Source: an uncultured Clostridia bacterium
GTDB lineage: Bacteria; Bacillota; Clostridia; Oscillospirales; Acutalibacteraceae
NCBI GenBank assembly: GCA_946531445.1
Contig: CAMNAP010000002.1
Location: 7,887 to 71,886, forward strand
Length of the DNA: 64,000 nucleotides
Direction of reading: 5' to 3'
Shown here piece after piece: positions 1 to 64,000 of the stretch. Made by a program: the position numbers and the translations under genes. Each line of letters begins with the position of its first letter. Within the stretch, counting starts at the first letter, position 1. The notes under the pieces are model-generated. The model made no database searches. It saw only the letters and a program-made list of their open reading frames with translations, and was not told the origin of the DNA.

Positions 1-1
1 C

Positions 2-790
2 TTCTCCTTCAAGGGAACAACAAGAGAGGCGCGTTTCGGCAATCCCACTCCGCGAATTGCCGAGTGTAAAAACGGAATGATTAACGCCGTAGGACTTCAG
101 AATCCGGGCGTTCATCACGTTATTGAGCATGAGCTGCCTGAAATGAAAGAATACTTTCATAAGCCTGTTATCGCCAATGTGTCAGGCTTCTCTGTTGAGG
201 ACTATGCCTACACCTGCGAACTGCTTGACTCTCAGGAGCAAATCGGTCTTTTTGAAGTGAATATATCCTGTCCGAATGTTCACGGCGGCGGTATGTCTTT
301 CGGCACAGACCCCGACTCAGCCGCAGAGGTGACAAGAGCAGTAAAGCGCGCAACAACCAAGCCTGTGTTTATAAAGCTCAGCCCCAACGTTACGGATATT
401 GTAAGCATTGCCAAGGCGTGCGAGGCGGCTGGCGCAGACGGTATCTGCCTTATTAATACGCTTCTCGGTATGCGTATAGATATTAAAAAAAGACAGCCTG
501 TAATTGCCAACACAATGGGCGGTTTCAGCGGTGACGCTGTCTTTCCCGTCGCGCTGAGAATGGTATATCAGGTCGCAAAGGCGTGCAGTATCCCCGTTAT
601 GGGATGCGGCGGAGTGTCAACAGCAAAGGACGTAATTGAAATGATGATGGCAGGTGCAACTGCTGTTCAGGTCGGTGCGGCAAATCTTGTTAACCCCTAC
701 GCCTGCAAAGAGATAATTGAAGCGCTTCCCGCTGAGTGTGAGAGGCTGAATATAGAAAAAATAAGTGAAATAATAGGAGCGGTGAAATAA
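2..790 (+). CDS. pyrD: Dihydroorotate dehydrogenase B, catalytic subunit (5'-truncated by window edge)
   Basis: The frame is open from base 2 ([21 protein letters not shown]...). Motifs [26 protein letters not shown] and GGFSG are present; first gene of the pyr cluster. Confidence 0.95.
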
Positions 791-1488
791 TGGGAAAAGA
801 TGTAATTATTGCCTGCGATTTTGACAGCGCAGAAAAAACGTTCGCGTTTCTTGATAAGTTTACCGAGGAAAAGCCCTTTGTAAAAATCGGTATGGAGCTT
901 TACTATGCCGAGGGTCCCTCAATCGTTCGCGAAATAAAAAGAAGAGGCCACAAAATCTTTCTTGACCTCAAGCTTCACGATATTCCGAATACAGTAAAAA
1001 AATCAATGGCTGTTCTAAGTAATCTTGACGTTGATATGACAAATCTTCACGCGGCAGGTACAATTGATATGATGAAGGCAGCCCTTGAGGGACTTACAAG
1101 AGAGGATGGCTCAAGACCGCTTCTCATAGCCGTAACTCAGCTTACCTCAACAAGCGAGGAGAGAATGCAAAACGAGCTTCTCATCAACGCTTCAATTAAT
1201 GACACAATCGTAAAATATGCCGAAAACGCCAAAACAGCGGGGCTTGACGGTGTTGTCTGCTCACCGCTTGAAGCGGGTATGGTAAAGGAAAGCTGCGGCA
1301 GTGCATTTATGACCGTAACTCCCGGTGTGCGCTTTGCCGACGGCGAGGTAGGAGACCAGGTAAGAGTTACTACGCCCGAAAAAGCAAAGGAAATCGGATC
1401 TGACTATATCGTTGTAGGCAGACCTATTACACAAGCTGAAAATCCCGTAGAGGCGTACCGCCGCTGCGTTAAAGAATTTGTAGGATAA
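790..1488 (+). CDS. pyrF: Orotidine-5'-phosphate decarboxylase
   Basis: [13 protein letters not shown] signature, VTPGVR, VVGRPIT. Confidence 0.97.
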
Positions 1489-1498
1489 GGAGAAGAGT

Positions 1499-2143
1499 AT
1501 GTTTTTTATCACACCCGAAAAAATCGCTAAGGATTTACTTTCAATCAAAGCAGTTTTCTTAAAGCCTGACGAGCCTTTCACCTGGGCGTCGGGAATCAAA
1601 TCACCCATATATTGCGACAACCGTTTAACCCTGTCTGACACAGCTGTCAGAACAGATGTAGAGCAGGGACTTGCAGAGCTTGTAGACCACCATTTCCCTG
1701 AAGCTCAAATGCTTATGGGAACCTCAACTGCAGGCATTGCCCACGCCGCTATTACCGCAACAATTCTTGATTTACCTATGGGATATGTACGCTCAGGAGC
1801 AAAGGACCACGGACGTCAGAATCAGATTGAGGGAAAGCTTGAAAAGGGAACAAAGGTCGTAGTGGTTGAGGACTTAATTTCAACAGGCGGCTCGGTTATT
1901 GAGGTTGTAGACGTGCTTCGCGAGGCAGGGGCTGAGGTGCTCGGTATAGTTTCTATTTTCACCTACGGTCTTAAAAAGGGAACTCAGCGCCTTGAGGAAG
2001 CTAATATAACAAACTACTCTCTTTCAAATGCGGACGTACTCACAAAGGTTGCTGCTGAAGAGGGCTATATAAAAGAAAACGACATTAAAAAGCTGAACGC
2101 ATTTTTCAGTAATCCGGGCGACAGCTCGTGGATGGAGTTATAA
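1499..2143 (+). CDS. pyrE: Orotate phosphoribosyltransferase
   Basis: [14 protein letters not shown] and PRPP-binding [13 protein letters not shown]. Confidence 0.96.
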
Positions 2144-2144
2144 T

Positions 2145-3068
2145 ATGAGACATTTACTTGACACAACTGATTTAACCCTCAGCGAAATTGACGATATGAT
2201 AGCGCTTGCTATGGACATTATTGAAAACGGTGAAAAATACGCCCATATCTGCGAGGGTAAAAAGCTTGCAACGCTCTTTTTTGAGCCAAGTACAAGAACA
2301 CGCCTTTCGTTTGAAAGCGCTATGTATGAGCTCGGCGGCCACGTCCTCGGCTTCAGCGAGGCGGCTTCCTCGTCTGCCGCAAAGGGCGAAAGCGTGTCCG
2401 ACACAATAAGAATGGTGTCGTGCTATGCTGATATTGTCGCAATGCGCCACCCCCTTGAGGGTGCGCCGAGAGTGGCTGTAAACAAAACGCTTATCCCGAT
2501 TATTAATGCAGGCGACGGCGGCCACGCACATCCGACTCAGACTCTTACCGACCTTCTCACAATCTATCGCGAAAAGGGAACGTTTGACAATCTTACAATC
2601 GGTCTTTGCGGCGATTTAAAATTCGGACGTACCGTTCATTCGCTTATAAAAGCAATGTGCAGATATAAAAATGTCCGCTTTGTTCTCATCTCACCTAAGG
2701 AACTTCAGGTGCCCGATTATATCATCACCGATGTTCTTGAGCCGAGCGGCGCAAAATACGTTCAGGTGGAAAATATGGAGGCTGTAATGCCCGAGCTTGA
2801 CATTCTTTATATGACGCGAATTCAGCGCGAGCGCTTCTTCTCTGAGGAGGAATACTTAAAGCACAAGGACGCGTTTATCCTTGATATGTCCAAGCTTGAA
2901 AATGCAAAGGAAAGCCTTACAATTATGCACCCGCTTCCGAGAGTTAACGAAATCAGCACCGATGTAGACGAGGACAAAAGAGCTAAATACTTTGAGCAGG
3001 CGCTCAACGGTAAATATATAAGAATGGCGCTCATTATCACGCTTCTTAAGTGGGGAGGACAGTTATGA
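2145..3068 (+). CDS. pyrB: Aspartate carbamoyltransferase catalytic subunit
   Basis: [27 protein letters not shown]. Confidence 0.97.
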
Positions 3069-3487
3069 ATATAGACGCAATTGAAAACGGTTATGTTATA
3101 GACCATATCCCCGCAGGAAGAGGAATGGATGTTTACAAGGTTTTAAAGCTCGGTAAGCTCTCCTGTCAGGTCGCAATAATAACTAACGCGAAATCACTTA
3201 AAAGCGGTGCAAAGGATATAATTAAAATCAACGAGCTGATTAATCTTGACCTTGACACCGTAGCTTTTATAGCTCCCGACGCAACTGTAAATATAATCAA
3301 AAACAGCAAGCGGATTGAAAAGAAAAAGCTTTCTCTTCCCGATAAGCTTGTTAACGTTATTAAATGTCCCAATCCGCGCTGTATCTGTAACAACGAAAGC
3401 GTTGACCATATTTTCAGACTTACAGACGCAAAAGGAACATACAGATGTATTTACTGCGAAACACGTCAAAATAAATTCAACAACTAA
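3065..3487 (+). CDS. pyrI: Aspartate carbamoyltransferase regulatory subunit
   Basis: GYVIDHI and Zn ligands CPNPRC...CIYC. The ATG at 3065 follows a GGAGGA RBS and overlaps the pyrB stop. Confidence 0.93.
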
Positions 3488-3515
3488 GGGGCGACCTATT
3501 TACTTAGGGTGCCCC

Positions 3516-3544
3516 AAAGGGCTGTTTTTTAAACAGCCTTTTTT
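3516..3544 (+). terminator. Intrinsic terminator of the pyr operon
   Basis: GGCTGTTT-ttt-AAACAGCC followed by a T-run. A second GC-rich hairpin lies just upstream (3488-3515). Confidence 0.8.
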
Positions 3545-3549
3545 ATTTC

Positions 3550-3578
3550 TTGACAAACGGAATTATTTTACTTAAAAT
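3550..3578 (+). promoter_or_regulatory. sigmaA-type promoter for the aquaporin gene
   Basis: TTGACA-17 bp-TAAAAT. Confidence 0.75.
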
Positions 3579-3626
3579 GAAATTACAGGAATATGAAATC
3601 TGTAAAATTTTAAAGGAGTGGATTTT

Positions 3627-4361
3627 ATGAAAAAGGAAATCAAAAAGCTTTTAGCCGAGCTTATAGGAACCTGCGTTCTTGTAACTCTCGGCTGCGGTAC
3701 GGCAATGCTTGTAGGCTGCGATGCCAAAAACGGATGCGGCTATCTTTTAACCGCTCTTGCTTTCGGTCTTGTAATCGTTGGTATGGCTTACTGTATCGGC
3801 AACATCTCAGGCTGCCACATAAACCCTGCGGTATCCCTCGGTGTTCTCATAAGCGGCGGAATGTCGTTCGGAGAATTCCTCGGCTATGTAGTATCCCAGA
3901 TTATGGGCGCTCTCGTAGGAACGGGTATCCTCGCGCTCATTTTCGGAAAAGGACAGCTTGTTGATATGACAGGCGGCTTCGGCGCAAACGGACTTGCAGG
4001 AGTAAACGGCTCACACGTTGCAGGCCTTGCAACCGAAATGGTGCTTACTTATATCTTTGTTCTTACAATTCTCGGCGTAACCTCAAAGAAAGCGGAGCAC
4101 GGCTCATTCGGCGGCCTCATCATCGGCTTAACGCTTACTCTCGTTCACATCTTCGGTATCGGCTTAACGGGAACCTCTGTTAATCCCGCGCGTTCAATAG
4201 CTCCCGCTGTTGCGGCATTCGTTAACGGTAACGCTGACCCGATTAAAGACCTCTGGGTATTCATTGTAGGCCCGTTTGTTGGCGCTGCCTTTGCCGCTCT
4301 TACATATATGTTTCTTGAAAGCGACGAGGTAAGAGAAATAAAGAAAAAGGCTAAGAAATAA
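3627..4361 (+). CDS. aqpZ: MIP family channel, aquaporin Z-like
   Basis: Two NPA boxes (SGCHINPAVS, GTSVNPARS). His/Thr/Arg filter context (LVHIFGIGLTGTSVNPAR) matches water-type aquaporins. ATG 3627 follows AAGGAG. Confidence 0.88.
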   Translation: MKKEIKKLLAELIGTCVLVTLGCGTAMLVGCDAKNGCGYLLTALAFGLVIVGMAYCIGNISGCHINPAVSLGVLISGGMSFGEFLGYVVSQIMGALVGTGILALIFGKGQLVDMTGGFGANGLAGVNGSHVAGLATEMVLTYIFVLTILGVTSKKAEHGSFGGLIIGLTLTLVHIFGIGLTGTSVNPARSIAPAVAAFVNGNADPIKDLWVFIVGPFVGAAFAALTYMFLESDEVREIKKKAKK

Positions 4362-4369
4362 GAAAATTT

Positions 4370-4394
4370 AAGAGCGGCTATGCCGCTCTTTTTT
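4370..4394 (+). terminator. Intrinsic terminator between the aquaporin and MFS genes
   Basis: AAGAGCGGC-tat-GCCGCTCTT-TTTT. Confidence 0.7.
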
Positions 4395-4405
4395 GAGGAA
4401 TAGAA

Positions 4406-5860
4406 ATGAAGTACATTACAAAAAAAGAGAAGTCAAATTACTATTTCGGTCTTGTCGGTCAGAATATGGTTTACTCGCTCATAGGCGGCTCTTTTTTTAC
4501 TTACTTTCTGACCGATATTGCACTCTTTCCTGCAATCGCCGTATCCGTAATGCTTGTAGTTATGAAGGTGTGGGACGGTGTAAACGACCCGATTGTAGGC
4601 TCATTTGTAGATAAGCATACCTTCAAAAGCGGGGAAAAGCTGCGTCCGTTTTTACGTTATACGCCGCTACCGGTTGGCGCGTTTACCGTTTTGATGTTTA
4701 TCGTTTTTTCAACCGACGATAAGCTTCTCTGGCTGAGAATATCATATTTCGTAATTATGTACATCTGCTGGGATTTAAGCTACACCTTCCAGGACGTTGC
4801 AATCTGGGGTATTACCGCGTGCGTATCGCCTGAATCCGATGAGCGTGACCGCTTTGTTCAGTGGGCGAGAACGTTCGGCTCAATCGCTTACGGCGTTTTC
4901 AGTATGGGAATACCGATGATTCTTGAAATGGTAGTAAACGCAACGGGCTCCTCGTGGAAGCTTATGACGGTTGTGTTTGCGCTTATCTTCGGGCTCGGCG
5001 GTTCAATGATGTCGCTTCGCTGCTATCAGGCACAGGAGCGTATAAGAGTAAATGTAAACGACCAGCAGGAGAGTCTAAGAGAAAGCTTCTCGCTTCTCTT
5101 CAAAAACAAGATGATGCTTCTTGTAACCGCCGCAAATCTCTGCGGTGCGCTCGGCTTCGGCGCAAACCTTGTAACGTATTTCTTCAAATATGAAATCCCT
5201 AAGGATTTCATCGGCAACGGCGAGGGAATATGGGGTATGATAGGCGCGCTCGGTCTTACAACAATTTACTACGCAATCACAGGCGCACCGGGTTTTATAG
5301 GAATGATGCTTGCCGACAAGATGAAGCAGTGGCTCGGCGGATACAAAAATGTTCTTATCTTTATGCAGGTTTGCAATATAGTTACAAGAGCAATCGCTTA
5401 CTTTATCGGCTTTGAGGGCAAAAACCTCTGGATTGGTCTTATCATCGTCGGTATAGGCTGTATCCCCAACGGGGCGACCTCAATTGCCCAGACCTCAATT
5501 TTCTGCGACAGTATTGACTATATGGAGTATAAAACGGGCAAGAGAACAGAGGGTATTACCTTCTCAATTCAGACCTCGTTTACAAAGATTTCAAGCGGTA
5601 TTACAGCGGGGCTTTCTGCTCTCGCGCTGCACGTTCTCAAGTATAACGCTATAGACGATTCTGCCGCAGTTTTCGTAGGAACACAGAGCGCCGCATTTGA
5701 TAAGTGGATATGGCCGCTTGTTATGCTCACTCCTGCAATTGCAAGCGTGCTGTTTATAATCCCGCTTCTGTTTATCCGCTACACTCCCGAAGAGCGTAAA
5801 AAGGTAGAGGCAACGCTTAAAGCCCGCCGCGAAGCGGAAAACGATTTTGTAACTGAATAA
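4406..5860 (+). CDS. MFS glycoside-pentoside-hexuronide (MelB/GPH-like) transporter
   Basis: WDGVNDPIVG, KLRPFL and DSIDYMEYKTGKRTEG motifs; about 12 hydrophobic segments. Confidence 0.88.
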   Translation: MKYITKKEKSNYYFGLVGQNMVYSLIGGSFFTYFLTDIALFPAIAVSVMLVVMKVWDGVNDPIVGSFVDKHTFKSGEKLRPFLRYTPLPVGAFTVLMFIVFSTDDKLLWLRISYFVIMYICWDLSYTFQDVAIWGITACVSPESDERDRFVQWARTFGSIAYGVFSMGIPMILEMVVNATGSSWKLMTVVFALIFGLGGSMMSLRCYQAQERIRVNVNDQQESLRESFSLLFKNKMMLLVTAANLCGALGFGANLVTYFFKYEIPKDFIGNGEGIWGMIGALGLTTIYYAITGAPGFIGMMLADKMKQWLGGYKNVLIFMQVCNIVTRAIAYFIGFEGKNLWIGLIIVGIGCIPNGATSIAQTSIFCDSIDYMEYKTGKRTEGITFSIQTSFTKISSGITAGLSALALHVLKYNAIDDSAAVFVGTQSAAFDKWIWPLVMLTPAIASVLFIIPLLFIRYTPEERKKVEATLKARREAENDFVTE

Positions 5861-5866
5861 AAGATT

Positions 5867-5899
5867 AAAACGGATGAAGAATTCTTCATCCGTTTTTTT
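5867..5899. terminator. Bidirectional intrinsic terminator
   Basis: Perfect 30-bp palindrome AAAACGGATGAAGAATTCTTCATCCGTTTT between convergent genes. Confidence 0.85.
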
Positions 5900-5901
5900 G
5901 T

Positions 5902-6975
5902 TTATTTATAAACTCTTTCAATCCTCGGGTTTACCATTAACGGCGAGATGTCAACGCTTGCAAGGTCGCCCGCCTTAATGTCTGTTCCCGTAACGTCAAC
6001 GGCTGTGTGTGAAAGTCCTATTCCGCCTATTACGTAGTGCATTTCGCCATTGATTCTTACATACATCTGCTGCTTTTTAAGAAAACGCTTGAATACGCTT
6101 AAAACGTAGTGAAAATCGTATTGCTCCTTTTCCTTAGTGAGCCCAAAGCCGTCGTAGTGACCTATAGGCACTATGGCGATTTTTGTTTCGCGCTTCGTAG
6201 TATAAAGTCCGTTGTAGCCGATTGAATAACCCGCGGGAACTGTTTTAACCTCAACAACCTCCGCTTCAAGCGAGCCGAGTCTGTTAAGTCCGCTTTTGCT
6301 TTTTGTAATAACCCTTCCCGTAAACGCCGAGCCTATTCTCACGCTGTCAAGACAAACGTCCTCAACATTGAGAAGAGCGGGGGAGTTAGCCGCGTGAATT
6401 GTTCCGACTTCGCCAACCGCTTTCTTTATCTGCTCCATAGCGTCCTTAAACATAACGAGCTGTGCTTTTGTAAGCGGCGCATTTCTGAAAGCCGATGAAA
6501 AATGAGTGTACGCTCCCGTAAATTTTAAGTTGGGATAAGAATAACACTTAATCGCCTCTTCAATCTGGCTTGGCATAAAGCCGTAACGTCCCATACCCGT
6601 GTCAATTTTAAGGTGACATTTTGTAGTAACGCCGAGCTTTTCGCTTACTCTGTTCATAACCTCAGCCGCTTCAAGCGAGCCGATTGTAGCCGTCGCACCG
6701 TTTCGGGCGATTATTTCCGCCTCGTTTTCAAGACAGGTTGAGCGCATAACAAGTATGTCCTCGCCGTCGAGTATTTCCTTAAGCACGGGTATATCCGTAA
6801 CCTCGGTTACCGCAAAGGTTTTAATGCCGTGCTCTTTAAGAGCAATGGTAAATTCTTTAATGCCGAAGCCGTAGCCGTTGCCCTTGACAACGCCGATTAC
6901 GTCAACGCCCGCCTTGCTTTTAACAAGCTCAATGTTTTCATCAAGCTTCGCCTTGTCAATTACGTATCTGCTCAT
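5902..6975 (-). CDS. alr: Alanine racemase family PLP enzyme
   Basis: VVKGNGYGFG (PLP Lys, a variant of AVVKANAYGHG), HLKIDTGMGRYG, YTHFSSA, GYSIGY. Confidence 0.8.
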   Translation of the reverse strand: MSRYVIDKAKLDENIELVKSKAGVDVIGVVKGNGYGFGIKEFTIALKEHGIKTFAVTEVTDIPVLKEILDGEDILVMRSTCLENEAEIIARNGATATIGSLEAAEVMNRVSEKLGVTTKCHLKIDTGMGRYGFMPSQIEEAIKCYSYPNLKFTGAYTHFSSAFRNAPLTKAQLVMFKDAMEQIKKAVGEVGTIHAANSPALLNVEDVCLDSVRIGSAFTGRVITKSKSGLNRLGSLEAEVVEVKTVPAGYSIGYNGLYTTKRETKIAIVPIGHYDGFGLTKEKEQYDFHYVLSVFKRFLKKQQMYVRINGEMHYVIGGIGLSHTAVDVTGTDIKAGDLASVDISPLMVNPRIERVYK

Positions 6976-6990
6976 AATATTCTCCTTATT

Positions 6991-7040
6991 GCCTCCCTTG
7001 TGTAAAGGGAGGTGTCACGCATCGTGTGACGGAGGGATTG
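6991..7040. repeat. REP-like / miniature palindromic intergenic element
   Basis: GCCTCCCTTGTGTAAAGGGAGGTGTCACGCATCGTGTGACGGAGGGATTG: two nested hairpins in a GC-rich block that sits between a stop codon and the next RBS. It resembles a dispersed repeat I recall from Oscillospiraceae/Lachnospiraceae genomes. Single copy in this window. Confidence 0.65.
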
Positions 7041-8078
7041 TTATCTAATCTTCTTGAGAACCTCTGTTCCTATGTTATACAGCTTGTAAACAGGTTTGTT
7101 TATAACGTAGTCAAACTCGCCGATAAACTCCTTCATATAACCGCCGAAGCCGTGCTTGAAGCGCCAGAGTCCGTAATGCGGATTGTCGGGATTCTGACAG
7201 TCGCCGCTGATTCCGCCGAAGTCGTAAACCTTGCAGCCGCATTCCATGCCCCACTGCATCATAGCCCACTGAAGCGCATAGTTGGGGTAAACGTTTCTGT
7301 GAGCGTTTGAAGAAGCGCCATACTGGTATTTCATAACGTTCTGTCCCCATTTAATCGCAAGCGTTCCGGCTATAGCCTTGCCCTCGTAGTACGCCATATA
7401 GAGCCTTGCGTCGTCCGTCATACAGTCAAGTATCTTTTCAAAATACCATTTCGGTCTTGTAGAAAAGCCGTCGCGCTCTCCCGTTTCAGCCATAATTGAA
7501 ACAAAATCGTCAAGCGCCTCTTTGCCGCATACCTTAACCTCAACACCCTTTCTCGGCGCTTTTCTAATACGGTTTCTGTAGTCTGATTTAAAGGTGAGCA
7601 TAAGCTCGTCCTCTGTCATACCGTTGTAGTCAAAGCAGTAAACAAATCTCGGCTGAACGTTTTCAAAATCCATACAGCCCGGGTTAAGCTCAATAAAGCC
7701 CTTGTCTGTAAGGTGCTTTTTATACGCCTTGTTTTCAATAACAATTTCGGGGTCAATTTTAAGACAGTACGCCTTGTATTCCTTGCCCACCTCAAGAAGT
7801 GCCTCAAAGAGCCTGTCAAACGTGTCAAAATCGTCCTCGTCTGCTACAAAACCTCTGCAGCAATACATAAGCGAATTACCTATAACGGGAATTGAACGTA
7901 TAAGAACAGCCGCCGCACCTTTAATTTCGCCGCTTTCGTCCTTAAGCATTACTGCCTCCCATTTCCACGCTGATTTAACCTTCGCCCATTTTGACGAGTG
8001 CTGAAAAAGTCCTTTCGGGTGGCGCTTAATAAATTCTTCGTATTCCTCAAGGTTGTCCTTGTTAACTCTTTCAATCAT
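7041..8078 (-). CDS. FemABX/MurM-family peptidoglycan bridge aminoacyltransferase
   Basis: FQHSSKWAKVK, LKIDP, NVYPNYALQW, YDFGG, GLWRFKHGFGG...IGEFD. ATG 8078 follows AGGAGA. Confidence 0.9.
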   Translation of the reverse strand: MIERVNKDNLEEYEEFIKRHPKGLFQHSSKWAKVKSAWKWEAVMLKDESGEIKGAAAVLIRSIPVIGNSLMYCCRGFVADEDDFDTFDRLFEALLEVGKEYKAYCLKIDPEIVIENKAYKKHLTDKGFIELNPGCMDFENVQPRFVYCFDYNGMTEDELMLTFKSDYRNRIRKAPRKGVEVKVCGKEALDDFVSIMAETGERDGFSTRPKWYFEKILDCMTDDARLYMAYYEGKAIAGTLAIKWGQNVMKYQYGASSNAHRNVYPNYALQWAMMQWGMECGCKVYDFGGISGDCQNPDNPHYGLWRFKHGFGGYMKEFIGEFDYVINKPVYKLYNIGTEVLKKIR

Positions 8079-8107
8079 AACCAATCTCCTAAAAATTAAT
8101 TCTATAT

Positions 8108-8136
8108 ATTATACCACACCTGCGCGCTCTTGTAAA
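8108..8136 (-). promoter_or_regulatory. sigmaA-type promoter for the fem-alr operon
   Basis: Minus strand TTTACA-17 bp-TATAAT with TG extension. Confidence 0.7.
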
Positions 8137-8159
8137 CTTATCTTTTAATAAAAATAATA

Positions 8160-8188
8160 TTGTATATTTTATCACGTTCTGCTATAAT
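8160..8188 (+). promoter_or_regulatory. sigmaA-type promoter for the S8 protease gene
   Basis: TTGTAT-17 bp-TATAAT with TG extension. Confidence 0.7.
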
Positions 8189-8220
8189 TATAATGAGAAA
8201 ATTTAGTCAGGAGGGATAAT

Positions 8221-11200
8221 ATGAATAAATTCGGCAAGGCCTTTATTGCGCTTATTGTCTGCTTTTCGCTTGCAATACCGCTTGTTGTAAGCTTAAATTA
8301 TTCTGCTTCTCCCGCCGACTTTTCCGGGGAAAAATATCTTTCTGATATAGCCGAGATTTACAGAGAGTACGACGGAGATTTATCAAAAAAGGATAAAGAT
8401 GACCCGCTTGCTCTTAACCGAATTGTTGTAAGTGATTATAACGGTAAGAAGTACGGCTGTGTCAAGCGCGCCTGGGATACTAAGCATAAAATCGGCGTGC
8501 TTCAGTACGAAACGCGAAAGGACGCCGAAGAGGCTATTAAAGCAGTAAGACGCGACGGACTTGTTGCCGAGGGCGATGGCATTGCATATTTTGACAATGA
8601 AATCAAAGAAACACCCGAAGCTATTGTAAACGAAGCACCCGCCCTCGCAAGTGAGAAGGGAACTCTTTCTCCTTCCTCAAGCGGGTTCCTCGGCACTAAG
8701 CAGTATATTGAAAAGCTCAACGCCGAAGAAAAGGATGAGGTCGTAGTTGCAATTGTTGATACGGGCGTTATGTACGAGCATACTGCAATAGCAGACCGCT
8801 TCTGTTCAACGGGCGTTGACCTTTCGTCAGATAAAGCGCCCGACGCTCATTACGATACCGATATGGTCGGCGAATACTATGACCACGCAACTATGGTTTC
8901 AGGTGTTATTGCCGATAATACGCCTGATAACGTAAAAATATTTCCCTATAAGGTCGTTGCCTTCGGAGCAAGCGGAGCGGCGGCAAGCGCAATAATGAAC
9001 GGCCTTTACGAGGCGGTAGACAGCAACGCCAAGGTTATCAGCGTTTCGCTTTCAACAAACGGCTGCTACAGCTATATTGAAGAGGCCATCACAAACGGAC
9101 GTCAGAAGGGAATCTGTGTATGCGCAAGCGCGGGCAACAGCTCAAAGGTTGTAACGGGAATGTATCCCGCCTGCTGTACATATGCAATTACCGTTTCGGC
9201 GCTTAATACGGACAATACTACTATCGCCCCGTTTTCTAACTACGGCGAAAACATAGATTTTACAGCGCCCGGAAGAAGAATACACACAACTGCTCCCGTC
9301 AATGGGGACAGCGGATATGTTTACGGCTCGGGTACGTCGTTTTCAACTCCTTATATTTCGGCGTGTTGCGCCTGCATAAAATCCGATTATCCCGATATGC
9401 CGCGCGACGACGTGTATTCTGCGCTTTGCGATTTTGCAACCGACCTCGGTGACGAGGGCTACGATATTTACTACGGTAACGGCGCTCCGAATCTCAGCAA
9501 TATGGTTTATACCGACGGAGAAAACTACAGCTTTTCAATTCCCGAAAATACGCTTGAGATTTACACTGACGCCGATTATACTGCCGACACTCAGCCGTGG
9601 AAAAAGTACGCAACGGTTATAACAGACGTTACGGTTGACCCATCGGTTGAAAGACTCGCAAACTACGTGTTCTATAAAATGCCCAATGCGCAGTTTAATA
9701 TGCGCGAAAGCTACAACAGCATAGGCTCTTACGCTTTTTACGGCTGTACACAGCTTGACGGTTATACCTGCACGATTGACGTTGAAGAAATAGGGCAGGG
9801 TGCGTTCGGCGGAATTGAGGGCTTTGTTCTCAGCGGCTACAGAAACACGCCTGCTGAAAGCTATGCGCTAAGCGAAAATATAACCTTTAACGCGCTCGGC
9901 TGTAAACACAGCTACAAGCACGTTGTGTATGACCCGACAAAAACGAGCGAGGGTTATACGCTTTATACCTGTACGGTCTGCGGCGAGCAGTATGTCGGAA
10001 AATATATTGAGCCGACTCCCGTTGAAACGGGTAAATGCGGCGATAACCTGACGTATACCTACTTTGACACGGGCAGGCTGACAATTGAGGGCAGCGGTGA
10101 TATGTACGATTATATGAACACTCCCGCCCCGTGGGCTGATTATAAAGACAGCATTATGGTGCTTCAGGTTAAGGAGGGCGTAGGCGATGTTTCACCGTTC
10201 GCGTTTTACGGCTGCACCTCGCTTTCACGTTTCTTTATAAGCGACGGAAATTCTTATTACTACGATGACGACGAGTATAATCTCGTAAGAAAATCAGACG
10301 GCGCCCTGCTTCTCGCAATTATGGGCACTCAGAATTCGCCCTATACGGTAAGAGAAAGAATTAACAGCTTTAATTCTACAGCGTTTATTATATGCAATCC
10401 GTCGGCAGTTGTCGGAAACGGATACACAACAAACGACGGTATAGTTTACAATTCAGACGGTGATATTGCTATGGCTTTGCCGTCATATAATAAGAGCGGG
10501 TTTGAATTTGGCGCCAACTGTGACGTTAACGAATACGCGTTTATCTATTGCCCGGGACTTCTTAAAATCAGCGGAGACTATATACGCATAAACGTAGGTC
10601 AGTACGGCTTCGGCTATTACTACGACGGTACAATGAACAAACAGAATGCGCTATTTGTAACTAATGCTTCAAGCGGACTTTATCAGTACGCCTCTGATAA
10701 CGGCTTTGCCGTAGACCTCGGCGTTACGGGTAAGTGCGGCGACGATATACTCTGGCGATACAATGAAGAGGAAAGCTCGCTGACTCTTACGGGCAGCGGC
10801 GATATGTATACGTTTGAGAGCGAAGAGCTTGTACCGTGGAAGGAATATATCCCAACTCTTAAAAAGGCAGTAATTGCCGATTCAATAACCTCTCTTTCGC
10901 CGTATTCCTTCAATAAGGCAACAAAGCTCAGCGACCTTACGCTCCCGCTTTCAATTGAAGCGCCTAAGGATATTAACACATGGAACGGCTGTAACGCTAT
11001 TAAGAAGCTGACTCTTACGCTCGGTACGGGAAGAACGGACGACTACGTTGAAGCAGACGGAACAGAGCTTTATAAGTTCACTCCGTGGTTTATTTCAAAG
11101 AGCAGCATAACCTCGTTCAGCCTTGACGAGAATGTTAAATACATAACCTCTGAGGCGTTCAGAAACTGTACCTGTATAAAATCGCTTAAATTCAACTGTA

Positions 11201-11910
11201 TTGAAAAAATTGAAAGACGCGCCTTTGTTGCGTGTACCTCGCTGACGGAGATAACCAATTACTGCAGGAATACCGTTTATGACGATTTATCGATATTCTC
11301 CTATCAGTTCGGTACTGCGGCAGGCGGCTACTACGCAAATAAAACTCTTAAAGGCTATTCCGACTCAACTTCAAAGGATTTCTGCACAGCTAATCCAAAG
11401 ATTAATTTTGAGTCAATAGGCTGCGGACACTCAAGAAGCACAAGCTACCTTAGAGATGAAGCGAGAGATGAATTTATCACAGACGTTATCTATCACTGCG
11501 ACGACTGCGGTAATGAGTTCGTTTACTCGTATTACGATTCGGGAAGCGAGCTTACGCTCAGCGTTTTTACCAAAAAGGGAATGACTGTTGAAAATGCAGA
11601 GATATACCTTGACGGCGAGCTTTTCGGTGTAACGGACAGCAAGGGCGCTGTAAGGGGCAAGCTCCCGATGGGAAGCTATCCGCTTGAAATGAAGGTAAAC
11701 GGAATAAGCGTATTTGAAAACACTCTTACTCTTTCTTCAAATACCGTTAACGCTTCACTCCGTTTCCAGTACGCAAACTATGTAAAGGACGGCGCAATTA
11801 ACGGAAAGGACTACGCCTACAGCCTGCGCTGCGGCTTTGGCGACGGCGACCTCTTCGACTACGGAAAAATAAACGCAGACTATAACAGGATAATCTACGA
11901 TGAAAACTAA
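8221..11910 (+). CDS. Secreted S8 (subtilisin-like) serine protease with BspA-type LRR modules and a C-terminal dockerin/EF-hand-like motif
   Basis: Signal peptide; triad VAIVDTG / DHATMVSG / GTSFSTP; oxyanion ASAGN; two GKCG..LT..GSGDMY LRR caps; C-terminal NYVKDGAINGKDYA. Confidence 0.88.
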   Translation: MNKFGKAFIALIVCFSLAIPLVVSLNYSASPADFSGEKYLSDIAEIYREYDGDLSKKDKDDPLALNRIVVSDYNGKKYGCVKRAWDTKHKIGVLQYETRKDAEEAIKAVRRDGLVAEGDGIAYFDNEIKETPEAIVNEAPALASEKGTLSPSSSGFLGTKQYIEKLNAEEKDEVVVAIVDTGVMYEHTAIADRFCSTGVDLSSDKAPDAHYDTDMVGEYYDHATMVSGVIADNTPDNVKIFPYKVVAFGASGAAASAIMNGLYEAVDSNAKVISVSLSTNGCYSYIEEAITNGRQKGICVCASAGNSSKVVTGMYPACCTYAITVSALNTDNTTIAPFSNYGENIDFTAPGRRIHTTAPVNGDSGYVYGSGTSFSTPYISACCACIKSDYPDMPRDDVYSALCDFATDLGDEGYDIYYGNGAPNLSNMVYTDGENYSFSIPENTLEIYTDADYTADTQPWKKYATVITDVTVDPSVERLANYVFYKMPNAQFNMRESYNSIGSYAFYGCTQLDGYTCTIDVEEIGQGAFGGIEGFVLSGYRNTPAESYALSENITFNALGCKHSYKHVVYDPTKTSEGYTLYTCTVCGEQYVGKYIEPTPVETGKCGDNLTYTYFDTGRLTIEGSGDMYDYMNTPAPWADYKDSIMVLQVKEGVGDVSPFAFYGCTSLSRFFISDGNSYYYDDDEYNLVRKSDGALLLAIMGTQNSPYTVRERINSFNSTAFIICNPSAVVGNGYTTNDGIVYNSDGDIAMALPSYNKSGFEFGANCDVNEYAFIYCPGLLKISGDYIRINVGQYGFGYYYDGTMNKQNALFVTNASSGLYQYASDNGFAVDLGVTGKCGDDILWRYNEEESSLTLTGSGDMYTFESEELVPWKEYIPTLKKAVIADSITSLSPYSFNKATKLSDLTLPLSIEAPKDINTWNGCNAIKKLTLTLGTGRTDDYVEADGTELYKFTPWFISKSSITSFSLDENVKYITSEAFRNCTCIKSLKFNCIEKIERRAFVACTSLTEITNYCRNTVYDDLSIFSYQFGTAAGGYYANKTLKGYSDSTSKDFCTANPKINFESIGCGHSRSTSYLRDEARDEFITDVIYHCDDCGNEFVYSYYDSGSELTLSVFTKKGMTVENAEIYLDGELFGVTDSKGAVRGKLPMGSYPLEMKVNGISVFENTLTLSSNTVNASLRFQYANYVKDGAINGKDYAYSLRCGFGDGDLFDYGKINADYNRIIYDEN

Positions 11911-12346
11911 AATTATTGTAAGCGCGTGCCTTCTCGGCGCAAACTGTAAATACAGCGGCGGTAATAATTTTAACGAAAGCGTTAAGGCGCTTGAGAATTA
12001 TTTTGAACTTATTCCCGTCTGTCCGGAGTGCTTCGGCGGTCTTGAAATACCGAGAGAGCCCAGCGAAATAAAAGACGGCAGGGTGTTTTCAAAAAGCGGC
12101 AAGGACGTTACCGAAAGCTTTAAAACGGGCGCTGAGCATACGCTTTACATCGCGCAGGAAAACAACTGTCCTGCGGCGCTGTTAAAGGAGCGCTCGCCGT
12201 CTTGCGGCTTCGGTAAAATCTATGACGGAAGCTTTACCGGAACGCTTTGCGACGGAAACGGTATTTGCGCGTCCCTGCTTGATGAAAACGGCATTGCCGT
12301 TTTCGGCGAAACAAAATGTGAAAAGCTTCTCAGCCTTTATCTTTAA
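11900..12346 (+). CDS. DUF523 (2-thiouracil desulfurase-like) Fe-S protein
   Basis: VSACLLGANCKY, PVCPECFGGL, LKERSPSCG. Confidence 0.85.
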   Translation: MKTKIIVSACLLGANCKYSGGNNFNESVKALENYFELIPVCPECFGGLEIPREPSEIKDGRVFSKSGKDVTESFKTGAEHTLYIAQENNCPAALLKERSPSCGFGKIYDGSFTGTLCDGNGICASLLDENGIAVFGETKCEKLLSLYL

Positions 12347-12367
12347 AAATATTTAATATTTTTCATG

Positions 12368-12396
12368 TTGACAATAAAATATGCGCTAAGTATAAT
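12368..12396 (+). promoter_or_regulatory. Perfect-consensus sigmaA promoter
   Basis: TTGACA-17 bp-TATAAT. Confidence 0.85.
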
Positions 12397-12428
12397 TAAA
12401 TTAGAAATTCAAAATCGAGGTTAAAGAT

Positions 12429-12929
12429 ATGAAAAAAATATTGGCAATTTTACTCACCTTAACACTTGTTGTTCTCGCTTTTGCGGCTTGCTCAAAAGCA
12501 AGCAAAGACGAGCCTACAACTGTACCCACAGTAACGGCAAAGCAGGTTGAAAGAACAACAACCGACCTTGCTAAAATCAAGAACGGCGACGCCGCTGAGC
12601 TTATTAAAAGCTACAGCGCTAAGGAGCTTTCTCTTACGGATAAGGAGAAAAAGGAGTGCTCGTTCCTCACAAACGATTCGGGAATCAAAATTAAGGACGA
12701 CTACTATATCTGCGTTATTGCGGCATATATGAACAGCCAGAAGGGCGAGGACGGAAAGACATATACCACCTTTGACCACAGAGGCGAATATTATATCCGT
12801 TACGACGGCAAGAAGATTCTTAAAAAGAATATGGAAAACAAGGAAAAGGACGAGTATACGGAGCTAAAGGTTAAGGAGCTTAAAACAACAGAGGCTTCAA
12901 CCGAAGCAGCAAGCGATAAGAAGGACTGA
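12429..12929 (+). CDS. Lipoprotein, unknown function
   Basis: MKK + hydrophobic stretch + lipobox FAAC; Thr/Pro linker; charged tail. Confidence 0.8.
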   Translation: MKKILAILLTLTLVVLAFAACSKASKDEPTTVPTVTAKQVERTTTDLAKIKNGDAAELIKSYSAKELSLTDKEKKECSFLTNDSGIKIKDDYYICVIAAYMNSQKGEDGKTYTTFDHRGEYYIRYDGKKILKKNMENKEKDEYTELKVKELKTTEASTEAASDKKD

Positions 12930-12931
12930 TT

Positions 12932-13879
12932 ATGAAAAAGAGAACTCTTATTTTACTCGGTGCCGCAGGCGTCGGAATCGGCGCGGCGGCTGTTCATTCA
13001 TATCTTGATTTGATGTACAAGCAGACTATCCCGAAAGGCCCCGCCGCAAGAATTCAGGAGCTTACCGACAACGGCGACCTTCAGGATTTAGCTGATATGT
13101 GCGCAGAAAATATGAAGTGGGTAGACGAAAAAGGGCTTGAAATCATTGATATGAAGAGCGACAGAGGTGAAAACCTCAAGGGCTATCTGCTTCTTTGTGA
13201 AAACGTGAGTAAAACCTTCTGCGTATTCGCTCACGGCTACCGCGCAGACCACAGGGGAGACCCTGCGAATTTCTATAAATACTACTATGACAAGGGAATT
13301 AACTTCTTTGCGTGCGACCACACCTCCGCAGGCGCCAGCGAGGGCGACTGGGTAGGCTTTGACTACTACGAAAGTCAGGATTTAATGAAGTGGGTAAACT
13401 ACCTTATTGAGCGCTTTGGAAACGATATTAAAATTATCCTTCACGGCGTTTCAATGGGCGGCGCAACGGTTTGTAAAATGGCGTCGTCTGTACCCGAGCA
13501 GGTTAAGGTCATTGTTGCCGACTGTCCGTATACAAGCGCTGTTGACGAGTTTACGGCTGTTGCAAATTCTGCGGGAATCAAGTATACAACGCCGTATCTT
13601 CTCAGTATGATAAATTTCCTTAACAAGCGCCTTGCGGGCTATGACCTTAAGGATACAGACGTTAGAGAAAGCGTTAAAAATTCAAAGGTGCCTATGCTGT
13701 TTGTACACGGCGGCTCAGACGATTTTGTTCCCACAAGAATGGGTAAAGAGCTTTTTGAGCTTTGCGGTAACGAAAAAGACCTCTTTATTGTGCCGCCTGC
13801 GCTCCACGCCGAGTCGGTGGTTAAGGATACAGAGGGCTACTATAAAAAGCTTGACGAATTCCTCGGAAAGTATTTATAA
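12932..13879 (+). CDS. Membrane-anchored alpha/beta hydrolase (lipase/esterase-like)
   Basis: HGY oxyanion motif, GVSMG nucleophile elbow, HGGSDDFV, LHAES; N-terminal hydrophobic anchor. Confidence 0.88.
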   Translation: MKKRTLILLGAAGVGIGAAAVHSYLDLMYKQTIPKGPAARIQELTDNGDLQDLADMCAENMKWVDEKGLEIIDMKSDRGENLKGYLLLCENVSKTFCVFAHGYRADHRGDPANFYKYYYDKGINFFACDHTSAGASEGDWVGFDYYESQDLMKWVNYLIERFGNDIKIILHGVSMGGATVCKMASSVPEQVKVIVADCPYTSAVDEFTAVANSAGIKYTTPYLLSMINFLNKRLAGYDLKDTDVRESVKNSKVPMLFVHGGSDDFVPTRMGKELFELCGNEKDLFIVPPALHAESVVKDTEGYYKKLDEFLGKYL

Positions 13880-13898
13880 ACAATATAGTGTATTGTTA

Positions 13899-13930
13899 AA
13901 GAGAGTGTTTCGGTACTCTCTTATTTTTTT
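13899..13930 (+). terminator. Intrinsic terminator
   Basis: AAGAGAGTG-tttcgg-TACTCTCTT followed by ATTTTTTT. Confidence 0.75.
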
Positions 13931-13931
13931 A

Positions 13932-13960
13932 TTGTAATAATAAATTAGTTATGCTAAAAT
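13932..13960 (+). promoter_or_regulatory. sigmaA-type promoter for the PI-PLC gene
   Basis: TTGTAA-17 bp-TAAAAT with TG extension. Confidence 0.65.
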
Positions 13961-14000
13961 AAAAGTGAGTTATTGGCAGAATGCTTTTACAGGTGATTTA

Positions 14001-17000
14001 ATGAAAAGGCTCATATCTCTTTTAGCAATAATTTCAATAATTTTTACTATGGCTGTTCCGATTAGTGCAGAGGCTTCCTCTCAGTACGAAACCCAAACGG
14101 CTTTATCCTCTGTTGCAACCAACAGCTGGATGAGTGCTATCAGAGGCGAAACAAGGCTTACTGAAATTACTATTCCGGGAACTCACGATTCGTGCGCAAG
14201 AAAATTCAGCCAGTCGTATGTAACAAGCACGGCAAAGTGTCAGAGTCTGAATATTACCGAACAGCTCAACGCGGGCGTGCGTTTTCTTGACGTAAGATGT
14301 GAGTGTGATTCCTCAACGCTTTCGGTTAAAACGGTTCACGGCTCCGCCGACTGCTGGAACGGGGATGACTATTACTATCTTGATTTTGTTTTTCAGGACG
14401 TTTACAACTGGCTTGCTTCCCACCCGAGCGAAACCGTTTTAGTTTCAATTAAAGAGGACGACGGCGACGTAGGCGCGGCAACGTTTACAAAGGCAATTTA
14501 CGAATATATTCACGGCTACGGTCAGGGCAAATACTTCTACGGCGAAAGCTACAATTACCGCTCGCAGTGGTATCTTTCAAAGGCGGTTCCTACACTTGAC
14601 GAGGTAAGGGGAAAGTGCGTTCTTATGAACCGCTTTGACCAGGTTATAGAAACCTCGGGCTCAGGTGTTGACGCGGCTGAATCGGGACAGAAGGTAAAAT
14701 GGCTTGACTATGACAACGGCAGCTATATTGATCCGCCGTACGTTAACCTGAAAAACAGCTATTCTGATTTAACCTTCCACGTTCAGGATTATTATAAGTG
14801 GCACACAGACGACAAGATTACCGCAACACAGTATATGTTAAATCTCGGCCATTACAGAGGCGAATACTATTTCAACTTCTCCTCTACGGTATCCGATTCG
14901 CTTATTCCTAACCCTGAAAACCTTGCGGGAACGGTGAACGCCGCTTACCCGAATTTTACTTACACAAAAAACAAGCCGTCGGGCGTTTTCGCTATGGACT
15001 TTGCAAACGCCGATTTGTGCAGATATATTATTCTTAACAACGAGGCGGTTTCAAATATCGTTACGGGTACAGACGGCAATGTTACCTATACCCTTAACAG
15101 AAAAACGGGCGTGCTTCACTTGAGCGGAAACGGCGCTATGAATAACTACGCCTACACCTCCGCAAACGGCGTAAACGGTATGGGCTCAACTGCGCCGTGG
15201 GGCGACCAGCTCAAGAATTCGGTATTTGACGGTCAGTACAACTCAGACCTCATTACAAGCATTGTAGTTGACGAGGGCATAACCTCAATAGGTAACTACG
15301 CCTTTTACGGCTATGATAACGTTACAAGTGTGTCGCTCCCGTCAACAATTACCTCAATCGGCGAGGGCGCGTTTACAAAGTGCGCTCGCCTTACAACGCT
15401 TGATATAAGAAACACGTCCGTTCAGTCTATCGGAAGTTATGCGTTTAAGGACTGTACGGCGCTTACTGTTTTCAACACCGCAGACAGCGTGAGCAGTATT
15501 AACCAAAATGCCTTTACAAACGCTAACAGCGTTACAATGTACGGCTCTGCGGGTATCTATTCTCAGACGTGGGCAAACGAAAACAATGTGCCTTATGTTG
15601 TAAAGGATTTCAACTCCTACAGCGTAGACGTCAAGGCGGCGAATACCGTAAGGGAAAGTGAAAATCCGTTTGCAGACAAAGACCTTTCAAAAGGTGTTAC
15701 AATCAGCTTTTCAAAATACTGCAACGACGACAGAGGCTGGAATTCCTCGCTGATTAATTTTTCAACGGGTAAAAACAGAGATAACCGCTATTTCATAATT
15801 ATGGCTAACGGAACAATCCTCTTTAACGACGGAAACGGCGGAAGCGCGGGAAATAACGGCTGTTACTTTGACATAAACGCCGAGAGCGCAACAAACACAA
15901 CCTCGGCGCGCTGGGTGGATATTGACCTTACAATTTACAAAAACAACGCCTCGCAGCATATGCTGAAATATTACGTTGACGGCGCGCTTGTAAGAACGTT
16001 TAACCTCAGTGAAACCTGCGCGGGCGGTTACCCCGCAGGAGTCAGCGGAAACGACGGAATTTTCTCCTTCCTTTCGAGCGGCGACATAAACCTTTACTAC
16101 GGCGCTTCGTTTTCCGTTTATCCGACTATGGCGGGTACGGCTGAGGCGTATCTTGATACGGCTGAGTTTTACACATATGCTAAGTCTGACAGCGAGCTTA
16201 CGTCTGCTACTGATTACAGCTATCTCAACACGTTTGAAAACGGGCTCGGCGGCACTGCTGTTACGGGACGCGCCGACAACGGAGTTTACGTTCACCTTGA
16301 TGAAACGAATAACGCGGGAAGGGTAAACACCGCATATTTCCCGTACACTCAAAACGGAGGTAATGAAACAAACTACATCGCTACGGGGGTAAGCCCGTTT
16401 GCAAACTGTAATACGTCGGACGGGCTGAGCATAAGCTTCTGGCACAGAATAAACGGCAATTACTGGGGCAACCTTGAAGCGCTCACTATAGCAAAGGGTG
16501 AAATCGGCGAGTGTAAGTATTTCACCTTCGGTTCAGACGGATATATCCGCTTCAATAACGGCAATGGCGGAAGCGATACAAGTCTTTCGTCGGCAGGGCT
16601 GTATTTTGACTACACAACCGCTGAGAGCGCAATAAGAAATAAAGAGTGGCAATTCATAACGCTTGACATACTTGACGATTTTCATTTCAGACTCTACGTT
16701 AACGGCGAGCTTGTTAAAAACATTGCCGTAAGCGGAACTGATGAATATAACGCAGCAGGCGGACTTATCTCTTTCCTTACAAGCCCTGACGCTAAGCTTT
16801 ATCTCGGCTCTTACACGCCGTACTGGGGAACGTGTACGCTGTCCCTTGACAATGTTTACTGTCACGCGAGGGCGCTGACAGACGGCGAGGCGTATTCGCT
16901 GTATATGTCCGAAACCGAGGGAGCACAGGCGGATTTTGCAGAGAGTTTTGAAGATAACTTTGACTTGTATTCCGGTCAGTGCGAAATTCTATCGCAGTAT

Positions 17001-18329
17001 GAGGGACGGCAGGGAGTTTTATATATTCCCGCTGAGGGCGCCGATTCGCAGTATACGGTGAGCGTTAACGGAAATACGGTTTCCGACTCTTCGGCAATTG
17101 CCGCCGAAAGTGAGGTTACCGTAAGCTATACGGGAACAAAGAATGTCAGCAGATGGCTTCTTGTGAGCAACGCGACAAACGAGGTAATCAGCTCTTCTCA
17201 GGGCGCTTCGTCATTTACCTTTACACTAAGAGAAAGCTCATACGTTTACTGTATTCTTGAAAGCGAGAGGGCGGCTGACCTTTCGGCTTACTATGCGGCG
17301 GTTGAAAGCGCAGGTAAATACAGCGCCGACGATTATTCAGCAGAATCGTATCAGAATCTTACCGATACGATAGACTTATACAGCGGCCTTGCCTCCTCGT
17401 CGCCCACTCAGGCTCAGGCTGACGTGGCAACATACGATATTCTTACGGCTATAAGCAACCTTGTGCCGTATCTCTACCTTAACGTAGGCGCAAGCGGCGG
17501 TAGCGCCGAGGCGTCAATCGGCGGCGAAACTGTTGGGCAGGGACGTCACTCGCTTCTTTTCGGAACGGAAATCACGCTGATTGCAACTCCCGATGAAGGC
17601 TATACCTTCAAGGGCTGGTATGAAACAAAGACAAAGCGCATATTCTCATCTGACAGCACGTTTACATTTCTGCTCACTTCAAATACGGATTTTGAGGCGC
17701 TGTTTACAAACGGCGAAACGGCAACGCTTTGTTTCAGAAATCACTCTTCGCAGATTCAGAGCAGGATTACAAAAAGCATTGAAGAGTGGAACGAATACAC
17801 ATCTCTTTCTTCGCTTCTTCCCGCTGTTCCGTACCGCTTTGGCTACACTGCAGGGGAGTGGGTGAACACCGACTCTGCGCTCGCGCTTCTTCAAAACGGC
17901 TCAGACGCCGACCTGTATCCCGAATACACTGAGGGCCAGTATTCGCTTCCTGCAATGCCGGATACAAGCAGCGGCGTTCCCGTTGCGACTCTCACGTATT
18001 ATCACGATGTCGGCGCGCATACAGCTTCTTATATTATGGCGCTCGGCGTACCCGACGGTTGCAGGCTTGAATCGGTAGGCATTGCGCTTTACTACAAAAA
18101 AGCTTCATCCTTTGACCCGAGAGAGCTTGAGCTTACAATCAACAACAAGCTGACGACCTCAAAGTTTGAGCCGTCCCCCGCAAGCGATTACTATACGCTT
18201 AACGTTTCGGGCTTTACTTCAAACAACAACTGGGCGCTTCGCGGATATGCTGTTTATTATGATGAAAACGGAGCGCTCAAAACGGTATATTCAAACCAGA
18301 TTAATATAATTGACAGGGAAAGCGTCTGA
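14001..18329 (+). CDS. Secreted multidomain phosphatidylinositol-specific phospholipase C (PI-PLC X + BspA LRR + two LamG/ConA-like + FIVAR-like + InlB-B-repeat-like + C-terminal domain)
   Basis: Signal peptide from ATG 14001 (AGGTGA RBS). PI-PLC motifs ITIPGTHDS, QLNAGVRFLDVR, TVHG, VSIKE, MDF; LRR SIGNYAFYG...SIGEGAF; LamG-like SISFWHRI...WQFITL...LYVNGEL; PDEGYTFKGWY repeat. Confidence 0.85.
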   Translation: MKRLISLLAIISIIFTMAVPISAEASSQYETQTALSSVATNSWMSAIRGETRLTEITIPGTHDSCARKFSQSYVTSTAKCQSLNITEQLNAGVRFLDVRCECDSSTLSVKTVHGSADCWNGDDYYYLDFVFQDVYNWLASHPSETVLVSIKEDDGDVGAATFTKAIYEYIHGYGQGKYFYGESYNYRSQWYLSKAVPTLDEVRGKCVLMNRFDQVIETSGSGVDAAESGQKVKWLDYDNGSYIDPPYVNLKNSYSDLTFHVQDYYKWHTDDKITATQYMLNLGHYRGEYYFNFSSTVSDSLIPNPENLAGTVNAAYPNFTYTKNKPSGVFAMDFANADLCRYIILNNEAVSNIVTGTDGNVTYTLNRKTGVLHLSGNGAMNNYAYTSANGVNGMGSTAPWGDQLKNSVFDGQYNSDLITSIVVDEGITSIGNYAFYGYDNVTSVSLPSTITSIGEGAFTKCARLTTLDIRNTSVQSIGSYAFKDCTALTVFNTADSVSSINQNAFTNANSVTMYGSAGIYSQTWANENNVPYVVKDFNSYSVDVKAANTVRESENPFADKDLSKGVTISFSKYCNDDRGWNSSLINFSTGKNRDNRYFIIMANGTILFNDGNGGSAGNNGCYFDINAESATNTTSARWVDIDLTIYKNNASQHMLKYYVDGALVRTFNLSETCAGGYPAGVSGNDGIFSFLSSGDINLYYGASFSVYPTMAGTAEAYLDTAEFYTYAKSDSELTSATDYSYLNTFENGLGGTAVTGRADNGVYVHLDETNNAGRVNTAYFPYTQNGGNETNYIATGVSPFANCNTSDGLSISFWHRINGNYWGNLEALTIAKGEIGECKYFTFGSDGYIRFNNGNGGSDTSLSSAGLYFDYTTAESAIRNKEWQFITLDILDDFHFRLYVNGELVKNIAVSGTDEYNAAGGLISFLTSPDAKLYLGSYTPYWGTCTLSLDNVYCHARALTDGEAYSLYMSETEGAQADFAESFEDNFDLYSGQCEILSQYEGRQGVLYIPAEGADSQYTVSVNGNTVSDSSAIAAESEVTVSYTGTKNVSRWLLVSNATNEVISSSQGASSFTFTLRESSYVYCILESERAADLSAYYAAVESAGKYSADDYSAESYQNLTDTIDLYSGLASSSPTQAQADVATYDILTAISNLVPYLYLNVGASGGSAEASIGGETVGQGRHSLLFGTEITLIATPDEGYTFKGWYETKTKRIFSSDSTFTFLLTSNTDFEALFTNGETATLCFRNHSSQIQSRITKSIEEWNEYTSLSSLLPAVPYRFGYTAGEWVNTDSALALLQNGSDADLYPEYTEGQYSLPAMPDTSSGVPVATLTYYHDVGAHTASYIMALGVPDGCRLESVGIALYYKKASSFDPRELELTINNKLTTSKFEPSPASDYYTLNVSGFTSNNNWALRGYAVYYDENGALKTVYSNQINIIDRESV

Positions 18330-18634
18330 TGAATTCATTTGAAAAAATTTATGAAACGGTGAAACGGATACCGTACGGAAAGGTTGCAACCTACGGACAG
18401 ATTGCAATGCTTTCGGGTAATCCTAACTGGAGCAGGGTTGTGGGATACGCCCTCCACGTTAATCCAGACCCCGACTCAATTCCGTGTTTTCGCGTTGTTA
18501 ACCGTTTCGGCGAACCGTCAAGTGCCTTTGCATTCGGCGGAAAGAATACGCAGATTCTGCTTCTTGAGGGCGAGGGAGTGGAATTTGTTGACGGCAGAGT
18601 GAATATGGAAAAGTTCCTTTGGGACGGTAAATAA
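18329..18634 (+). CDS. MGMT/alkyltransferase-like DNA-binding protein (C-terminal domain only)
   Basis: IPYGKVATYGQIA...RVVGYAL...PCFRVV; TGATG overlap with the upstream gene. Confidence 0.85.
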   Translation: MNSFEKIYETVKRIPYGKVATYGQIAMLSGNPNWSRVVGYALHVNPDPDSIPCFRVVNRFGEPSSAFAFGGKNTQILLLEGEGVEFVDGRVNMEKFLWDGK

Positions 18635-18647
18635 AACTGAGGAGTAA

Positions 18648-21794
<3,147 letters not shown>

Positions 21795-21813
21795 AACTAA
21801 AATATAGATTAAA

Positions 21814-23874
21814 ATGAAAAGGCCCTTTGCCTTAATTGGCTTTTCCTCGGCAGTGACGTTACTGCTGCTGAATATCATTTCAACTGAATACACCTTTGCG
21901 ATAACGGTGGGAGTCGGCGCGGTGTTTGTGTTTTCTGTGATTTTGCCGAAATACAGACAAGACGCTGTAATTCCGCTTTGCCTCGGCTCTGCGCTGTTTT
22001 CGTGTGCTGTATTTCTTCTTGTTTACAACGCTTCCGTTGTACCGTGTATAAATATCAGCGGAAAAGCGGCGGAGGCTACGTTTTACATAACCGACCTTCC
22101 GCACAAAACGGGCGAGGGCTACCTTTACTATGCAAAGACTAAAAGCATACTTCTAAGCGGCGCGCCGCAGGAAATTAAATTCAGACTTAAAAGCGACACG
22201 CCGATAGCTTCCGCGCCGTATACCTTAATGCACGGCAGACTTCGCTTTTATCTTACGGGAAAGGCTCCGTTTGTTTCAGGAGGCACCTGGGGCAAGGGTA
22301 CGTATCTTACAGCCCGCTTTAACGACATTTTCAGCGACGGCGTTATTGAAAACAAGCTGATGTATTTTATCAGCGAAATGAGAATTAACACCGCCGACAA
22401 AATCTGTAAGACGGTAGGCGGCGACAGCGGAGCACTTGCGGCGGCGCTTGTAACGGGCTACAGAGACAGGATTTCCGCCTCAACCTACGACGCATTTAAA
22501 ACGGCGGGCGCGGCGCATATTATGGCTGTAAGCGGACTACACCTTACGGTTATATCCTCGTCGGTAAGAGGCGTTTTGAATCTTATCGGTATAAGGCGTA
22601 AGCTTTCATCTTTGGTGATTATTGCAGTCATTATATTCTATTGCGCATTTACGGGCTTTTCTTCGTCTGTTGTGAGAGCGGGAATTATGCTTACTGTATA
22701 CTTCTTCGGCGACCTTATAAACCGAAAGAGCGACCCGTTGAATTCGCTCGGCTTTACCGTTTTTATTATCTGTCTTAACCCGTTTGCGCCAACAGACGTA
22801 AGCGCAGTTATGAGCGTGTCGGCGGTACTTGCGGTTATAGTTTCGTCAAAGACGGTTGTAAAAGCCAACGAAAAGCTGAGAAAAAAGCAGTTCTTCAAAA
22901 CGCTTTACGGTGAGGCGCTCGTTTATGCAGGCGACAGCGTAATCGCCTCATCATTTACGGCGGCGTTTCTTCTTCCCGTTTATTATCTTTATTTCGGCTA
23001 TTGCTCGCTTGCGGGAATATTGATTAATATTTTTATAGTACCTCTCGGCAGCCTGTCAACCGTTCTTTCCACCGCTACGGCTTTGCTTATCCGTACGCTT
23101 GGAATTAACCCGTTAGCGCAGGCTCAGAGGCTTCTTTGTGACGGAATTATTTATCTTGTGAAAATGTCGGCAGGTATGCCTCTTGCGGCTGTAACGCTTG
23201 AAAAGTATTTCGGCGCTGTGCTTGGCGCTGTGTTCCTTGCTGCGGGACTATGCCTCGTTTTCGGCAAAAGGCGGCTGATAAAATATACGGCGGTTTTAGG
23301 CGTTGCTGCGTTTTTCGTATGCGCTGTTGCGGGTAATATTCAGACGTTGAAGACCGCGAGAGTCTGTATTACCGAAAACGGAGCAGTTGCAGTGAACGAC
23401 GGGGATAATACAGTTGTCTGCGGTGTAAACTGCAGCTCGGACGTAATTGCGATTAAGCGTTTTCTGAACCTTAAGGACGGTAAGCTTGACGTGATGTTTG
23501 CAGACGGCGGCGGCAAGTATACAGTTGCAATGTCAGAGGCGGTAAGCTGTCAGAAAATCATCAGTCCGTTTTTCTCAGCCGATTTAATTGAAAATACTGA
23601 CTGCGGCGAATATGAAAACAGCGCAAGCGCCGAGGGCAACGCAGGTAACATAAGCTACAGCTTTAGCTTTGACGGCAAAACGAAATTTATTATTAAAAGC
23701 AAAGGGATAACCGTTGCAAGCGGCGACTCATATCCCGAAGCTGATATTAAAATATACGAGGGCGCGGTTGTTGATTCAAAGGGCGCTATTGACCTTGACG
23801 GCGGCGACGTAGTATATTATTTACATAACGATTCAACCTACAGTGTAAGGCGGATTAATTTATGGCAAGACTGA
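21814..23874 (+). CDS. comEC: ComEC/Rec2 family competence membrane protein
   Basis: GAAHIMAVSGLHL, SVVRAGIM; located upstream of holA. Confidence 0.85.
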   Translation: MKRPFALIGFSSAVTLLLLNIISTEYTFAITVGVGAVFVFSVILPKYRQDAVIPLCLGSALFSCAVFLLVYNASVVPCINISGKAAEATFYITDLPHKTGEGYLYYAKTKSILLSGAPQEIKFRLKSDTPIASAPYTLMHGRLRFYLTGKAPFVSGGTWGKGTYLTARFNDIFSDGVIENKLMYFISEMRINTADKICKTVGGDSGALAAALVTGYRDRISASTYDAFKTAGAAHIMAVSGLHLTVISSSVRGVLNLIGIRRKLSSLVIIAVIIFYCAFTGFSSSVVRAGIMLTVYFFGDLINRKSDPLNSLGFTVFIICLNPFAPTDVSAVMSVSAVLAVIVSSKTVVKANEKLRKKQFFKTLYGEALVYAGDSVIASSFTAAFLLPVYYLYFGYCSLAGILINIFIVPLGSLSTVLSTATALLIRTLGINPLAQAQRLLCDGIIYLVKMSAGMPLAAVTLEKYFGAVLGAVFLAAGLCLVFGKRRLIKYTAVLGVAAFFVCAVAGNIQTLKTARVCITENGAVAVNDGDNTVVCGVNCSSDVIAIKRFLNLKDGKLDVMFADGGGKYTVAMSEAVSCQKIISPFFSADLIENTDCGEYENSASAEGNAGNISYSFSFDGKTKFIIKSKGITVASGDSYPEADIKIYEGAVVDSKGAIDLDGGDVVYYLHNDSTYSVRRINLWQD

Positions 23875-24929
23875 ATGAAGAAACCTTTAAGGCACAGCTT
23901 AAAAGTGAAGAGTTTTCAAACGTGTATTTACTTTTCGGAACTGAAAGCTATCTTAAGGACCACTACATCTCAAGACTGAAAAAGAGAATAGTAAACCCCG
24001 ATTTTGCGGATTTTAACCTTAAGGAATTTGAGGGGCGCGGACTCAACATTGACGACGTTATTGTTGCGGCGCAGACTCTTCCTATGATGAGCGAATACTC
24101 GCTTGTAATAGTGTACGATTTTCCGTTTGTTAATAAGGGCAGGGAAAAAAGCACCTTAAATAAGGACAGCTTTGAAAAGCTCAAGGAGTATTTCAACGAT
24201 ATATCCGAAAGCTGTATTCTTGTTTTCAAGTACGATTCAATTGAGGTTTCAACTAAGAATGACTCACCCTGGGCTTCGGTTATAAAGGCTTTCGCAAAGG
24301 CGGGAGACGCTGTTGAAATTAATGAGAGAACGCCTGCCGAGCTCAACAGGCTTGTTTGCTCCTATGCAAAAAACAAGGGCTGTACAATCGGCAGACGAAG
24401 CGCAGATTATCTTATTGAATGTGTGGGAAGCGGGATTCAGACTATTGTAAATGAGCTTGACAAGCTTTGCGCGTATGTACACGGCGGTGAAATCACTAAT
24501 GAGATTATTGACAAAATTGCCGTAAAATCGCTTCAGGCAAGAGTTTTTGACCTTTCAAAGTATATTCTCCGTTCAGACAGCGACAGGGCGTATAAGGACC
24601 TTTATACGCTGTTTTCACAAAACGAGAGTGCAACGGATATTCTTCCTATTATCGCCTCATACTACGTTGATATGTACAGAGTGAAGTGCGCCAAAGAGGC
24701 GGGACAGCGCCCCGACGACATCGCCGAATACTACGACTATTCAAAAAGAAAATGGATACCGAATAAAGCGGCGGGGGACTCTGCCAAAATCAGTGTAAAC
24801 AGGCTCAGAGAGGCGCTTGACGTTCTGTCTGAGGCTGATATGCGTATGAAGACAACGGGTATAAGTGCACAGCATATTCTTGAGGAGGCTGTTGCAAAAC
24901 TCCTTGTTCTCGGAGGCAGATATGACTGA
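23862..24929 (+). CDS. holA: DNA polymerase III subunit delta
   Basis: VYLLFGTESYLK, AQTLPMMSEY, VNELDKL; comEC-holA synteny. Confidence 0.9.
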   Translation: MARLNEETFKAQLKSEEFSNVYLLFGTESYLKDHYISRLKKRIVNPDFADFNLKEFEGRGLNIDDVIVAAQTLPMMSEYSLVIVYDFPFVNKGREKSTLNKDSFEKLKEYFNDISESCILVFKYDSIEVSTKNDSPWASVIKAFAKAGDAVEINERTPAELNRLVCSYAKNKGCTIGRRSADYLIECVGSGIQTIVNELDKLCAYVHGGEITNEIIDKIAVKSLQARVFDLSKYILRSDSDRAYKDLYTLFSQNESATDILPIIASYYVDMYRVKCAKEAGQRPDDIAEYYDYSKRKWIPNKAAGDSAKISVNRLREALDVLSEADMRMKTTGISAQHILEEAVAKLLVLGGRYD

Positions 24930-25521
24930 TAAGCTTAAAATCTCACAGGCGGTTATAGTTGAGGGGAAGTATGACAAAATTAAGCTCTCTTCTGTTATTG
25001 ACGCGCTGATTGTTGAAACTAACGGCTTCGCCGTCTTTAAGGATAAGGAGCGAATGGCGTATATAAAAAAGCTCGCGAAAGAGCGTGGTATCGCCGTTCT
25101 GACCGATTCCGACCATGCGGGCTTTATGATAAGGGGCTATATTTCCTCGGGAATACCTAAGGATAAGATTTTCAGCGTTTACATCCCCGATGTGTACGGA
25201 AAGGAAAAGCGCAAGGACAAGCCCTCTAAAGAGGGCAAATTGGGCGTTGAGGGGATGAGCAGTGAAATTATACTTGAAGCCTTTAAAAAGGCAAATCTCG
25301 GCGCTGAGAGGACAAATAACACAAATCCCGTAACTACTGCCGATTTGTTTGAGGCAGGACTGTCGGGAACGCCTGACGCAAAGAATAATAAAAAGCGGCT
25401 TCTGAAAACGCTCGGTCTGCCCGAATATCTTTCAACACCCGCTCTTATTCAGTATATTAACAGCTCAATGACAAAAGAGGAATTTGAAAAAATAACAGCT
25501 CAGCCTGATGAGAAAGAATAA
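24922..25521 (+). CDS. rnmV: Ribonuclease M5-like toprim / DUF4093 protein
   Basis: IVEGKYDK, LTDSDHAGFMIR, GKLGVEG; ATG 24922 follows GGAGG. Confidence 0.8.
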   Translation: MTDKLKISQAVIVEGKYDKIKLSSVIDALIVETNGFAVFKDKERMAYIKKLAKERGIAVLTDSDHAGFMIRGYISSGIPKDKIFSVYIPDVYGKEKRKDKPSKEGKLGVEGMSSEIILEAFKKANLGAERTNNTNPVTTADLFEAGLSGTPDAKNNKKRLLKTLGLPEYLSTPALIQYINSSMTKEEFEKITAQPDEKE

Positions 25522-25543
25522 ACGACCGAATCATCGGTCGTTT
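25520..25543. terminator. Bidirectional terminator-like hairpin
   Basis: AAACGACCGA-atca-TCGGTCGTTT between convergent stops. Confidence 0.7.
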
Positions 25544-26601
25544 ACTGTTATTATTTTACGTTTCATATCCTCGCCGCAGGGTTTCGGAGTTTGGAAGCAG
25601 AGATTGAAAACATCTGTGTAGCGGCTCTCTCTTTCAAAAGCGGCAAGAACTTCTCCGCCCTCGCTTTTAGCCTGGGCGTATTTCGTTATTAAGGGGAGCA
25701 TAGCGCTCTTTTTCATTTTGCCGAGTAATTCCTTTCCTTTAGGCGTAAAGCCTAAAATACGGATATAGGAGGGCGTTTTCGGAAGTGAGGAGTTTATGCC
25801 GAGAAACGCCCTTAAAACTATCCGTCTTATTCTTGAATGCGTATAGCGCTTTGTTTTTATCATTGAATAAAGCGAATCAAGTCCTTCGGCTTTTTGCACA
25901 GCCTCATAAATTCTGTTTTCAAGTCCCTCGCTTACGTCGTCAATTCTGCTGAAATCCTCGGCGCTCATTGTACGGAGTTTAAACAAGATTGCTTTTTCTA
26001 TATTATATATAGATGCTGCTTTGTCCTTCGGGAGCGTTTTTCTGATTTCGCTTGCCGAATACTCGCTGTCGTCTGAATCGTGCCCCTTGCCGATTCTCTT
26101 AACTGCTATTGGCTTTAAATCAGTATTGCTGAGATATTCAACTGCAAGGATGTTATTCGGTTCCTCAAGGAGCGGGGAGGCGATAACATTCTGCCTTGCC
26201 TTCGGGTATGACACACCTTTTTCAAGTTCTATTTTTATTTCGCCGTCGCGTTCCTTTATCTCGTTTGAAAGCATTATGAGCTCGTCTGCGTCTGCACACT
26301 CACAGCCGAAGGCGATTGAATCACAGATTCCCGTTGCCTCAAGCAGCGCACAGCCTGCTCTTGCAAAGCCCTGAGCAGAGAGGGTGGAATACTCACTTGG
26401 CAGCTCAATAACTAAATCAGCCCCGTTTTCAAGCGCCGTTTTTGCTCTGTCAAATTTACTGAAAACGGCGCACTCGCCGCGCTGTACAAAGGACGATGAC
26501 ATAACGCACACCACTGCGCCGCCGTCTTTTTTTACTGTATCTATTAGGTATTTATGCCCCTTGTGAAAGGGATTAAATTCGCAGATTATACCTGTAATCA
26601 T
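25531..26601 (-). CDS. tmcAL: tRNA(Met) cytidine acetate ligase (YlbM/TmcAL family)
   Basis: GIICEFNPFHKGH, FVQRGE, PNNILAVEY, SASEIR, TKRYTHSRIRR; divergent from ackA. Confidence 0.88.
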   Translation of the reverse strand: MITGIICEFNPFHKGHKYLIDTVKKDGGAVVCVMSSSFVQRGECAVFSKFDRAKTALENGADLVIELPSEYSTLSAQGFARAGCALLEATGICDSIAFGCECADADELIMLSNEIKERDGEIKIELEKGVSYPKARQNVIASPLLEEPNNILAVEYLSNTDLKPIAVKRIGKGHDSDDSEYSASEIRKTLPKDKAASIYNIEKAILFKLRTMSAEDFSRIDDVSEGLENRIYEAVQKAEGLDSLYSMIKTKRYTHSRIRRIVLRAFLGINSSLPKTPSYIRILGFTPKGKELLGKMKKSAMLPLITKYAQAKSEGGEVLAAFERESRYTDVFNLCFQTPKPCGEDMKRKIITVNDR

Positions 26602-26737
26602 ATAAATTTCCTTTTATTTTACTATTTTATATTAAATTCTCTTGACAAATATTATAATTTTATTATATTATATATTCTGTAATAATATTTTTCAAGTATT
26701 TTACATAATTATTATATATTACCCGGAGGAAAACAGT

Positions 26738-27961
26738 TTGAAAGTTTTAGTTATCAACTGCGGTTCATCATCACTTAAGTATCAGCTTATGGATATGACT
26801 GATGAATCGGTGCTTTGTAAAGGCGTTATTGAAAGAATAGGAATGAAAATTCTCGGCGGCGAGGAGAACGTTAACGTTAAGGTTGACGGCAGGAAGATAG
26901 CTTATGATAAGGAGCTTTGTGACCACACAGCCGCATTTAACGAGGTTAAATATATTCTCTCTGAAAGCGAGTACAAGGTTGTTGACTCATTCAGCGAGAT
27001 TGACGCAATAGGCCACAGAATCGTGCAGGGCGGCCCCGACTACAAGAAAAGCGTTCTTGTTGACGAAAAGGTTGCAAAGGACATTGAGGATTTATCGCCT
27101 CTTGCTCCGCTTCACAACCCCGCTCACATTCAGGGCTATAAGGCTTGTCTTAGCGTTGTCGGCCCTGACGTTCCGCAGGTTTTCGTATTTGATACCGCTT
27201 TCCACGCAACAATGCCTCCTAAGGCATATATGTTTGCAGTTCCTTATGAGTACTATGAGAAGTACAAGGTTCGCCGCTACGGCGCACACGGTACATCGCA
27301 TAAATTTGTTTCGCTCAGAGTAGCTGAAAAAATGGGTAAGGACCCGAAGGACTTAAAGGTTATCACCTGTCATCTCGGAAACGGCTCATCTGTAACGGCT
27401 GTTCAGTACGGTGAGGTTATTGACACATCTATGGGACTTACACCGCTTGACGGCTTTATGATGGGTACACGCTCGGGCGGAATTGACCCCTCGGTTGTAA
27501 CGTTTATTATGGATAAAGAGGGCTTCACTCCTAAAGAGATGGACACGGTTCTCAACAAGAAATCTGGCGTTATGGCTATTTCGGGAATCTCGTCTGACGA
27601 CAGAGATATCTGCGCTGCTCAGGAAAAGGGCGACGAGAGAGCAATTCTTGCTCACGAAATGCAGGCTTATCAGATTGCTAAATTCATCGGCGCTTATACA
27701 GCAGCTATGAACGGCGTTGACGCTATCGTATTTACGGGCGGTATCGGTGAGAACGGCGCTTGGCTTCGTTCAAAAATCTGTTCTTATCTCGGCTATCTCG
27801 GCGTTAAGATTGACGAGGAGCTTAACGAGGCAACCCGCAAGGGTGCTGAGGCAGAGCTAACTGATTCAAGCGCTGACGTAAGAGTATTCATACTTGCAAC
27901 AAACGAAGAGCTTATGATTGCAAGAGATACTAAGGCTATTGCCGAAGCTTTAAAAAAGTAA
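26738..27961 (+). CDS. ackA: Acetate kinase
   Basis: KVLVINCGSSSLKYQL, GHRIVQGG, APLHNPA, HLGNGSS, TNEELMIA; TTG start follows GGAGGA. Confidence 0.97.
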   Translation: MKVLVINCGSSSLKYQLMDMTDESVLCKGVIERIGMKILGGEENVNVKVDGRKIAYDKELCDHTAAFNEVKYILSESEYKVVDSFSEIDAIGHRIVQGGPDYKKSVLVDEKVAKDIEDLSPLAPLHNPAHIQGYKACLSVVGPDVPQVFVFDTAFHATMPPKAYMFAVPYEYYEKYKVRRYGAHGTSHKFVSLRVAEKMGKDPKDLKVITCHLGNGSSVTAVQYGEVIDTSMGLTPLDGFMMGTRSGGIDPSVVTFIMDKEGFTPKEMDTVLNKKSGVMAISGISSDDRDICAAQEKGDERAILAHEMQAYQIAKFIGAYTAAMNGVDAIVFTGGIGENGAWLRSKICSYLGYLGVKIDEELNEATRKGAEAELTDSSADVRVFILATNEELMIARDTKAIAEALKK

Positions 27962-28015
27962 ACTGTAAATTGTTATAATTTATAAATAAATAAATCTAAA
28001 GAAGGGGGAGTAAAA

Positions 28016-28231
28016 ATGCCTGAAATCAAGTATGAAATCACTGAGCATCTCGGAGTAATTTCAGAAACAGCAAGAGGCTGGACAAGAGAGGTAAATATGA
28101 TTTCCTGGAACGGTCGCGAGCCTAAGGTTGACGTAAGAGATTGGTCACCTGAGCACGACAAGATGAGCAAGGGATTAACATTTACCAAGGAAGAGCTTCA
28201 GGAACTTGCAAAGATTGTTTCTAAACTCTGA
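28016..28231 (+). CDS. YdbC/PC4-family ssDNA-binding protein
   Basis: WTREVNMISWNGREPKVDVRDWSPEHDKMSKGLT. Confidence 0.9.
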   Translation: MPEIKYEITEHLGVISETARGWTREVNMISWNGREPKVDVRDWSPEHDKMSKGLTFTKEELQELAKIVSKL

Positions 28232-28242
28232 TAACGTAAGAT

Positions 28243-28273
28243 AACGCTGCGACATTTTTGTGTTGCAGCGTTT
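28243..28273 (+). terminator. Terminator-like hairpin
   Basis: AACGCTGCGACA-loop-TGTTGCAGCGTT-T. Confidence 0.6.
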
Positions 28274-28319
28274 GTCACGTTACACTAAATTAATAATTCT
28301 CACTATGAGGTAAATATAT

Positions 28320-30944
28320 ATGGAATGGACATCATTAAACGACTTAAGGGAAAAGTATCTCAGCTTTTTTGAGAGTAAGGGACATTTAAGGCTTCCGAGC
28401 TTTTCTCTTGTACCTAACAACGACAAAAGCCTTCTTCTTATTAACTCGGGTATGGCGCCGATGAAGAAGTATTTTACGGGAGAGGTAACACCGCCGAGAA
28501 AAAGAGTTACCACCTGTCAGAAATGTATTCGTACTCCCGATATTGAGGAGGTTGGTAAAACCGACAGACACGGAACATTTTTTGAAATGCTCGGCAACTT
28601 CTCTTTCGGCGATTACTTTAAAAAGGAAGCTACCGCATGGGCGTGGGAATTCTGTACGGAAGTTCTTGATATGCCCGTTGACAAGCTTTACGTTACAATT
28701 TATGAAAACGATGACGAGGCTTTTGAAATCTGGACAAAGCAAAACGGAGTTTCTCCCGACCACATTGTAAGACTCGGCAAAGAGGACAATTTCTGGGAGC
28801 ACGGCTCAGGCCCCTGCGGTCCCTGTTCAGAAATCTATTTTGACCGCGGCGAAAAGTACGGCTGCGGCAAGCCCGACTGCGCTCCGGGCTGTGAGTGTGA
28901 CAGATTTACTGAATTCTGGAACAACGTATTTACTCAGTTTGACAACGACGGTAACAACAACTATACGCCCCTTGACCACCCGAACATCGATACGGGTATG
29001 GGACTTGAAAGACTCGCCTGCATTATGCAGGGTGTTGACAATATTTTTGAGGTTGATACCGTTCAGAATATAATGAACAAAATTGCCGAGATTGCGGGCG
29101 TTAAATATCACGACGATAAAAAGCAGGATATTTCGCTTCGCGTTATTACCGACCATGTTCGTTCATCAACCTTTATGATTGGCGACGGCGTTATTCCGTC
29201 AAACAACGGACGCGGCTATGTTTTAAGACGTCTTATAAGACGCGCATGCCGTCACGGCAGACTTCTCGGTGTAAACGAGCCTTTCCTTTATAAAGTCTGC
29301 GATACCGTTATTGCTGAAAATGCAACTGCATATCCCGAGCTTGGCGACAAGGCAGAGCTTATCAAGAAGGTTATTCTTTCGGAAGAGGAGAGCTTCGGCA
29401 AGACAATTGACGCAGGACTTGAGCTTCTTGACGAATACATCGCAAACACCGAGGGAACTGTATTCAGCGGTGATGACGCCTTTAAGCTTAACGACACTTT
29501 TGGCTTCCCGCTTGATTTAACCAAGGATATACTTGAAGAAAAAGGCCTTACTGTTGACGAGGCAAGATTTAACGAGCTTCTTGACTTACAGAAAAAAACT
29601 GCGAGAGCTGCCCGCAAGGACGCAGGCGCAGACGCATGGAAAGGAAGCAGCGTAAAGATTGAGGCTGAGGCTACAGAGTTTACGGGCTATACAGATTTCA
29701 CCTCGGATTCAAAGGTTATAGCGCTCATCAATTCAGAGGGCGAAAGCGTTGAAATGCTCGGCGCAGGCGAAAAGGGCGTTGTTGTTCTTGACAGGACTCC
29801 GTTTTACGCGCTCAGCGGCGGACAGGTTGGCGACAGCGGCGTAATTACTTCGGGTACAAACGTATTTGCAGTTAACGACACAGCCAAGAATGACGACAAG
29901 ATTTATCTTCACAGCGGCGCTGTAAAGAGCGGAGTTATCTCTGTTGGCGACAGCGTTAAGGCTGAAATTGACTCTGTAAGGCGCAGAAGCATTATGAGAA
30001 ACCACACGGCGGCTCATCTTCTTCAGAACGCGCTGAGAAAAGAGCTCGGTACTCACGTTGAGCAGGCAGGACAGCTTGTTGACGAGAACGTTTGCCGCTT
30101 TGACTTTACGCACTTCAACGCGCTGAGCGATGAGGAAATTAAGAAAATTGAGGCTGATGTTAACAGTGTAATTCTTTCGGCTATTCCCGTAACTATGCAG
30201 GAAATGCCGATTGAAGAGGCTAAGAAAATCGGCGCAATGATGCTCTTCGGCGAGAAGTACGGCGATGTTGTACGTGTTGTTACGGCAGGGGACTCGGTTG
30301 AATTCTGCGGCGGTACTCACGTTTCAAACAGCGGCGAGCTCGGACTCTTTAAGATTACTTCCGAATCGTCTGTTGCAAGCGGCGTAAGAAGAATTACAGC
30401 TCTTACCGGTATGAACGCTTACGCTCTTATGAACAGCAACGCAGAGCTTATAAGCACAATTGCAGGAAAGCTCAAGGGCGCTGAAAGCGAGATTGAAAGC
30501 AAGGTTGACTCGCTTATTAACGAAAATAGGGAAAACACAAAGAGAATTGCAAACCTTGAAGCAGAGATTACAAAGCTAAAGAGCGCTGATATGTTCTCTG
30601 AGCCGACTGTAATTGACGGGCTTGAGGTGTTTACAGCCAAGCTTGACGGAGCTACTCCCGAGGCGCTTCGTACAATGGGCGACGATGTTAAGGCAGGAAA
30701 TGACAACGCTGTTGCGATTATTGCAGGCGTAAACGGCGCTAAGGCTACGATTGTTGCAGTCTGCGGCAAGAACGCTGTTGCAAAGGGCGTTAAGGCAGGC
30801 GACATTGTAAGAGAGGTTGCTAAGCTCGCAGGCGGTGGCGGCGGCGGACGTCCTGATTCCGCTATGGCAGGCGCCAAGGATTTATCAAAGCTTGATGAGG
30901 CAATTGCTTCAACGGTTTCAATAGTTGAAAACATTTTAAAATAA
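28320..30944 (+). CDS. alaS: Alanine--tRNA ligase
   Basis: HGTFFEMLGNFSFGDYFK, DTGMGLERL, RNHTAAHLL, EFCGGTHV, GGGGGRP. Confidence 0.98.
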   Translation: MEWTSLNDLREKYLSFFESKGHLRLPSFSLVPNNDKSLLLINSGMAPMKKYFTGEVTPPRKRVTTCQKCIRTPDIEEVGKTDRHGTFFEMLGNFSFGDYFKKEATAWAWEFCTEVLDMPVDKLYVTIYENDDEAFEIWTKQNGVSPDHIVRLGKEDNFWEHGSGPCGPCSEIYFDRGEKYGCGKPDCAPGCECDRFTEFWNNVFTQFDNDGNNNYTPLDHPNIDTGMGLERLACIMQGVDNIFEVDTVQNIMNKIAEIAGVKYHDDKKQDISLRVITDHVRSSTFMIGDGVIPSNNGRGYVLRRLIRRACRHGRLLGVNEPFLYKVCDTVIAENATAYPELGDKAELIKKVILSEEESFGKTIDAGLELLDEYIANTEGTVFSGDDAFKLNDTFGFPLDLTKDILEEKGLTVDEARFNELLDLQKKTARAARKDAGADAWKGSSVKIEAEATEFTGYTDFTSDSKVIALINSEGESVEMLGAGEKGVVVLDRTPFYALSGGQVGDSGVITSGTNVFAVNDTAKNDDKIYLHSGAVKSGVISVGDSVKAEIDSVRRRSIMRNHTAAHLLQNALRKELGTHVEQAGQLVDENVCRFDFTHFNALSDEEIKKIEADVNSVILSAIPVTMQEMPIEEAKKIGAMMLFGEKYGDVVRVVTAGDSVEFCGGTHVSNSGELGLFKITSESSVASGVRRITALTGMNAYALMNSNAELISTIAGKLKGAESEIESKVDSLINENRENTKRIANLEAEITKLKSADMFSEPTVIDGLEVFTAKLDGATPEALRTMGDDVKAGNDNAVAIIAGVNGAKATIVAVCGKNAVAKGVKAGDIVREVAKLAGGGGGGRPDSAMAGAKDLSKLDEAIASTVSIVENILK

Positions 30945-30957
30945 CAGAGGTGTTACT

Positions 30958-31290
30958 ATGTGCGTATTTTGTGAAATAGCAAAAGGAAATATCCCGAGCA
31001 CAAAGGTTTATGAGGACGATATGATTTTAGCGTTTAAGGATTTAAATCCACAGGCGCCCGTTCACGTTCTTGTAATACCCAAAGAGCATATTGACTGCGC
31101 TAATGATATAACGGCTGACAACAGCGAATACGTTAAGCGTATATTTGAAAAAATCCCGGAGATTGCAAAATCTCAGGGAATTGAATCGTACAGACTTATC
31201 AACAACTGCGGTGAGGACGCAGGTCAGACGGTTAAGCACCTTCATTTCCACATCCTCGGCGGAGTAAAAATGGAAGAGGGGCTATTATAA
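30958..31290 (+). CDS. HIT family nucleotide-binding protein (HinT-like)
   Basis: CVFC, PQAPVHVLVIPKEH, GQTVKHLHFHILGG. Confidence 0.95.
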   Translation: MCVFCEIAKGNIPSTKVYEDDMILAFKDLNPQAPVHVLVIPKEHIDCANDITADNSEYVKRIFEKIPEIAKSQGIESYRLINNCGEDAGQTVKHLHFHILGGVKMEEGLL

Positions 31291-31856
31291 TGATTAAAGA
31301 CGGAATGAAAAGACAGAATAACGAGTTTTATGAGCTTCACATTGCAGGGCTTACAAGACAGCTTCAGAAGTTTGCAGTTTCAGATTCGCTTGACATCGCC
31401 GCATTTATTCTTTTCGGCGACGTAGAGCTTGTTGAACGCTGTGCCCAGGAGCTTTTAAAGAAGGTTCCCGAATTTGATTACATCATTACACCCGAGGCAA
31501 AGTCTATTCCGCTTGCATATGAGATGAGCAGACTGAGCGGAAAGAAATACATCGTTGCGCGCAAGGGCGTTAAGGTTTATATGGACAGACCTGAAAAGGT
31601 TGAAGTAACCTCAATTACTACTCAGAGAGTACAGACGCTTTACCTCGGCCACGAGGATGGCGATTTGCTTACGGGAAAGAGAGTGCTTATTGTTGACGAC
31701 GTTATTTCAACGGGCGAAAGCCTTAAGGCAGTTCAGCTTCTTGTTGAAAGATTTGACGGAAATATTGTTGCTTCCTGTGCGCCTCTTGCAGAGGGCGACG
31801 CTGCAGACAGAGACGATATTGTATATCTTGAAAAGCTTCCGCTTTTCTTTAAATAA
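31290..31856 (+). CDS. Purine phosphoribosyltransferase family protein (Apt-like)
   Basis: PEAKSIPLA, VARK, VLIVDDVISTGES. Confidence 0.85.
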   Translation: MIKDGMKRQNNEFYELHIAGLTRQLQKFAVSDSLDIAAFILFGDVELVERCAQELLKKVPEFDYIITPEAKSIPLAYEMSRLSGKKYIVARKGVKVYMDRPEKVEVTSITTQRVQTLYLGHEDGDLLTGKRVLIVDDVISTGESLKAVQLLVERFDGNIVASCAPLAEGDAADRDDIVYLEKLPLFFK

Positions 31857-31868
31857 GCGAGGTAGAAT

Positions 31869-32468
31869 ATGCATATAGTATGTCTTGATTTAGAGGGTGT
31901 TCTTGTACCCGAAATATGGATTGCGTTCTCTGAGGAGAGCGGAATTCCCGAGCTTAAAAGAACTACAAGGGACGAGCCCGACTATGAAAAATTAATGAAT
32001 TACAGAATTAAAATTCTTAAGGAGCACGGGCTCGGCTTAAAGGAAATTCAGGATACAATCAGAAAGATTGAGCCGCTTGAGGGCGCAAAGGAATTTCTTG
32101 ACGAGTTGAGAAAGCTCGGTCAGGTAATTATTATAAGCGATACGTTTACGCAGTTTGCTATGCCGCTTATGGAAAAGCTCGGCTATCCGACTCTTATGTG
32201 TAACGAGCTTGTTGTAAGCGAAAGCGGAGAGGTTACCGGCTTTAAGATGAGATGTGAAAAGAGCAAGCTCACAACCGTTAAAGCTCTTCAGTCTATAGGC
32301 TATGAAACTATCGCAAGCGGCGACAGCTTTAACGACCTTGCTATGATTCAGGCAGGCAAGGCAGGCTTTTTATTCCGCACAACCGAGCAGATTAAAAAGG
32401 ATTATCCCGATATTCCCGCGTTTGAAACATACAGCGAGCTTCTTGAGGCAATCAAAGGTGTTATATAA
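31869..32468 (+). CDS. thrH: Phosphoserine phosphatase / homoserine phosphotransferase (HAD)
   Basis: CLDLEGVLVPEIW, TTRDEPDY, SDTF, GDSFNDLAM. Confidence 0.92.
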   Translation: MHIVCLDLEGVLVPEIWIAFSEESGIPELKRTTRDEPDYEKLMNYRIKILKEHGLGLKEIQDTIRKIEPLEGAKEFLDELRKLGQVIIISDTFTQFAMPLMEKLGYPTLMCNELVVSESGEVTGFKMRCEKSKLTTVKALQSIGYETIASGDSFNDLAMIQAGKAGFLFRTTEQIKKDYPDIPAFETYSELLEAIKGVI

Positions 32469-32788
32469 TGTTTGAAGAGGTTTATTCAAGTTTTAAAGCC
32501 TTGATGAAAAACTGGATTATTTCTCAGCTTGTGCTTGATGTTGTTTTTGTTGTAGGCGGAGTCGTTTGTGTAACAAATGAAAGAATGCTTTTATTCGGCA
32601 TTGTATTTTTAGCGTATTTTATCGGGCAGATAATAATAATTACAAAGGTGTTCGGCTCGGTAAAGCGCTTTGGAGATTATCTGAATATAAACGGCAGATA
32701 TCAGACGGCTGTTAGGAATTCAGACGATGACGCAATAAAACAAGCGCAAAATGATATAATTGAGTATATGAAAAAAGATACAGTGTAA
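32468..32788 (+). CDS. Small hypothetical membrane protein
   Basis: Two hydrophobic segments; start overlaps the thrH stop. Confidence 0.6.
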   Translation: MFEEVYSSFKALMKNWIISQLVLDVVFVVGGVVCVTNERMLLFGIVFLAYFIGQIIIITKVFGSVKRFGDYLNINGRYQTAVRNSDDDAIKQAQNDIIEYMKKDTV

Positions 32789-32808
32789 AGCGTACACTGT
32801 ATCTTTTT
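32772..32808. terminator. Bidirectional intrinsic terminator
   Basis: 16-bp stem AAAAAGATACAGTGTA-aagcg-TACACTGTATCTTTTT between convergent genes. Confidence 0.85.
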
Positions 32809-32820
32809 ATTTGCATTAAA

Positions 32821-34383
32821 TTATCTCTTGATGTCGTCCCACTTTGTTCCGCCAACCTGGAAGATATCGTCGAATTTGTAAACGTTTGTCTCTTCCTTTG
32901 TGTGGTTAGGATACCATACCTGAGCGAAGAACGGGTTTGTTCTTGCGATATTGTCATAGTCCCAAGCCTTCTGGGGTACGTAGCACTCGGGGCACCAGTG
33001 ACCGCCGAGGAGAATAAGGTTAGGTGAAGCTTCAAATTCAGCTCCGCAGTAGCCGCACTTCCACTTAAGCTTTGTAGCAAGGTCGCCCTTCTTCATCTTC
33101 TTGCTTAAGCATTCGCCGCCTCTGAACTTAGCCGCCTGCTGCATATCCTTGATGTCAAGCTCTGATTCGGGCTTGGTTTCGTCATAGCCGTGGTCAAGCT
33201 TGTAGTTGTCAGCGTCTGAATTGTCTTTGTTGAACTTGCGGATTTCAAAGTCCTCCCACTTTTTCGGGATAGCCTTGTAATCCTCGATTGAGCCGTAATA
33301 AGCTGTGATTCTCTGAGGATGTACCTTAGCAACCCAGTCAAGAGTACCGAAGTCCTTAGTTTTAGCAAGAGCCTTCATAAACGGCTTAGCTGCGGCTGCA
33401 ACTGCGCTCTTGGGAAGGTAACGGGGAATTCTGAAGTAGAATTCAACCTGCTTAGCGAGTCTGTCAAAGTATTCCTGAATAGGAAGATTCTCACGGAAGT
33501 GAAGGAATTCCTCAAGCTTGTCGCCGTCTGCATAGAACTGACCGTGGAAGTTCTTTGTAATGAACCAGTTGGGTTCAAAGAGCTTTTCGGGACCTGCAAG
33601 ACCGAGCGTGCCGAGAAGGAGCTGCTCAAACTCGTAGTTTGAAATTCTGTATTCCTTACCTGAGCCGATGTTGAAATAGTGATTCCAGAAATCTGAGCCG
33701 AGGTTACCTGCAGCGTCCTCAAGAACGAGGTTACACATAAGACGGCCTGAATCCTCAACTGTACACCACTCAAGAACGCCGTTAATCGGAACGTGGAACA
33801 TAATCGGGTCCATATTCTTGAGAATGTTGGGGTAAAGAATACCCGACTGTCTCATAACAACCCAGTTTTTAATTCCGCTTTCAACGAAGGTTCTCTCTGC
33901 TACTACCTTTGATACTGCGTAGTGGTCATAAATTGAAACCTTAATCGGGTCGCCGCAGCGTCCCCAGTGGATAGGATAGTTTCTGTCGCCCGTTTCGGCA
34001 ACCGTTCCTATGTAGCAAACCTTAACCTTATCGGGGTCCTGCTGTGCAAGAACTGCTTTACAGATATTCTCTGCTGCGCCGATATTTGTTTTCTGTGTTC
34101 TGTAAGGCTTCCAGTCTGCAGCGGGGGATACCATACCGCCTACGTGAAGAACGTAGTCAGCGCCTGTAACGCCCTCTAAGATAGAAGCGTAATCGGTAAG
34201 ATCGCCCCAAACGATTTTAACATTCGGCTTAGCAGCCAAATCAGCAAGAAGCTTAATGTTTTTAGGGCTTTTTCTTGCGAGGAGCTTGAGATTAATCTCG
34301 TTAGGATGCTTAATCATTTCCTGAACTGCAGCCCAGCCCATATTGCCTGTACCGCCTGTCATAAATACGGTTTTCTTAGCCAT
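32821..34383 (-). CDS. Extended SDR (NAD(P)-dependent epimerase/3beta-HSD-like) fused to a C-terminal Zn-ribbon
   Basis: TGGTGNMG Rossmann motif; GDLTD; T127 / Y155xxxK159 (YAVSK); C-terminal WKCGYCG...GHWCPEC. Confidence 0.85.
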   Translation of the reverse strand: MAKKTVFMTGGTGNMGWAAVQEMIKHPNEINLKLLARKSPKNIKLLADLAAKPNVKIVWGDLTDYASILEGVTGADYVLHVGGMVSPAADWKPYRTQKTNIGAAENICKAVLAQQDPDKVKVCYIGTVAETGDRNYPIHWGRCGDPIKVSIYDHYAVSKVVAERTFVESGIKNWVVMRQSGILYPNILKNMDPIMFHVPINGVLEWCTVEDSGRLMCNLVLEDAAGNLGSDFWNHYFNIGSGKEYRISNYEFEQLLLGTLGLAGPEKLFEPNWFITKNFHGQFYADGDKLEEFLHFRENLPIQEYFDRLAKQVEFYFRIPRYLPKSAVAAAAKPFMKALAKTKDFGTLDWVAKVHPQRITAYYGSIEDYKAIPKKWEDFEIRKFNKDNSDADNYKLDHGYDETKPESELDIKDMQQAAKFRGGECLSKKMKKGDLATKLKWKCGYCGAEFEASPNLILLGGHWCPECYVPQKAWDYDNIARTNPFFAQVWYPNHTKEETNVYKFDDIFQVGGTKWDDIKR

Positions 34384-34426
34384 AAATTTTCCTCCTTAAA
34401 TTGTGAATATGTTTATACACATACTA

Positions 34427-34455
34427 ATTATAAACTAAATATAAACAAAATACAA
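34427..34455 (-). promoter_or_regulatory. sigmaA-type promoter for the SDR gene
   Basis: Minus strand TTGTAT-17 bp-TATAAT. Confidence 0.7.
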
Positions 34456-34526
34456 GTGTCTATTTTTATTTATATGCTTTTTGTAAAAATGTAACAGATA
34501 TGTAATTATTTCAAGCCATTTTTAAA

Positions 34527-34555
34527 TTGACTTAATGTATTTGATATACTATAAT
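34527..34555 (+). promoter_or_regulatory. sigmaA-type promoter for the acylation cluster
   Basis: TTGACT-17 bp-TATAAT. Confidence 0.7.
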
Positions 34556-34577
34556 TATTTTAGAAGGAGTGGTACTT

Positions 34578-36047
34578 TTGAAGAAAAATTTTTCGGTTTT
34601 TATTTCAATAATACTCTCTCTTTTGGTGTTTGTTGCGGGCTTTGCCGCTTTTGCTCAGGAGCTTTCGCCAAAAGGCGAGGGACATATTGACCCTATTTTG
34701 GTTAATGCGCAGAATACAGCGATTGCGCTTGACAAAACAAGCTATGTATTTGACGGCAAGGAAAAATGCCCGAAGGCTACTGTTACATATACCGAGGAGG
34801 GCAAAAAGAACGTTCTTGAAAACGGGATAGATTATTACGTTACATATCAGAATAACACAGCCCCCGGAAAGGCTACCGTTGTTGTCACTTTCGGAAACAA
34901 GTATTCGGGAACGCTTAATTCGTATTTCACTATCGCTCCTGCGAAAACAGTCGGAATAAAAGCTGACTCACGGACTTATTCGTCTTTCAGGGCTTTGTGG
35001 ACTAAGCAGAGCGGAGTTTCGGGATATGAGATTAAGTTTACCGCGTCGGGCGAAGCTGCAAAGAATATTGACGCGGCGGCAAGCGCTAATTCTTACATAT
35101 TCAGGTCGCTTTCGTCAGACACGATTTACAGCGTTGCTGTACGCTCATACGTTACTGTTGATTCAAAGCGCGTTTACGGCGCATACTCAGACATTGTTAA
35201 GGTAGCTACAAAGAAAATTGTAGGCTCGCCGAAAGTAAACGGATACTGCTCTCTTACCTCGCGTCCGACGCTTGAATGGAAAAAGGTAAAGAAGGCAAAG
35301 AAGTATGTAATTTACCGCTCAACAAGTAAGAACGGCGAATATAAGAAAATAGGAACGACTAAAGCGCTGAGCTTTGCGGATAAGAAAGCTAAAATGCACA
35401 AGACCTATTACTACAAGGTTAAGGCGCTCAGACGTTACAGGAAAAAGAACTACTTATCAAAGGCGTCAGAGGCTGTTAAGGTTAAGGCGCTAAAGACTGT
35501 TCTTGTGGGTGACTCGGTGCTTGAGAGCGTTCAGGCGTATAAGACTCTTCCCGCTGCAACATACGTTGTTAAAATAGGAATGGGCACATACACCTTCTAT
35601 AGCAGCTACTATTACAAGGTTGGCGGCAAACCCGCAACGGGCTGTGAAAAGGTTATAAGCTGCAAGCCCGACAGAGTTATTATGATGTTCGGAATGAACG
35701 AGACTGCATACAAGGGCAACTCGGGAATTCTTGAATATTATAAGTACGCTATAGACGACATTAAGGCGGCGAGAAAGGGCGTTGAAATTATTCTTCTTCC
35801 CGTTTCGCCGACAAAGCCGACGAGCGACAAGAGTATTCCAAAAAAGAAGAGAATTAACTCGTTTAACAAGGCACTCAAGAAATTTGCAAAGCAGAACGGC
35901 TGTAAGTATTACGATTTTACAGGACCGTTTAAGGATAAAAACGGAAATCTTCTTAACAAGTATGACGGCGGCGACGGCTGTCACTGGAAGCCGTCAAGCT
36001 GTAAGCTCTTTATTGAGCAGATGAAAAAGTATGTTAAAAACAATTAG
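34578..36047 (+). CDS. Secreted FN3-repeat + SGNH/GDSL hydrolase-fold protein
   Basis: Signal peptide; FN3-like YEI..Y.V.VRSY and Y.IYRS..YYYKV; SGNH blocks VGDS, FGMNE, DGCH; TTG start follows AAGGAG. Confidence 0.85.
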   Translation: MKKNFSVFISIILSLLVFVAGFAAFAQELSPKGEGHIDPILVNAQNTAIALDKTSYVFDGKEKCPKATVTYTEEGKKNVLENGIDYYVTYQNNTAPGKATVVVTFGNKYSGTLNSYFTIAPAKTVGIKADSRTYSSFRALWTKQSGVSGYEIKFTASGEAAKNIDAAASANSYIFRSLSSDTIYSVAVRSYVTVDSKRVYGAYSDIVKVATKKIVGSPKVNGYCSLTSRPTLEWKKVKKAKKYVIYRSTSKNGEYKKIGTTKALSFADKKAKMHKTYYYKVKALRRYRKKNYLSKASEAVKVKALKTVLVGDSVLESVQAYKTLPAATYVVKIGMGTYTFYSSYYYKVGGKPATGCEKVISCKPDRVIMMFGMNETAYKGNSGILEYYKYAIDDIKAARKGVEIILLPVSPTKPTSDKSIPKKKRINSFNKALKKFAKQNGCKYYDFTGPFKDKNGNLLNKYDGGDGCHWKPSSCKLFIEQMKKYVKNN

Positions 36048-36069
36048 TGATATTTTTGGAGGAATGAAA

Positions 36070-36582
36070 ATGGAAAACACAAAAACACGCAGAATTTCAG
36101 TCAGAATTTTAAGCGTTATTATGGCGCTTGTAGCAATTGTCGGCTCGTTCTCTGTTCAGTCAACGGTTTACGCTGCATCTAAATCTCCCGTTACAGCATA
36201 CGCCGCTGCAAAGAAGGCTTACGGTAAGAGCTTCCCGCTTTCAACATCTAACAGAATCAGCGGTAAGAGCGTTGTTCTCGGCGTTAAGACGGCTGACTGC
36301 GAAAGCTATTACGCGGCTCAGAAGTTCTCTTCAAGCAGTAAAGAGGTTTATGAAATCTTTATCTGCAAGGTAAAGAAGGGCAAAAAGTCCTCAGTTAAAT
36401 CTCAGCTTAAAAAGCACATTAAAAACGAAAAGACTTCAATGAAATCTTACCTTTCAAAGAAGGGCAAAAAGCTCTTTAGCAACTACAAGGTTGGCTCTGT
36501 AGGTAACTACGTATATCTTGTAATGGTTGATACAAAGAGGAATTCAAAGGCAGTTAAGGCAATTAAAAAGAATTTAAAATAA
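36070..36582 (+). CDS. Secreted basic DUF4358-like protein
   Basis: Signal peptide; EIFICKVK...GNYVYLVM pattern; sits immediately before the MBOAT gene. Confidence 0.7.
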   Translation: MENTKTRRISVRILSVIMALVAIVGSFSVQSTVYAASKSPVTAYAAAKKAYGKSFPLSTSNRISGKSVVLGVKTADCESYYAAQKFSSSSKEVYEIFICKVKKGKKSSVKSQLKKHIKNEKTSMKSYLSKKGKKLFSNYKVGSVGNYVYLVMVDTKRNSKAVKAIKKNLK

Positions 36583-36595
36583 AGGATTAGTTTAA

Positions 36596-37996
36596 ATGAT
36601 TTTCAGCAGTATTCTGTTTTTATTCAGATTTCTGCCGATTGTACTGTTACTGTATTTTGTTGTACCGAAAAAGTTTAAAAACGCCGTACTTTTTTTAGTC
36701 AGCCTCATTTTCTACGGCTGGGACGAACCGCTTTATATTCTTTTAATGCTTTTCTCTACGGTGCTTGACTATTCGGTAGGACGCGCAATTGAAAAATCAA
36801 GACTAAAAAACACAAAAAACGGAGCAAAGCTTGCTTTGCTCTGTTCTGTTGTAATAAATCTCGGTTTGCTCGGATTTTTCAAATATTCAAACTTTGTTGT
36901 AAATACGCTTAACGGTATTTTCGGACTTGATATTCCGAATCTTGATATTACTTTGCCGATTGGTATTTCGTTTTACACGTTCCAGACGCTTTCGTATTCA
37001 ATTGACGTTTACCGCGGTAAGGTTAATGCACAGCATAATATAGTTAATTTCGGCGCGTATGTATCTATGTTTCCGCAGCTTATTGCGGGACCGATTGTTC
37101 AGTACAAAACAGTAGCCAAAGAGCTTGACGACAGGACGATAACCCTTGACGGCTTCTCTTACGGAGTAAGACGTTTTGCGCAGGGACTTGCAAAAAAGGT
37201 TCTTATTGCAAACACGGTAGGCGAGCTGTTCAACGAGCTTGCGTGCAAGACCGACGGACTTTCCGCCGCATCGGCGTGGCTCGGAATTATTGCGTTTACG
37301 ATTCAGATTTATTTTGACTTTTCGGGTTATTCGGATATGGCAATCGGACTCGGAAGAATGTTCGGTTTCAGATTTCTTGAAAACTTCATTTATCCCTATG
37401 AGTCAAAGAGCATAACGGAATTCTGGAGAAGGTGGCACATTTCTCTCGGCTCGTTCTTCAGGGAGTACCTTTACATTCCGCTGGGCGGAAACAGGAAGGG
37501 AAACGCAAGACAGATTCTTAATCTGTTCATTGTGTGGGCGCTTACGGGACTGTGGCACGGCGCAAACTGGAATTTTGTAATATGGGGACTTTACTATTTC
37601 GTTGTTCTTGTTATTGAAAAATTTGCGCTTAAAAAACTTCTTGACAAGGCGCCGTCGGCAGTTGCACATATTTACACAATTGTTATTTTTGTTATCGGCT
37701 GGGCGATATTCGCTTATCCCGATATGGCGGACGGCTCTTACTATGTGGGCGCTTTGCTCGGACAAAACGGTCTGTTCAGCGGGGACACGCTTTATTATCT
37801 TTCAAACTACGGTGTAGTTCTTATTGCGGGCGTTCTGTTTTCAACCTCGCTTCCCAAAAAGCTTTATCAGAAGCTTACGGTTAAGCCGCAGGTTAAGCTC
37901 GCAGTACAGCTTGTATTTATTATTGTATCTGTAGTGATGTCTGTAATGTTCCTTGTTTCAGATTCGTACAATCCGTTTTTATATTTCAGATTTTAG
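36596..37996 (+). CDS. MBOAT family O-acyltransferase (AlgI/PatA-like)
   Basis: LPIGISFYTFQ, FPQLIAGPI, YFDFSGYSDMA, EFWRRWHISL, GLWHGA, NPFLYFRF. Confidence 0.95.
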   Translation: MIFSSILFLFRFLPIVLLLYFVVPKKFKNAVLFLVSLIFYGWDEPLYILLMLFSTVLDYSVGRAIEKSRLKNTKNGAKLALLCSVVINLGLLGFFKYSNFVVNTLNGIFGLDIPNLDITLPIGISFYTFQTLSYSIDVYRGKVNAQHNIVNFGAYVSMFPQLIAGPIVQYKTVAKELDDRTITLDGFSYGVRRFAQGLAKKVLIANTVGELFNELACKTDGLSAASAWLGIIAFTIQIYFDFSGYSDMAIGLGRMFGFRFLENFIYPYESKSITEFWRRWHISLGSFFREYLYIPLGGNRKGNARQILNLFIVWALTGLWHGANWNFVIWGLYYFVVLVIEKFALKKLLDKAPSAVAHIYTIVIFVIGWAIFAYPDMADGSYYVGALLGQNGLFSGDTLYYLSNYGVVLIAGVLFSTSLPKKLYQKLTVKPQVKLAVQLVFIIVSVVMSVMFLVSDSYNPFLYFRF

Positions 37997-38007
37997 AGGT
38001 TATTGAT

Positions 38008-39264
38008 TTGAAAAAGAAATATTCAGTTATAACTGTTGCCGTATTTCTTGCTCTTATAGTATTCTTTACTTCGTTTTCTGTTTTCGGCAAAAAGTCTGAC
38101 TTTTCAGAAAAGGAAAACAGGGCGCTTCAGATGTACCCCGACGTGTCGCTTGATTCAATCGGAGACGGCACGTTTCAGGAGGAGTATGACGCGTTCCTTT
38201 CCGACCAGTTTGAATTCCGCGATTTCTGGGTAAAGGCGAGAACTGAGCTTTTAAGAAAGCTCGGACGAAAGGATATAAACGGAGTTTATTACGGCAAGGA
38301 CGGTTATCTTATTGAAAAATATACCGAGCGCGATTTCAAAAGCGACGATGTTGAGAATAACGTCAGCTGCCTTACGGAGTTTTTGAACAGAAACGCTGAA
38401 AAGGGATACAGCGTCAGCGTTGCGTTTGTTCCGTCAAAAGCGGGCGTTCTTAAGAATAAAATGCCCTCCGGAGCCGCTCCTTACGATACTTCGGTTATTG
38501 CCGAAGAGGTGTACAGCGGAGCTTCTGACATGGTTAATAAGATTGATTTATATCTTCCGCTGACTTCTCACAACAATGAATATATCTACTATAAAACCGA
38601 CCACCACTGGACGTCACTGGGAGCTTACTATGCGTACAGAGAGATAGCGGATAAAATGGCGCTTGACGCAGTTGACATAAGCGCTTTTAAGAGCGTGACG
38701 GTAAGCGACAGCTTCCTCGGTTCAACGTATGACAAGGTGCAGTATAAAACCGAGCCTGACAGCATTACGCGATATGACAGCAGGGTTAAGGTGACGGTTG
38801 ATTACGGAAACGACAGAGCTGCTTCGGATTCGCTTTATGACGAGAGCTTCCTTTCACAAAAGAGCAAGTACGATTACTTCCTCGGCGGTAATTTTGCAAG
38901 AGTTGACATAAATACAGACGTCAAAAACGGCAAAACGCTTCTTCTTATTAAGGATTCTTACGCTAATTCTGTGCTGCCGTTTCTTGTAAATAATTTTGAG
39001 CATATAATTATGCTTGATTTAAGATTTATTACAGACGATGTTCAGGAGATAATTGACTCTGAAAAGCCTGATGAGCTTCTTGTTCTTTACAATGTTGAAA
39101 AGTTTATGGGTGACGAGAATCAGTACAAGCTTGAGGAAGGCGCTGAAACAGGGGAAGATGCAAGTGATGAAGCAGCTTCTGAGGAAACCGGCGACAGCGC
39201 TGAGGACGAGGCAATTCTTAAAGAGCTTGAAGAGGAAGAGGCAAGGGAAGGCACAGAAGATTAA
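38008..39264 (+). CDS. DHHW family extracellular O-acyltransferase partner (AlgJ/PatB-like)
   Basis: N-terminal TM, SEKENRAL, YYKTDHHWT, IKDSYAN; acidic C-terminal tail. Confidence 0.88.
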   Translation: MKKKYSVITVAVFLALIVFFTSFSVFGKKSDFSEKENRALQMYPDVSLDSIGDGTFQEEYDAFLSDQFEFRDFWVKARTELLRKLGRKDINGVYYGKDGYLIEKYTERDFKSDDVENNVSCLTEFLNRNAEKGYSVSVAFVPSKAGVLKNKMPSGAAPYDTSVIAEEVYSGASDMVNKIDLYLPLTSHNNEYIYYKTDHHWTSLGAYYAYREIADKMALDAVDISAFKSVTVSDSFLGSTYDKVQYKTEPDSITRYDSRVKVTVDYGNDRAASDSLYDESFLSQKSKYDYFLGGNFARVDINTDVKNGKTLLLIKDSYANSVLPFLVNNFEHIIMLDLRFITDDVQEIIDSEKPDELLVLYNVEKFMGDENQYKLEEGAETGEDASDEAASEETGDSAEDEAILKELEEEEAREGTED

Positions 39265-39281
39265 AATTAACATTTTTACTG

Positions 39282-39310
39282 TTGACATTACAGCCTTTTT
39301 GGTATATTAT
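39282..39310 (+). promoter_or_regulatory. sigmaA-type promoter for metK
   Basis: TTGACA-17 bp-TATTAT. Confidence 0.7.
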
Positions 39311-39321
39311 TATTACAACAT

Positions 39322-39434
39322 AATTATCAAGAGCAGTCGAGTGAACAGGCACAGTGACGCTGCAGCAACCTGCAATTTGAGTTTTACTTAGTTGTAAGGT
39401 GCTAATACCTGCGGGAAACCGAATGATGAGATAA
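39322..39434 (+). ncRNA. SAM-I (S-box) riboswitch aptamer
   Basis: TTATCAAGAG...GAGTGAACAGGCAC...GCAGCAACC...GGTGCTAATACCTGC GG-GAAA-CC GAAT GATGAG matches the SAM-I core; lies upstream of SAM synthetase. Confidence 0.85.
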
Positions 39435-39442
39435 ACAGACTC

Positions 39443-39473
39443 AGACGCATACGGTTTTCGTATGCGTTTTGTT
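39443..39473 (+). terminator. Riboswitch expression-platform terminator
   Basis: AGACGCATACG-gtttt-CGTATGCGTTT followed by TGTT, before the metK RBS. Confidence 0.8.
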
Positions 39474-39491
39474 ATTATGAGGAGGGTAAAA

Positions 39492-40670
39492 ATGGCTAAA
39501 TATTTATTTACAAGCGAATCGGTAACTAAGGGACATCCCGATAAAATATGCGACCAGATTTCCGACGCAATTCTTGACGCAATGCTCGAGCAGGACCCGA
39601 TGAGCCGTGTTGCGTGTGAAACAGCAATTACGACAGGTCAGGTTCTTGTAATGGGCGAGATTACAACTAAGGCTCAGGTTGACATTCAGAAGATAGTAAG
39701 AGATACCATCGTAGGTATCGGCTACGATGACGACAAGAAGGGCTTCAACGGCAACACATGCGCAGTTATGATTGCTCTTGACAAGCAGTCAACCGATATT
39801 GCTATGGGCGTTGACAAGTCATATGAGCTTAAAAATAACGAAGAGGACGAGGACAACCTCAACGGCGCAGGTGACCAGGGTATGATGTTCGGTTATGCCT
39901 GCAACGAAACAAAAGAGCTTATGCCGCTTCCTATTTCACTTGCTCACAAGCTTACGTTAAAGCTTACAGAGGTAAGAGAAAACGGAACGCTTCCTTATCT
40001 TTATTCTGACGGTAAGTCTCAGGTTACTGTTGAATATGTTGACGGTCAGCCGAAGAGAGTTACAACAGTTGTTATTTCCTCACAGCACAGCGCAGACGTA
40101 AGCCTTGAGCAGCTCAGAGAAGATATAATTGAAAAGGTAATTAAGACAACTATCCCGGCAGAGCTTATGGACGACGAGACGGTATTTTACGTTAACCCGA
40201 CAGGAAGATTTGTTATTGGCGGACCTATGGGCGACAGCGGACTTACAGGCCGTAAGATTATTGTTGATACATACGGCGGTTACGCACGTCACGGCGGCGG
40301 AGCTTTCTCGGGTAAAGACCCGACAAAGGTTGACCGCAGCGCTGCTTACGCTGCTCGCTGGGTAGCTAAGAACATTGTTGCAGCGGGACTTGCTGACAAA
40401 TGCGAGGTGGAGCTTGCATATGCAATCGGTGTAGCTAAGCCCGTTTCTGTTCTTGTTGACACTTTCGGAACAGGCAGGAAGAGTGACGACGAAATCGGCG
40501 AAATCGTAAATAAGGTATTTGACCTCAGACCGTCGGCTATTATCCGTGCGCTTGACCTCAGACGTCCGATTTACAACGCTGTTGCGGCTTACGGACATAT
40601 GGGCCGTGAGGATTTGGGTGTAAGCTGGGAAAAGCTTGACAAGGTAGACGAAATTAAAAAGTATATGTAA
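39492..40670 (+). CDS. metK: S-adenosylmethionine synthetase
   Basis: [28 protein letters not shown]; ATG 39492 follows GGAGGG. Confidence 0.98.
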
Positions 40671-40674
40671 AATA

Positions 40675-40706
40675 AAAAAGCTGTAACTTTTCAGTTACAG
40701 CTTTTT
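40675..40706. terminator. Bidirectional intrinsic terminator
   Basis: AAAAAGCTGTAACT-tttc-AGTTACAGCTTTTT. Confidence 0.85.
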
Positions 40707-40718
40707 GTTTTTGTTTTT

Positions 40719-41402
40719 TTACGAGCCTGAAGTTACAATATAGGGCTGAATCGACTGTGCAAGCTTTGAGGTCGGCATAGTCTGAAGTATTACTTCGCCC
40801 GGTCCCGTAACAACTGTGTTGAACAGTCCCTCGCCGCCGAAGAGCACGTTTTTAGCGCCCTTGATAGCCTGAATGTCCATCTTGCAGGTTGCGTCCATCA
40901 TAACAACGTGGCCTGTGTCAACGATGAGCTGTTCGCCTGCGGCAAGATTGTAGGTGATAGCTGCGCCGTCAATTTCAATGAACGCCATACCGTTACCGCT
41001 GAGCTTCTGCATAATGAAGCCCTCGCCGCCGAAGAAGCCTGCGCCTAACTTTTTCTGGAAGAAAGTTGAAAGCGTAACGCCCTTTTCACTTGCAAGAAAA
41101 GCGCTTTTCTGACAAACAATCTCTCTGTTCGGTGAAATTTCAAGAGCCTTGATTTCGCCCGGAAGCGAGCTTGCAAAAGCGATTTTTCCTTCGCTTCCCT
41201 GAGCTGTGTAAACGTTCTGGAAGAGTGATTCCTTTGTTAACATTCTTCCGAGCATTTTACCGAGACCGCCGTTTGAGGTTGTCTCCATTTTCATATTGGG
41301 CGTCATCCAGCTCATTCCGCCGCCTTCGCTAATCATTGCCTCATTGGGTGCAAGTGTGCAAAGAAGTACGGGAAAGCTTCCTCCCTGAATTTCAAATTGC
41401 AT
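40719..41402 (-). CDS. TIGR00266/AIM24 family protein
   Basis: SEGGGMSWM, CQKSAFLA, GFFGGEGFIMQKLSG, GGEGLF...GPG.VILQTM. Confidence 0.9.
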   Translation of the reverse strand: MQFEIQGGSFPVLLCTLAPNEAMISEGGGMSWMTPNMKMETTSNGGLGKMLGRMLTKESLFQNVYTAQGSEGKIAFASSLPGEIKALEISPNREIVCQKSAFLASEKGVTLSTFFQKKLGAGFFGGEGFIMQKLSGNGMAFIEIDGAAITYNLAAGEQLIVDTGHVVMMDATCKMDIQAIKGAKNVLFGGEGLFNTVVTGPGEVILQTMPTSKLAQSIQPYIVTSGS

Positions 41403-41422
41403 AAATTCTCCTCCTTTTTAAT

Positions 41423-42226
41423 TTATAATTTACTGTCTTTTTCAACAGCTTTATTAACTGCGTTGTGGACTGCTTTTTCAAAGCCGTCGCGCTGAAGCGA
41501 CATTACGCCCTCAATTGTTGTTCCACCCGGTGAGCAGACCTTGTCTATAAGCTCCCAGGGATGAGTTTCGGGCGAAGCGTCAAGAATCATTTTTGCGCTT
41601 CCGAGAACTGTCTGAGCGGCAATCATAAGCGCCTTGTCCTTTTTCATTCCGTTTTTAACGCCTGCTCTTGCGAGAGCGTCAATAAACATATACGAAAATG
41701 CGGGACCGCAGCCTCCTATTACACCGAAGAGCGGGAACTCACTCTCGTCAAGATACATAACCTGACCGACTCCCGAAAAGATTTTCTCACACAGCTGTCT
41801 GTCGCTCTCATTTGCCGTTTTATTTGAAGTGTATGCGCTTATAGCTTCGCCTACCTCGGCGTTTATATTGGGCATTACTCTGATAATTCTGTTATCGTGC
41901 GAAAGAGCGTTTCTAATAAACGAGAGCGTTTTGCCCGCCGCAATAGAAATAAGAAGTGTATCACTGTCCTCAAGCGCTGTATTGATTTTGTCAAGCACTG
42001 AGCCGAGTACGTTAGGCTTAACGGCGAGAATAACTGCGTCGCTCTTTTTTACTGCGTCTCTTTCACTTTCGCAGATGTTTACGCCGTATTTTTTCTCAAG
42101 CTCCTGCATTGCGGGAGTATAGACGTCGAACACGTTAATATCGCTTGCGTTTACAACATCGCCCTCAATTATTCCCTTGATAATTGCGCGCGCCATATTG
42201 CCGCAACCTATAAAGCCAAGTGACAT
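41423..42226 (-). CDS. proC: Pyrroline-5-carboxylate reductase
   Basis: GFIGCGNMA, LAVKP, IRVMPN, VCSPGGTT. Confidence 0.96.
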   Translation of the reverse strand: MSLGFIGCGNMARAIIKGIIEGDVVNASDINVFDVYTPAMQELEKKYGVNICESERDAVKKSDAVILAVKPNVLGSVLDKINTALEDSDTLLISIAAGKTLSFIRNALSHDNRIIRVMPNINAEVGEAISAYTSNKTANESDRQLCEKIFSGVGQVMYLDESEFPLFGVIGGCGPAFSYMFIDALARAGVKNGMKKDKALMIAAQTVLGSAKMILDASPETHPWELIDKVCSPGGTTIEGVMSLQRDGFEKAVHNAVNKAVEKDSKL

Positions 42227-42281
42227 AATTACACCCCGTTTCGTTTTACTAATTATATAATATCACAAAACGGGATTAATA

Positions 42282-42539
42282 TCAATTGTTTTTAATAAGC
42301 GAATATTTCCTTTTTGTCGCCTCTCCGCCGCGCAGATGACGTATTGCCTTGTTTTGCTGAAGCACATTGTTCACTTCATATGCAAGGGTGGGGGAAACTA
42401 AGGCAAGGCGCTTTGTTACGTCAGTATGTACCGTTGATTTACTGACGGAAAACACCTCGGCGGTTTTTCTTACGGTTGCCTTATTTTCAACTATATATTC
42501 GCCGAGGGCGACGCATCTTTCCTCAAAAGCTTTTTTCAT
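42282..42539 (-). CDS. spoIIID: Sporulation transcriptional regulator SpoIIID
   Basis: ATVRKTAEVFSVSKSTVHTDV...RHLRGGEATKRKY. Confidence 0.95.
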   Translation of the reverse strand: MKKAFEERCVALGEYIVENKATVRKTAEVFSVSKSTVHTDVTKRLALVSPTLAYEVNNVLQQNKAIRHLRGGEATKRKYSLIKNN

Positions 42540-42558
42540 ATAAACTACTCCTTGTGTA

Positions 42559-42588
42559 ATTTATATGAAACGGAAATAATAATATGAC
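42559..42588 (-). promoter_or_regulatory. sigmaE-type promoter for spoIIID
   Basis: Minus strand GTCATATT-13 bp-CATATAAAT. Confidence 0.7.
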
Positions 42589-42620
42589 AAAGCCGCACCA
42601 ACTCTGAAAGGTGCGGCTTT
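42589..42620 (-). terminator. Terminator-like hairpin after the prs operon
   Basis: AAAGCCGCACC-10 nt-GGTGCGGCTTT. Confidence 0.65.
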
Positions 42621-42630
42621 AAGGAAATTA

Positions 42631-43188
42631 TCAGTCTTGTTTGTCAGTTGTTGTTTCGGCTTTATCGGTTGTTGTTTCGCCGCTTTCAGCCTTTGCCTCC
42701 TCGGCAAACTGAGAAATTGCGTCAAGAGGCGTTTTAAGATTGAAGTTCTTCACCTTGTTGAAAACAAGCGTTTCCTTCATATCCTTTTCAGCCTTTTTGC
42801 CGTTGTACTCAAGAAGAGTCATTTTAAGCTGGTCGTTTGAAATACTGATTTTGTAAACAACGCTGGCGTTTGTGTTGTATTCAATGAGCGAGAGCTCGTT
42901 ACCTCTGAGCTGGTAATCCTTTGTAATAGTTACCTTACTGCTTACGTGGTAATCGTAGCTTCCGTCCTCATAAAATTCGTAACCGAGAATTGCGTCGTCA
43001 TTCTGCCATTTTCCGACAATCTGCTGAGCGTCGGGAGTAAACACGTCCTTAACCGCCTGGAAGGGACTTTCCTTGTTTACAACTGAGAAAACGCCGAGCG
43101 GAACAATTGCAACTATTAAAACGGTAATAATAACAGTTACAATAATCGTCTGTGTTTTTGACAGATTTTTTAAATTGATTTTACTCAT
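42631..43188 (-). CDS. Membrane-anchored hypothetical protein (DUF5640/lipocalin-like)
   Basis: N-terminal TM, IVGKW...GYEFYEDGSY, Thr-rich tail. Confidence 0.6.
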   Translation of the reverse strand: MSKINLKNLSKTQTIIVTVIITVLIVAIVPLGVFSVVNKESPFQAVKDVFTPDAQQIVGKWQNDDAILGYEFYEDGSYDYHVSSKVTITKDYQLRGNELSLIEYNTNASVVYKISISNDQLKMTLLEYNGKKAEKDMKETLVFNKVKNFNLKTPLDAISQFAEEAKAESGETTTDKAETTTDKQD

Positions 43189-43189
43189 A

Positions 43190-44365
43190 TTACTTCAGTC
43201 CTTTTTCAGTAAGTAATTTATTGATTTTATCTGAAGAATCAAGAAGAGAGGATACAGAGAGGTCGTGGTTAATTGTATCAATGAAATATGCAAGATACTT
43301 TGAAAGCTCAACGCTCTCATACCACGGGCGTGAAAGAAGCTCGGGTGACTGATATACGCCGTTTGTTGTAAATACTCTCTCAATAATTCCGTCTTCATAT
43401 GCCTTGTCGAATACGTCAAGTCCGTTACAGAAAAGACCGAACGAACAGCACACGATAATTCTTGAAGCGCCGAGCTCTTTGAGCTTGCGTGCAACGTCAA
43501 GCATAGAGTCGCCTGACGAAATCATATCGTCAATGATTATAATATCTTTTCCCTTTACGCTTTCGCCGAGGTACTGATGGTCAACAATGGGATTGCGGCC
43601 GTCAACAACCTTAGTGTAATCGCGTCTTTTATAGAACATACCGAGATTAACGCCAAGCTGAGTTGCAAAATAAATTGCGCGGTGCATTGCGCCCTCGTCG
43701 GGAGAGATAATGAGAAGATGGTCAGGGTCAACCTGAAGATTATCTACGTTTAATACTATTGCTTTAATCTGCTGATATGCAGGCATTACGTTTTCAAACG
43801 ACTTGTGGGGGATTGAGTTCTGAACTCTCTTGTCGTGCGCGTCAATAGTTATAATATTTTCAACGCCGAGAGATGTGAGCTCCTGAAGCGCCATAGCGCA
43901 GTCAAGCGATTCGCGTGAATTACGCTTGTGCTGTCTTCCCTCATAGAGCATAGGCATAATAACGTTGATTCTCTTTGCCTTGCTTGACGCTGCAGAGATA
44001 ACTCTCTTGAGGTCTGCAAAATGGTCGTCGGGGGATTTTGGTACAGTCATACCGTACATATTATATGTAACGGAATAGTTGAAACAGTCCGCTACAATAT
44101 AAAGGTCATAGCCTCTTATTGAATCGTTAATTACAACCTTACCTTCGCCTGAGCCGAAACGGATAACGTTTTTATTAATCTGGTAGCTGCCTCTGTGGTA
44201 GCCGTAGAAGGCTATTGTGTTTTTGTGTTCAGCCGCCTGCTCCTCGCGCCATCTGACAATATAGTTGTCAATTTTTGCAGCGAGCTCCTCGCAGCCCGGA
44301 AGGGCAATGATACCGAGCGGTCCGTAAGGAATGGTCTGAACCTCTTGTGCTGTGATTCTTGGCAT
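43190..44365 (-). CDS. prs: Ribose-phosphate pyrophosphokinase (long clostridial type)
   Basis: RFGSGEGK, MLYEGRQH, ISPDEGA, IIIDDMISSGDS. Confidence 0.92.
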   Translation of the reverse strand: MPRITAQEVQTIPYGPLGIIALPGCEELAAKIDNYIVRWREEQAAEHKNTIAFYGYHRGSYQINKNVIRFGSGEGKVVINDSIRGYDLYIVADCFNYSVTYNMYGMTVPKSPDDHFADLKRVISAASSKAKRINVIMPMLYEGRQHKRNSRESLDCAMALQELTSLGVENIITIDAHDKRVQNSIPHKSFENVMPAYQQIKAIVLNVDNLQVDPDHLLIISPDEGAMHRAIYFATQLGVNLGMFYKRRDYTKVVDGRNPIVDHQYLGESVKGKDIIIIDDMISSGDSMLDVARKLKELGASRIIVCCSFGLFCNGLDVFDKAYEDGIIERVFTTNGVYQSPELLSRPWYESVELSKYLAYFIDTINHDLSVSSLLDSSDKINKLLTEKGLK

Positions 44366-44475
44366 GATAATCTCCTCTCATATCTGATACTGCTATTTTA
44401 CAACAAAATTCTGCAAAAATAAACCTTTTTACAAAATTTTGGAGTTAAAGATTTTGGTAAAAATTTCGCCTTTAT

Positions 44476-47400
44476 TTAGACACTTTCAACAATGTTTGAG
44501 CCGTTTTGCTTTTGCAGGCGCTTTTTTCTTTTTCGCAGCACAAGGAAAGCTATGAGCGACAGGTAAGAAACGGCTGTAATAATTACGCCGTATTTAAAGC
44601 CGCGCGGTTCAAACTTGAGCTTAACCTTATGCTCGCCCTCTTTTATTTTGCAGGCAAGCTGACATTCGCCGAGCTTAAAGGTTTCAGTCTTTTTGCCGTC
44701 TATATAAATGCTCCAGCCCTTGTCAAATGGAATTGACGTGTAAAGATATCCGTCGTAACCTGCCTTGACAGTTCCCTCAATTGCTGTTTGTGAGTGTTTT
44801 TCAATGTTCATTTTGCCCATATCAAGAATTTCATATGCGCTTTCAAATACCTCGCTGTCTACATTGTAGGCGTAGATTTCAAAGAAGGAGCTGTCTGTAT
44901 CAATAGAGCCGCATTCAAGCGAGGCGGTCACAATGTCGCCCTTCTTATGTTTTCCGAGGTCCATAATATTTGGCTCGTCAATATTCTGATAATGGGTTTT
45001 ATCCTCATTGTCTGTTGAGTAGTTAACATTTTCAATTTCGGGCGAGGTGATATAGACGTAAAGATTTCCGTCGTTTACGCACTGAATACCTATGTCGATT
45101 GAGCCCGTAGTTGAATCCTCGTCATTCTTTGAGAAATAGTATGTTCCGTTTTCTGTTACCTCGTCGGTTGTAATTTCATCTGATTCACAGCTTACAAACT
45201 GAGCGGGAATGAAAACGTCCGATACACCTGCTGCACGGTCAATAAAGTCCTCCTGAACGGCAAAGGGGTTGCCCTCTTCAACGCCCCATTTCTTTACGCC
45301 CTCTGAAACCTCAAAGGCTACGGGAAGATAGTAATCGTTTTCGTAAACCTCGGTTTTTTCGTCCTTAGTTGTGTACTTGTGGGTATAGTAATTAACCGAG
45401 GGCTGAATACTCTCGTCAGTCTTGATTATATACTTGAGCGCATACATCATATTATAAACGGGAGTCTGTGTGTTATAGGTGTAGGAATTAATTCTGTTGC
45501 CCGCATTACCGAGTGAATACTGAGTCTGTGAAAAATCCTCGTACGCCATAGACGAGAAGGTGCTCATACCTCTGTAGCCGTAAAGACAGGGGTCCATTCT
45601 TGTATCAAGATATGTCAGCTCAGTACGGTAGAAATCCTTATCGTTTTTATAGGTGTTTTCAATAGCGTCGCGGAATGTGTCATAATGAACGAGGTAGTCC
45701 TTTTCATACTGAGTGAATAAAAACGAATTCATATCGGCGACGATAACCTCGCAGAAGGTGATTGCGAAAACCGTAAGGGTGATAATGAATTTTTGCATTT
45801 TGCCCTTTCTTATCAAAAGCAGAACGCCGGTCCACACTATAATAAGTCCGATATTCATATAGATAGTGTACTCAGTCATCTTGTTTGTCATATACTTTTG
45901 CATAAGTATTACGGCAAACAGCCAAAGCATACCTACAAGAGCAATATCTCTGTATTCAATTCCCTTAATTCGCTTAATGCTTCTGAATGCAATAACGAGA
46001 ATTATAAACGAGTACATAAAGCTGAAGCGGTAAGGCAAATCGTTGGGGAAATGAAGCGCGTGCCATATGAAATTGAACCAGTTGTTATCAAAGCTGAAAA
46101 CAAAGAAGATTATAAGAAGAACGTAAACCGTCTTTTCTTTTAATCGGATTTCTCTGTTAATAATATAAAGCGGAATAAGAAGAATGCTGAGAATTCCGCA
46201 GTAGATGTTGGGAAGCACGTCGTCGCCTGAGGAGCGTATAGTTGTTTCAAGCCCCGCAAGGTGAGAGGTGAAAAGATTGAAAATATCAAAATAGCTCTCA
46301 AAGGTTGTCGGAGCGGAGTCAGACGTTGCCGAAGCGCTCTGAAGAATAAGGAATACGGGAATAAGCACAGCGGCGCAAAGAGCGGCGCTGAATACAGAAG
46401 CCGCAGCAAACGTAACACCGCGGTTGAAAAAGCGGTTATTCATATATCCCTTTAACGAATACTTTTTAAATTCGGCGGATTTATCAAGCTTTGCAGAGCC
46501 GCCCGCAAGCGCAAAGTACGCAAAGAAATAAATAACGGAAAACAGGCAGGTCATAAAGCCGATATAGTAGGTTGAATAAAGAAGCACCGTAAGAGAAGCG
46601 ATGTAAAGAGCGGGCTTGCCGAAATTGATTATTCTTTCAATACCGAGAATAACAAGCGGGAAGAGAATCATTCCGTCAACCCACATAATATTCCAATAGT
46701 ACGCAAGGAAGTATGAGCAAAATGCATAAAACGTTGCAAAGCCTGAGCATACAAGGGAATTGCCCCTCTGGCTGTGCTTGAGATAAACACCGAAAGTACC
46801 TGCCGAGAGTATGCCTTTAATAGCAACAAGCGCGGTTATAGCATAGGGCATATCCTTTCTGTCAAACAGAAGGATAATTGCCGAAAGCGGACTTGAAAGA
46901 TAGTTGAAATAGTTTCCGATAAACGGCGAGCCGCCGCCTGACGTCCACGAATAGAGAAAGCTCTGGAAATGAGTCACTCTGTCGTAAAGCTCGCAGAAAA
47001 GCGGACCGTACTGGTGGTATAAATCCATTCTTAAAACGGTCAAATCGCCAAAGGGAAACAGCATAAATATCAGATAGATAAACGTCATTGAAAGGAAGGC
47101 GAGAAGCATTCCCGCAATAACGAATCTGTATGAAAAGAACAGCTTGTATGCTCTTCCGCCGCACGAATCCTTTGCTTTTCCTCTGCAGTCAAAGACAATC
47201 AGTCTGTCAAAATAGTAATTGAAAAAAAGATAGATGAAAAACGTTACAAAAAATGCAAACGCAACCGATTGCTTCAAAACAGTAACAAACGCAAAGGAAG
47301 CGATTTTGTAAAAGCCGAAATCTATTGCACACCTGAAGAGGTAGAAGAGAAGCTGTTTTACAAGCGTTGTTCGGGCGTTTTTGTTAAAAACGTATTTCTT

Positions 47401-47604
47401 TTCAATAATAAATAAAACAGCCGCTGAAACCGCCGCCGCTATTCCGCACGATACGGGAGCGGAAAGCGCAAAGACAATTTTCAAAAGCTGTTTGAGTATC
47501 AAAAACAGCAGTGAGACGGTAAAGAGAGACAAGCTCCATTTTACCGTTTCACTGTTTATTATTTTATTTGAAGTAAGTTTATTTTCGGAAATAGTTATGT
47601 CCAT
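44476..47604 (-). CDS. YfhO-family GT-C glycosyltransferase with an N-terminal GtrA-like domain
   Basis: YfhO-like DLYHQY, NYLSSP, YYWNIMW, PYRFSF, SIPFDKGW. The N-terminal 4-TM segment (EKKYVF...YYFDRLIVF) resembles GtrA. ATG at 47604. Confidence 0.82.
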   Translation of the reverse strand: MDITISENKLTSNKIINSETVKWSLSLFTVSLLFLILKQLLKIVFALSAPVSCGIAAAVSAAVLFIIEKKYVFNKNARTTLVKQLLFYLFRCAIDFGFYKIASFAFVTVLKQSVAFAFFVTFFIYLFFNYYFDRLIVFDCRGKAKDSCGGRAYKLFFSYRFVIAGMLLAFLSMTFIYLIFMLFPFGDLTVLRMDLYHQYGPLFCELYDRVTHFQSFLYSWTSGGGSPFIGNYFNYLSSPLSAIILLFDRKDMPYAITALVAIKGILSAGTFGVYLKHSQRGNSLVCSGFATFYAFCSYFLAYYWNIMWVDGMILFPLVILGIERIINFGKPALYIASLTVLLYSTYYIGFMTCLFSVIYFFAYFALAGGSAKLDKSAEFKKYSLKGYMNNRFFNRGVTFAAASVFSAALCAAVLIPVFLILQSASATSDSAPTTFESYFDIFNLFTSHLAGLETTIRSSGDDVLPNIYCGILSILLIPLYIINREIRLKEKTVYVLLIIFFVFSFDNNWFNFIWHALHFPNDLPYRFSFMYSFIILVIAFRSIKRIKGIEYRDIALVGMLWLFAVILMQKYMTNKMTEYTIYMNIGLIIVWTGVLLLIRKGKMQKFIITLTVFAITFCEVIVADMNSFLFTQYEKDYLVHYDTFRDAIENTYKNDKDFYRTELTYLDTRMDPCLYGYRGMSTFSSMAYEDFSQTQYSLGNAGNRINSYTYNTQTPVYNMMYALKYIIKTDESIQPSVNYYTHKYTTKDEKTEVYENDYYLPVAFEVSEGVKKWGVEEGNPFAVQEDFIDRAAGVSDVFIPAQFVSCESDEITTDEVTENGTYYFSKNDEDSTTGSIDIGIQCVNDGNLYVYITSPEIENVNYSTDNEDKTHYQNIDEPNIMDLGKHKKGDIVTASLECGSIDTDSSFFEIYAYNVDSEVFESAYEILDMGKMNIEKHSQTAIEGTVKAGYDGYLYTSIPFDKGWSIYIDGKKTETFKLGECQLACKIKEGEHKVKLKFEPRGFKYGVIITAVSYLSLIAFLVLRKRKKRLQKQNGSNIVESV

Positions 47605-47693
47605 TAGTAAACCTCTTTGTATTTTATACCATACTGATAATAACATAAATTAAATAATACTTCAATTGAAGCAATGCAATTTTAACCTCTTTG

Positions 47694-47722
47694 TAATATT
47701 TGGCGGGACAATCTCATATGAT
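47694..47722 (+). promoter_or_regulatory. sigmaE-type promoter for the spoIIIA operon
   Basis: TAATATT-14 bp-CATATGAT. Confidence 0.65.
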
Positions 47723-47748
47723 GAGTTAGAAGCAAAGAGGGATAAGCT

Positions 47749-48729
47749 ATGATACCTGAAGTTATAACCGGTAATATGAGCGATAAATTTAAGGAAATAT
47801 TCAATATGATTGATTCGGGAATCGTTGAAAGCATAAATGAGATAAGAATAAGGCGGCAGGGATATATTACGCTTGTAATAAGAAGCAGCAGCTATTTTGT
47901 TGACTGTAACGGCGACCTCTATTCTCATCCCGAAAGTCACTGCGTTATTACAGACAGCGAGGAATTTGACAGGCTGTTTATGTCGTTTTGTTCATACTCG
48001 CTTCATTCGCACACCCACACGCTGAAAAAGGGATATATATCCCTCGGCGGAGTGAGAATAGGTGTTGCGGGAGAGGGTGTTTATGAGGACGGAAGACTTA
48101 TCTCTGTTAAGGACGTAACCTCAATGAATATCCGTATTCCGCGCGCGGTTAGAGGCTGCTCAAAGGAGCTTATTAACGCGCTTTATTTAAAGGGCAAACC
48201 CAATCTTATTGTAGCAGGAGCGCCGGGCAGCGGAAAGACAACGCTTATAAGAGACCTTGCCCGCAGTCTGTCAGACGGCGAGGGAGGGAAGAGCCTCAGA
48301 GTCTGCGCCATAGACGAGAGAAAGGAGCTTTTTCCTGACGTTAATCCGCATAGCCGTGGAGTTAATACAGACGTGATTTCAGGCTTTTCAAAGGCAGAGG
48401 GAATTGAGCTTGCGGTAAGGACAATGTCACCCGAGCTTATAGTATGCGACGAAATAGGAACGCTTGAGGAGGCAAGGTCGCTTCGCTTTGCGTTTTCGTC
48501 GGGAGTTATGCTCGTTCTTTCCGTACATGCGGGAAGCGTTGAAGAGCTGATGAGAAAAACGGTTGCAAGGTATCTTATTGAAAGCGGCGAATTTACGCAC
48601 CTTGCTCTTTTTCGTTCATTTACATATAAGGCTGATATTTTCAGCATTTCGGAGGTGCTCGGTGAAAACGGCGGGGGCTGTACTGTTGATGATTTCTGCG
48701 GCGGGCTTGGGAATTCTTTTATCCGCTAA
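47749..48729 (+). CDS. spoIIIAA: Stage III sporulation protein AA (ATPase)
   Basis: SMNIRIPR, GAPGSGKTT, IDERKE, RTMSPELIVCDEIG. Confidence 0.92.
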   Translation: MIPEVITGNMSDKFKEIFNMIDSGIVESINEIRIRRQGYITLVIRSSSYFVDCNGDLYSHPESHCVITDSEEFDRLFMSFCSYSLHSHTHTLKKGYISLGGVRIGVAGEGVYEDGRLISVKDVTSMNIRIPRAVRGCSKELINALYLKGKPNLIVAGAPGSGKTTLIRDLARSLSDGEGGKSLRVCAIDERKELFPDVNPHSRGVNTDVISGFSKAEGIELAVRTMSPELIVCDEIGTLEEARSLRFAFSSGVMLVLSVHAGSVEELMRKTVARYLIESGEFTHLALFRSFTYKADIFSISEVLGENGGGCTVDDFCGGLGNSFIR

Positions 48730-49114
48730 GCTCAGGGATTGCGTGCTTATCTGCCGCGAGCTTCTTAATTTCTGCGACATTTTAAGTATTGACATAAGTA
48801 CAAGAAAAAATTCGGTAATTTCACTTATTGAAGAGAATTCAGGCGGCAGGCTTTCATTTCTGAATAAGGAAATGCTGCTTGAAAAAAGCATAGCCCGTAC
48901 GCCGCTCGGCGACAGTGACAACGCGGAAATCGGAACTTTTATATATTCGCTCGGCAAGAGCGATACTCAGTCTCAGCTTCTTCTGATTGAAAGCTTCAGA
49001 GAATACATTAAAGCAAGAGAAAGCTATTATAAAGAGAAATACATTAAGGATTCAAAGCTCAATATTGCTATGGGCGTATCAGGCGGAATAATTATCGCTT
49101 TAACAGTATTGTAA
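48662..49114 (+). CDS. spoIIIAB: Stage III sporulation protein AB
   Basis: Operon position, LGKSDTQSQ, two terminal TMs; GTG 48662 follows GGAGGT. Confidence 0.8.
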   Translation: MKTAGAVLLMISAAGLGILLSAKLRDCVLICRELLNFCDILSIDISTRKNSVISLIEENSGGRLSFLNKEMLLEKSIARTPLGDSDNAEIGTFIYSLGKSDTQSQLLLIESFREYIKARESYYKEKYIKDSKLNIAMGVSGGIIIALTVL

Positions 49115-49127
49115 CCGAGGTATAAAA

Positions 49128-49322
49128 ATGGATGTTAACTTTATCTTTAAAATCGCGGCGATTGGCGTAATAGTTGCGGTGCTCAATATAACGCTTACGC
49201 GCTCGGGACGTGAGGAGCAGGCAATGCTTACAACGCTTACGGGAGTTATAGTTGTACTGATGATGCTTATTCCTCAAATCAGCAGTCTTTTTAAAACGGT
49301 TAGAGAGCTGTTTGATTTATGA
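49128..49322 (+). CDS. spoIIIAC: Stage III sporulation protein AC
   Basis: MDVNFIFKIAAIG...SGREEQA. Confidence 0.93.
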   Translation: MDVNFIFKIAAIGVIVAVLNITLTRSGREEQAMLTTLTGVIVVLMMLIPQISSLFKTVRELFDL

Positions 49323-49699
49323 CTCGGATTACGGGGATTTCAGTCTGTGTTCTGTTTTGCGCGCTGATAATCAGAGAGCGAAATAAAACTGTATCCGCTC
49401 TGCTTACCGTTGGCGGAATCATCTGTCTTTTGGGCGAGACGGCAGGAGAGATTGCAAGAATTGTAAAGCACGTTGAAAATATTACAGAGAGTATAGACGG
49501 GACAGGCGGTTACATAAGGCTTATGCTAAAGGTACTCGCCATAACTCTTCTCACTCAGACGGTAAGCGACATTTGCCGCGATAACGGGGAAAACGCGCTT
49601 GCAGGAGTGACTGAGTTTTCTTCAAAGGTTATTGTGGTATCGCTGATTTTACCGCTGTTTGAAACTGTAATAAGCATTGTGGGCGGGATTATAAAATGA
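49319..49699 (+). CDS. spoIIIAD: Stage III sporulation protein AD
   Basis: SDICRDNGENALA...SKVI. Confidence 0.88.
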   Translation: MTRITGISVCVLFCALIIRERNKTVSALLTVGGIICLLGETAGEIARIVKHVENITESIDGTGGYIRLMLKVLAITLLTQTVSDICRDNGENALAGVTEFSSKVIVVSLILPLFETVISIVGGIIK

Positions 49700-50829
49700 A
49701 AAAAGCTTTAGTTTTTACTGTTTCACTTTTTCTTTTTTGTGCAGTCCCGTTTTCTGTCGGCGCAAAAGAGGACGGGCTTACCGAGGAGGGCTACAGACAG
49801 CAGCTTGAAAGCTACGATTTATCGTTTTTTGAAAGCGAGCTTGACAGGGATACATATTCATTTTTAGAGGAGCTGGGACTTAATGAATTCAGTCTTGACG
49901 GTATTACCTCGCTTTCGCTTGACAGAGTTCTCTCGCTATTGATAAAAATTCTGAAAAACCGCGCAACAAAGCCGCTTTTCGGCGCGCAGTCAGTTTTGAT
50001 TTATATAATTCTTTCTGCGTTTTTTCAGAGTGTAAAAAGCGATATGTCGGATATGAATTCGCTGTATTCAACCGTTTCGGCTCTCGCCGTTTCGCTTGTT
50101 CTTGCGGGTGAAATATCGCCTACAGTATCGCTTGCAGTTTCAAGCGTAGGTGTAGCTTCAGATTTTGTATTTGCCTTTGTTCCCGTATTCTGCGCAATAG
50201 TTGCAACAAGCGGAGGAATTACTCAGGCGTTTTCAACAAACGCAATGCTGCTTACACTTGCGCAGGCGTTTTCCGTTTTTGCCTCAGACTTTTTTACGCC
50301 AGTTATAAACTGCTTTCTCGGTATCGGAATATGCTCGGGACTGAGGTGTGAATTACAGCTTCAGCGTGTAGTTGCGGGAATAAAAAAGGGTATAATTTTT
50401 CTTCTTTCACTGACGTGCGGAGCGTTTGTTTCCGTCATTTCAATCAAGACAACTGTTGCCGCAAGGGCGGATATTTTAGGAATACGTTCTATACGATTTG
50501 TAATAAACAGCGTCGTTCCCGTTGTCGGCGGAGCGCTCAGCGAGGGACTGCTTTCAATACAGAGCTACACGTCAATGGTGAGGAGCAGCGTCGGTACAGT
50601 AGGGATAATTGCAATTTGTCTTGTCTTTCTTCCCGCAATTCTTGAAACTGCGCTGTGGCGGCTTGTTATGTTTTTCGGTATTGCGCTTTGCGACGTTTTC
50701 GGAGAGAAGAACGTTTCGCTTATGCTTGAAGCGTTCAGGGATACTGCTCTTCTTTTAAATGTTGTTCTCATAATATCAATGCTTTGCGCCGTAATCTCTT
50801 TCGGTATTCTTACTGTGTCGGGAGGATAA
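49696..50829 (+). CDS. spoIIIAE: Stage III sporulation protein AE
   Basis: Multi-TM; VPVVGGALSE motif; operon position. Confidence 0.88.
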   Translation: MKKALVFTVSLFLFCAVPFSVGAKEDGLTEEGYRQQLESYDLSFFESELDRDTYSFLEELGLNEFSLDGITSLSLDRVLSLLIKILKNRATKPLFGAQSVLIYIILSAFFQSVKSDMSDMNSLYSTVSALAVSLVLAGEISPTVSLAVSSVGVASDFVFAFVPVFCAIVATSGGITQAFSTNAMLLTLAQAFSVFASDFFTPVINCFLGIGICSGLRCELQLQRVVAGIKKGIIFLLSLTCGAFVSVISIKTTVAARADILGIRSIRFVINSVVPVVGGALSEGLLSIQSYTSMVRSSVGTVGIIAICLVFLPAILETALWRLVMFFGIALCDVFGEKNVSLMLEAFRDTALLLNVVLIISMLCAVISFGILTVSGG

Positions 50830-50830
50830 A

Positions 50831-51280
50831 ATGGAATTTCTAAAGCAGTGGACGTTGTGCGTTTGCGCCTCGGTAATATGCGCGGTGATTATGTCGCTTT
50901 TTACACCGAGGGGAGGAATGAAAACGTTTTATAGAATTCTTATTTCGTTCTTTGTTTTCTTCTCATTCTTGTATCCGCTGAAAAACGGCTTTGCAATCAG
51001 CTTTGATTTCCCCGACGGAATAAGCTTTGCGCAGGAGAAAATGTATACAGAAAATCCGTATGAAACAACTGTAAGCGAGCAGGTTAAAGCAGTACTTAAG
51101 GAGAATAATATTGACGGCGCTTCTGTTATGCCTGAAATCAGTACAGATTTTGAAAGCGGTGAAATAACTGTAAAAGCGCTTAAAATAGCCGTTCCCGACG
51201 GGTACGACAAAGAGAAGGTGCGCAACATAGTATTTGATTCGCTCGGCTTATATGCGGAGGTGACAGGTATTGGAGACTGA
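50831..51280 (+). CDS. spoIIIAF: Stage III sporulation protein AF
   Basis: MEFLKQW...LFTP N-terminus; operon position. Confidence 0.75.
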   Translation: MEFLKQWTLCVCASVICAVIMSLFTPRGGMKTFYRILISFFVFFSFLYPLKNGFAISFDFPDGISFAQEKMYTENPYETTVSEQVKAVLKENNIDGASVMPEISTDFESGEITVKALKIAVPDGYDKEKVRNIVFDSLGLYAEVTGIGD

Positions 51281-51794
51281 TATAAAGCGCCTGATTAAAA
51301 GCTTTAACAGCGGCGACAGAAGGGTTAAGCTTATTGCTGCGGCTGCGGCGCTCGGCGTTCTTCTTATTCTTATTTCGGAGTTTATTCCTCAGCAGAGCGC
51401 AAAGGTGAAAAGCGTAAAAGACGACGGGCTTTACGCCGAATATATCGCCTCGCTTGAAGAGAGAACTCAAAAGCTTGTTTCAAGCATTGACGGGGCGGGG
51501 CGCTGTAAAGTTATGATAACGCTTAAAACTGACGGCGAAAGCGTTTTTGCAAAAAACTTTCAGGAAAATCAGAGCGATAGTTCTTATTCTAAAAATGATG
51601 AATATGTATTTTATGAAGGGGAGTCGGGCAAATCGCCCGTAAGAATCAAACAGTATTTTCCCGCAGTTCAGGGCGTTGCGGTGGTTTGCGACGGCGCAGA
51701 TAAAACTGAGGTGAGGGAAAGTATTATAAACAGCATTTCGTCGCTGTACGGCGTGTCTGTTTCAAAAATAAGTGTTTCAAAATATAAAGGGTGA
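51270..51794 (+). CDS. spoIIIAG: Stage III sporulation protein AG
   Basis: LEERTQKLVSSIDGAGRCKVMITL, PAVQGVAVVCDGAD. Confidence 0.88.
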   Translation: METDIKRLIKSFNSGDRRVKLIAAAAALGVLLILISEFIPQQSAKVKSVKDDGLYAEYIASLEERTQKLVSSIDGAGRCKVMITLKTDGESVFAKNFQENQSDSSYSKNDEYVFYEGESGKSPVRIKQYFPAVQGVAVVCDGADKTEVRESIINSISSLYGVSVSKISVSKYKG

Positions 51795-51798
51795 TTGT

Positions 51799-52518
51799 AT
51801 GAAAAGAAAAAAGAACGCGGGACTTTCAGACGCTGTAAGCGACGGTGAATTCAGGGAAAACGCACAGCTTGCCTCACGGGATGATGAAAAGGCTTTTGAA
51901 GAATTTGAAGATAACGAAAGCGAGGATGATGAAGCAGCCCAAAAGCCCGTTTTAACCGAAAAGGAGCTTAAGGTAAGGCGAGCAAGACGGACAAAGGTTG
52001 CCGTTGCAGCGTTTGTGCTTCTTCTCGGCATAGGCGTTATGGGTAACTGGTACTATGAAAACTCAGACTTTTCCGCAGGCGTAAAGCCGATTACCTCGTC
52101 TGATACAAAAACTCTCGGCGAAGCGGAATACGTTGACGGTGCGGCACAGCAGAGCGATGATTCAAGCGGCTATTTCAGCGAGGCGAGAGTTAACCGACAG
52201 AAAACGCGCGACGAGGCGCTTGAGAAGCTTCAGGAAATCGTTGACGGCGACAGCCAGAGCAATGACGCCAAGAAGGTAGCCGCGCAGAAAATTGCCGATA
52301 TTTCGTCTTACATAGAAATTGAAAACAAAATTGAAACGCTTGTGACTGCAAAGGGCTGTGAAAACTGCCTTGCCGTTATCAGCGCAGACGGCAAGCGGGT
52401 GGACGTAATTGTAGACGTTCAGGAGCTTAGCGATACTGTAATTATGCAGGTTAAGGACATAGCTATGAAAGAGCTTGGCTGTTCGTTTAAGGATGTTACT
52501 GTTATACAGTCAAAATAA
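51799..52518 (+). CDS. spoIIIAH: Stage III sporulation protein AH
   Basis: YFSEARVNRQKTRDE, IETLVTAKG; last gene of the operon. Confidence 0.88.
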   Translation: MKRKKNAGLSDAVSDGEFRENAQLASRDDEKAFEEFEDNESEDDEAAQKPVLTEKELKVRRARRTKVAVAAFVLLLGIGVMGNWYYENSDFSAGVKPITSSDTKTLGEAEYVDGAAQQSDDSSGYFSEARVNRQKTRDEALEKLQEIVDGDSQSNDAKKVAAQKIADISSYIEIENKIETLVTAKGCENCLAVISADGKRVDVIVDVQELSDTVIMQVKDIAMKELGCSFKDVTVIQSK

Positions 52519-52521
52519 ATG

Positions 52522-52550
52522 TTGTATATTTATAATTTATATGTTATAAT
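52522..52550 (+). promoter_or_regulatory. sigmaA-type promoter for the nusB operon
   Basis: TTGTAT-17 bp-TATAAT with TG extension. Confidence 0.75.
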
Positions 52551-52592
52551 AGTCGCGAATAAAAGCGACCTTTGAAATCAGAAAACAGTAAA

Positions 52593-52622
52593 AAGGCTGA
52601 ATTTTTATTCAGCCTTATTTTT
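52593..52622 (+). terminator. Terminator-like hairpin inside the nusB 5' leader
   Basis: AAGGCTGAAT-tttt-ATTCAGCCTT-ATTTTT between the promoter and the RBS. Confidence 0.6.
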
Positions 52623-52634
52623 ATAGGTGAAATT

Positions 52635-53021
52635 ATGACGAGAAAAGAAGAAAGAGAGCAGGCTTTTACTTTAATTTTTGAAAGCCTGTTCGGAAATGAA
52701 AAATCAGACCTTACTCAGCTTTACAGCGAAAACGTTGAGGCAATAAGCGATTATGCTCTTATGCTTTTTAACGGCGTAAACGAAAAGGAGAAAGAGCTTG
52801 ATTCGGTAATCTCTAAATATTCTAAGGGCTGGAAAATCAGCAGAATATCAAAGGTTAACGTTGCTATACTCCGCCTTGCCGTTTATGAGCTGAAATATGT
52901 TGACGAGGTTCCGCAGTCGGTGTCTATCAACGAGGCGGTCGAGCTTGCAAAGAAGTACTCAAGCAAAGAGGACTCCGCGTTTATTAACGGACTTCTCGGC
53001 TCTGTTGTGAGGGAAGACTGA
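52635..53021 (+). CDS. nusB: Transcription antitermination factor NusB
   Basis: TRKEEREQAF, WKISRISKVNVAILRLAVYE, SINEAVELAKKY, FINGLLG; ATG 52635 follows AGGTGA. Confidence 0.95.
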   Translation: MTRKEEREQAFTLIFESLFGNEKSDLTQLYSENVEAISDYALMLFNGVNEKEKELDSVISKYSKGWKISRISKVNVAILRLAVYELKYVDEVPQSVSINEAVELAKKYSSKEDSAFINGLLGSVVRED

Positions 53022-53938
53022 TGTATATAGGCTTTGATACAAGCAACTATACAACCTCGTTTGCATCTTTTGACGGTAAAAATATTGTTCAGTCTAAAAA
53101 AATGCTCAGGGTTAAAAGCGGCGAGCGCGGACTCAGACAGAGCGAGGCTCTTTTTCAGCATACGGTAAATCTCCCCGAGGTTATGAGCCGAATTGAAACG
53201 AGTGATATTACTGCTGTAGGCGTGAGCGTAAGACCGAGAAACGCACAGGGCAGCTATATGCCGTGCTTTCTTGCGGGCGAGACATGTGCCGAGGCCTTTG
53301 CAAAAGCGGCGGGAGTACCGATTTATAAAACCTCGCACCAGGCCGGACATATTCTCGCGGCGCTCTACAGCTCAAACAGGCTTGACCTGATTAACGAAAA
53401 GCACATTGCCTTTCATCTCAGCGGCGGAACTACCGAAGCGCTTCTCGTTACGCCCGATAAAGACGAAATTATAAAGGCTGAAATTATAGCGCAGAGTCTT
53501 GATTTAAAGGCGGGGCAGGCGATAGACAGAGCGGGCGTTATGCTCGGGCTTGATTTTCCCTGCGGAAAGGCGCTTGATACAATGGCGCAAAAAAGCGAAA
53601 AGACATATAAGCTCAAGCCCTCAATGAAGGGGACGGACTGCTCGCTTTCAGGCGTTGAAAACAAGGCTAAGGCAATGCTTGACAGAGGCGAAGCACCGGA
53701 AGATATTTCGCGTTTTGTTTTAAGCTGTGTTTGTGAAACAGTAAGTGAAATGCTCAGGCGTATTATTGACGAACACGGAAAATATCCAGTAATATTTTCG
53801 GGAGGCGTTTCGTCTAATACTATGCTCAGAGAAAAAATAAACAGTGAATTTGAAGCGTATTTTGCACTTCCCGAATTTTCGCTTGACAATGCTGCGGGCT
53901 GTGCTGTTTACGCTTATCTGAAAGACGGAAGAATATGA
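53021..53938 (+). CDS. TsaD/Kae1-like ASKHA-fold protein (clostridial paralogue)
   Basis: GFDTSNYTTS, FQHTVNLP, SHQAGH, LSGGTTE, GQAIDRAG, GGVSSN, DNAAG. Confidence 0.8.
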   Translation: MYIGFDTSNYTTSFASFDGKNIVQSKKMLRVKSGERGLRQSEALFQHTVNLPEVMSRIETSDITAVGVSVRPRNAQGSYMPCFLAGETCAEAFAKAAGVPIYKTSHQAGHILAALYSSNRLDLINEKHIAFHLSGGTTEALLVTPDKDEIIKAEIIAQSLDLKAGQAIDRAGVMLGLDFPCGKALDTMAQKSEKTYKLKPSMKGTDCSLSGVENKAKAMLDRGEAPEDISRFVLSCVCETVSEMLRRIIDEHGKYPVIFSGGVSSNTMLREKINSEFEAYFALPEFSLDNAAGCAVYAYLKDGRI

Positions 53939-55128
53939 ATGTTTTAACCGTATCACAGGTGAATACGTATATCAAAGCGCTTATTAACGAGGTGCCGCAG
54001 ATTCGTAATATATACATCAGCGGCGAGATTTCAAACTTCAAGCACTACTATAAAAGCGGACATATGTATTTCACTCTCAAGGACGAAAAATCGCAGCTTA
54101 AATGCGTGATGTTCGCCTTTGACAATCAGAAAATAAAATTTGAGCCCGAGGACGGAATGAAGGTTATCTGCTTCGGTCAGATTGATGTGTACGAGCGCGA
54201 CGGAGTTTATCAGCTCTATGTGCGCGATATGCACCCAAAGGGAGCAGGTGCGCTGAGCGTTGCCTTTGAACAGCTTAAATTAAAGCTTGAAAAGGAGGGA
54301 CTTTTCAGCGAGGAAAACAAAAAGCCGCTTCCGCCTTATCCTAAAAAAATCGGCGTTGCAACCTCAAATATGGGCGCCGCTGTTGAAGATATAAAAAACA
54401 TACTGTCAAGGCGTTTTCCGCTTTGTGAGGTTGTAATTGTTCCGACGGTTGTTCAGGGCGAGGAAGCGCCGGGCGACATTGTAAGGTCGCTGAAGCTTCT
54501 TGACTCAATGGAAGATATTGACCTGATTATTGCCGGGCGAGGCGGCGGCTCGCTTGAGGATTTATGGGCGTTTAACACTGAAGAGGTTGCAAGGGCTGTC
54601 TTTGAGTGTAAGACTCCGATTATTTCGGCGGTAGGTCACGAGACTGATTATACAATCTGTGACTTTGTCGCTGATTTAAGAGCGCCTACGCCGAGCGCTG
54701 CGGCAGAGCTTGCCGTACCCGACAGCGAAGCGGAATTGATGAGAATTAACAGTCTTTTCATAGCGGCTGAAAAGAGCCTTGAAAGAAAGCTTGAAACCGA
54801 GGAGCAGAGAGTTGACGCGCTCTCTAATTCCTCTCCTCTTAAAAACAGGGACGCGTTTTTTGAGTCGCTTGAGAAAAATATTGAGTCAATCAGTGAAAGA
54901 ATGCTCGGCGCGTATAAAAACACAGTCATTAAAAAAGAGAGCGCCTTCAGGGCCTTCGCGGGCTCGCTTAACGCACTCAGTCCGCTTGCCGTACTGAGCA
55001 GAGGCTATTCAATTACAACTCATAATTCGCAGGTAATTAAATCGGCTTCGTCCGTTAAAAAGGGCGATAGTATTAAGATAAGGTTTTCAGACGGAGACAT
55101 TAACGCAGAGGTGACAGAAAATGAGTAA
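53935..55128 (+). CDS. xseA: Exodeoxyribonuclease VII large subunit
   Basis: GEISNF, SGHMYFTLKD, GRGGGSLEDLWAFN, AVGHETD, RAPTPSAAAE. Confidence 0.97.
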   Translation: MNVLTVSQVNTYIKALINEVPQIRNIYISGEISNFKHYYKSGHMYFTLKDEKSQLKCVMFAFDNQKIKFEPEDGMKVICFGQIDVYERDGVYQLYVRDMHPKGAGALSVAFEQLKLKLEKEGLFSEENKKPLPPYPKKIGVATSNMGAAVEDIKNILSRRFPLCEVVIVPTVVQGEEAPGDIVRSLKLLDSMEDIDLIIAGRGGGSLEDLWAFNTEEVARAVFECKTPIISAVGHETDYTICDFVADLRAPTPSAAAELAVPDSEAELMRINSLFIAAEKSLERKLETEEQRVDALSNSSPLKNRDAFFESLEKNIESISERMLGAYKNTVIKKESAFRAFAGSLNALSPLAVLSRGYSITTHNSQVIKSASSVKKGDSIKIRFSDGDINAEVTENE

Positions 55129-55306
55129 AGACATAACTTATGAGCAGGCTGTAAAACGGCTTGAGGAAATTGTTTCGGCGCTTGAGAAAAACGACGTTGC
55201 GCTTGACGAGGCTCTCGCTTTATTTGAAGAGGGAACAAAGCTCAGCAGACTTTGCACCGAAATGCTTCAAAATGCAAAACAAAAAATCACAGAAATTGAA
55301 AAGTAG
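55121..55306 (+). CDS. xseB: Exodeoxyribonuclease VII small subunit
   Basis: YEQAVKRLEEIV..LE...LDEALALFEEG. Confidence 0.95.
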   Translation: MSKDITYEQAVKRLEEIVSALEKNDVALDEALALFEEGTKLSRLCTEMLQNAKQKITEIEK

Positions 55307-55315
55307 AGGACAGCT

Positions 55316-56203
55316 ATGTACACACCTGAAATGTTGGAAAAACTTAATGAATACGTAAAAAACATAAACGTTGCTATTTCAAGCTCGCTTCCCGACGCTA
55401 CAAGCGGTCAGAAGGAGGTTGTAAAGGCAATGCGCTATTCGCTCTCGGGCGGAGGGAAAAGACTGAGACCTGTTCTTGTTCTTGAATTCTGCAGAATGTG
55501 CGGCGGAGATATAGACACGGCAATGCCGTTTGCGTGCGCGGTTGAATACATTCACACCTATTCGCTTATTCATGACGATTTGCCCTGTATGGACGACGAC
55601 AATATGAGAAGGGGAAACCCCTCGTGTCACGTTATGTTCGGTCAGGCTACGGCTCTTCTTGCGGGCGACGCGCTTCTGACTCACGCTTTTGAGCTTCTTG
55701 CTTCTGCTGAAATTCCCGATGAGAGAATTGCTCAGGCGGTTATGCTTCTTTCACAGAATGCGGGAGTAGGCGGAATGATAGGCGGTCAGGTGCTTGACCT
55801 TATGTACGAAACAAAGCTTGAGCCGAATCTCAGCGACGTTATAGACGTTTACAAAATGAAAACAGGCGCGCTTATTTCTGCCGCGTGCCTTCTCGGCTGT
55901 ATTGCGGCGGGTGCAAGCGACGAGCAGCTTGCGGCGGCTTCAAGATTTGCGTACAACCTCGGCGTTGCTTTTCAGATTCAGGACGATATTCTTGACATTG
56001 AGGGTGACGAGAATGTAATCGGCAAGCCCGTAGGCTCAGACGAAGAACAGAACAAGACTACATACGTTAAGCTAGTAGGTCTTGATAAGGCGAAGAAGGA
56101 CGTTGAGCGGCTTACTGCAAACGCAATAGCAAGCCTTGACTGTTTTGAGAATAACGAATTTACGAAGGCTCTTTCAAACTATCTTATTAACAGAAACAGC
56201 TAA
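55316..56203 (+). CDS. ispA: Geranyltranstransferase / farnesyl diphosphate synthase
   Basis: GGKRLRP, SLIHDDLPCMDDD, LAGDALL, FQIQDDILD. Confidence 0.95.
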   Translation: MYTPEMLEKLNEYVKNINVAISSSLPDATSGQKEVVKAMRYSLSGGGKRLRPVLVLEFCRMCGGDIDTAMPFACAVEYIHTYSLIHDDLPCMDDDNMRRGNPSCHVMFGQATALLAGDALLTHAFELLASAEIPDERIAQAVMLLSQNAGVGGMIGGQVLDLMYETKLEPNLSDVIDVYKMKTGALISAACLLGCIAAGASDEQLAAASRFAYNLGVAFQIQDDILDIEGDENVIGKPVGSDEEQNKTTYVKLVGLDKAKKDVERLTANAIASLDCFENNEFTKALSNYLINRNS

Positions 56204-56223
56204 TTGTATAAATAATAAATATA

Positions 56224-56252
56224 TTGCATTTTTATACACAAAGTGATAAAAT
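56224..56252 (+). promoter_or_regulatory. sigmaA-type promoter for dxs
   Basis: TTGCAT-17 bp-TAAAAT with TG extension. Confidence 0.6.
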
Positions 56253-56282
56253 ATACCAACACATATAATCAGAGGTTTTATT

Positions 56283-58124
56283 ATGTCGTATTTAGAGAAT
56301 ATAAATTCTCCTAAGGATGTAAAAAAACTGAATATTGAAGAGCTTGAGGCACTGTGCGGTGAAATCAGGGAATTTATGATTGACACCGTTTCAAAAAACG
56401 GCGGCCATCTCGCTTCTAATCTCGGAACGGTTGAGCTTACCGTTGCGCTTCACAAGGTGTTTAATTCTCCGACTGACCAGCTTGTTTTTGACGTCGGACA
56501 TCAGTGCTATACACATAAGATAATTACCGGCAGACGTGAGGTGTTTTCAACGCTCAGGCGCGAGGGCGGTATAAGCGGCTTTACGCGTCCCGTTGAAAGT
56601 AAGCACGATATTTTTTCGTCAGGTCATTCTTCTACCTCAATTTCAGCTGCGATAGGTCTTGCAAAGGCAAAATCGCTCAAGGGTGAAAAGGGTAAGGTTG
56701 TTGCCGTTATCGGCGACGGAGCGCTGACGGGCGGTCTTGCTTATGAGGCGCTGAATAATTCGGGAAATGAAAACAGCAATCTTATTGTTATTCTTAACGA
56801 CAACAATATGTCAATAGGAAAAAATGTTGGTACGGTTGCAAAGAATCTGACAACAATAAGAACCTCGCCAAAATACAACACCTTTAAAAATAAGGTGACG
56901 AGAGGGCTTGCAAAAATACCGAAGGTCGGTCAGCAGCTTATACGCTCAATAACAGCCATAAATCAGAGAATAAGAAAACGCGTTTATAAAAGCACTCTTT
57001 TTGAAGATTTGGGCTTCAGGTATTACGGACCGATTGACGGCCACGACCTTGACGCGCTTATTGACGCATTCAGAGTTGCTAAGGCGCACAACCATTCAGT
57101 TCTTATTCACGTTAACACAACAAAGGGAAAGGGCTACGATTACGCAGAGCGAAATCCCTCAAAGTTCCACGGTATAGGGGAATTCAATATTGATACGGGT
57201 GAGCCTATCCCGTCGGGAGACACGTTTTCGTCCGTATTCGGCGACTCGCTTTTATGCTTTGCCGAAAAGGATACAAGAATCTGCGCGGTAACCGCGGCGA
57301 TGGCTTCGGGAACGGGGCTGTCAAAATTCGCCGAGGAATTCCCGAGAAGATTTTTTGACGTCGGTATAGCTGAGCAGCACGCCGTAACGTTTTCGTCAGG
57401 TCTTGCAAGAAACGGAATGATACCGGTTTTTGCGGTGTATTCAACGTTTCTTCAGCGTTCGTACGACCAGCTTATACACGATGTAGCAATGCAGGGGCTA
57501 AAGGTTATTTTCTGTATTGACCGTGCGGGCTTTGTAGGCGCTGACGGCGAAAGTCACCAGGGCTTATTTGACACGGCGTATCTTATGAGCATTCCCGAGC
57601 TTACAGTATTTGCGCCGACTTACTTTGACGAGCTCAGCTCAATGATGTATCAGGCGATATATAAAGAGAAAAAGGCTGTTGCAATAAGATATCCGAGAGG
57701 CAGCGAGGGTGAAAAGCCCGAGGGCTACAGCTATGAAAAGGAAGCGTACAGCGTTTTCGGCGACGAGGACAGGGACGTTTGTATAGTAAGCTACGGACGT
57801 GAATTCAACAACTGCTACGCCGCAATGAAGGAGTGCGACAACGCTTATGTAATAAAGCTCAACAGAATTAAGCCGATTGACGAGAGCGTTGTAGAGCATC
57901 TGAAAGGCGCAAAGCGTATTCTCTTCTTTGAAGAGGGAATTAAAACCGGCGGCGTTGGCGAGGTGTTTGCTTCACTTCTTGAAGAAAACGGCGTTAATGC
58001 TTCGTTTGAGCATATCGCTGTAAACGACGAATTTGTTAAACAGGCGAGCGTGGACAAGCAGATTGAAATGTACTCGCTTGATAAAGACTCGGTAATAAAG
58101 AGGGTAAATACTTTTAATGGCTAA
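56283..58124 (+). CDS. dxs: 1-deoxy-D-xylulose-5-phosphate synthase
   Basis: GGHLASNLG, FDVGHQCY, GDGALTGG, DVGIAEQH, GADGESHQG. Confidence 0.97.
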   Translation: MSYLENINSPKDVKKLNIEELEALCGEIREFMIDTVSKNGGHLASNLGTVELTVALHKVFNSPTDQLVFDVGHQCYTHKIITGRREVFSTLRREGGISGFTRPVESKHDIFSSGHSSTSISAAIGLAKAKSLKGEKGKVVAVIGDGALTGGLAYEALNNSGNENSNLIVILNDNNMSIGKNVGTVAKNLTTIRTSPKYNTFKNKVTRGLAKIPKVGQQLIRSITAINQRIRKRVYKSTLFEDLGFRYYGPIDGHDLDALIDAFRVAKAHNHSVLIHVNTTKGKGYDYAERNPSKFHGIGEFNIDTGEPIPSGDTFSSVFGDSLLCFAEKDTRICAVTAAMASGTGLSKFAEEFPRRFFDVGIAEQHAVTFSSGLARNGMIPVFAVYSTFLQRSYDQLIHDVAMQGLKVIFCIDRAGFVGADGESHQGLFDTAYLMSIPELTVFAPTYFDELSSMMYQAIYKEKKAVAIRYPRGSEGEKPEGYSYEKEAYSVFGDEDRDVCIVSYGREFNNCYAAMKECDNAYVIKLNRIKPIDESVVEHLKGAKRILFFEEGIKTGGVGEVFASLLEENGVNASFEHIAVNDEFVKQASVDKQIEMYSLDKDSVIKRVNTFNG

Positions 58125-58926
58125 AAAAATCAGACTTGACGTTGCCGTATTTGAAAGAGGCTTTGCGCCTTCGCGGGAGAAGGCTAAGGCGATTATTATG
58201 GCAGGTCAGGTGTACGTAAACAATCAGAAGGTTGATAAAGCGGGCTTTGAGCTTAAAGAGGACGATAAGCTTGAGGTAAGAGGAAATTCGCTGAAGTACG
58301 TTTCTCGCGGAGGGCTTAAGCTTGAAAAGGCAATGCAGGTTTTCCCCGTAACGCTTGACGGAAAAATCTGCGCAGACATCGGCGCTTCAACGGGCGGTTT
58401 TACAGACTGTATGCTTCAAAACGGAGCGAAGAAGGTATACTCGGTTGACGTAGGCTACGGTCAGCTTGCGTGGAAGCTCAGATGTGACGAAAGAGTGGTT
58501 AACCTTGAGAGGACTAACTTCCGCTACTGCACAAAAGAGCAAATAAGCGACGGGCTTGACTTTGCGTCGGTTGACGTTTCGTTTATTTCTCTCTCGCATA
58601 TTCTTCCCGTGCTTCACCCGCTGCTTAAGGAAAACGGCGAGGCTGTCTGCCTTATAAAGCCGCAGTTTGAAGCGGGCAGGGAAAAGGTCGGCAAAAAGGG
58701 CGTTGTACGCGATTTAGCCGTTCACCTTGAGGTTGTTGAAAAGATTATAAAGCTTGCGCTTGATTGCGGCTACAGCGTTAAGGGGCTTGATTTTTCACCC
58801 GTAAAGGGGCCCGAGGGTAATATTGAATATCTCATTTACCTTGAAAAGTCCGACTGCCCCGAAATCAGCGGCGATATAAACGCAAATGAGCTTGTTAATA
58901 AATCACATACGGAGCTTGATAAATAA
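58117..58926 (+). CDS. tlyA: TlyA family rRNA 2'-O-methyltransferase
   Basis: [34 protein letters not shown]. Confidence 0.95.
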
Positions 58927-59732
58927 TGAAAATTGTTATTATTCCGAACAAAAGCAGTGAGGAGACTGCAGAGCTCGCGCTTGAGGTTGAAAAGAGGCTA
59001 AAAGCGCTCGGCGCAGAGGTTTCGTCTGATGAAAGCGAAATTGACGTATCTGACTGCGTTATCGCCGTAGGCGGCGACGGAACTACGCTAAGCATTGCAA
59101 AAAGAGCTTCGCTTGCCGGCAAGCCGACGCTTGGAATTAATGCGGGACGGCTCGGCTTTATGAGCGGAGTTGAGAAAAACGAGCTTGAGCTTTTAAGCGA
59201 GCTTACAGAGGGAAAATATAATATTGAGGAGCGTATGATGCTCAAGGCGCGCCTTGAAAGAAAAGGCAAGGTGGTAGGCGAATATCACTGCCTTAACGAC
59301 GCCGTTATTTCAAGAGGCGAATTTGCAAGGCTGATTGATATTACGGTTGAATGTGAGGGCAGACACGTTTCAGGCACAAGAGCCGACGGTATGATTGTTT
59401 CAACGCCTACCGGTTCAACGGCGTATTCAATGGCGGCGGGCGGCCCTGTAGTCAGCCCTGACACCTCGTGTTTTATAGTTACGCCGATATGCCCTCATTC
59501 GCTTGTCAACAGAAGTATTGTTTTTTCAAGCGACAAGGAGCTTGAGGTTTTCGTAAGCAGTGATTTAAGCCATAAAGCTTTTTTGTCAATTGACGGTGAA
59601 AACGCAATACCTTTTGACAGCGAGTCAAAAATTATAATTTCAAAATCGGAATATAAAGCAAAGCTTATTAAAATTAAACCGGACAATTTTTATGAAATAT
59701 TAAATTCAAAAATTCTTGAGAGGAGAAACTGA
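58926..59732 (+). CDS. nadK: NAD kinase
   Basis: [30 protein letters not shown]. Confidence 0.96.
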
Positions 59733-60184
59733 TGAAAAAAAGAAGACAGGCAAAAATTCTTGAATTAATTTCTTCTAACGATATAGAAACTCAGGAGGAG
59801 CTTCAGGATTTACTTCTTGAATACGGCTTTGAGGTAACTCAGGCAACTATTTCAAGAGATATTAAGGAGCTTCGCCTTGTTAAGGATTTATCCTCAAAGG
59901 GAAGATACGTTTATTCAACGGGTAAAAAGAGAAACGACCATATCGCTTCCCGCGCGGGAGGTATTTTCAGCGAGTCAATTATAAGCATTGACTATGCTAT
60001 GAACATTATTGTAATCAAGTGCTTTGCAGGTATGGCTAACGCCGCTTGCGCCGCTATTGACTCAATGGGACACGACGAAATCCTCGGTACAATTGCGGGC
60101 GACGATACTATTTTTGTTCTGTGCAGAACTCAGGAAAGCGCTGAAAACTTTACTAACAAACTCAGGATGATGCTCAATGCTTAA
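59732..60184 (+). CDS. argR: Arginine repressor
   Basis: TQEEL, VTQATISRDIKE, GTIAGDDTI. Confidence 0.96.
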   Translation: MKKRRQAKILELISSNDIETQEELQDLLLEYGFEVTQATISRDIKELRLVKDLSSKGRYVYSTGKKRNDHIASRAGGIFSESIISIDYAMNIIVIKCFAGMANAACAAIDSMGHDEILGTIAGDDTIFVLCRTQESAENFTNKLRMMLNA

Positions 60185-61835
60185 ATCACTCAGTATTGAA
60201 AATGTTGCTGTAATTGAAAAGGCAGATATAGATTTTTCCTGCGGTCTCAACGTGCTGACGGGTGAGACAGGCGCGGGTAAATCTATAGTTGTTGATTCAA
60301 TTAACGCCGTGCTCGGCGAGCGCACTTCAAGAGAGCTTGTAAGAAGCGGAGCGGACAGCGCTGTTGTAAGAGCATATTTTGACGGTATTTCCGACGATGT
60401 AAAGGAACGTCTTGACGAGCTTGAAATACCGTACGATGAAGATAACGCGATTTTTATAACGCGAAAAATCAGTGCTTCGGGTAAATCATCCTGCAAAATT
60501 AACGGCGTTATGTGTACTGCCTCCGCGCTTCGCGATATAGGGCTTAGGCTTGTTAACATTCACGGTCAGCACGATTCTCAGGCGCTGCTCAATTCAGATT
60601 ATCATTACCGCTTTATTGATATGCTCGGCGTTGAGGGACTTGAGGAATACCGCGAGAGCTTTAAGGAGCTTATTGCAATACGACGCAGGCTTAAAGAGCT
60701 TACGCGCGACGCCGACGATAAGGACAGACAGCTTGAGCTTTTAAGCTACGAGATTAAAGAGCTTGAAGAGGCGGACATAAAGGAAGGCGAATGGGAAAGC
60801 CTTAAAGAAAGACGAAGCTTCATTTTAAATGCGCAGAATATTATCGGCGCGCTTAATTCGGCGCTCGGCGCAGTAAACGGAAGCGATGAAGCGAGCGGAA
60901 TTGAAACACAGCTTCTCACCTCTGAAAGAGCGCTTGAAGCGTATAACGACATTGACTCAGAGATTAAGGCGATATACGAAAAGCTCGGTGAGCTGGTCAA
61001 CTCAACCGAAAGCCTTAAGGATATGCTTGAAAGTAAACTTGAGAGCATAGATTACAGCGAGGCTGAGCTTGAGCAGACGGAAGCAAGGCTTGATATGTAT
61101 TACCGCTTTTCACATAAATACGGCGCAGACGAAGGCGAAATGCTACGCTACCTTGAAAACGCAAGAGAGAGAAAAAACTCTATTGTAAATTCAGACGAGG
61201 AGCTTGAAAGGCTCAACGGCGAATACGACAGCGTTTTTGAGAAAACAGTCGCTCTCGCTCAAAGGCTTTCAGACAGCAGAAAGGCCGCGGCTAAAAGGCT
61301 TGAGGAGTCTGTGTGCGAGGAACTGAAAGAGCTTGATATGCCGAAAATCCGATTTGTTTGTGATTTTCAGAGAGGCAATCTTTCATCAAGCGGATTTGAC
61401 AGGGTTGAGTTTTTAATTTCAACAAACCCGGGCGAACCGCCGAAGCCGCTTTCAAAGATTGCGTCGGGAGGCGAGCTTTCAAGAATTATGCTTGCCATTA
61501 AAACGATTATTGCCGCAAAGGATACGGTGGGTACGCTTATCTTTGACGAAATTGATTCAGGCGTCAGCGGTAAGGCAAGCAGGAAAATAGGCTATTCTCT
61601 TCAAAGAGTTTCAAAGTTTACGCAGGTTATATGCGTTACGCATTCGGCGCAGATTGCGTCTCTTGCTGATTCTCATCTTCTTATCAGCAAGCGCTTTGAG
61701 AATGAAAAGACATATACCTCGGTTGAAGAGCTCGGCTATGAAGAGAGAAAGAGAGAACTTGCGCGGATTATGGGCGGTATTGAAATTACGGATACCATTC
61801 TTAAATCGGCTGAGGAGCTTTTAAAAGGAAATTAG
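60177..61835 (+). CDS. recN: DNA repair protein RecN
   Basis: LTGETGAGKS, IHGQH, ASGGELSR, FDEIDSG, CVTH. Confidence 0.97.
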   Translation: MLKSLSIENVAVIEKADIDFSCGLNVLTGETGAGKSIVVDSINAVLGERTSRELVRSGADSAVVRAYFDGISDDVKERLDELEIPYDEDNAIFITRKISASGKSSCKINGVMCTASALRDIGLRLVNIHGQHDSQALLNSDYHYRFIDMLGVEGLEEYRESFKELIAIRRRLKELTRDADDKDRQLELLSYEIKELEEADIKEGEWESLKERRSFILNAQNIIGALNSALGAVNGSDEASGIETQLLTSERALEAYNDIDSEIKAIYEKLGELVNSTESLKDMLESKLESIDYSEAELEQTEARLDMYYRFSHKYGADEGEMLRYLENARERKNSIVNSDEELERLNGEYDSVFEKTVALAQRLSDSRKAAAKRLEESVCEELKELDMPKIRFVCDFQRGNLSSSGFDRVEFLISTNPGEPPKPLSKIASGGELSRIMLAIKTIIAAKDTVGTLIFDEIDSGVSGKASRKIGYSLQRVSKFTQVICVTHSAQIASLADSHLLISKRFENEKTYTSVEELGYEERKRELARIMGGIEITDTILKSAEELLKGN

Positions 61836-61863
61836 TAAATAACAATTTTGGAGGAAATATAAT

Positions 61864-63087
61864 ATGGGAGTTTATGAAGAACTCATTGAGCGTGGCTTAA
61901 TCGCTCAGGTGACAAACGAGGAAGAAATCAGAGAGATGGTTAACGCGGGCAAGGCAAAGTTTTACATAGGCTTTGACTGTACTGCAGACAGCCTTACTGC
62001 AGGTCACTTTATGGCGCTTACGCTTATGAAGAGACTTCAGGAGGCAGGCAACCAGCCTATCGCGCTTATCGGCGGCGGTACTACTATGATTGGTGACCCG
62101 TCGGGAAGAACCGATATGAGAAAAATGCTCACCCGCGAGGACATTGACCACAACGCTGAATGCTTCAGAAAGCAGATGGAACGCTTTATTGAATTCGGCG
62201 AGGGCAAGGCTCAGATGGTAAATAACGCTGACTGGCTTCTTGACCTTAATTATGTTGAAATGCTCAGAGAGGTAGGCACCTGCTTCTCGGTTAATAATAT
62301 GCTTCGTGCTGAATGCTACAAGCAGAGAATGGAGAAGGGACTTTCCTTCTTTGAATTCAACTATATGATAATGCAGTCATACGACTTCTATTATCTCTTC
62401 CAGAATTACGGCTGTAATATGCAGTTCGGCGGCGACGACCAGTGGAGCAATATGCTCGGCGGTACCGAGCTTATAAGAAAGAAACTCGGCAAGGACGCTC
62501 ACGCAATGACAATCACGCTTCTCACTGACTCACAGGGAAGAAAAATGGGCAAGACAGCAGGCAACGCCGTATGGCTTGATGCAAATAAAACAAGTCCTTA
62601 TGAGTTTTATCAGTATTGGCGCAATGTTGACGACGCCGATGTTCTTAAGTGCATAAGAATGCTTACCTTCCTTCCTATGGAGGAGATAAGAAAGATGGAT
62701 TCCTGGGAAGGCTCTCAGCTTAATACTGCTAAAGAGATTCTTGCGTTTGAGCTTACAAAGCTTGTACACGGCGAAGAGGAGGCTGAAAAAGCGCAGACGG
62801 CAGCAAAGGCGCTTTTCTCAGGCGGAACAGATGACAGCAATATGCCTACAACCGAGCTTGAGGAGGCTGACTTTGACGAGGAGGGTAAGGCAACCGTGCT
62901 CTCGCTTATGACAAAGGCAGGAATGATTAAGTCTAACGGCGAAGGCAGACGTCTTATTCAGCAGGGCGGCGTATCAGTTAACGACGAAAAAATCAGCGAC
63001 GTATGGCACACGCTCACAAAGGATGAATTAAAAGAGGGCGTTATTATCAAAAAGGGTAAAAAGGCATTCAGAAAATTTGTGCTTTAA
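61864..63087 (+). CDS. tyrS: Tyrosine--tRNA ligase
   Basis: YIGFDCTADSLTAGH, MQSYDF, QFGGDDQW, KMGKT, S4 domain. Confidence 0.97.
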   Translation: MGVYEELIERGLIAQVTNEEEIREMVNAGKAKFYIGFDCTADSLTAGHFMALTLMKRLQEAGNQPIALIGGGTTMIGDPSGRTDMRKMLTREDIDHNAECFRKQMERFIEFGEGKAQMVNNADWLLDLNYVEMLREVGTCFSVNNMLRAECYKQRMEKGLSFFEFNYMIMQSYDFYYLFQNYGCNMQFGGDDQWSNMLGGTELIRKKLGKDAHAMTITLLTDSQGRKMGKTAGNAVWLDANKTSPYEFYQYWRNVDDADVLKCIRMLTFLPMEEIRKMDSWEGSQLNTAKEILAFELTKLVHGEEEAEKAQTAAKALFSGGTDDSNMPTTELEEADFDEEGKATVLSLMTKAGMIKSNGEGRRLIQQGGVSVNDEKISDVWHTLTKDELKEGVIIKKGKKAFRKFVL

Positions 63088-63103
63088 TAAAGGAGAAAAG
63101 GTT

Positions 63104-63508
63104 ATGAAAATTGCGGTAAGGTATTACACAAAAACAGGACACACAAAGAAGCTTGCAGAGGCTATTGCTCAGGCGGTAGGAGTAGACGCTCAGACAATTG
63201 ACGTACCTCTTGCAGAGGATGTTGATATTCTCTTCCTCGGAAGCGCCGTTTACGCAACTCAGCTTGACACAAACGTTAAGAATTTTATCAGCGGTATTAA
63301 TGTTAATGTCGGTAAAATTGTTAACTTCAGCTCTGCGGCAATACTAAGCGGAACACACGCTCAGGTTAAGGCTGCAGCTCAGTCAAAGGGCATTGACGTT
63401 GACGACAGAGAGTTTTTCTGTAAAGGTCAGTTTAAGTTTATAGCTAAGGGCAGACCGAATGAGGAAGACTGTAAGGCTGCCGCTGAATTTGCAAAATCGT
63501 TTCTTTAA
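63104..63508 (+). CDS. Flavodoxin family protein
   Basis: YYTKTGHTKKLAEAIA, LFLGSAVY, GRPNEED; ATG 63104 follows AGGAG. Confidence 0.85.
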   Translation: MKIAVRYYTKTGHTKKLAEAIAQAVGVDAQTIDVPLAEDVDILFLGSAVYATQLDTNVKNFISGINVNVGKIVNFSSAAILSGTHAQVKAAAQSKGIDVDDREFFCKGQFKFIAKGRPNEEDCKAAAEFAKSFL

Positions 63509-63571
63509 TCCTGCTTTTTGAATATATTATTAACTGTTTAGCAAAATCCCACAGAAAAGCAGAGAACATAT

Positions 63572-64000
63572 ATGAAATTGTCAAAAAGACTTAAATCATT
63601 TATATCATTAATTATGTCAGCCTGTATTATGCTCAGCATTTTTACAGGGCTGACTTTTTCGGCTTATGCAAAAGAAAATGAGGGTAAGTGCGGCGAGGAG
63701 GTAAATTATTTCTTCGACGCTGAAACTGAAACGTTAACTATAAGCGGAAACGGAAATATGTATAATTACACAATGGAAACATCGCCGTTTTACGCTGACA
63801 AAGAAATAAAACATTTAGTAGTTGAAACGGGCGTTAAAAGCGTAGGCGCGTTTGCGTTTTGTGACTGTACAGCGCTTAGTGATATAAAACTTCCGTTCGG
63901 GCTGCGGAGTATCGGAAATTCAGCGTTTGACGGCTGTACTTCGCTTTTATCGGCAGTAATTCCCGACAGCGTAAGCACGCTTGGAAGCGGCGCTTTTATA
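63572..64000 (+). CDS. Secreted BspA-type LRR protein (3'-truncated; not in the ORF track)
   Basis: My translation: MKLSKRLKSFISLIMSACIMLSIFTGLTFSAYA-KENEGKCGEEVNYFFDAETETLTISGNGNMYNY...KSVGAFAFCDCTAL...SIGNSAFDGCTSL; open to the window end. Confidence 0.85.
   Translation, partial: MKLSKRLKSFISLIMSACIMLSIFTGLTFSAYAKENEGKCGEEVNYFFDAETETLTISGNGNMYNYTMETSPFYADKEIKHLVVETGVKSVGAFAFCDCTALSDIKLPFGLRSIGNSAFDGCTSLLSAVIPDSVSTLGSGAFI

What the first reader, a model, noticed from the sequence alone, without database searches (positions are those of the whole stretch)
14001..18329. 1,442-aa surface phosphatidylinositol phospholipase C carrying LRR and lectin-like modules
Seen: a signal peptide, then a PI-PLC X domain that keeps both catalytic-His contexts (PGTHDS, TVHG), the Arg (FLDVR) and the MDF motif. 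After it come BspA LRRs, two LamG/ConA-like beta-sandwiches, a helical FIVAR-like unit and an InlB-B-like repeat. Known: characterised bacterial PI-PLCs (Bacillus, Listeria, Staphylococcus) are about 300-aa single-domain enzymes that cleave PI and GPI anchors. Inference: a commensal tethers a PI-PLC via adhesion and glycan-binding modules, either to release host GPI-anchored proteins or to harvest inositol/diacylglycerol from dietary or host membranes. I do not recognise this architecture as characterised.
Basis: partly seen in the sequence, partly recalled or inferred. Interest (0 to 1): 0.7.

Follow-up and report, generated by a model that had tools for sequence, protein, structure and literature searches.

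The report
Secreted multidomain PI-phospholipase C, ruminant gut
This gene encodes a real, exported 1,442-residue enzyme with a complete inositol-lipid-cutting head (PI-PLC) joined to binding modules and a shared tail; it belongs to an unstudied family confined to one genus of ruminant-gut Clostridia, so it is a new variant of a known enzyme, not a new kind.

Summary
Window 14001-18329 (+) is one intact ORF with its own promoter-like site, RBS and Sec signal peptide. Residues 36-352 are a full Bacillus/Staphylococcus-type PI-PLC barrel (PDB E 4e-20; Foldseek TM 0.79). All five catalytic residues and the aligned inositol-pocket residues are invariant in 30 homologues. After the barrel come a BspA LRR, two LamG/ConA-like sandwiches, a small beta domain, a three-helix unit, an InlB-B-like repeat and an unannotated 196-aa end.

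- **Distribution:** close homologues occur only in ruminant-gut MAGs of the window's own genus. 12 of 61 species carry one, in at least four chromosomal contexts.
- **Core versus tail:** the head-LRR-LamG core is conserved (57-71% identity); the tail is not (30-46%).
- **Tail:** it is a portable cassette, also found on class-3 lipases, a CBM96 glycoside-hydrolase-annotated protein, VWA/LRR proteins and cohesin-bearing proteins. Sister PI-PLCs carry a dockerin in its place. I therefore read it as a retention or address module. The protein has no classical anchor.
- **Inositol use:** the genome encodes iolG/D/E/C, but IolD, the one iol gene surveyed, is core to the genus, so the link is not specific.

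Best reading: a displayed, metal-independent PI-PLC that harvests inositol lipids or GPI anchors from rumen eukaryotes, feed or Bacteroidota. Substrate and role are untested. Moderate interest.

The parts
13899..13930 (+). Terminator-like hairpin plus T-run ending the upstream alpha/beta-hydrolase gene
   Evidence: 10-bp stem, T-rich tail; sequence
13932..13960 (+). Promoter-like site (TTGTAA-17-TAAAAT with TG extension)
   Evidence: a consensus match only
13991..13996 (+). Ribosome-binding site AGGTGA, 4 nt before the ATG
   Evidence: read directly
14001..18329 (+). Complete CDS, 1442 aa plus stop
   Evidence: 100% identical database entry P0002
14001..14075 (+). Sec signal peptide (aa 1-25, cleavage after AEA); the only hydrophobic segment in the protein
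14106..15056 (+). PI-PLC catalytic (beta-alpha) barrel, aa 36-352. Catalytic residues H62, D63, R99, H113, D333. Aligned pocket residues K151, R211, D263, Y265. Four invariant Cys at 65, 80, 100, 118.
   Evidence: residue roles from PMC9572076 and bioRxiv 10.64898/2026.07.28.741319
15057..15620 (+). BspA-type leucine-rich repeat domain with N-terminal cap, aa 353-540
   Evidence: LRR_5, E 2e-23; 4fs7, 4gt6; pLDDT above 90
15621..16235 (+). LamG/ConA-like beta-sandwich 1, aa 541-745 (invariant FNDGNGG loop at 608-614)
   Evidence: No Pfam hit of its own. The equivalent stretch of homologue P0010 hits Laminin_G_3.
16236..16925 (+). LamG/ConA-like beta-sandwich 2, aa 746-975 (FNNGNGG loop at 851-857)
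   Evidence: Laminin_G_3 36.4 bits, above cut-off 27.6
16926..17276 (+). Low-confidence linker (aa 976-1014) plus a small beta-sandwich (about 1015-1090); the least conserved part (30% identity)
17277..17465 (+). Three-helix unit (FIVAR-like in shape only), aa 1093-1155; first element of the tail region
   Evidence: helices; no FIVAR hit; recurs in the C79 and C1 proteins of the same genome
17466..17738 (+). InlB B-repeat-like domain (Flg_new_2), aa 1156-1246
   Evidence: E 1.4e-9
17739..18326 (+). Unannotated 196-aa C-terminal beta module ending ...ARGY..YYD..G.L.T.YSNQINI. With Flg_new_2 it forms a portable tail found on lipases, a CBM96 protein, VWA/LRR proteins and cohesin-bearing proteins.

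Best explanation
The gene encodes a Sec-exported, metal-independent phosphatidylinositol-specific phospholipase C of the Bacillus/Staphylococcus type.

Mechanism of the head. H62 would act as general base and H113 as general acid, R99 would hold the phosphate, and D63 and D333 would position the histidines. The enzyme would cleave the glycerol-phosphate (or ceramide-phosphate) bond of inositol lipids by attack of the inositol 2-OH. That releases inositol cyclic phosphate or inositol 1-phosphate, or a whole GPI-anchored glycoprotein, and leaves diacylglycerol behind.

Accessory parts. The catalytic head forms one conserved unit with a BspA LRR and two LamG lectin-like domains, which I infer bring the enzyme to the surface that carries the substrate. 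The faster-evolving tail (Flg_new_2 plus the 196-aa end, preceded here by a three-helix unit) is a portable address module. I infer that it keeps the enzyme on the producer's surface or in a surface assembly. Sister enzymes do the same job with a dockerin.

Likely role. Nutrient harvest in the ruminant gut: inositol for the iol pathway, and lipid or glycoprotein release from protozoal, fungal, plant or Bacteroidota membranes.

What is shown: the ORF, signal peptide, fold, residue conservation, domain set, distribution, tail sharing and iol genes. What is inferred: activity, substrate, the targeting role of LRR/LamG, the retention role of the tail, and the nutritional purpose.
For: - **Fold and sequence:** S. 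aureus PI-PLC matches at E 4e-20 over the whole barrel. The AF2 model has pLDDT 89 and matches 4f2u at E 2.7e-19, TM 0.79.
- **Catalytic residues:** H62, D63, R99, H113 and D333 align with His32, Asp33, Arg69, His82 and Asp274. K151, R211, D263 and Y265 align with the inositol pocket. All are invariant in 30 homologues of 49-72% identity (roles). An Arg at the Arg69 position marks the metal-independent type.
- **Export:** a signal peptide is the only hydrophobic segment.
- **Conservation gradient:** PI-PLC 71%, LRR 63%, LamG 60% and 57%, tail 30-46%.
- **Recurrent pairing:** PI-PLC plus Laminin_G_3 recurs in clades only 34-38% identical.
- **Tail:** it recurs on two other proteins of the same genome, one with a clear N-terminal signal peptide. 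Elsewhere it sits on Lipase_3, CBM96, VWA/LRR and cohesin-bearing proteins. Sister PI-PLCs have a dockerin in its place.
- **Ecology:** all 31 close loci in the 185,579 representative genomes scanned are from ruminant gut MAGs. The family is confined to the window's genus.
- **Inositol use:** iolG, iolD and iolE form a cluster, and iolC and an IMPase-family protein are present. One homologue lies beside a GDPD and a sugar transporter.
Against: - No activity data exist for any member.
- PF00388 only just passes its cut-off (24.2 against 23.1 bits).
- The helix-B membrane-inserting Trp of the Bacillus and S. aureus enzymes is Thr77 here, so interfacial binding may differ.
- No classical anchor is present, and the own genome has no Pfam cohesin. 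Tail-mediated retention is therefore only inferred.
- There is no conserved operon partner. The gene sits in at least four contexts.
- IolD is in 55 of 61 genus members but the long PI-PLC in only 12 of 61, so there is no specific co-occurrence.
- The iolB match is below its cut-off.
- Model coordinates could not be inspected, so the geometry of the His pair rests on alignment and overall TM-score.
Confidence: 0.6

Rival explanations
1. Host-directed GPI-anchor sheddase or colonisation factor. The enzyme is tethered by its adhesion modules to the gut epithelium and strips host GPI-anchored proteins.
For: The closest solved relatives, the S. aureus and Bacillus enzymes, are known GPI-anchor cleavers (background knowledge; similarity). 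LRR and lectin-like modules are typical of host-adhesion proteins. Some relatives come from ileum and omasum samples.
Against: Most relatives come from rumen or digesta metagenomes. Some sister enzymes carry dockerins, a module typical of feed-degrading surface assemblies. The same tail sits on lipases and a CBM96 glycoside-hydrolase-annotated protein. Nothing in the locus suggests virulence or adhesion.
Confidence: 0.12
2. Inter-microbial weapon or anti-grazing factor. The LRR/LamG head recognises rumen ciliates, anaerobic fungi or inositol-lipid-bearing Bacteroidota (Prevotella), and the PI-PLC damages their membrane or strips their GPI coat. The benefit is competition or defence, not nutrition.
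For: Distribution is restricted to the ruminant gut. The gene is accessory and patchy within the genus, with up to three paralogues of this clade in one genome, as is usual for interaction genes. [quoted passage not shown]
Against: There is no immunity-like or secretion-system partner gene, and neighbours are housekeeping genes. The core is under strong purifying conservation and shows no sign of arms-race diversification. There is no direct evidence of toxicity.
Confidence: 0.13
3. The PI-PLC-fold head acts on a non-lipid or non-PI phosphodiester, for example a phosphodiester-linked glycan or a wall polymer. The LamG domains would act as carbohydrate-binding modules for that polymer.
For: The helix-B interfacial Trp is missing. 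Four family-specific invariant cysteines lie next to catalytic residues. Two lectin-like domains are tightly conserved with the head. The tail is shared with a CBM96 glycoside-hydrolase-annotated protein.
Against: The positions aligned with the inositol pocket (K151, R211, D263, Y265) and the phosphate-binding Arg are all invariant. In fungal relatives, a change of specificity goes with loss of Arg69 and Lys115, and that has not happened here.
Confidence: 0.1
4. A non-catalytic adhesin in which the PI-PLC fold serves only as an inositol-phosphate or lipid-binding module of a BspA-like surface protein.
For: NCBI names the relatives only 'leucine-rich repeat protein'. About three quarters of the protein consists of binding-type modules.
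Against: Every catalytic residue is invariant across 30 homologues, and the head is the most conserved part, with 36% invariant columns.
Confidence: 0.03

Closest known systems
Staphylococcus aureus PI-PLC (PDB 3v16, 4f2t, 4f2u) and Bacillus cereus/thuringiensis PI-PLC (1ptd, 1gym, 3ea1)
   Same: The same single (beta-alpha)-barrel fold (TM 0.73-0.79), 21-28% identity. The same His/Asp/Arg/His/Asp catalytic set and aligned inositol-pocket residues. Secreted by a Gram-positive bacterium. An Arg occupies the place that a Ca2+ ion takes in other PI-PLC types.
   Different: Those enzymes are about 300-aa single-domain proteins. This one carries about 1,090 further residues. The helix-B Trp (Trp47 in Bacillus, Trp45 in S. 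aureus) is Thr here. Four family-specific invariant cysteines and a 5-residue insertion after the general-acid His are present. The producers are ruminant-gut anaerobes, not pathogens.
Listeria monocytogenes PlcA (PDB 1aod, 2plc)
   Same: A bacterial PI-PLC barrel with the same catalytic residues (E 2.5e-13 by sequence; Foldseek E 1.7e-13).
   Different: PlcA is a 274-289-aa single-domain enzyme used for vacuole escape. Similarity covers mainly the X-half of the barrel (query residues 36-211).
Uncharacterised lectin-tailed secreted PI-PLCs of gut bacteria, such as distant clades with Laminin_G_3, aBig_2, FIVAR and Flg_new (P0132, P0137, P0142)
   Same: An N-terminal PI-PLC head followed by ConA/LamG-type and Ig-like modules, sometimes a true FIVAR and Listeria-Bacteroides repeats. 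The design logic is the same.
   Different: Only 34-38% identical in the head. They have no BspA LRR between head and LamG, different tails, and are not restricted to the window's genus.
Dockerin-bearing (cellulosome-type) enzymes
   Same: Sister proteins (P0014, P0027, P0030) have the same PI-PLC-LRR-LamG core ending in a type I dockerin. The tail of the window protein also ends cohesin-bearing proteins.
   Different: The window protein has no dockerin, and its genome has no Pfam cohesin. I found no paper describing a phospholipase as a cellulosome component.
BspA-family LRR surface proteins (PDB 4fs7, 4gt6; Treponema LrrA/TpLRR)
   Same: LRR_5 repeats with 30-40% local identity.
   Different: Those are stand-alone binding proteins. 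Here the LRR is an internal module of an enzyme.

Membership tests
Bacterial metal-independent PI-PLC (Pfam PI-PLC-X PF00388 / PI-PLC_X PF26146) | Profile score above the curated cut-off | tested here: met
   PF00388 scores 24.2 bits against a cut-off of 23.1 and 28.5 bits in the genome scan. The identical protein P0002 has a precomputed PF26146 hit. phmmer to 4f2t gives E 4e-20.
Bacterial metal-independent PI-PLC | Single imperfect (beta-alpha) barrel of about 300 aa, superposable on 1ptd or 3v16 | tested here: met
   AF2 model with pLDDT 89. Foldseek E 2.7e-19, TM 0.79 normalised to the target, over 335 columns.
Bacterial metal-independent PI-PLC | Catalytic His32/His82 pair with Asp33, Arg69 and Asp274 (B. 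cereus numbering) | tested here: met
   H62, H113, D63, R99 and D333 align with these residues through the S. aureus alignment (numbering offset checked with Trp45/Trp47). All are invariant in 30 homologues. The three-dimensional geometry could not be inspected.
Bacterial metal-independent PI-PLC | myo-Inositol pocket (Lys115, Arg163, Asp198, Tyr200) | tested here: met
   K151, R211, D263 and Y265 sit at the aligned positions and are invariant. Lys115 and Tyr200 are named. The roles of Arg163 and Asp198 rest on my own knowledge of the B. cereus structure.
Bacterial metal-independent PI-PLC | Interfacial aromatic residues (helix-B Trp47, rim-loop Trp242) | tested here: not met
   The helix-B Trp position is T77 here (Ile in most homologues). 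The rim loop reads SLIPNPENL, without a Trp. This is a feature of the Bacillus and S. aureus subgroup and does not define the family.
Bacterial metal-independent PI-PLC | Hydrolysis of PI or GPI through a cyclic inositol phosphate | not testable with these tools
   Needs an enzyme assay.
BspA-type LRR (Pfam LRR_5) | Profile score above the cut-off | tested here: met
   83 bits against 27.7, residues 413-511.
Laminin_G_3 / ConA-like lectin superfamily | Profile score above the cut-off, and a jelly-roll sandwich fold | tested here: met
   Domain 2 alone scores 36.4 bits against 27.6. Domain 1 has no Pfam hit but is 30% identical to domain 2. The tandem matches neurexin LNS2-3 at E 2e-11. Sugar binding was not tested.
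FIVAR (PF07554) | Profile match | tested here: not met
   No hit at E up to 10. Only a three-helix shape is seen in the model.
Flg_new_2 / InlB B-repeat | Profile score above the cut-off | tested here: met
   38.2 bits against 23.6, residues 1171-1237.
Covalently or classically wall-anchored Gram-positive surface proteins (LPXTG, SLH, choline-binding or LysM type) | Sorting motif plus C-terminal hydrophobic segment, or a known wall-binding repeat | tested here: not met
   No LPxTG-like motif, no hydrophobic segment other than the signal peptide, and no such Pfam domain.
Dockerin-bearing cellulosomal component | Type I dockerin | tested here: not met
   Absent here. Present in sister proteins P0014, P0027 and P0030.

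The most novel reading that the evidence does not exclude
This may be a ruminant-gut-specific family of displayed, target-guided inositol-lipid phospholipases. The invariant PI-PLC-LRR-LamG unit would recognise and cut the surface of other rumen organisms, such as the GPI coats of ciliates or fungi, or the inositol lipids of Prevotella. The Flg_new_2 plus 196-aa tail, preceded in this genome by a three-helix unit, would be a previously unrecognised cell-surface anchoring module of this lineage. It would be interchangeable with a dockerin and would also serve as the anchor of cohesin-bearing scaffold proteins. Lipolytic enzymes (this PI-PLC and a class-3 lipase) would then be part of a cellulosome-like surface apparatus.
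Probability: 0.2. Interest if true: 0.65.

Novelty: new variant of a known kind. Interest (0 to 1): 0.4.

Why it matters
Every biochemically studied bacterial PI-PLC is a small single-domain enzyme from a pathogen or soil bacillus. This family shows the same catalytic machine built into a large modular protein in abundant ruminant-gut anaerobes. Some sister versions carry a dockerin, and the tail is shared with lipases and cohesin proteins.

If the inferences hold, three things follow:
- A route by which gut Clostridia obtain inositol and lipid from eukaryotic or Bacteroidota membranes.
- A candidate new surface-anchoring module for an uncultured lineage.
- A ready source of GPI-releasing enzymes with built-in targeting domains.

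The catalytic chemistry is expected, and lectin-tailed PI-PLCs are already common in sequence databases. The interest is therefore moderate, and a simple enzyme assay would settle most of it.

Tried and rejected
- **Operon logic:** neighbours are an S8-LRR protease, a 2-thiouracil desulfurase, an alpha/beta hydrolase, an alkyltransferase-like DNA-binding protein, a GH2 beta-galactosidase, ComEC and holA. This context is kept only in the two nearest species. Other species place the gene in at least three other contexts. I therefore rejected any conserved partner. A GDPD next door in one species is a single case.
- **Recent foreign acquisition:** gene GC is 0.478, neighbours 0.46-0.47 and genome 0.436. 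There is no clear anomaly.
- **Co-occurrence of the inositol pathway with the PI-PLC:** rejected as specific evidence. IolD is in 55 of 61 genus members, the long PI-PLC in 12 of 61.
- **Short PI-PLC paralogue:** the roughly 300-aa PI-PLC-like ORF of genus mates is only about 30% identical. The one I read (G278) has no signal peptide. The own genome lacks it. It is not the same function.
- **C-terminal half against PDB:** only generic Ig/FN3-like matches at E about 1e-3. phmmer of the LamG pair against PDB found nothing.
- **Lipase link:** the own genome's Lipase_3 ORF (C42) is a separate 468-aa reading frame without the tail. The tail-bearing C79 fragment runs off its contig, so its head is unknown.
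- **Cohesin in the own genome:** none found.
- **Literature:** no paper on LRR-, dockerin- or rumen-linked PI-PLCs. A lead that lecithin media were used to isolate Eubacterium coprostanoligenes was not used, because the genus could not be named.

Full report
**1. The object**

Window 14001-18329 (+) is a single uninterrupted ORF of 1442 codons. The mechanical ORF list begins at GTG 13965. I take ATG 14001 as the start for three reasons. It is preceded by AGGTGA (13991-13996). It gives a textbook Sec signal peptide (MKR, hydrophobic core, AEA|SS after residue 25). It also matches the N-termini of all homologues. A terminator-like hairpin (13899-13930) closes the upstream gene, and a promoter-like site (13932-13960) follows. 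The next ORF, a 101-aa alkyltransferase-like DNA-binding protein, starts on the last base of the stop codon. An identical protein is already in the public collection (P0002).

**2. The catalytic head**

- Pfam PI-PLC-X only just passes its cut-off (24.2 bits against 23.1). The newer Pfam family PF26146 is recorded for the identical database copy P0002 and is named 'PI-PLC_X' on a homologue.
- phmmer against PDB aligns residues 39-335 with the whole S. aureus PI-PLC at E 4e-20. Listeria PlcA and the Bacillus enzymes follow.
- An AlphaFold2 model of residues 25-980, built on 55 homologues, has mean pLDDT 89. Its barrel matches S. aureus PI-PLC at E 2.7e-19 with TM 0.79 normalised to the target. 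It matches the Bacillus enzymes at TM 0.73-0.77.
- I checked the alignment numbering with S. aureus Trp45, which corresponds to Bacillus Trp47. On that register H62, D63, R99, H113 and D333 correspond to His32, Asp33, Arg69, His82 and Asp274. These are the five catalytic residues named for the Bacillus enzyme (PMC9572076; bioRxiv 10.64898/2026.07.28.741319).
- K151, R211, D263 and Y265 sit at the positions of Lys115, Arg163, Asp198 and Tyr200. All nine residues are invariant in 30 full-length homologues of 49-72% identity.
- The Arg at the Arg69 position marks the metal-independent type, which works through a cyclic inositol phosphate. That assignment is established knowledge of the family.

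Differences from the studied enzymes:
- The helix-B membrane-inserting Trp is Thr77.
- There is a 5-residue insertion after the general-acid His.
- Four cysteines (65, 80, 100, 118), two of them adjacent to catalytic residues, are invariant in the family and absent from the S. aureus enzyme. I could not open the model coordinates, so their pairing and the exact His-His geometry remain unchecked.

**3. The rest of the protein**

- **LRR (353-540):** a BspA-type LRR (LRR_5, E 2e-23).
- **LamG pair (541-745 and 746-975):** two jelly-roll sandwiches. The pair matches tandem neurexin LNS domains (E 2e-11) and the lectin domains of trypanosome sialidases. Domain 2 alone passes Pfam Laminin_G_3 (36.4 bits against 27.6). 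Domain 1 is a 30%-identical duplicate of it. Both carry an invariant F-N-[DN]-G-N-G-G loop.
- **C-terminal third:** a second model (residues 976-1442, pLDDT 85) shows a disordered linker, then a small beta-sandwich at about 1015-1090. After that come three helices (1095-1152), the Flg_new_2 repeat (Pfam E 1.4e-9) and about 200 residues of beta structure. That last stretch has no Pfam, NCBIfam or convincing PDB match.
- **'FIVAR-like':** this is true only as a shape. Pfam FIVAR gives nothing at E 10.
- **No classical anchor:** there is no LPxTG-type motif, no second hydrophobic segment and no known wall-binding repeat.

**4. Family and distribution**

A word-indexed search found more than 60 clusters at 90% identity with the same head-LRR core, in several layouts:
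- about 1,350-1,490-aa proteins collinear with this one;
- 1,150-1,400-aa versions ending in a type I dockerin;
- about 800-aa versions without the LamG pair;
- about 2,300-2,490-aa giants.

An exhaustive HMMER search with the head found 4,620 relatives. About nine clusters at 50% identity belong to this clade. The next relatives drop to 40% identity or less. About a quarter of the top 150 are longer than 600 aa. Several of these distant long forms also combine PI-PLC with Laminin_G_3, aBig_2, FIVAR and Flg_new. So lectin-tailed PI-PLCs are a recurrent design, and this one is not unique.

A scan of 185,579 representative prokaryote genomes found 31 close loci. Every one is from a ruminant gut MAG: red and roe deer, goat, sheep, water buffalo, the RUG and SIG cattle sets, and UBA bins. 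Sample tags of other hits point the same way.

In 201 genomes sampled across 185 genera of the window's own family, only the window's genome has the clade. In 61 species of its own genus, 12 have it. Some genomes hold up to three paralogues of the clade. Public titles call these MAGs 'Eubacterium sp.', 'Oscillospiraceae', 'Ruminococcaceae' or 'Clostridia bacterium'.

**5. Which parts are constrained**

Across 30 collinear homologues, mean identity to the query is:

| Part | Mean identity |
|---|---|
| PI-PLC head | 71% (36% invariant columns) |
| LRR | 63% |
| LamG 1 | 60% |
| LamG 2 | 57% |
| Small beta domain | 30% |
| Tail elements | 45-46% |

The head, LRR and LamG pair therefore behave as one conserved functional unit. 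The tail is exchangeable.

**6. The tail is a portable cassette**

- tblastn of the domains against the whole genome shows the LamG pair is unique to this gene, while the LRR is common.
- The tail elements recur at 37-50% identity at the C-termini of two other proteins of the genome. Flg_new_2 plus the 196-aa end matched in both. The three-helix unit matched by tblastn in C79 only, and the C1 sequence shows a similar stretch by eye.
- One is a 743-aa LRR and Cys-rich protein with an N-terminal signal peptide (C1). The other is a contig-end fragment (C79).
- A database search with the last 196 residues found the same end, always with Flg_new_2, on several protein types. These are very widespread Lipase_3-LRR_4 proteins, a CBM96 protein annotated as a glycoside hydrolase, VWA/LRR proteins, and two cohesin-bearing proteins.
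- The C79 fragment is 42% identical to the tail third of the lipase type.

In cellulosome systems, cohesin-bearing scaffold proteins are the ones that carry the cell-anchoring module. Sister PI-PLCs have a dockerin where this protein has the tail. From these two facts I infer that the tail retains the enzyme on the cell surface or in a surface assembly. This is an inference only. The own genome shows no Pfam cohesin and only two weak dockerin matches.

**7. Context and metabolism**

The neighbours are unrelated housekeeping or secreted-enzyme genes. The arrangement is conserved only in the two nearest species. Elsewhere the gene sits in at least three other contexts, once beside a GDPD and a sugar transporter. 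GC content is unremarkable.

The genome encodes the following, which makes a use for released inositol plausible:
- an iolG-iolD-iolE cluster, all above NCBIfam cut-offs;
- iolC;
- a sub-threshold iolB-like gene;
- an inositol-monophosphatase-family protein.

However, IolD is core to the genus (55 of 61), while the PI-PLC is accessory. The link is compatible with the idea but not specific to it.

Possible substrates in the habitat are the PI and GPI anchors of ciliates, fungi, plants and host cells. [quoted passage not shown]

**8. Verdict**

The enzyme identity is well supported, with about 0.85 confidence that it is an active PI-PLC-type phosphodiesterase. Surface tethering is inferred from the tail and not from the adhesion modules. 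The host-GPI scenario is only one of several.

Compared with known proteins, this is a new architectural variant of the bacterial PI-PLC family. It is restricted to one ruminant-gut genus and has dockerin-bearing siblings. I found no paper describing it. Earlier notes of this scan describe other lectin-tailed PI-PLCs in gut Bacteroidales and judge that design to be common in databases, which agrees.

Interest is moderate (0.4). The chemistry is expected. The shared tail, the dockerin swap and the ruminant restriction are the parts worth an experiment.

Noticed in passing
window 17277-18326; genome contigs C1:31393-32265 and C79:6996-8027: A C-terminal cassette (Flg_new_2 plus an unannotated 196-aa end, preceded here by a three-helix unit) is shared by three proteins of this genome. 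In other genomes it ends Lipase_3, CBM96, VWA/LRR and cohesin-bearing proteins. It is a candidate new anchoring or address module.
   Followed up: partly
window 14193-14354 (Cys65, Cys80, Cys100, Cys118): Four cysteines are invariant in all 30 homologues, and two lie directly after the catalytic Asp63-Ser64 and Arg99. They are absent from the S. aureus enzyme. They could form disulfides or a metal site, which would be odd for a protein exported into a strongly reducing habitat.
   Followed up: no
window 8221-11910: A 1229-aa subtilase (Peptidase_S8) fused to BspA LRR_5 repeats lies about 2 kb upstream. It stays syntenic with the PI-PLC in the two nearest species. Putting LRR_5 on secreted hydrolases looks like a habit of this lineage.
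   Followed up: partly
genome contig C1:1897-5719 (L046): An iolG-iolD-iolE cluster scores above the equivalog cut-offs, and iolC lies on C69. IolD is present in 55 of 61 species of the genus, so myo-inositol catabolism looks like a core trait of this small-genome genus.
   Followed up: partly
L047:6165-7106 (-) and equivalents in most genomes of the genus: A roughly 300-aa PI-PLC-like ORF (about 30% identical, catalytic H/R/H kept) is present in most species of the genus but missing from the window's genome. The copy read here has no signal peptide.
   Followed up: partly
genome contig C1, minus strand (743-aa ORF ending near 31393): A secreted protein with an N-terminal LRR-like region and several repeats of a C..C...C..CG pattern (zinc-ribbon-like), followed by the shared tail. 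Its function is unknown.
   Followed up: no
window 18329-18634: A 101-aa ORF with only the DNA-binding domain of O6-methylguanine methyltransferase (alkyltransferase-like) starts on the last base of the PI-PLC stop codon. It is replaced by other small genes in the syntenic relatives.
   Followed up: no
L012:4982-5845 (-) and 3009-4442 (+): In a red-deer MAG the homologous PI-PLC lies next to a divergently transcribed glycerophosphodiester phosphodiesterase and an MFS_2 sugar transporter. This was seen in one species only.
   Followed up: no

Follow-up and report, generated by a model that had tools for sequence, protein, structure and literature searches.

A probable spiR ortholog in an uncultured Acutalibacteraceae bacterium encodes a predicted NAD(H)-dependent sterol oxidoreductase with a DUF4379/CapR-type Cys4 module

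Conversion of cholesterol to coprostanol may allow the microbiome to lower cholesterol in the host, and SpiR-type enzymes control the share of intestinal cholesterol that is turned into this non-absorbable product. SpiR of Eubacterium coprostanoligenes (WP_242941742.1; Arp et al., Nat Commun 2026;17:3495, PMC13079761) is a dimeric protein of 520 amino acids that converts cholesterol to cholestenone in lysates and reduces 3-keto groups to 3β-hydroxyls. It binds cholesterol with a Kd of 539 nM and coprostanone likewise with a sub-micromolar Kd, prefers ligands with a sterol side chain, and has affinity for NADH and NAD+ (Kd about 1 μM) but none for NADPH. These results were obtained with Escherichia coli lysates, whole cells and ITC, without steady-state kinetics or a knockout, and the presence of spiR predicted coprostanone in three human cohorts with an AUC of 0.95 (PMC13079761). 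A more distant member of the same family, SpiR_DTU089 (GCA_015066225.1), shares 57% identity with E. coprostanoligenes SpiR and is active with its SpiE (bioRxiv 10.64898/2026.10.06.757028), which extends the functional range of the family down to that level of identity.

Two other groups of enzymes have to be kept apart from SpiR. The extended-SDR 3β-HSD/Δ5-4 isomerases (the gut 3β-HSDH/I dw0523, AcmA, Rv1106c and eukaryotic 3β-HSD; PF01073) share the fold and the catalytic triad of the protein described below and the reaction type reported for SpiR, but they lack its C-terminal extension of ∼220 residues and the metal module; SpiR is 39.5% identical to dw0523 and ∼10.7% identical to IsmA (PMC13079761). 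IsmA (ECOP170, WP_078769004.1; PMC7435688) catalyzes the same reactions as SpiR in the same organisms (cholesterol to cholestenone; coprostanone/coprostanol), yet is a classical SDR of 279 residues with an S138/Y151/K155 triad and strict NADP+ dependence. IsmB, an Fe-S flavoenzyme, is not to be confused with it. Native E. coprostanoligenes lysate oxidized cholesterol strictly with NADP+, matching IsmA (Kenny et al. 2020; PMC7435688). This requirement is hard to reconcile with a first step carried out in vivo by abundant, NAD-specific SpiR.

The window, i.e., the whole stretch of 64,000 nucleotides that was analyzed, carries on its minus strand a gene for a protein of the same length as SpiR, with the following features:

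32821 to 34383, minus strand: spiR ortholog, ORF of 520 amino acids, range including the stop codon
34336 to 34356, minus strand: Rossmann dinucleotide-binding motif GGTGNMG, residues 10-16
33484 to 34383, minus strand: extended-SDR catalytic region, residues ∼1-300, with S/T127, Y155 and K159
33172 to 33483, minus strand: helical C-terminal extension, residues ∼301-404, without a family match
32974 to 33171, minus strand: single predicted DUF4379/CapR treble-clef unit, residues ∼405-470, with C443, C446, C464 and C467
32824 to 32973, minus strand: Trp/Tyr-rich conserved C-terminal tail, residues 471-520, without a family match

The initial annotation had described an extended SDR of 520 residues with a GxxGxxG motif and a T127/Y155/K159 triad, and the ORF and both motifs were found again, the latter as T127 and Y155-x3-K159 (YAVSK). 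Among 66 homologs of the SpiR clade, conservation reaches at least 90% for G10 and G13 and is complete for G16, Y155 and K159; every close homolog has either T or S as residue 127. The AF2 model of the protein is confident throughout (pLDDT 91.9), and Foldseek assigned it to the extended-SDR fold. Residues ∼301-404, for which a Pfam search gave no match, are mostly helical in this model (block pLDDT 89-96) and are kept across the family. The tail (471-520) was likewise without a family match in Pfam, and W474, Y476, F485, F486, W490, H494 and Y502 are invariant in the 66 homologs. Folding residues 401-520 alone without an alignment gave an unusable model (pLDDT 44.7).

A BLASTP comparison with SpiR of E. 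coprostanoligenes ATCC 51222, whose gene lies at L036:8001-9560, gave 85% identity, 93% positives and 928 bits over the full 520 residues without a gap. Arp et al. counted as homologs proteins scoring at least 500 bits against E. coprostanoligenes SpiR, a threshold that the window protein exceeds by BLASTP, although the authors used DIAMOND, with which scores may differ slightly. None of the 79 substitutions between the two proteins affects a catalytic or metal-ligand position; the triad, the four cysteines and the cofactor segment LARKSPKN are the same. Phylogenetic analysis placed both in a six-member clade (UFBoot/SH-aLRT 99/96) within a 16-member clade (100/99). The enzyme type is thus already known and published as SpiR, and the window gene is very probably a spiR ortholog encoding an NAD(H)-dependent 3β-HSD/Δ5-4 isomerase and 3-keto reductase of sterol-to-5β-stanol conversion. 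The sterol oxidoreductase, possibly a 3β-HSD/Δ5-4 isomerase, that had been proposed from the sequence thereby gains a relative for which this chemistry was shown by experiment.

For activity, cofactor and dimeric state, the description of the window protein follows what was measured with SpiR of E. coprostanoligenes. By this analogy, it would oxidize the 3β-hydroxyl of Δ5-sterols and shift the double bond (cholesterol to 4-cholesten-3-one), and would also reduce 5β-3-ketosteroids to 3β-alcohols (coprostanone to coprostanol), i.e., perform the first and the last step of the conversion, with the S/T127-Y155-K159 triad acting beside Rossmann-bound NAD. The initial annotation had taken Ala-Arg-Lys after β2 as a hint at NADP(H); this did not hold, as SpiR with the identical LARKSPKN segment binds NAD(H) and not NADPH.

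Database names for such proteins ("NAD-dependent epimerase/dehydratase family protein", "nucleoside-diphosphate-sugar epimerase") would instead make the product a nucleotide-sugar epimerase or dehydratase. The source annotations agree with the top Pfam match, Epimerase (PF01370, 40.7 bits against a gathering threshold of 20.9), which covers residues 6-169 together with 3Beta_HSD (PF01073, 29.2 bits against 22, similarity confined to residues 8-169); PseB, FnlA and CapE are the top NCBIfam and PDB sequence matches, and RmlB, GMD and GalE the top Foldseek matches. However, these matches are limited to the N-terminal Rossmann part or to the generic fold, and the NCBIfam scores for PseB, FnlA and RmlB (47, 42 and 17 bits) stand against equivalog cut-offs of 408, 730 and 365. 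Clustering with UDP-sugar epimerases had been named beforehand as an outcome that would speak against a sterol enzyme; this outcome was not seen, and sugar-nucleotide enzymes proved to be only 14-20% identical. No sugar-pathway genes adjoin spiR, as had been remarked from the sequence, and SpiR of E. coprostanoligenes, with its 85% identity, is active on sterols (PMC13079761). Since the Pfam, NCBIfam, PDB and Foldseek matches are all generic, a nucleotide-sugar identity was rejected as extremely improbable.

A recurrent SDR neighbor was sought in 80 close spiR loci and none was found; the conserved neighbor is metK (67 of 80), from which the window gene is likewise divergently oriented. In the window, unlike in the SpiR locus, spiR and metK are separated by an O-acylation cluster of four genes. 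Between the two genomes, SpiR is 85% identical, MetK 87% and a ProC-like neighbor 67%. The nearest relatives of the window protein come mostly from ruminant MAGs and not from pigs or humans.

As the 80 loci offered no recurrent SDR neighbor, SpiE was located by a genome-wide search. The same genome encodes a SpiE ortholog of 339 amino acids (90% identical, D77/R79/S118/Y138 kept) and, on contig C140, an IsmA ortholog (80% identical by tblastn). Classical SDRs on contigs C141 and C53 had been considered as IsmA and were rejected when tblastn with the real IsmA led to the ortholog on C140. As judged from these three orthologs, the whole published sterol-to-5β-stanol pathway is encoded in this genome, which thus adds one more species carrying SpiR, SpiE and IsmA together, the combination also found in E. 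coprostanoligenes. The SpiE ortholog would act as the 4-ene 5β-reductase and, with SpiR, would allow the pathway to dispose of two electrons per sterol, and the IsmA ortholog would provide a parallel NADP-dependent 3β-HSD.

Ruminant guts are rich in phytosterols, and 5β-stigmastanol is a standard herbivore fecal marker. Because the nearest relatives are mostly ruminant MAGs, phytosterols are plausible as the sterols actually used by the window organism, and the origin of these relatives is a hint that 5β-phytostanols, which serve as herbivore fecal markers, could be products of this pathway too.

The following signals flank the gene:

34427 to 34455, minus strand: promoter-like TTGTAT-17 nt-TATAAT, read from the sequence, with a putative function
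34391 to 34397, minus strand: strong Shine-Dalgarno sequence AAGGAGG, 7 nt upstream of the ATG
32772 to 32808, no strand assigned: hairpin terminator with a 16-bp stem and T-runs on both strands

The two hexamers lie at 34455-34450 (TTGTAT) and 34432-34427 (TATAAT), separated by a 17-nt spacer; a consensus promoter scan missed the pair because the -35 hexamer has only three of six matches. The hairpin is shared with a convergent gene on the plus strand (32468-32788). Since the genes on both sides lie on the opposite strand, the spiR ortholog is transcribed alone. An own promoter, a terminator and a monocistronic gene had all been read at first sight and could be recovered here, and the high codon bias that had been noted as a sign of high expression was confirmed by the codon adaptation index. 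With EF-Tu, EF-G and ribosomal proteins as the reference set, the CAI of spiR was 0.77, rank 20 of 1501 ORFs (median 0.52), and rank 16 of 1501 after self-consistent iteration. The neighboring genes in the window rank between 120 and 1451, and the SpiE ortholog ranks 70. Codon adaptation of spiR is on par with that of GAPDH and EF-Tu, and very high expression would be predicted from this usage. Codon optimization like that of glycolytic enzymes supports the view that sterol reduction is central to the physiology of these organisms. A codon bias at the level of glycolysis is surprising nonetheless, as the sterol substrate is in short supply compared with the flux of carbohydrate.

The same codon adaptation, which sets the gene beside glycolytic enzymes, would also suit a high-flux central redox enzyme for another 3-hydroxy/3-keto compound, with the 3β-HSD reaction observed in E. 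coli as a side activity. Such a non-sterol substrate agrees with a conservation equal to that of MetK, with the NADP+-only oxidation of cholesterol by native lysate (PMC7435688) as opposed to an NAD-specific SpiR, and with the report of SpiR activity without kcat/Km (PMC13079761). Homologs in ruminant-gut MAGs and Tritrichomonas point the same way, but phytosterols are abundant in ruminant guts. Moreover, the sub-micromolar affinity of SpiR for cholesterol and coprostanone with its side-chain preference (PMC13079761), the prediction of coprostanone by spiR in the three cohorts, and the co-evolution of SpiE with SpiR, both of which are encoded in the window genome, speak against it. We therefore regard a non-sterol physiological substrate as improbable, and a role in sterol-to-5β-stanol conversion as the preferred reading.

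The assignment of the Cys4 module, the Tritrichomonas homologs and the ruminant-MAG relatives go beyond the published SpiR paper. The metal site, the homologs in protists and the codon usage carry more weight than the gene call. The cysteines of the window protein form two pairs, C443-x2-C446 and C464-x2-C467, within the motifs CGYCG and WCPEC. The module had been placed at about 32984-33140 in the initial annotation, and the segment from F420 to C467 corresponds to nucleotides 32983-33126. DUF4379 (PF14311) matched the window protein with E = 7e-4 and 20.1 bits, below the gathering threshold of 24.5; E. coprostanoligenes SpiR scored 22.1 bits, and the Tritrichomonas homolog P0115 scored 25.1 bits, above it. 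Matches to the module also came from 27 array proteins, with 259 repeat units in all; these proteins themselves match DUF4379 with E-values of 1e-49 to 1e-59 as well as CapR (PF21817). In hhalign, the SpiR module aligned with the DUF4379/CapR units over 60 columns with a probability of 99.75% (E 2.9e-27). The shared pattern (SpiR ∼405-470) is a helix ending in RGGxCLS, followed by KLxWxC and then WCPxC; the arrays contain 6-16 units with a period of ∼64 residues, whereas SpiR has one unit fused to the enzyme. A PDB profile search with the module returned nothing significant, the sole DUF4379-annotated chain being 6sga_Fd (E 0.45), and "Bagel" matches in the PDB were discarded as summed repeat artefacts. 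From these alignments, the Cys4 element appears to be a single DUF4379/CapR treble-clef repeat unit, in line with the treble-clef or zinc-ribbon tail suspected from the sequence.

Arp et al. proposed that the four cysteines form a rubredoxin-like Fe(Cys)4 redox center engaged in electron transfer. The published AF2 model has two CxxC knuckles in tetrahedral geometry (PMC13079761), CGYCG and WCPEC resemble rubredoxin knuckles, and all four cysteines are strongly conserved in the 66 SpiR-clade homologs (C443 and C467 invariant, C446 and C464 at least 90%). However, the proposal was made from modelling alone, and the words "iron", "zinc" and "ICP" are absent from the text of the paper (PMC13079761). 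The Pfam rubredoxin family (PF00301) gave no match at E ≤ 1 where DUF4379 did, and hhalign with three rubredoxins reached a probability of 14.5% over 13 columns. Where the SpiR clade has CxxC, the repeats mostly have C-x3-H...CxxC: at the position of C446, 142 of 150 array units have His (C-x3-H), as do 35 of 53 full-length but distant relatives, and some relatives lack metal ligands altogether. Such replacement or loss of ligands is typical of structural zinc and incompatible with a conserved Fe(Cys)4 redox role. According to established SDR chemistry, hydride transfer is metal-free and would need no such center. The presence of a single DUF4379/CapR treble-clef unit argues for structural zinc over rubredoxin iron; the site probably binds structural zinc, which we infer to be the metal, and is probably not a redox center. 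The iron-based redox center appears unlikely.

Several full-length SpiR homologs were found in the gut parabasalids Tritrichomonas foetus and T. musculus (∼60% identical, 719-750 bits). These copies have signal-peptide-like N-termini, and their clade branches from within the bacterial group. Host or dietary sterols may thus also be transformed by a eukaryotic commensal of the gut. On this reading, the SpiR-like family is not confined to Acutalibacteraceae and has reached gut protists by gene transfer. For SpiE, no named eukaryote occurred among the matches listed (the best 120, down to 65% identity). The combined reading, namely that the SpiR site is a zinc treble clef derived from an ancestral Cys-His-Cys-Cys repeat captured by an SDR, and that SpiR-like enzymes occur in Tritrichomonas as well, has in our estimation an even chance of being correct as a whole. 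As a minor point of numbering, the triad residue given as T126 in the SpiR paper appears to be off by one, as both proteins have an invariant Gly at 126 and the whole family carries T or S at 127.

The window protein is encoded by an ORF in which all the features described in the initial annotation (the ORF itself, the GxxGxxG motif, the triad and the 4-Cys module) were found:

32821-34383, minus strand: spiR ortholog, ORF of 520 aa, read from the sequence
Residues 10-16: Rossmann motif GGTGNMG
T127 and Y155-x3-K159: catalytic residues
Residues 443-446 and 464-467: two CxxC pairs

What the domain libraries recognised was a generic extended SDR, confined to the first ~170 residues (Pfam Epimerase, 2.4e-10; 3Beta_HSD, 6e-7), and Pfam gave a sub-threshold DUF4379 treble-clef match at residues 437-467. 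NCBIfam sugar-nucleotide equivalogs scored no more than 47 bits against cut-offs of 365-730, and PDB sequence matches spanned ~110 residues. Full-length relatives numbered in the thousands, many of them 80-89% identical. SpiR of Eubacterium coprostanoligenes, translated from the ATCC 51222 locus (L036), aligned at 85% identity and 93% positives with 0 gaps, and the score of 928 bits exceeds the 500-bit cut-off that its authors used for spiR homologs (Arp et al., 2026; PMC13079761). Maximum-likelihood analysis of 83 family members grouped the window protein with SpiR in a 6-row clade (support 99/96) within a 16-row clade (100/99). Activity has been shown for a homolog with no more than 57% identity to E. 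coprostanoligenes SpiR. Judged by sequence, the window gene is well inside the SpiR family, already published in April 2026, and the identity to SpiR and the shared clade uphold the earlier reading of its product as a sterol oxidoreductase. Beyond the published family, three points remain of interest: what kind of metal site this is, the transfer to parabasalids, and the ruminant setting.

By oxidation, SpiR converts cholesterol into cholestenone and pregnenolone into progesterone; by reduction, it converts 3-ketosteroids into 3β-alcohols (PMC13079761). The dimeric enzyme has affinity for cholesterol (Kd 539 nM) and for coprostanone; of the cofactors it binds NADH and NAD+ and not NADPH (PMC13079761). 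The initial annotation had taken Ala-Arg-Lys as a hint at NADP(H), which fails because SpiR carries an identical LARKSPKN yet does not bind NADPH. For the 520-aa SpiR of ATCC 51222, the triad was given as T126/Y155/K159, together with conserved C443/C446/C464/C467 (PMC13079761). Position 126 is an invariant Gly in the family alignment and position 127 is Thr or Ser throughout, and the genome-derived ATCC 51222 protein has Gly at 126 and the catalytic Thr/Ser at 127. The T127 assigned initially is therefore correct, and the published T126 (PMC13079761) looks off by one.

Native lysate of E. coprostanoligenes oxidized cholesterol strictly in dependence on NADP+ (Kenny et al., 2020; PMC7435688), a result one would not expect were the first step carried out in vivo by an abundant, NAD-specific SpiR. 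This discrepancy is addressed in neither the SpiR paper nor the SpiE preprint. IsmB, a separate Fe-S flavoenzyme, has been proposed for the second step.

AlphaFold2 with a 66-sequence alignment gave a confident model of the single chain (pLDDT 91.9, pTM 0.91). Foldseek against the PDB returned solely sugar-nucleotide and related extended SDRs (14-20% identity, target TM 0.62-0.73), with no solved steroid 3β-HSD/isomerase among the best 50 matches; these matches reflect the fold and not the function of the protein.

The Cys4 site of SpiR was argued, from a model alone, to be a rubredoxin-like Fe(Cys)4 centre (PMC13079761); the words iron, zinc and ICP are absent from the text of that paper, and a search of the PDB yielded no solved structure for the module. 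In an exhaustive HMMER search, the segment at residues ~405-470 turned up again in long proteins of no relation to SpiR, as 6-16 units in tandem; three of these proteins, scanned with Pfam, proved to be arrays of DUF4379 plus CapR (E 1e-49 to 1e-59). An HMM of the SpiR module detected 259 units in 27 array proteins with a period of ~64 aa. With hhalign, the module matched the array units with a probability of 99.75% (E 2.9e-27, 60 columns), in line with the treble-clef/zinc-ribbon tail noted initially, and rubredoxins with a probability of 14.5% over a 13-column knuckle. Module and arrays have in common a helix ending in RGGxCLS, followed by KLxWxC and WCPxC. While the SpiR clade has C-x2-C at C443/C446, C-x3-H takes its place in 142 of 150 array units and in 35 of 53 distant full-length relatives, and some relatives lack the ligands of the site entirely. 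Given this Cys-His-Cys-Cys ancestry and occasional loss, structural zinc is expected rather than a conserved redox iron centre, and our comparisons point to a treble-clef zinc finger and not a rubredoxin-like Fe(Cys)4 site. Proteins P0169, P0174 and P0186 and 24 further proteins consist of 6-16 tandem DUF4379/CapR units (period ~64 aa); the array consensus reads IExMxxIAxxRGGxCLS...KLxWxCxxGHxW...GxWCPxC.

The following signals flank the gene:

34455-34427: promoter-like TTGTAT-17 nt-TATAAT, upstream of spiR
7 nt before the spiR ATG: perfect Shine-Dalgarno AAGGAGG
32772-32808: 16-bp hairpin with T-runs on both strands, downstream of spiR and common to the convergent gene

The genes on either side lie on the opposite strand, so spiR is transcribed by itself, in agreement with the monocistronic gene with its own promoter and terminator proposed initially. 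The codon adaptation index (CAI) was calculated for 1501 non-overlapping ORFs of the 1.88-Mb genome with EF-Tu, EF-G and ribosomal proteins as reference. spiR reached 0.77 (median 0.52; rank 20 of 1501), and rank 16 after self-consistent iteration, between fructose-bisphosphate aldolase and phosphoglycerate kinase. Its window neighbours ranked 120-1451, and the stronger codon bias claimed for spiR was reproduced. From codon usage, promoter and ribosome-binding site we infer that spiR is probably highly expressed. The convergent gene (32468-32788, plus strand), which shares the hairpin terminator, encodes a 106-aa predicted membrane protein whose CAI is among the lowest of the genome (rank 1451). 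The 7th highest CAI of the genome belongs to a 495-aa ORF (G000:C48:9685-11169, minus strand; begins MDTRFAISEYPNAAALTAQLDALIKK), and its contig also carries two paralogous small proteins of very high CAI (ranks 13 and 26).

The 5β-ene-reductase SpiE is defined by invariant D77, R79, S118 and Y138 (SpiE preprint, PMC13692258) and was sought by scanning the window's genome and that of E. coprostanoligenes for extended SDRs. An E. coprostanoligenes ORF of 339 aa has these residues at exactly those positions. IsmA was searched by tblastn, with the query as listed by Kenny et al. (2020; PMC7435688, their Table S2). The window's genome contained:

G000:C4, ~29788-30807 (= L102:1495-2514): SpiE ortholog of 339 aa, sharing 90% identity with its E. 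coprostanoligenes counterpart
G000:C140:3-806, minus strand: IsmA ortholog with 80% identity across residues 1-267 (full length 279), truncated by the contig end

The SpiE ortholog conserves D77/R79/S118/Y138, ranks 70 of 1501 in CAI and is unlinked to spiR; the IsmA ortholog (CAI ~0.60, rank ~270) lies far below SpiR and SpiE. Orthologs of all three published sterol-to-5β-stanol genes (SpiR, SpiE and IsmA) are present in this genome.

SpiR homologs were found in 29 of 151 sampled genomes of the same GTDB family (46-85% identity), which fits the published patchy, clade-restricted distribution of spiR (PMC13079761). Between the window's genome and E. coprostanoligenes, SpiR (85% identical) is conserved to roughly the degree of MetK (87%), and a ProC-like neighbour is 67% identical. 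The region beyond spiR reads:

34569-39264, plus strand: four-gene cluster (FN3-SGNH, DUF4358-like, MBOAT, DHHW-like) between spiR and metK
39462-40670, plus strand: metK

In E. coprostanoligenes and the majority of relatives (67 of 80 loci), metK directly adjoins spiR in divergent orientation; compared with that layout, the cluster appears to have been inserted.

Full-length SpiR-like proteins, 58-61% identical to the window protein (719-750 bits), were found in Tritrichomonas foetus (P0104, P0105) and T. musculus (P0109, P0115). Their genes sit on 3.6- and 11.4-Mb contigs and are therefore not bacterial contamination. The proteins have hydrophobic, signal-peptide-like N-terminal extensions followed by N-x-S/T sites. 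In the tree they group with metagenome sequences that are likewise N-extended, as a 14-row clade (100/97) lying within the bacterial SpiR-like group. The published homolog search covered GTDB prokaryotes only (PMC13079761), and these proteins are mentioned neither there nor in the SpiE preprint (PMC13692258).

Among the 13 nearest loci (88-98% identical), the titles of 8 refer to goat, sheep, roe deer, red deer or a rumen catalogue (RUG); of the five closest (90-98%), just one is titled with a ruminant source. 5β-Stigmastanol is a herbivore marker, and together with the ruminant-source relatives this suggests that phytosterols may be substrates of the window protein.
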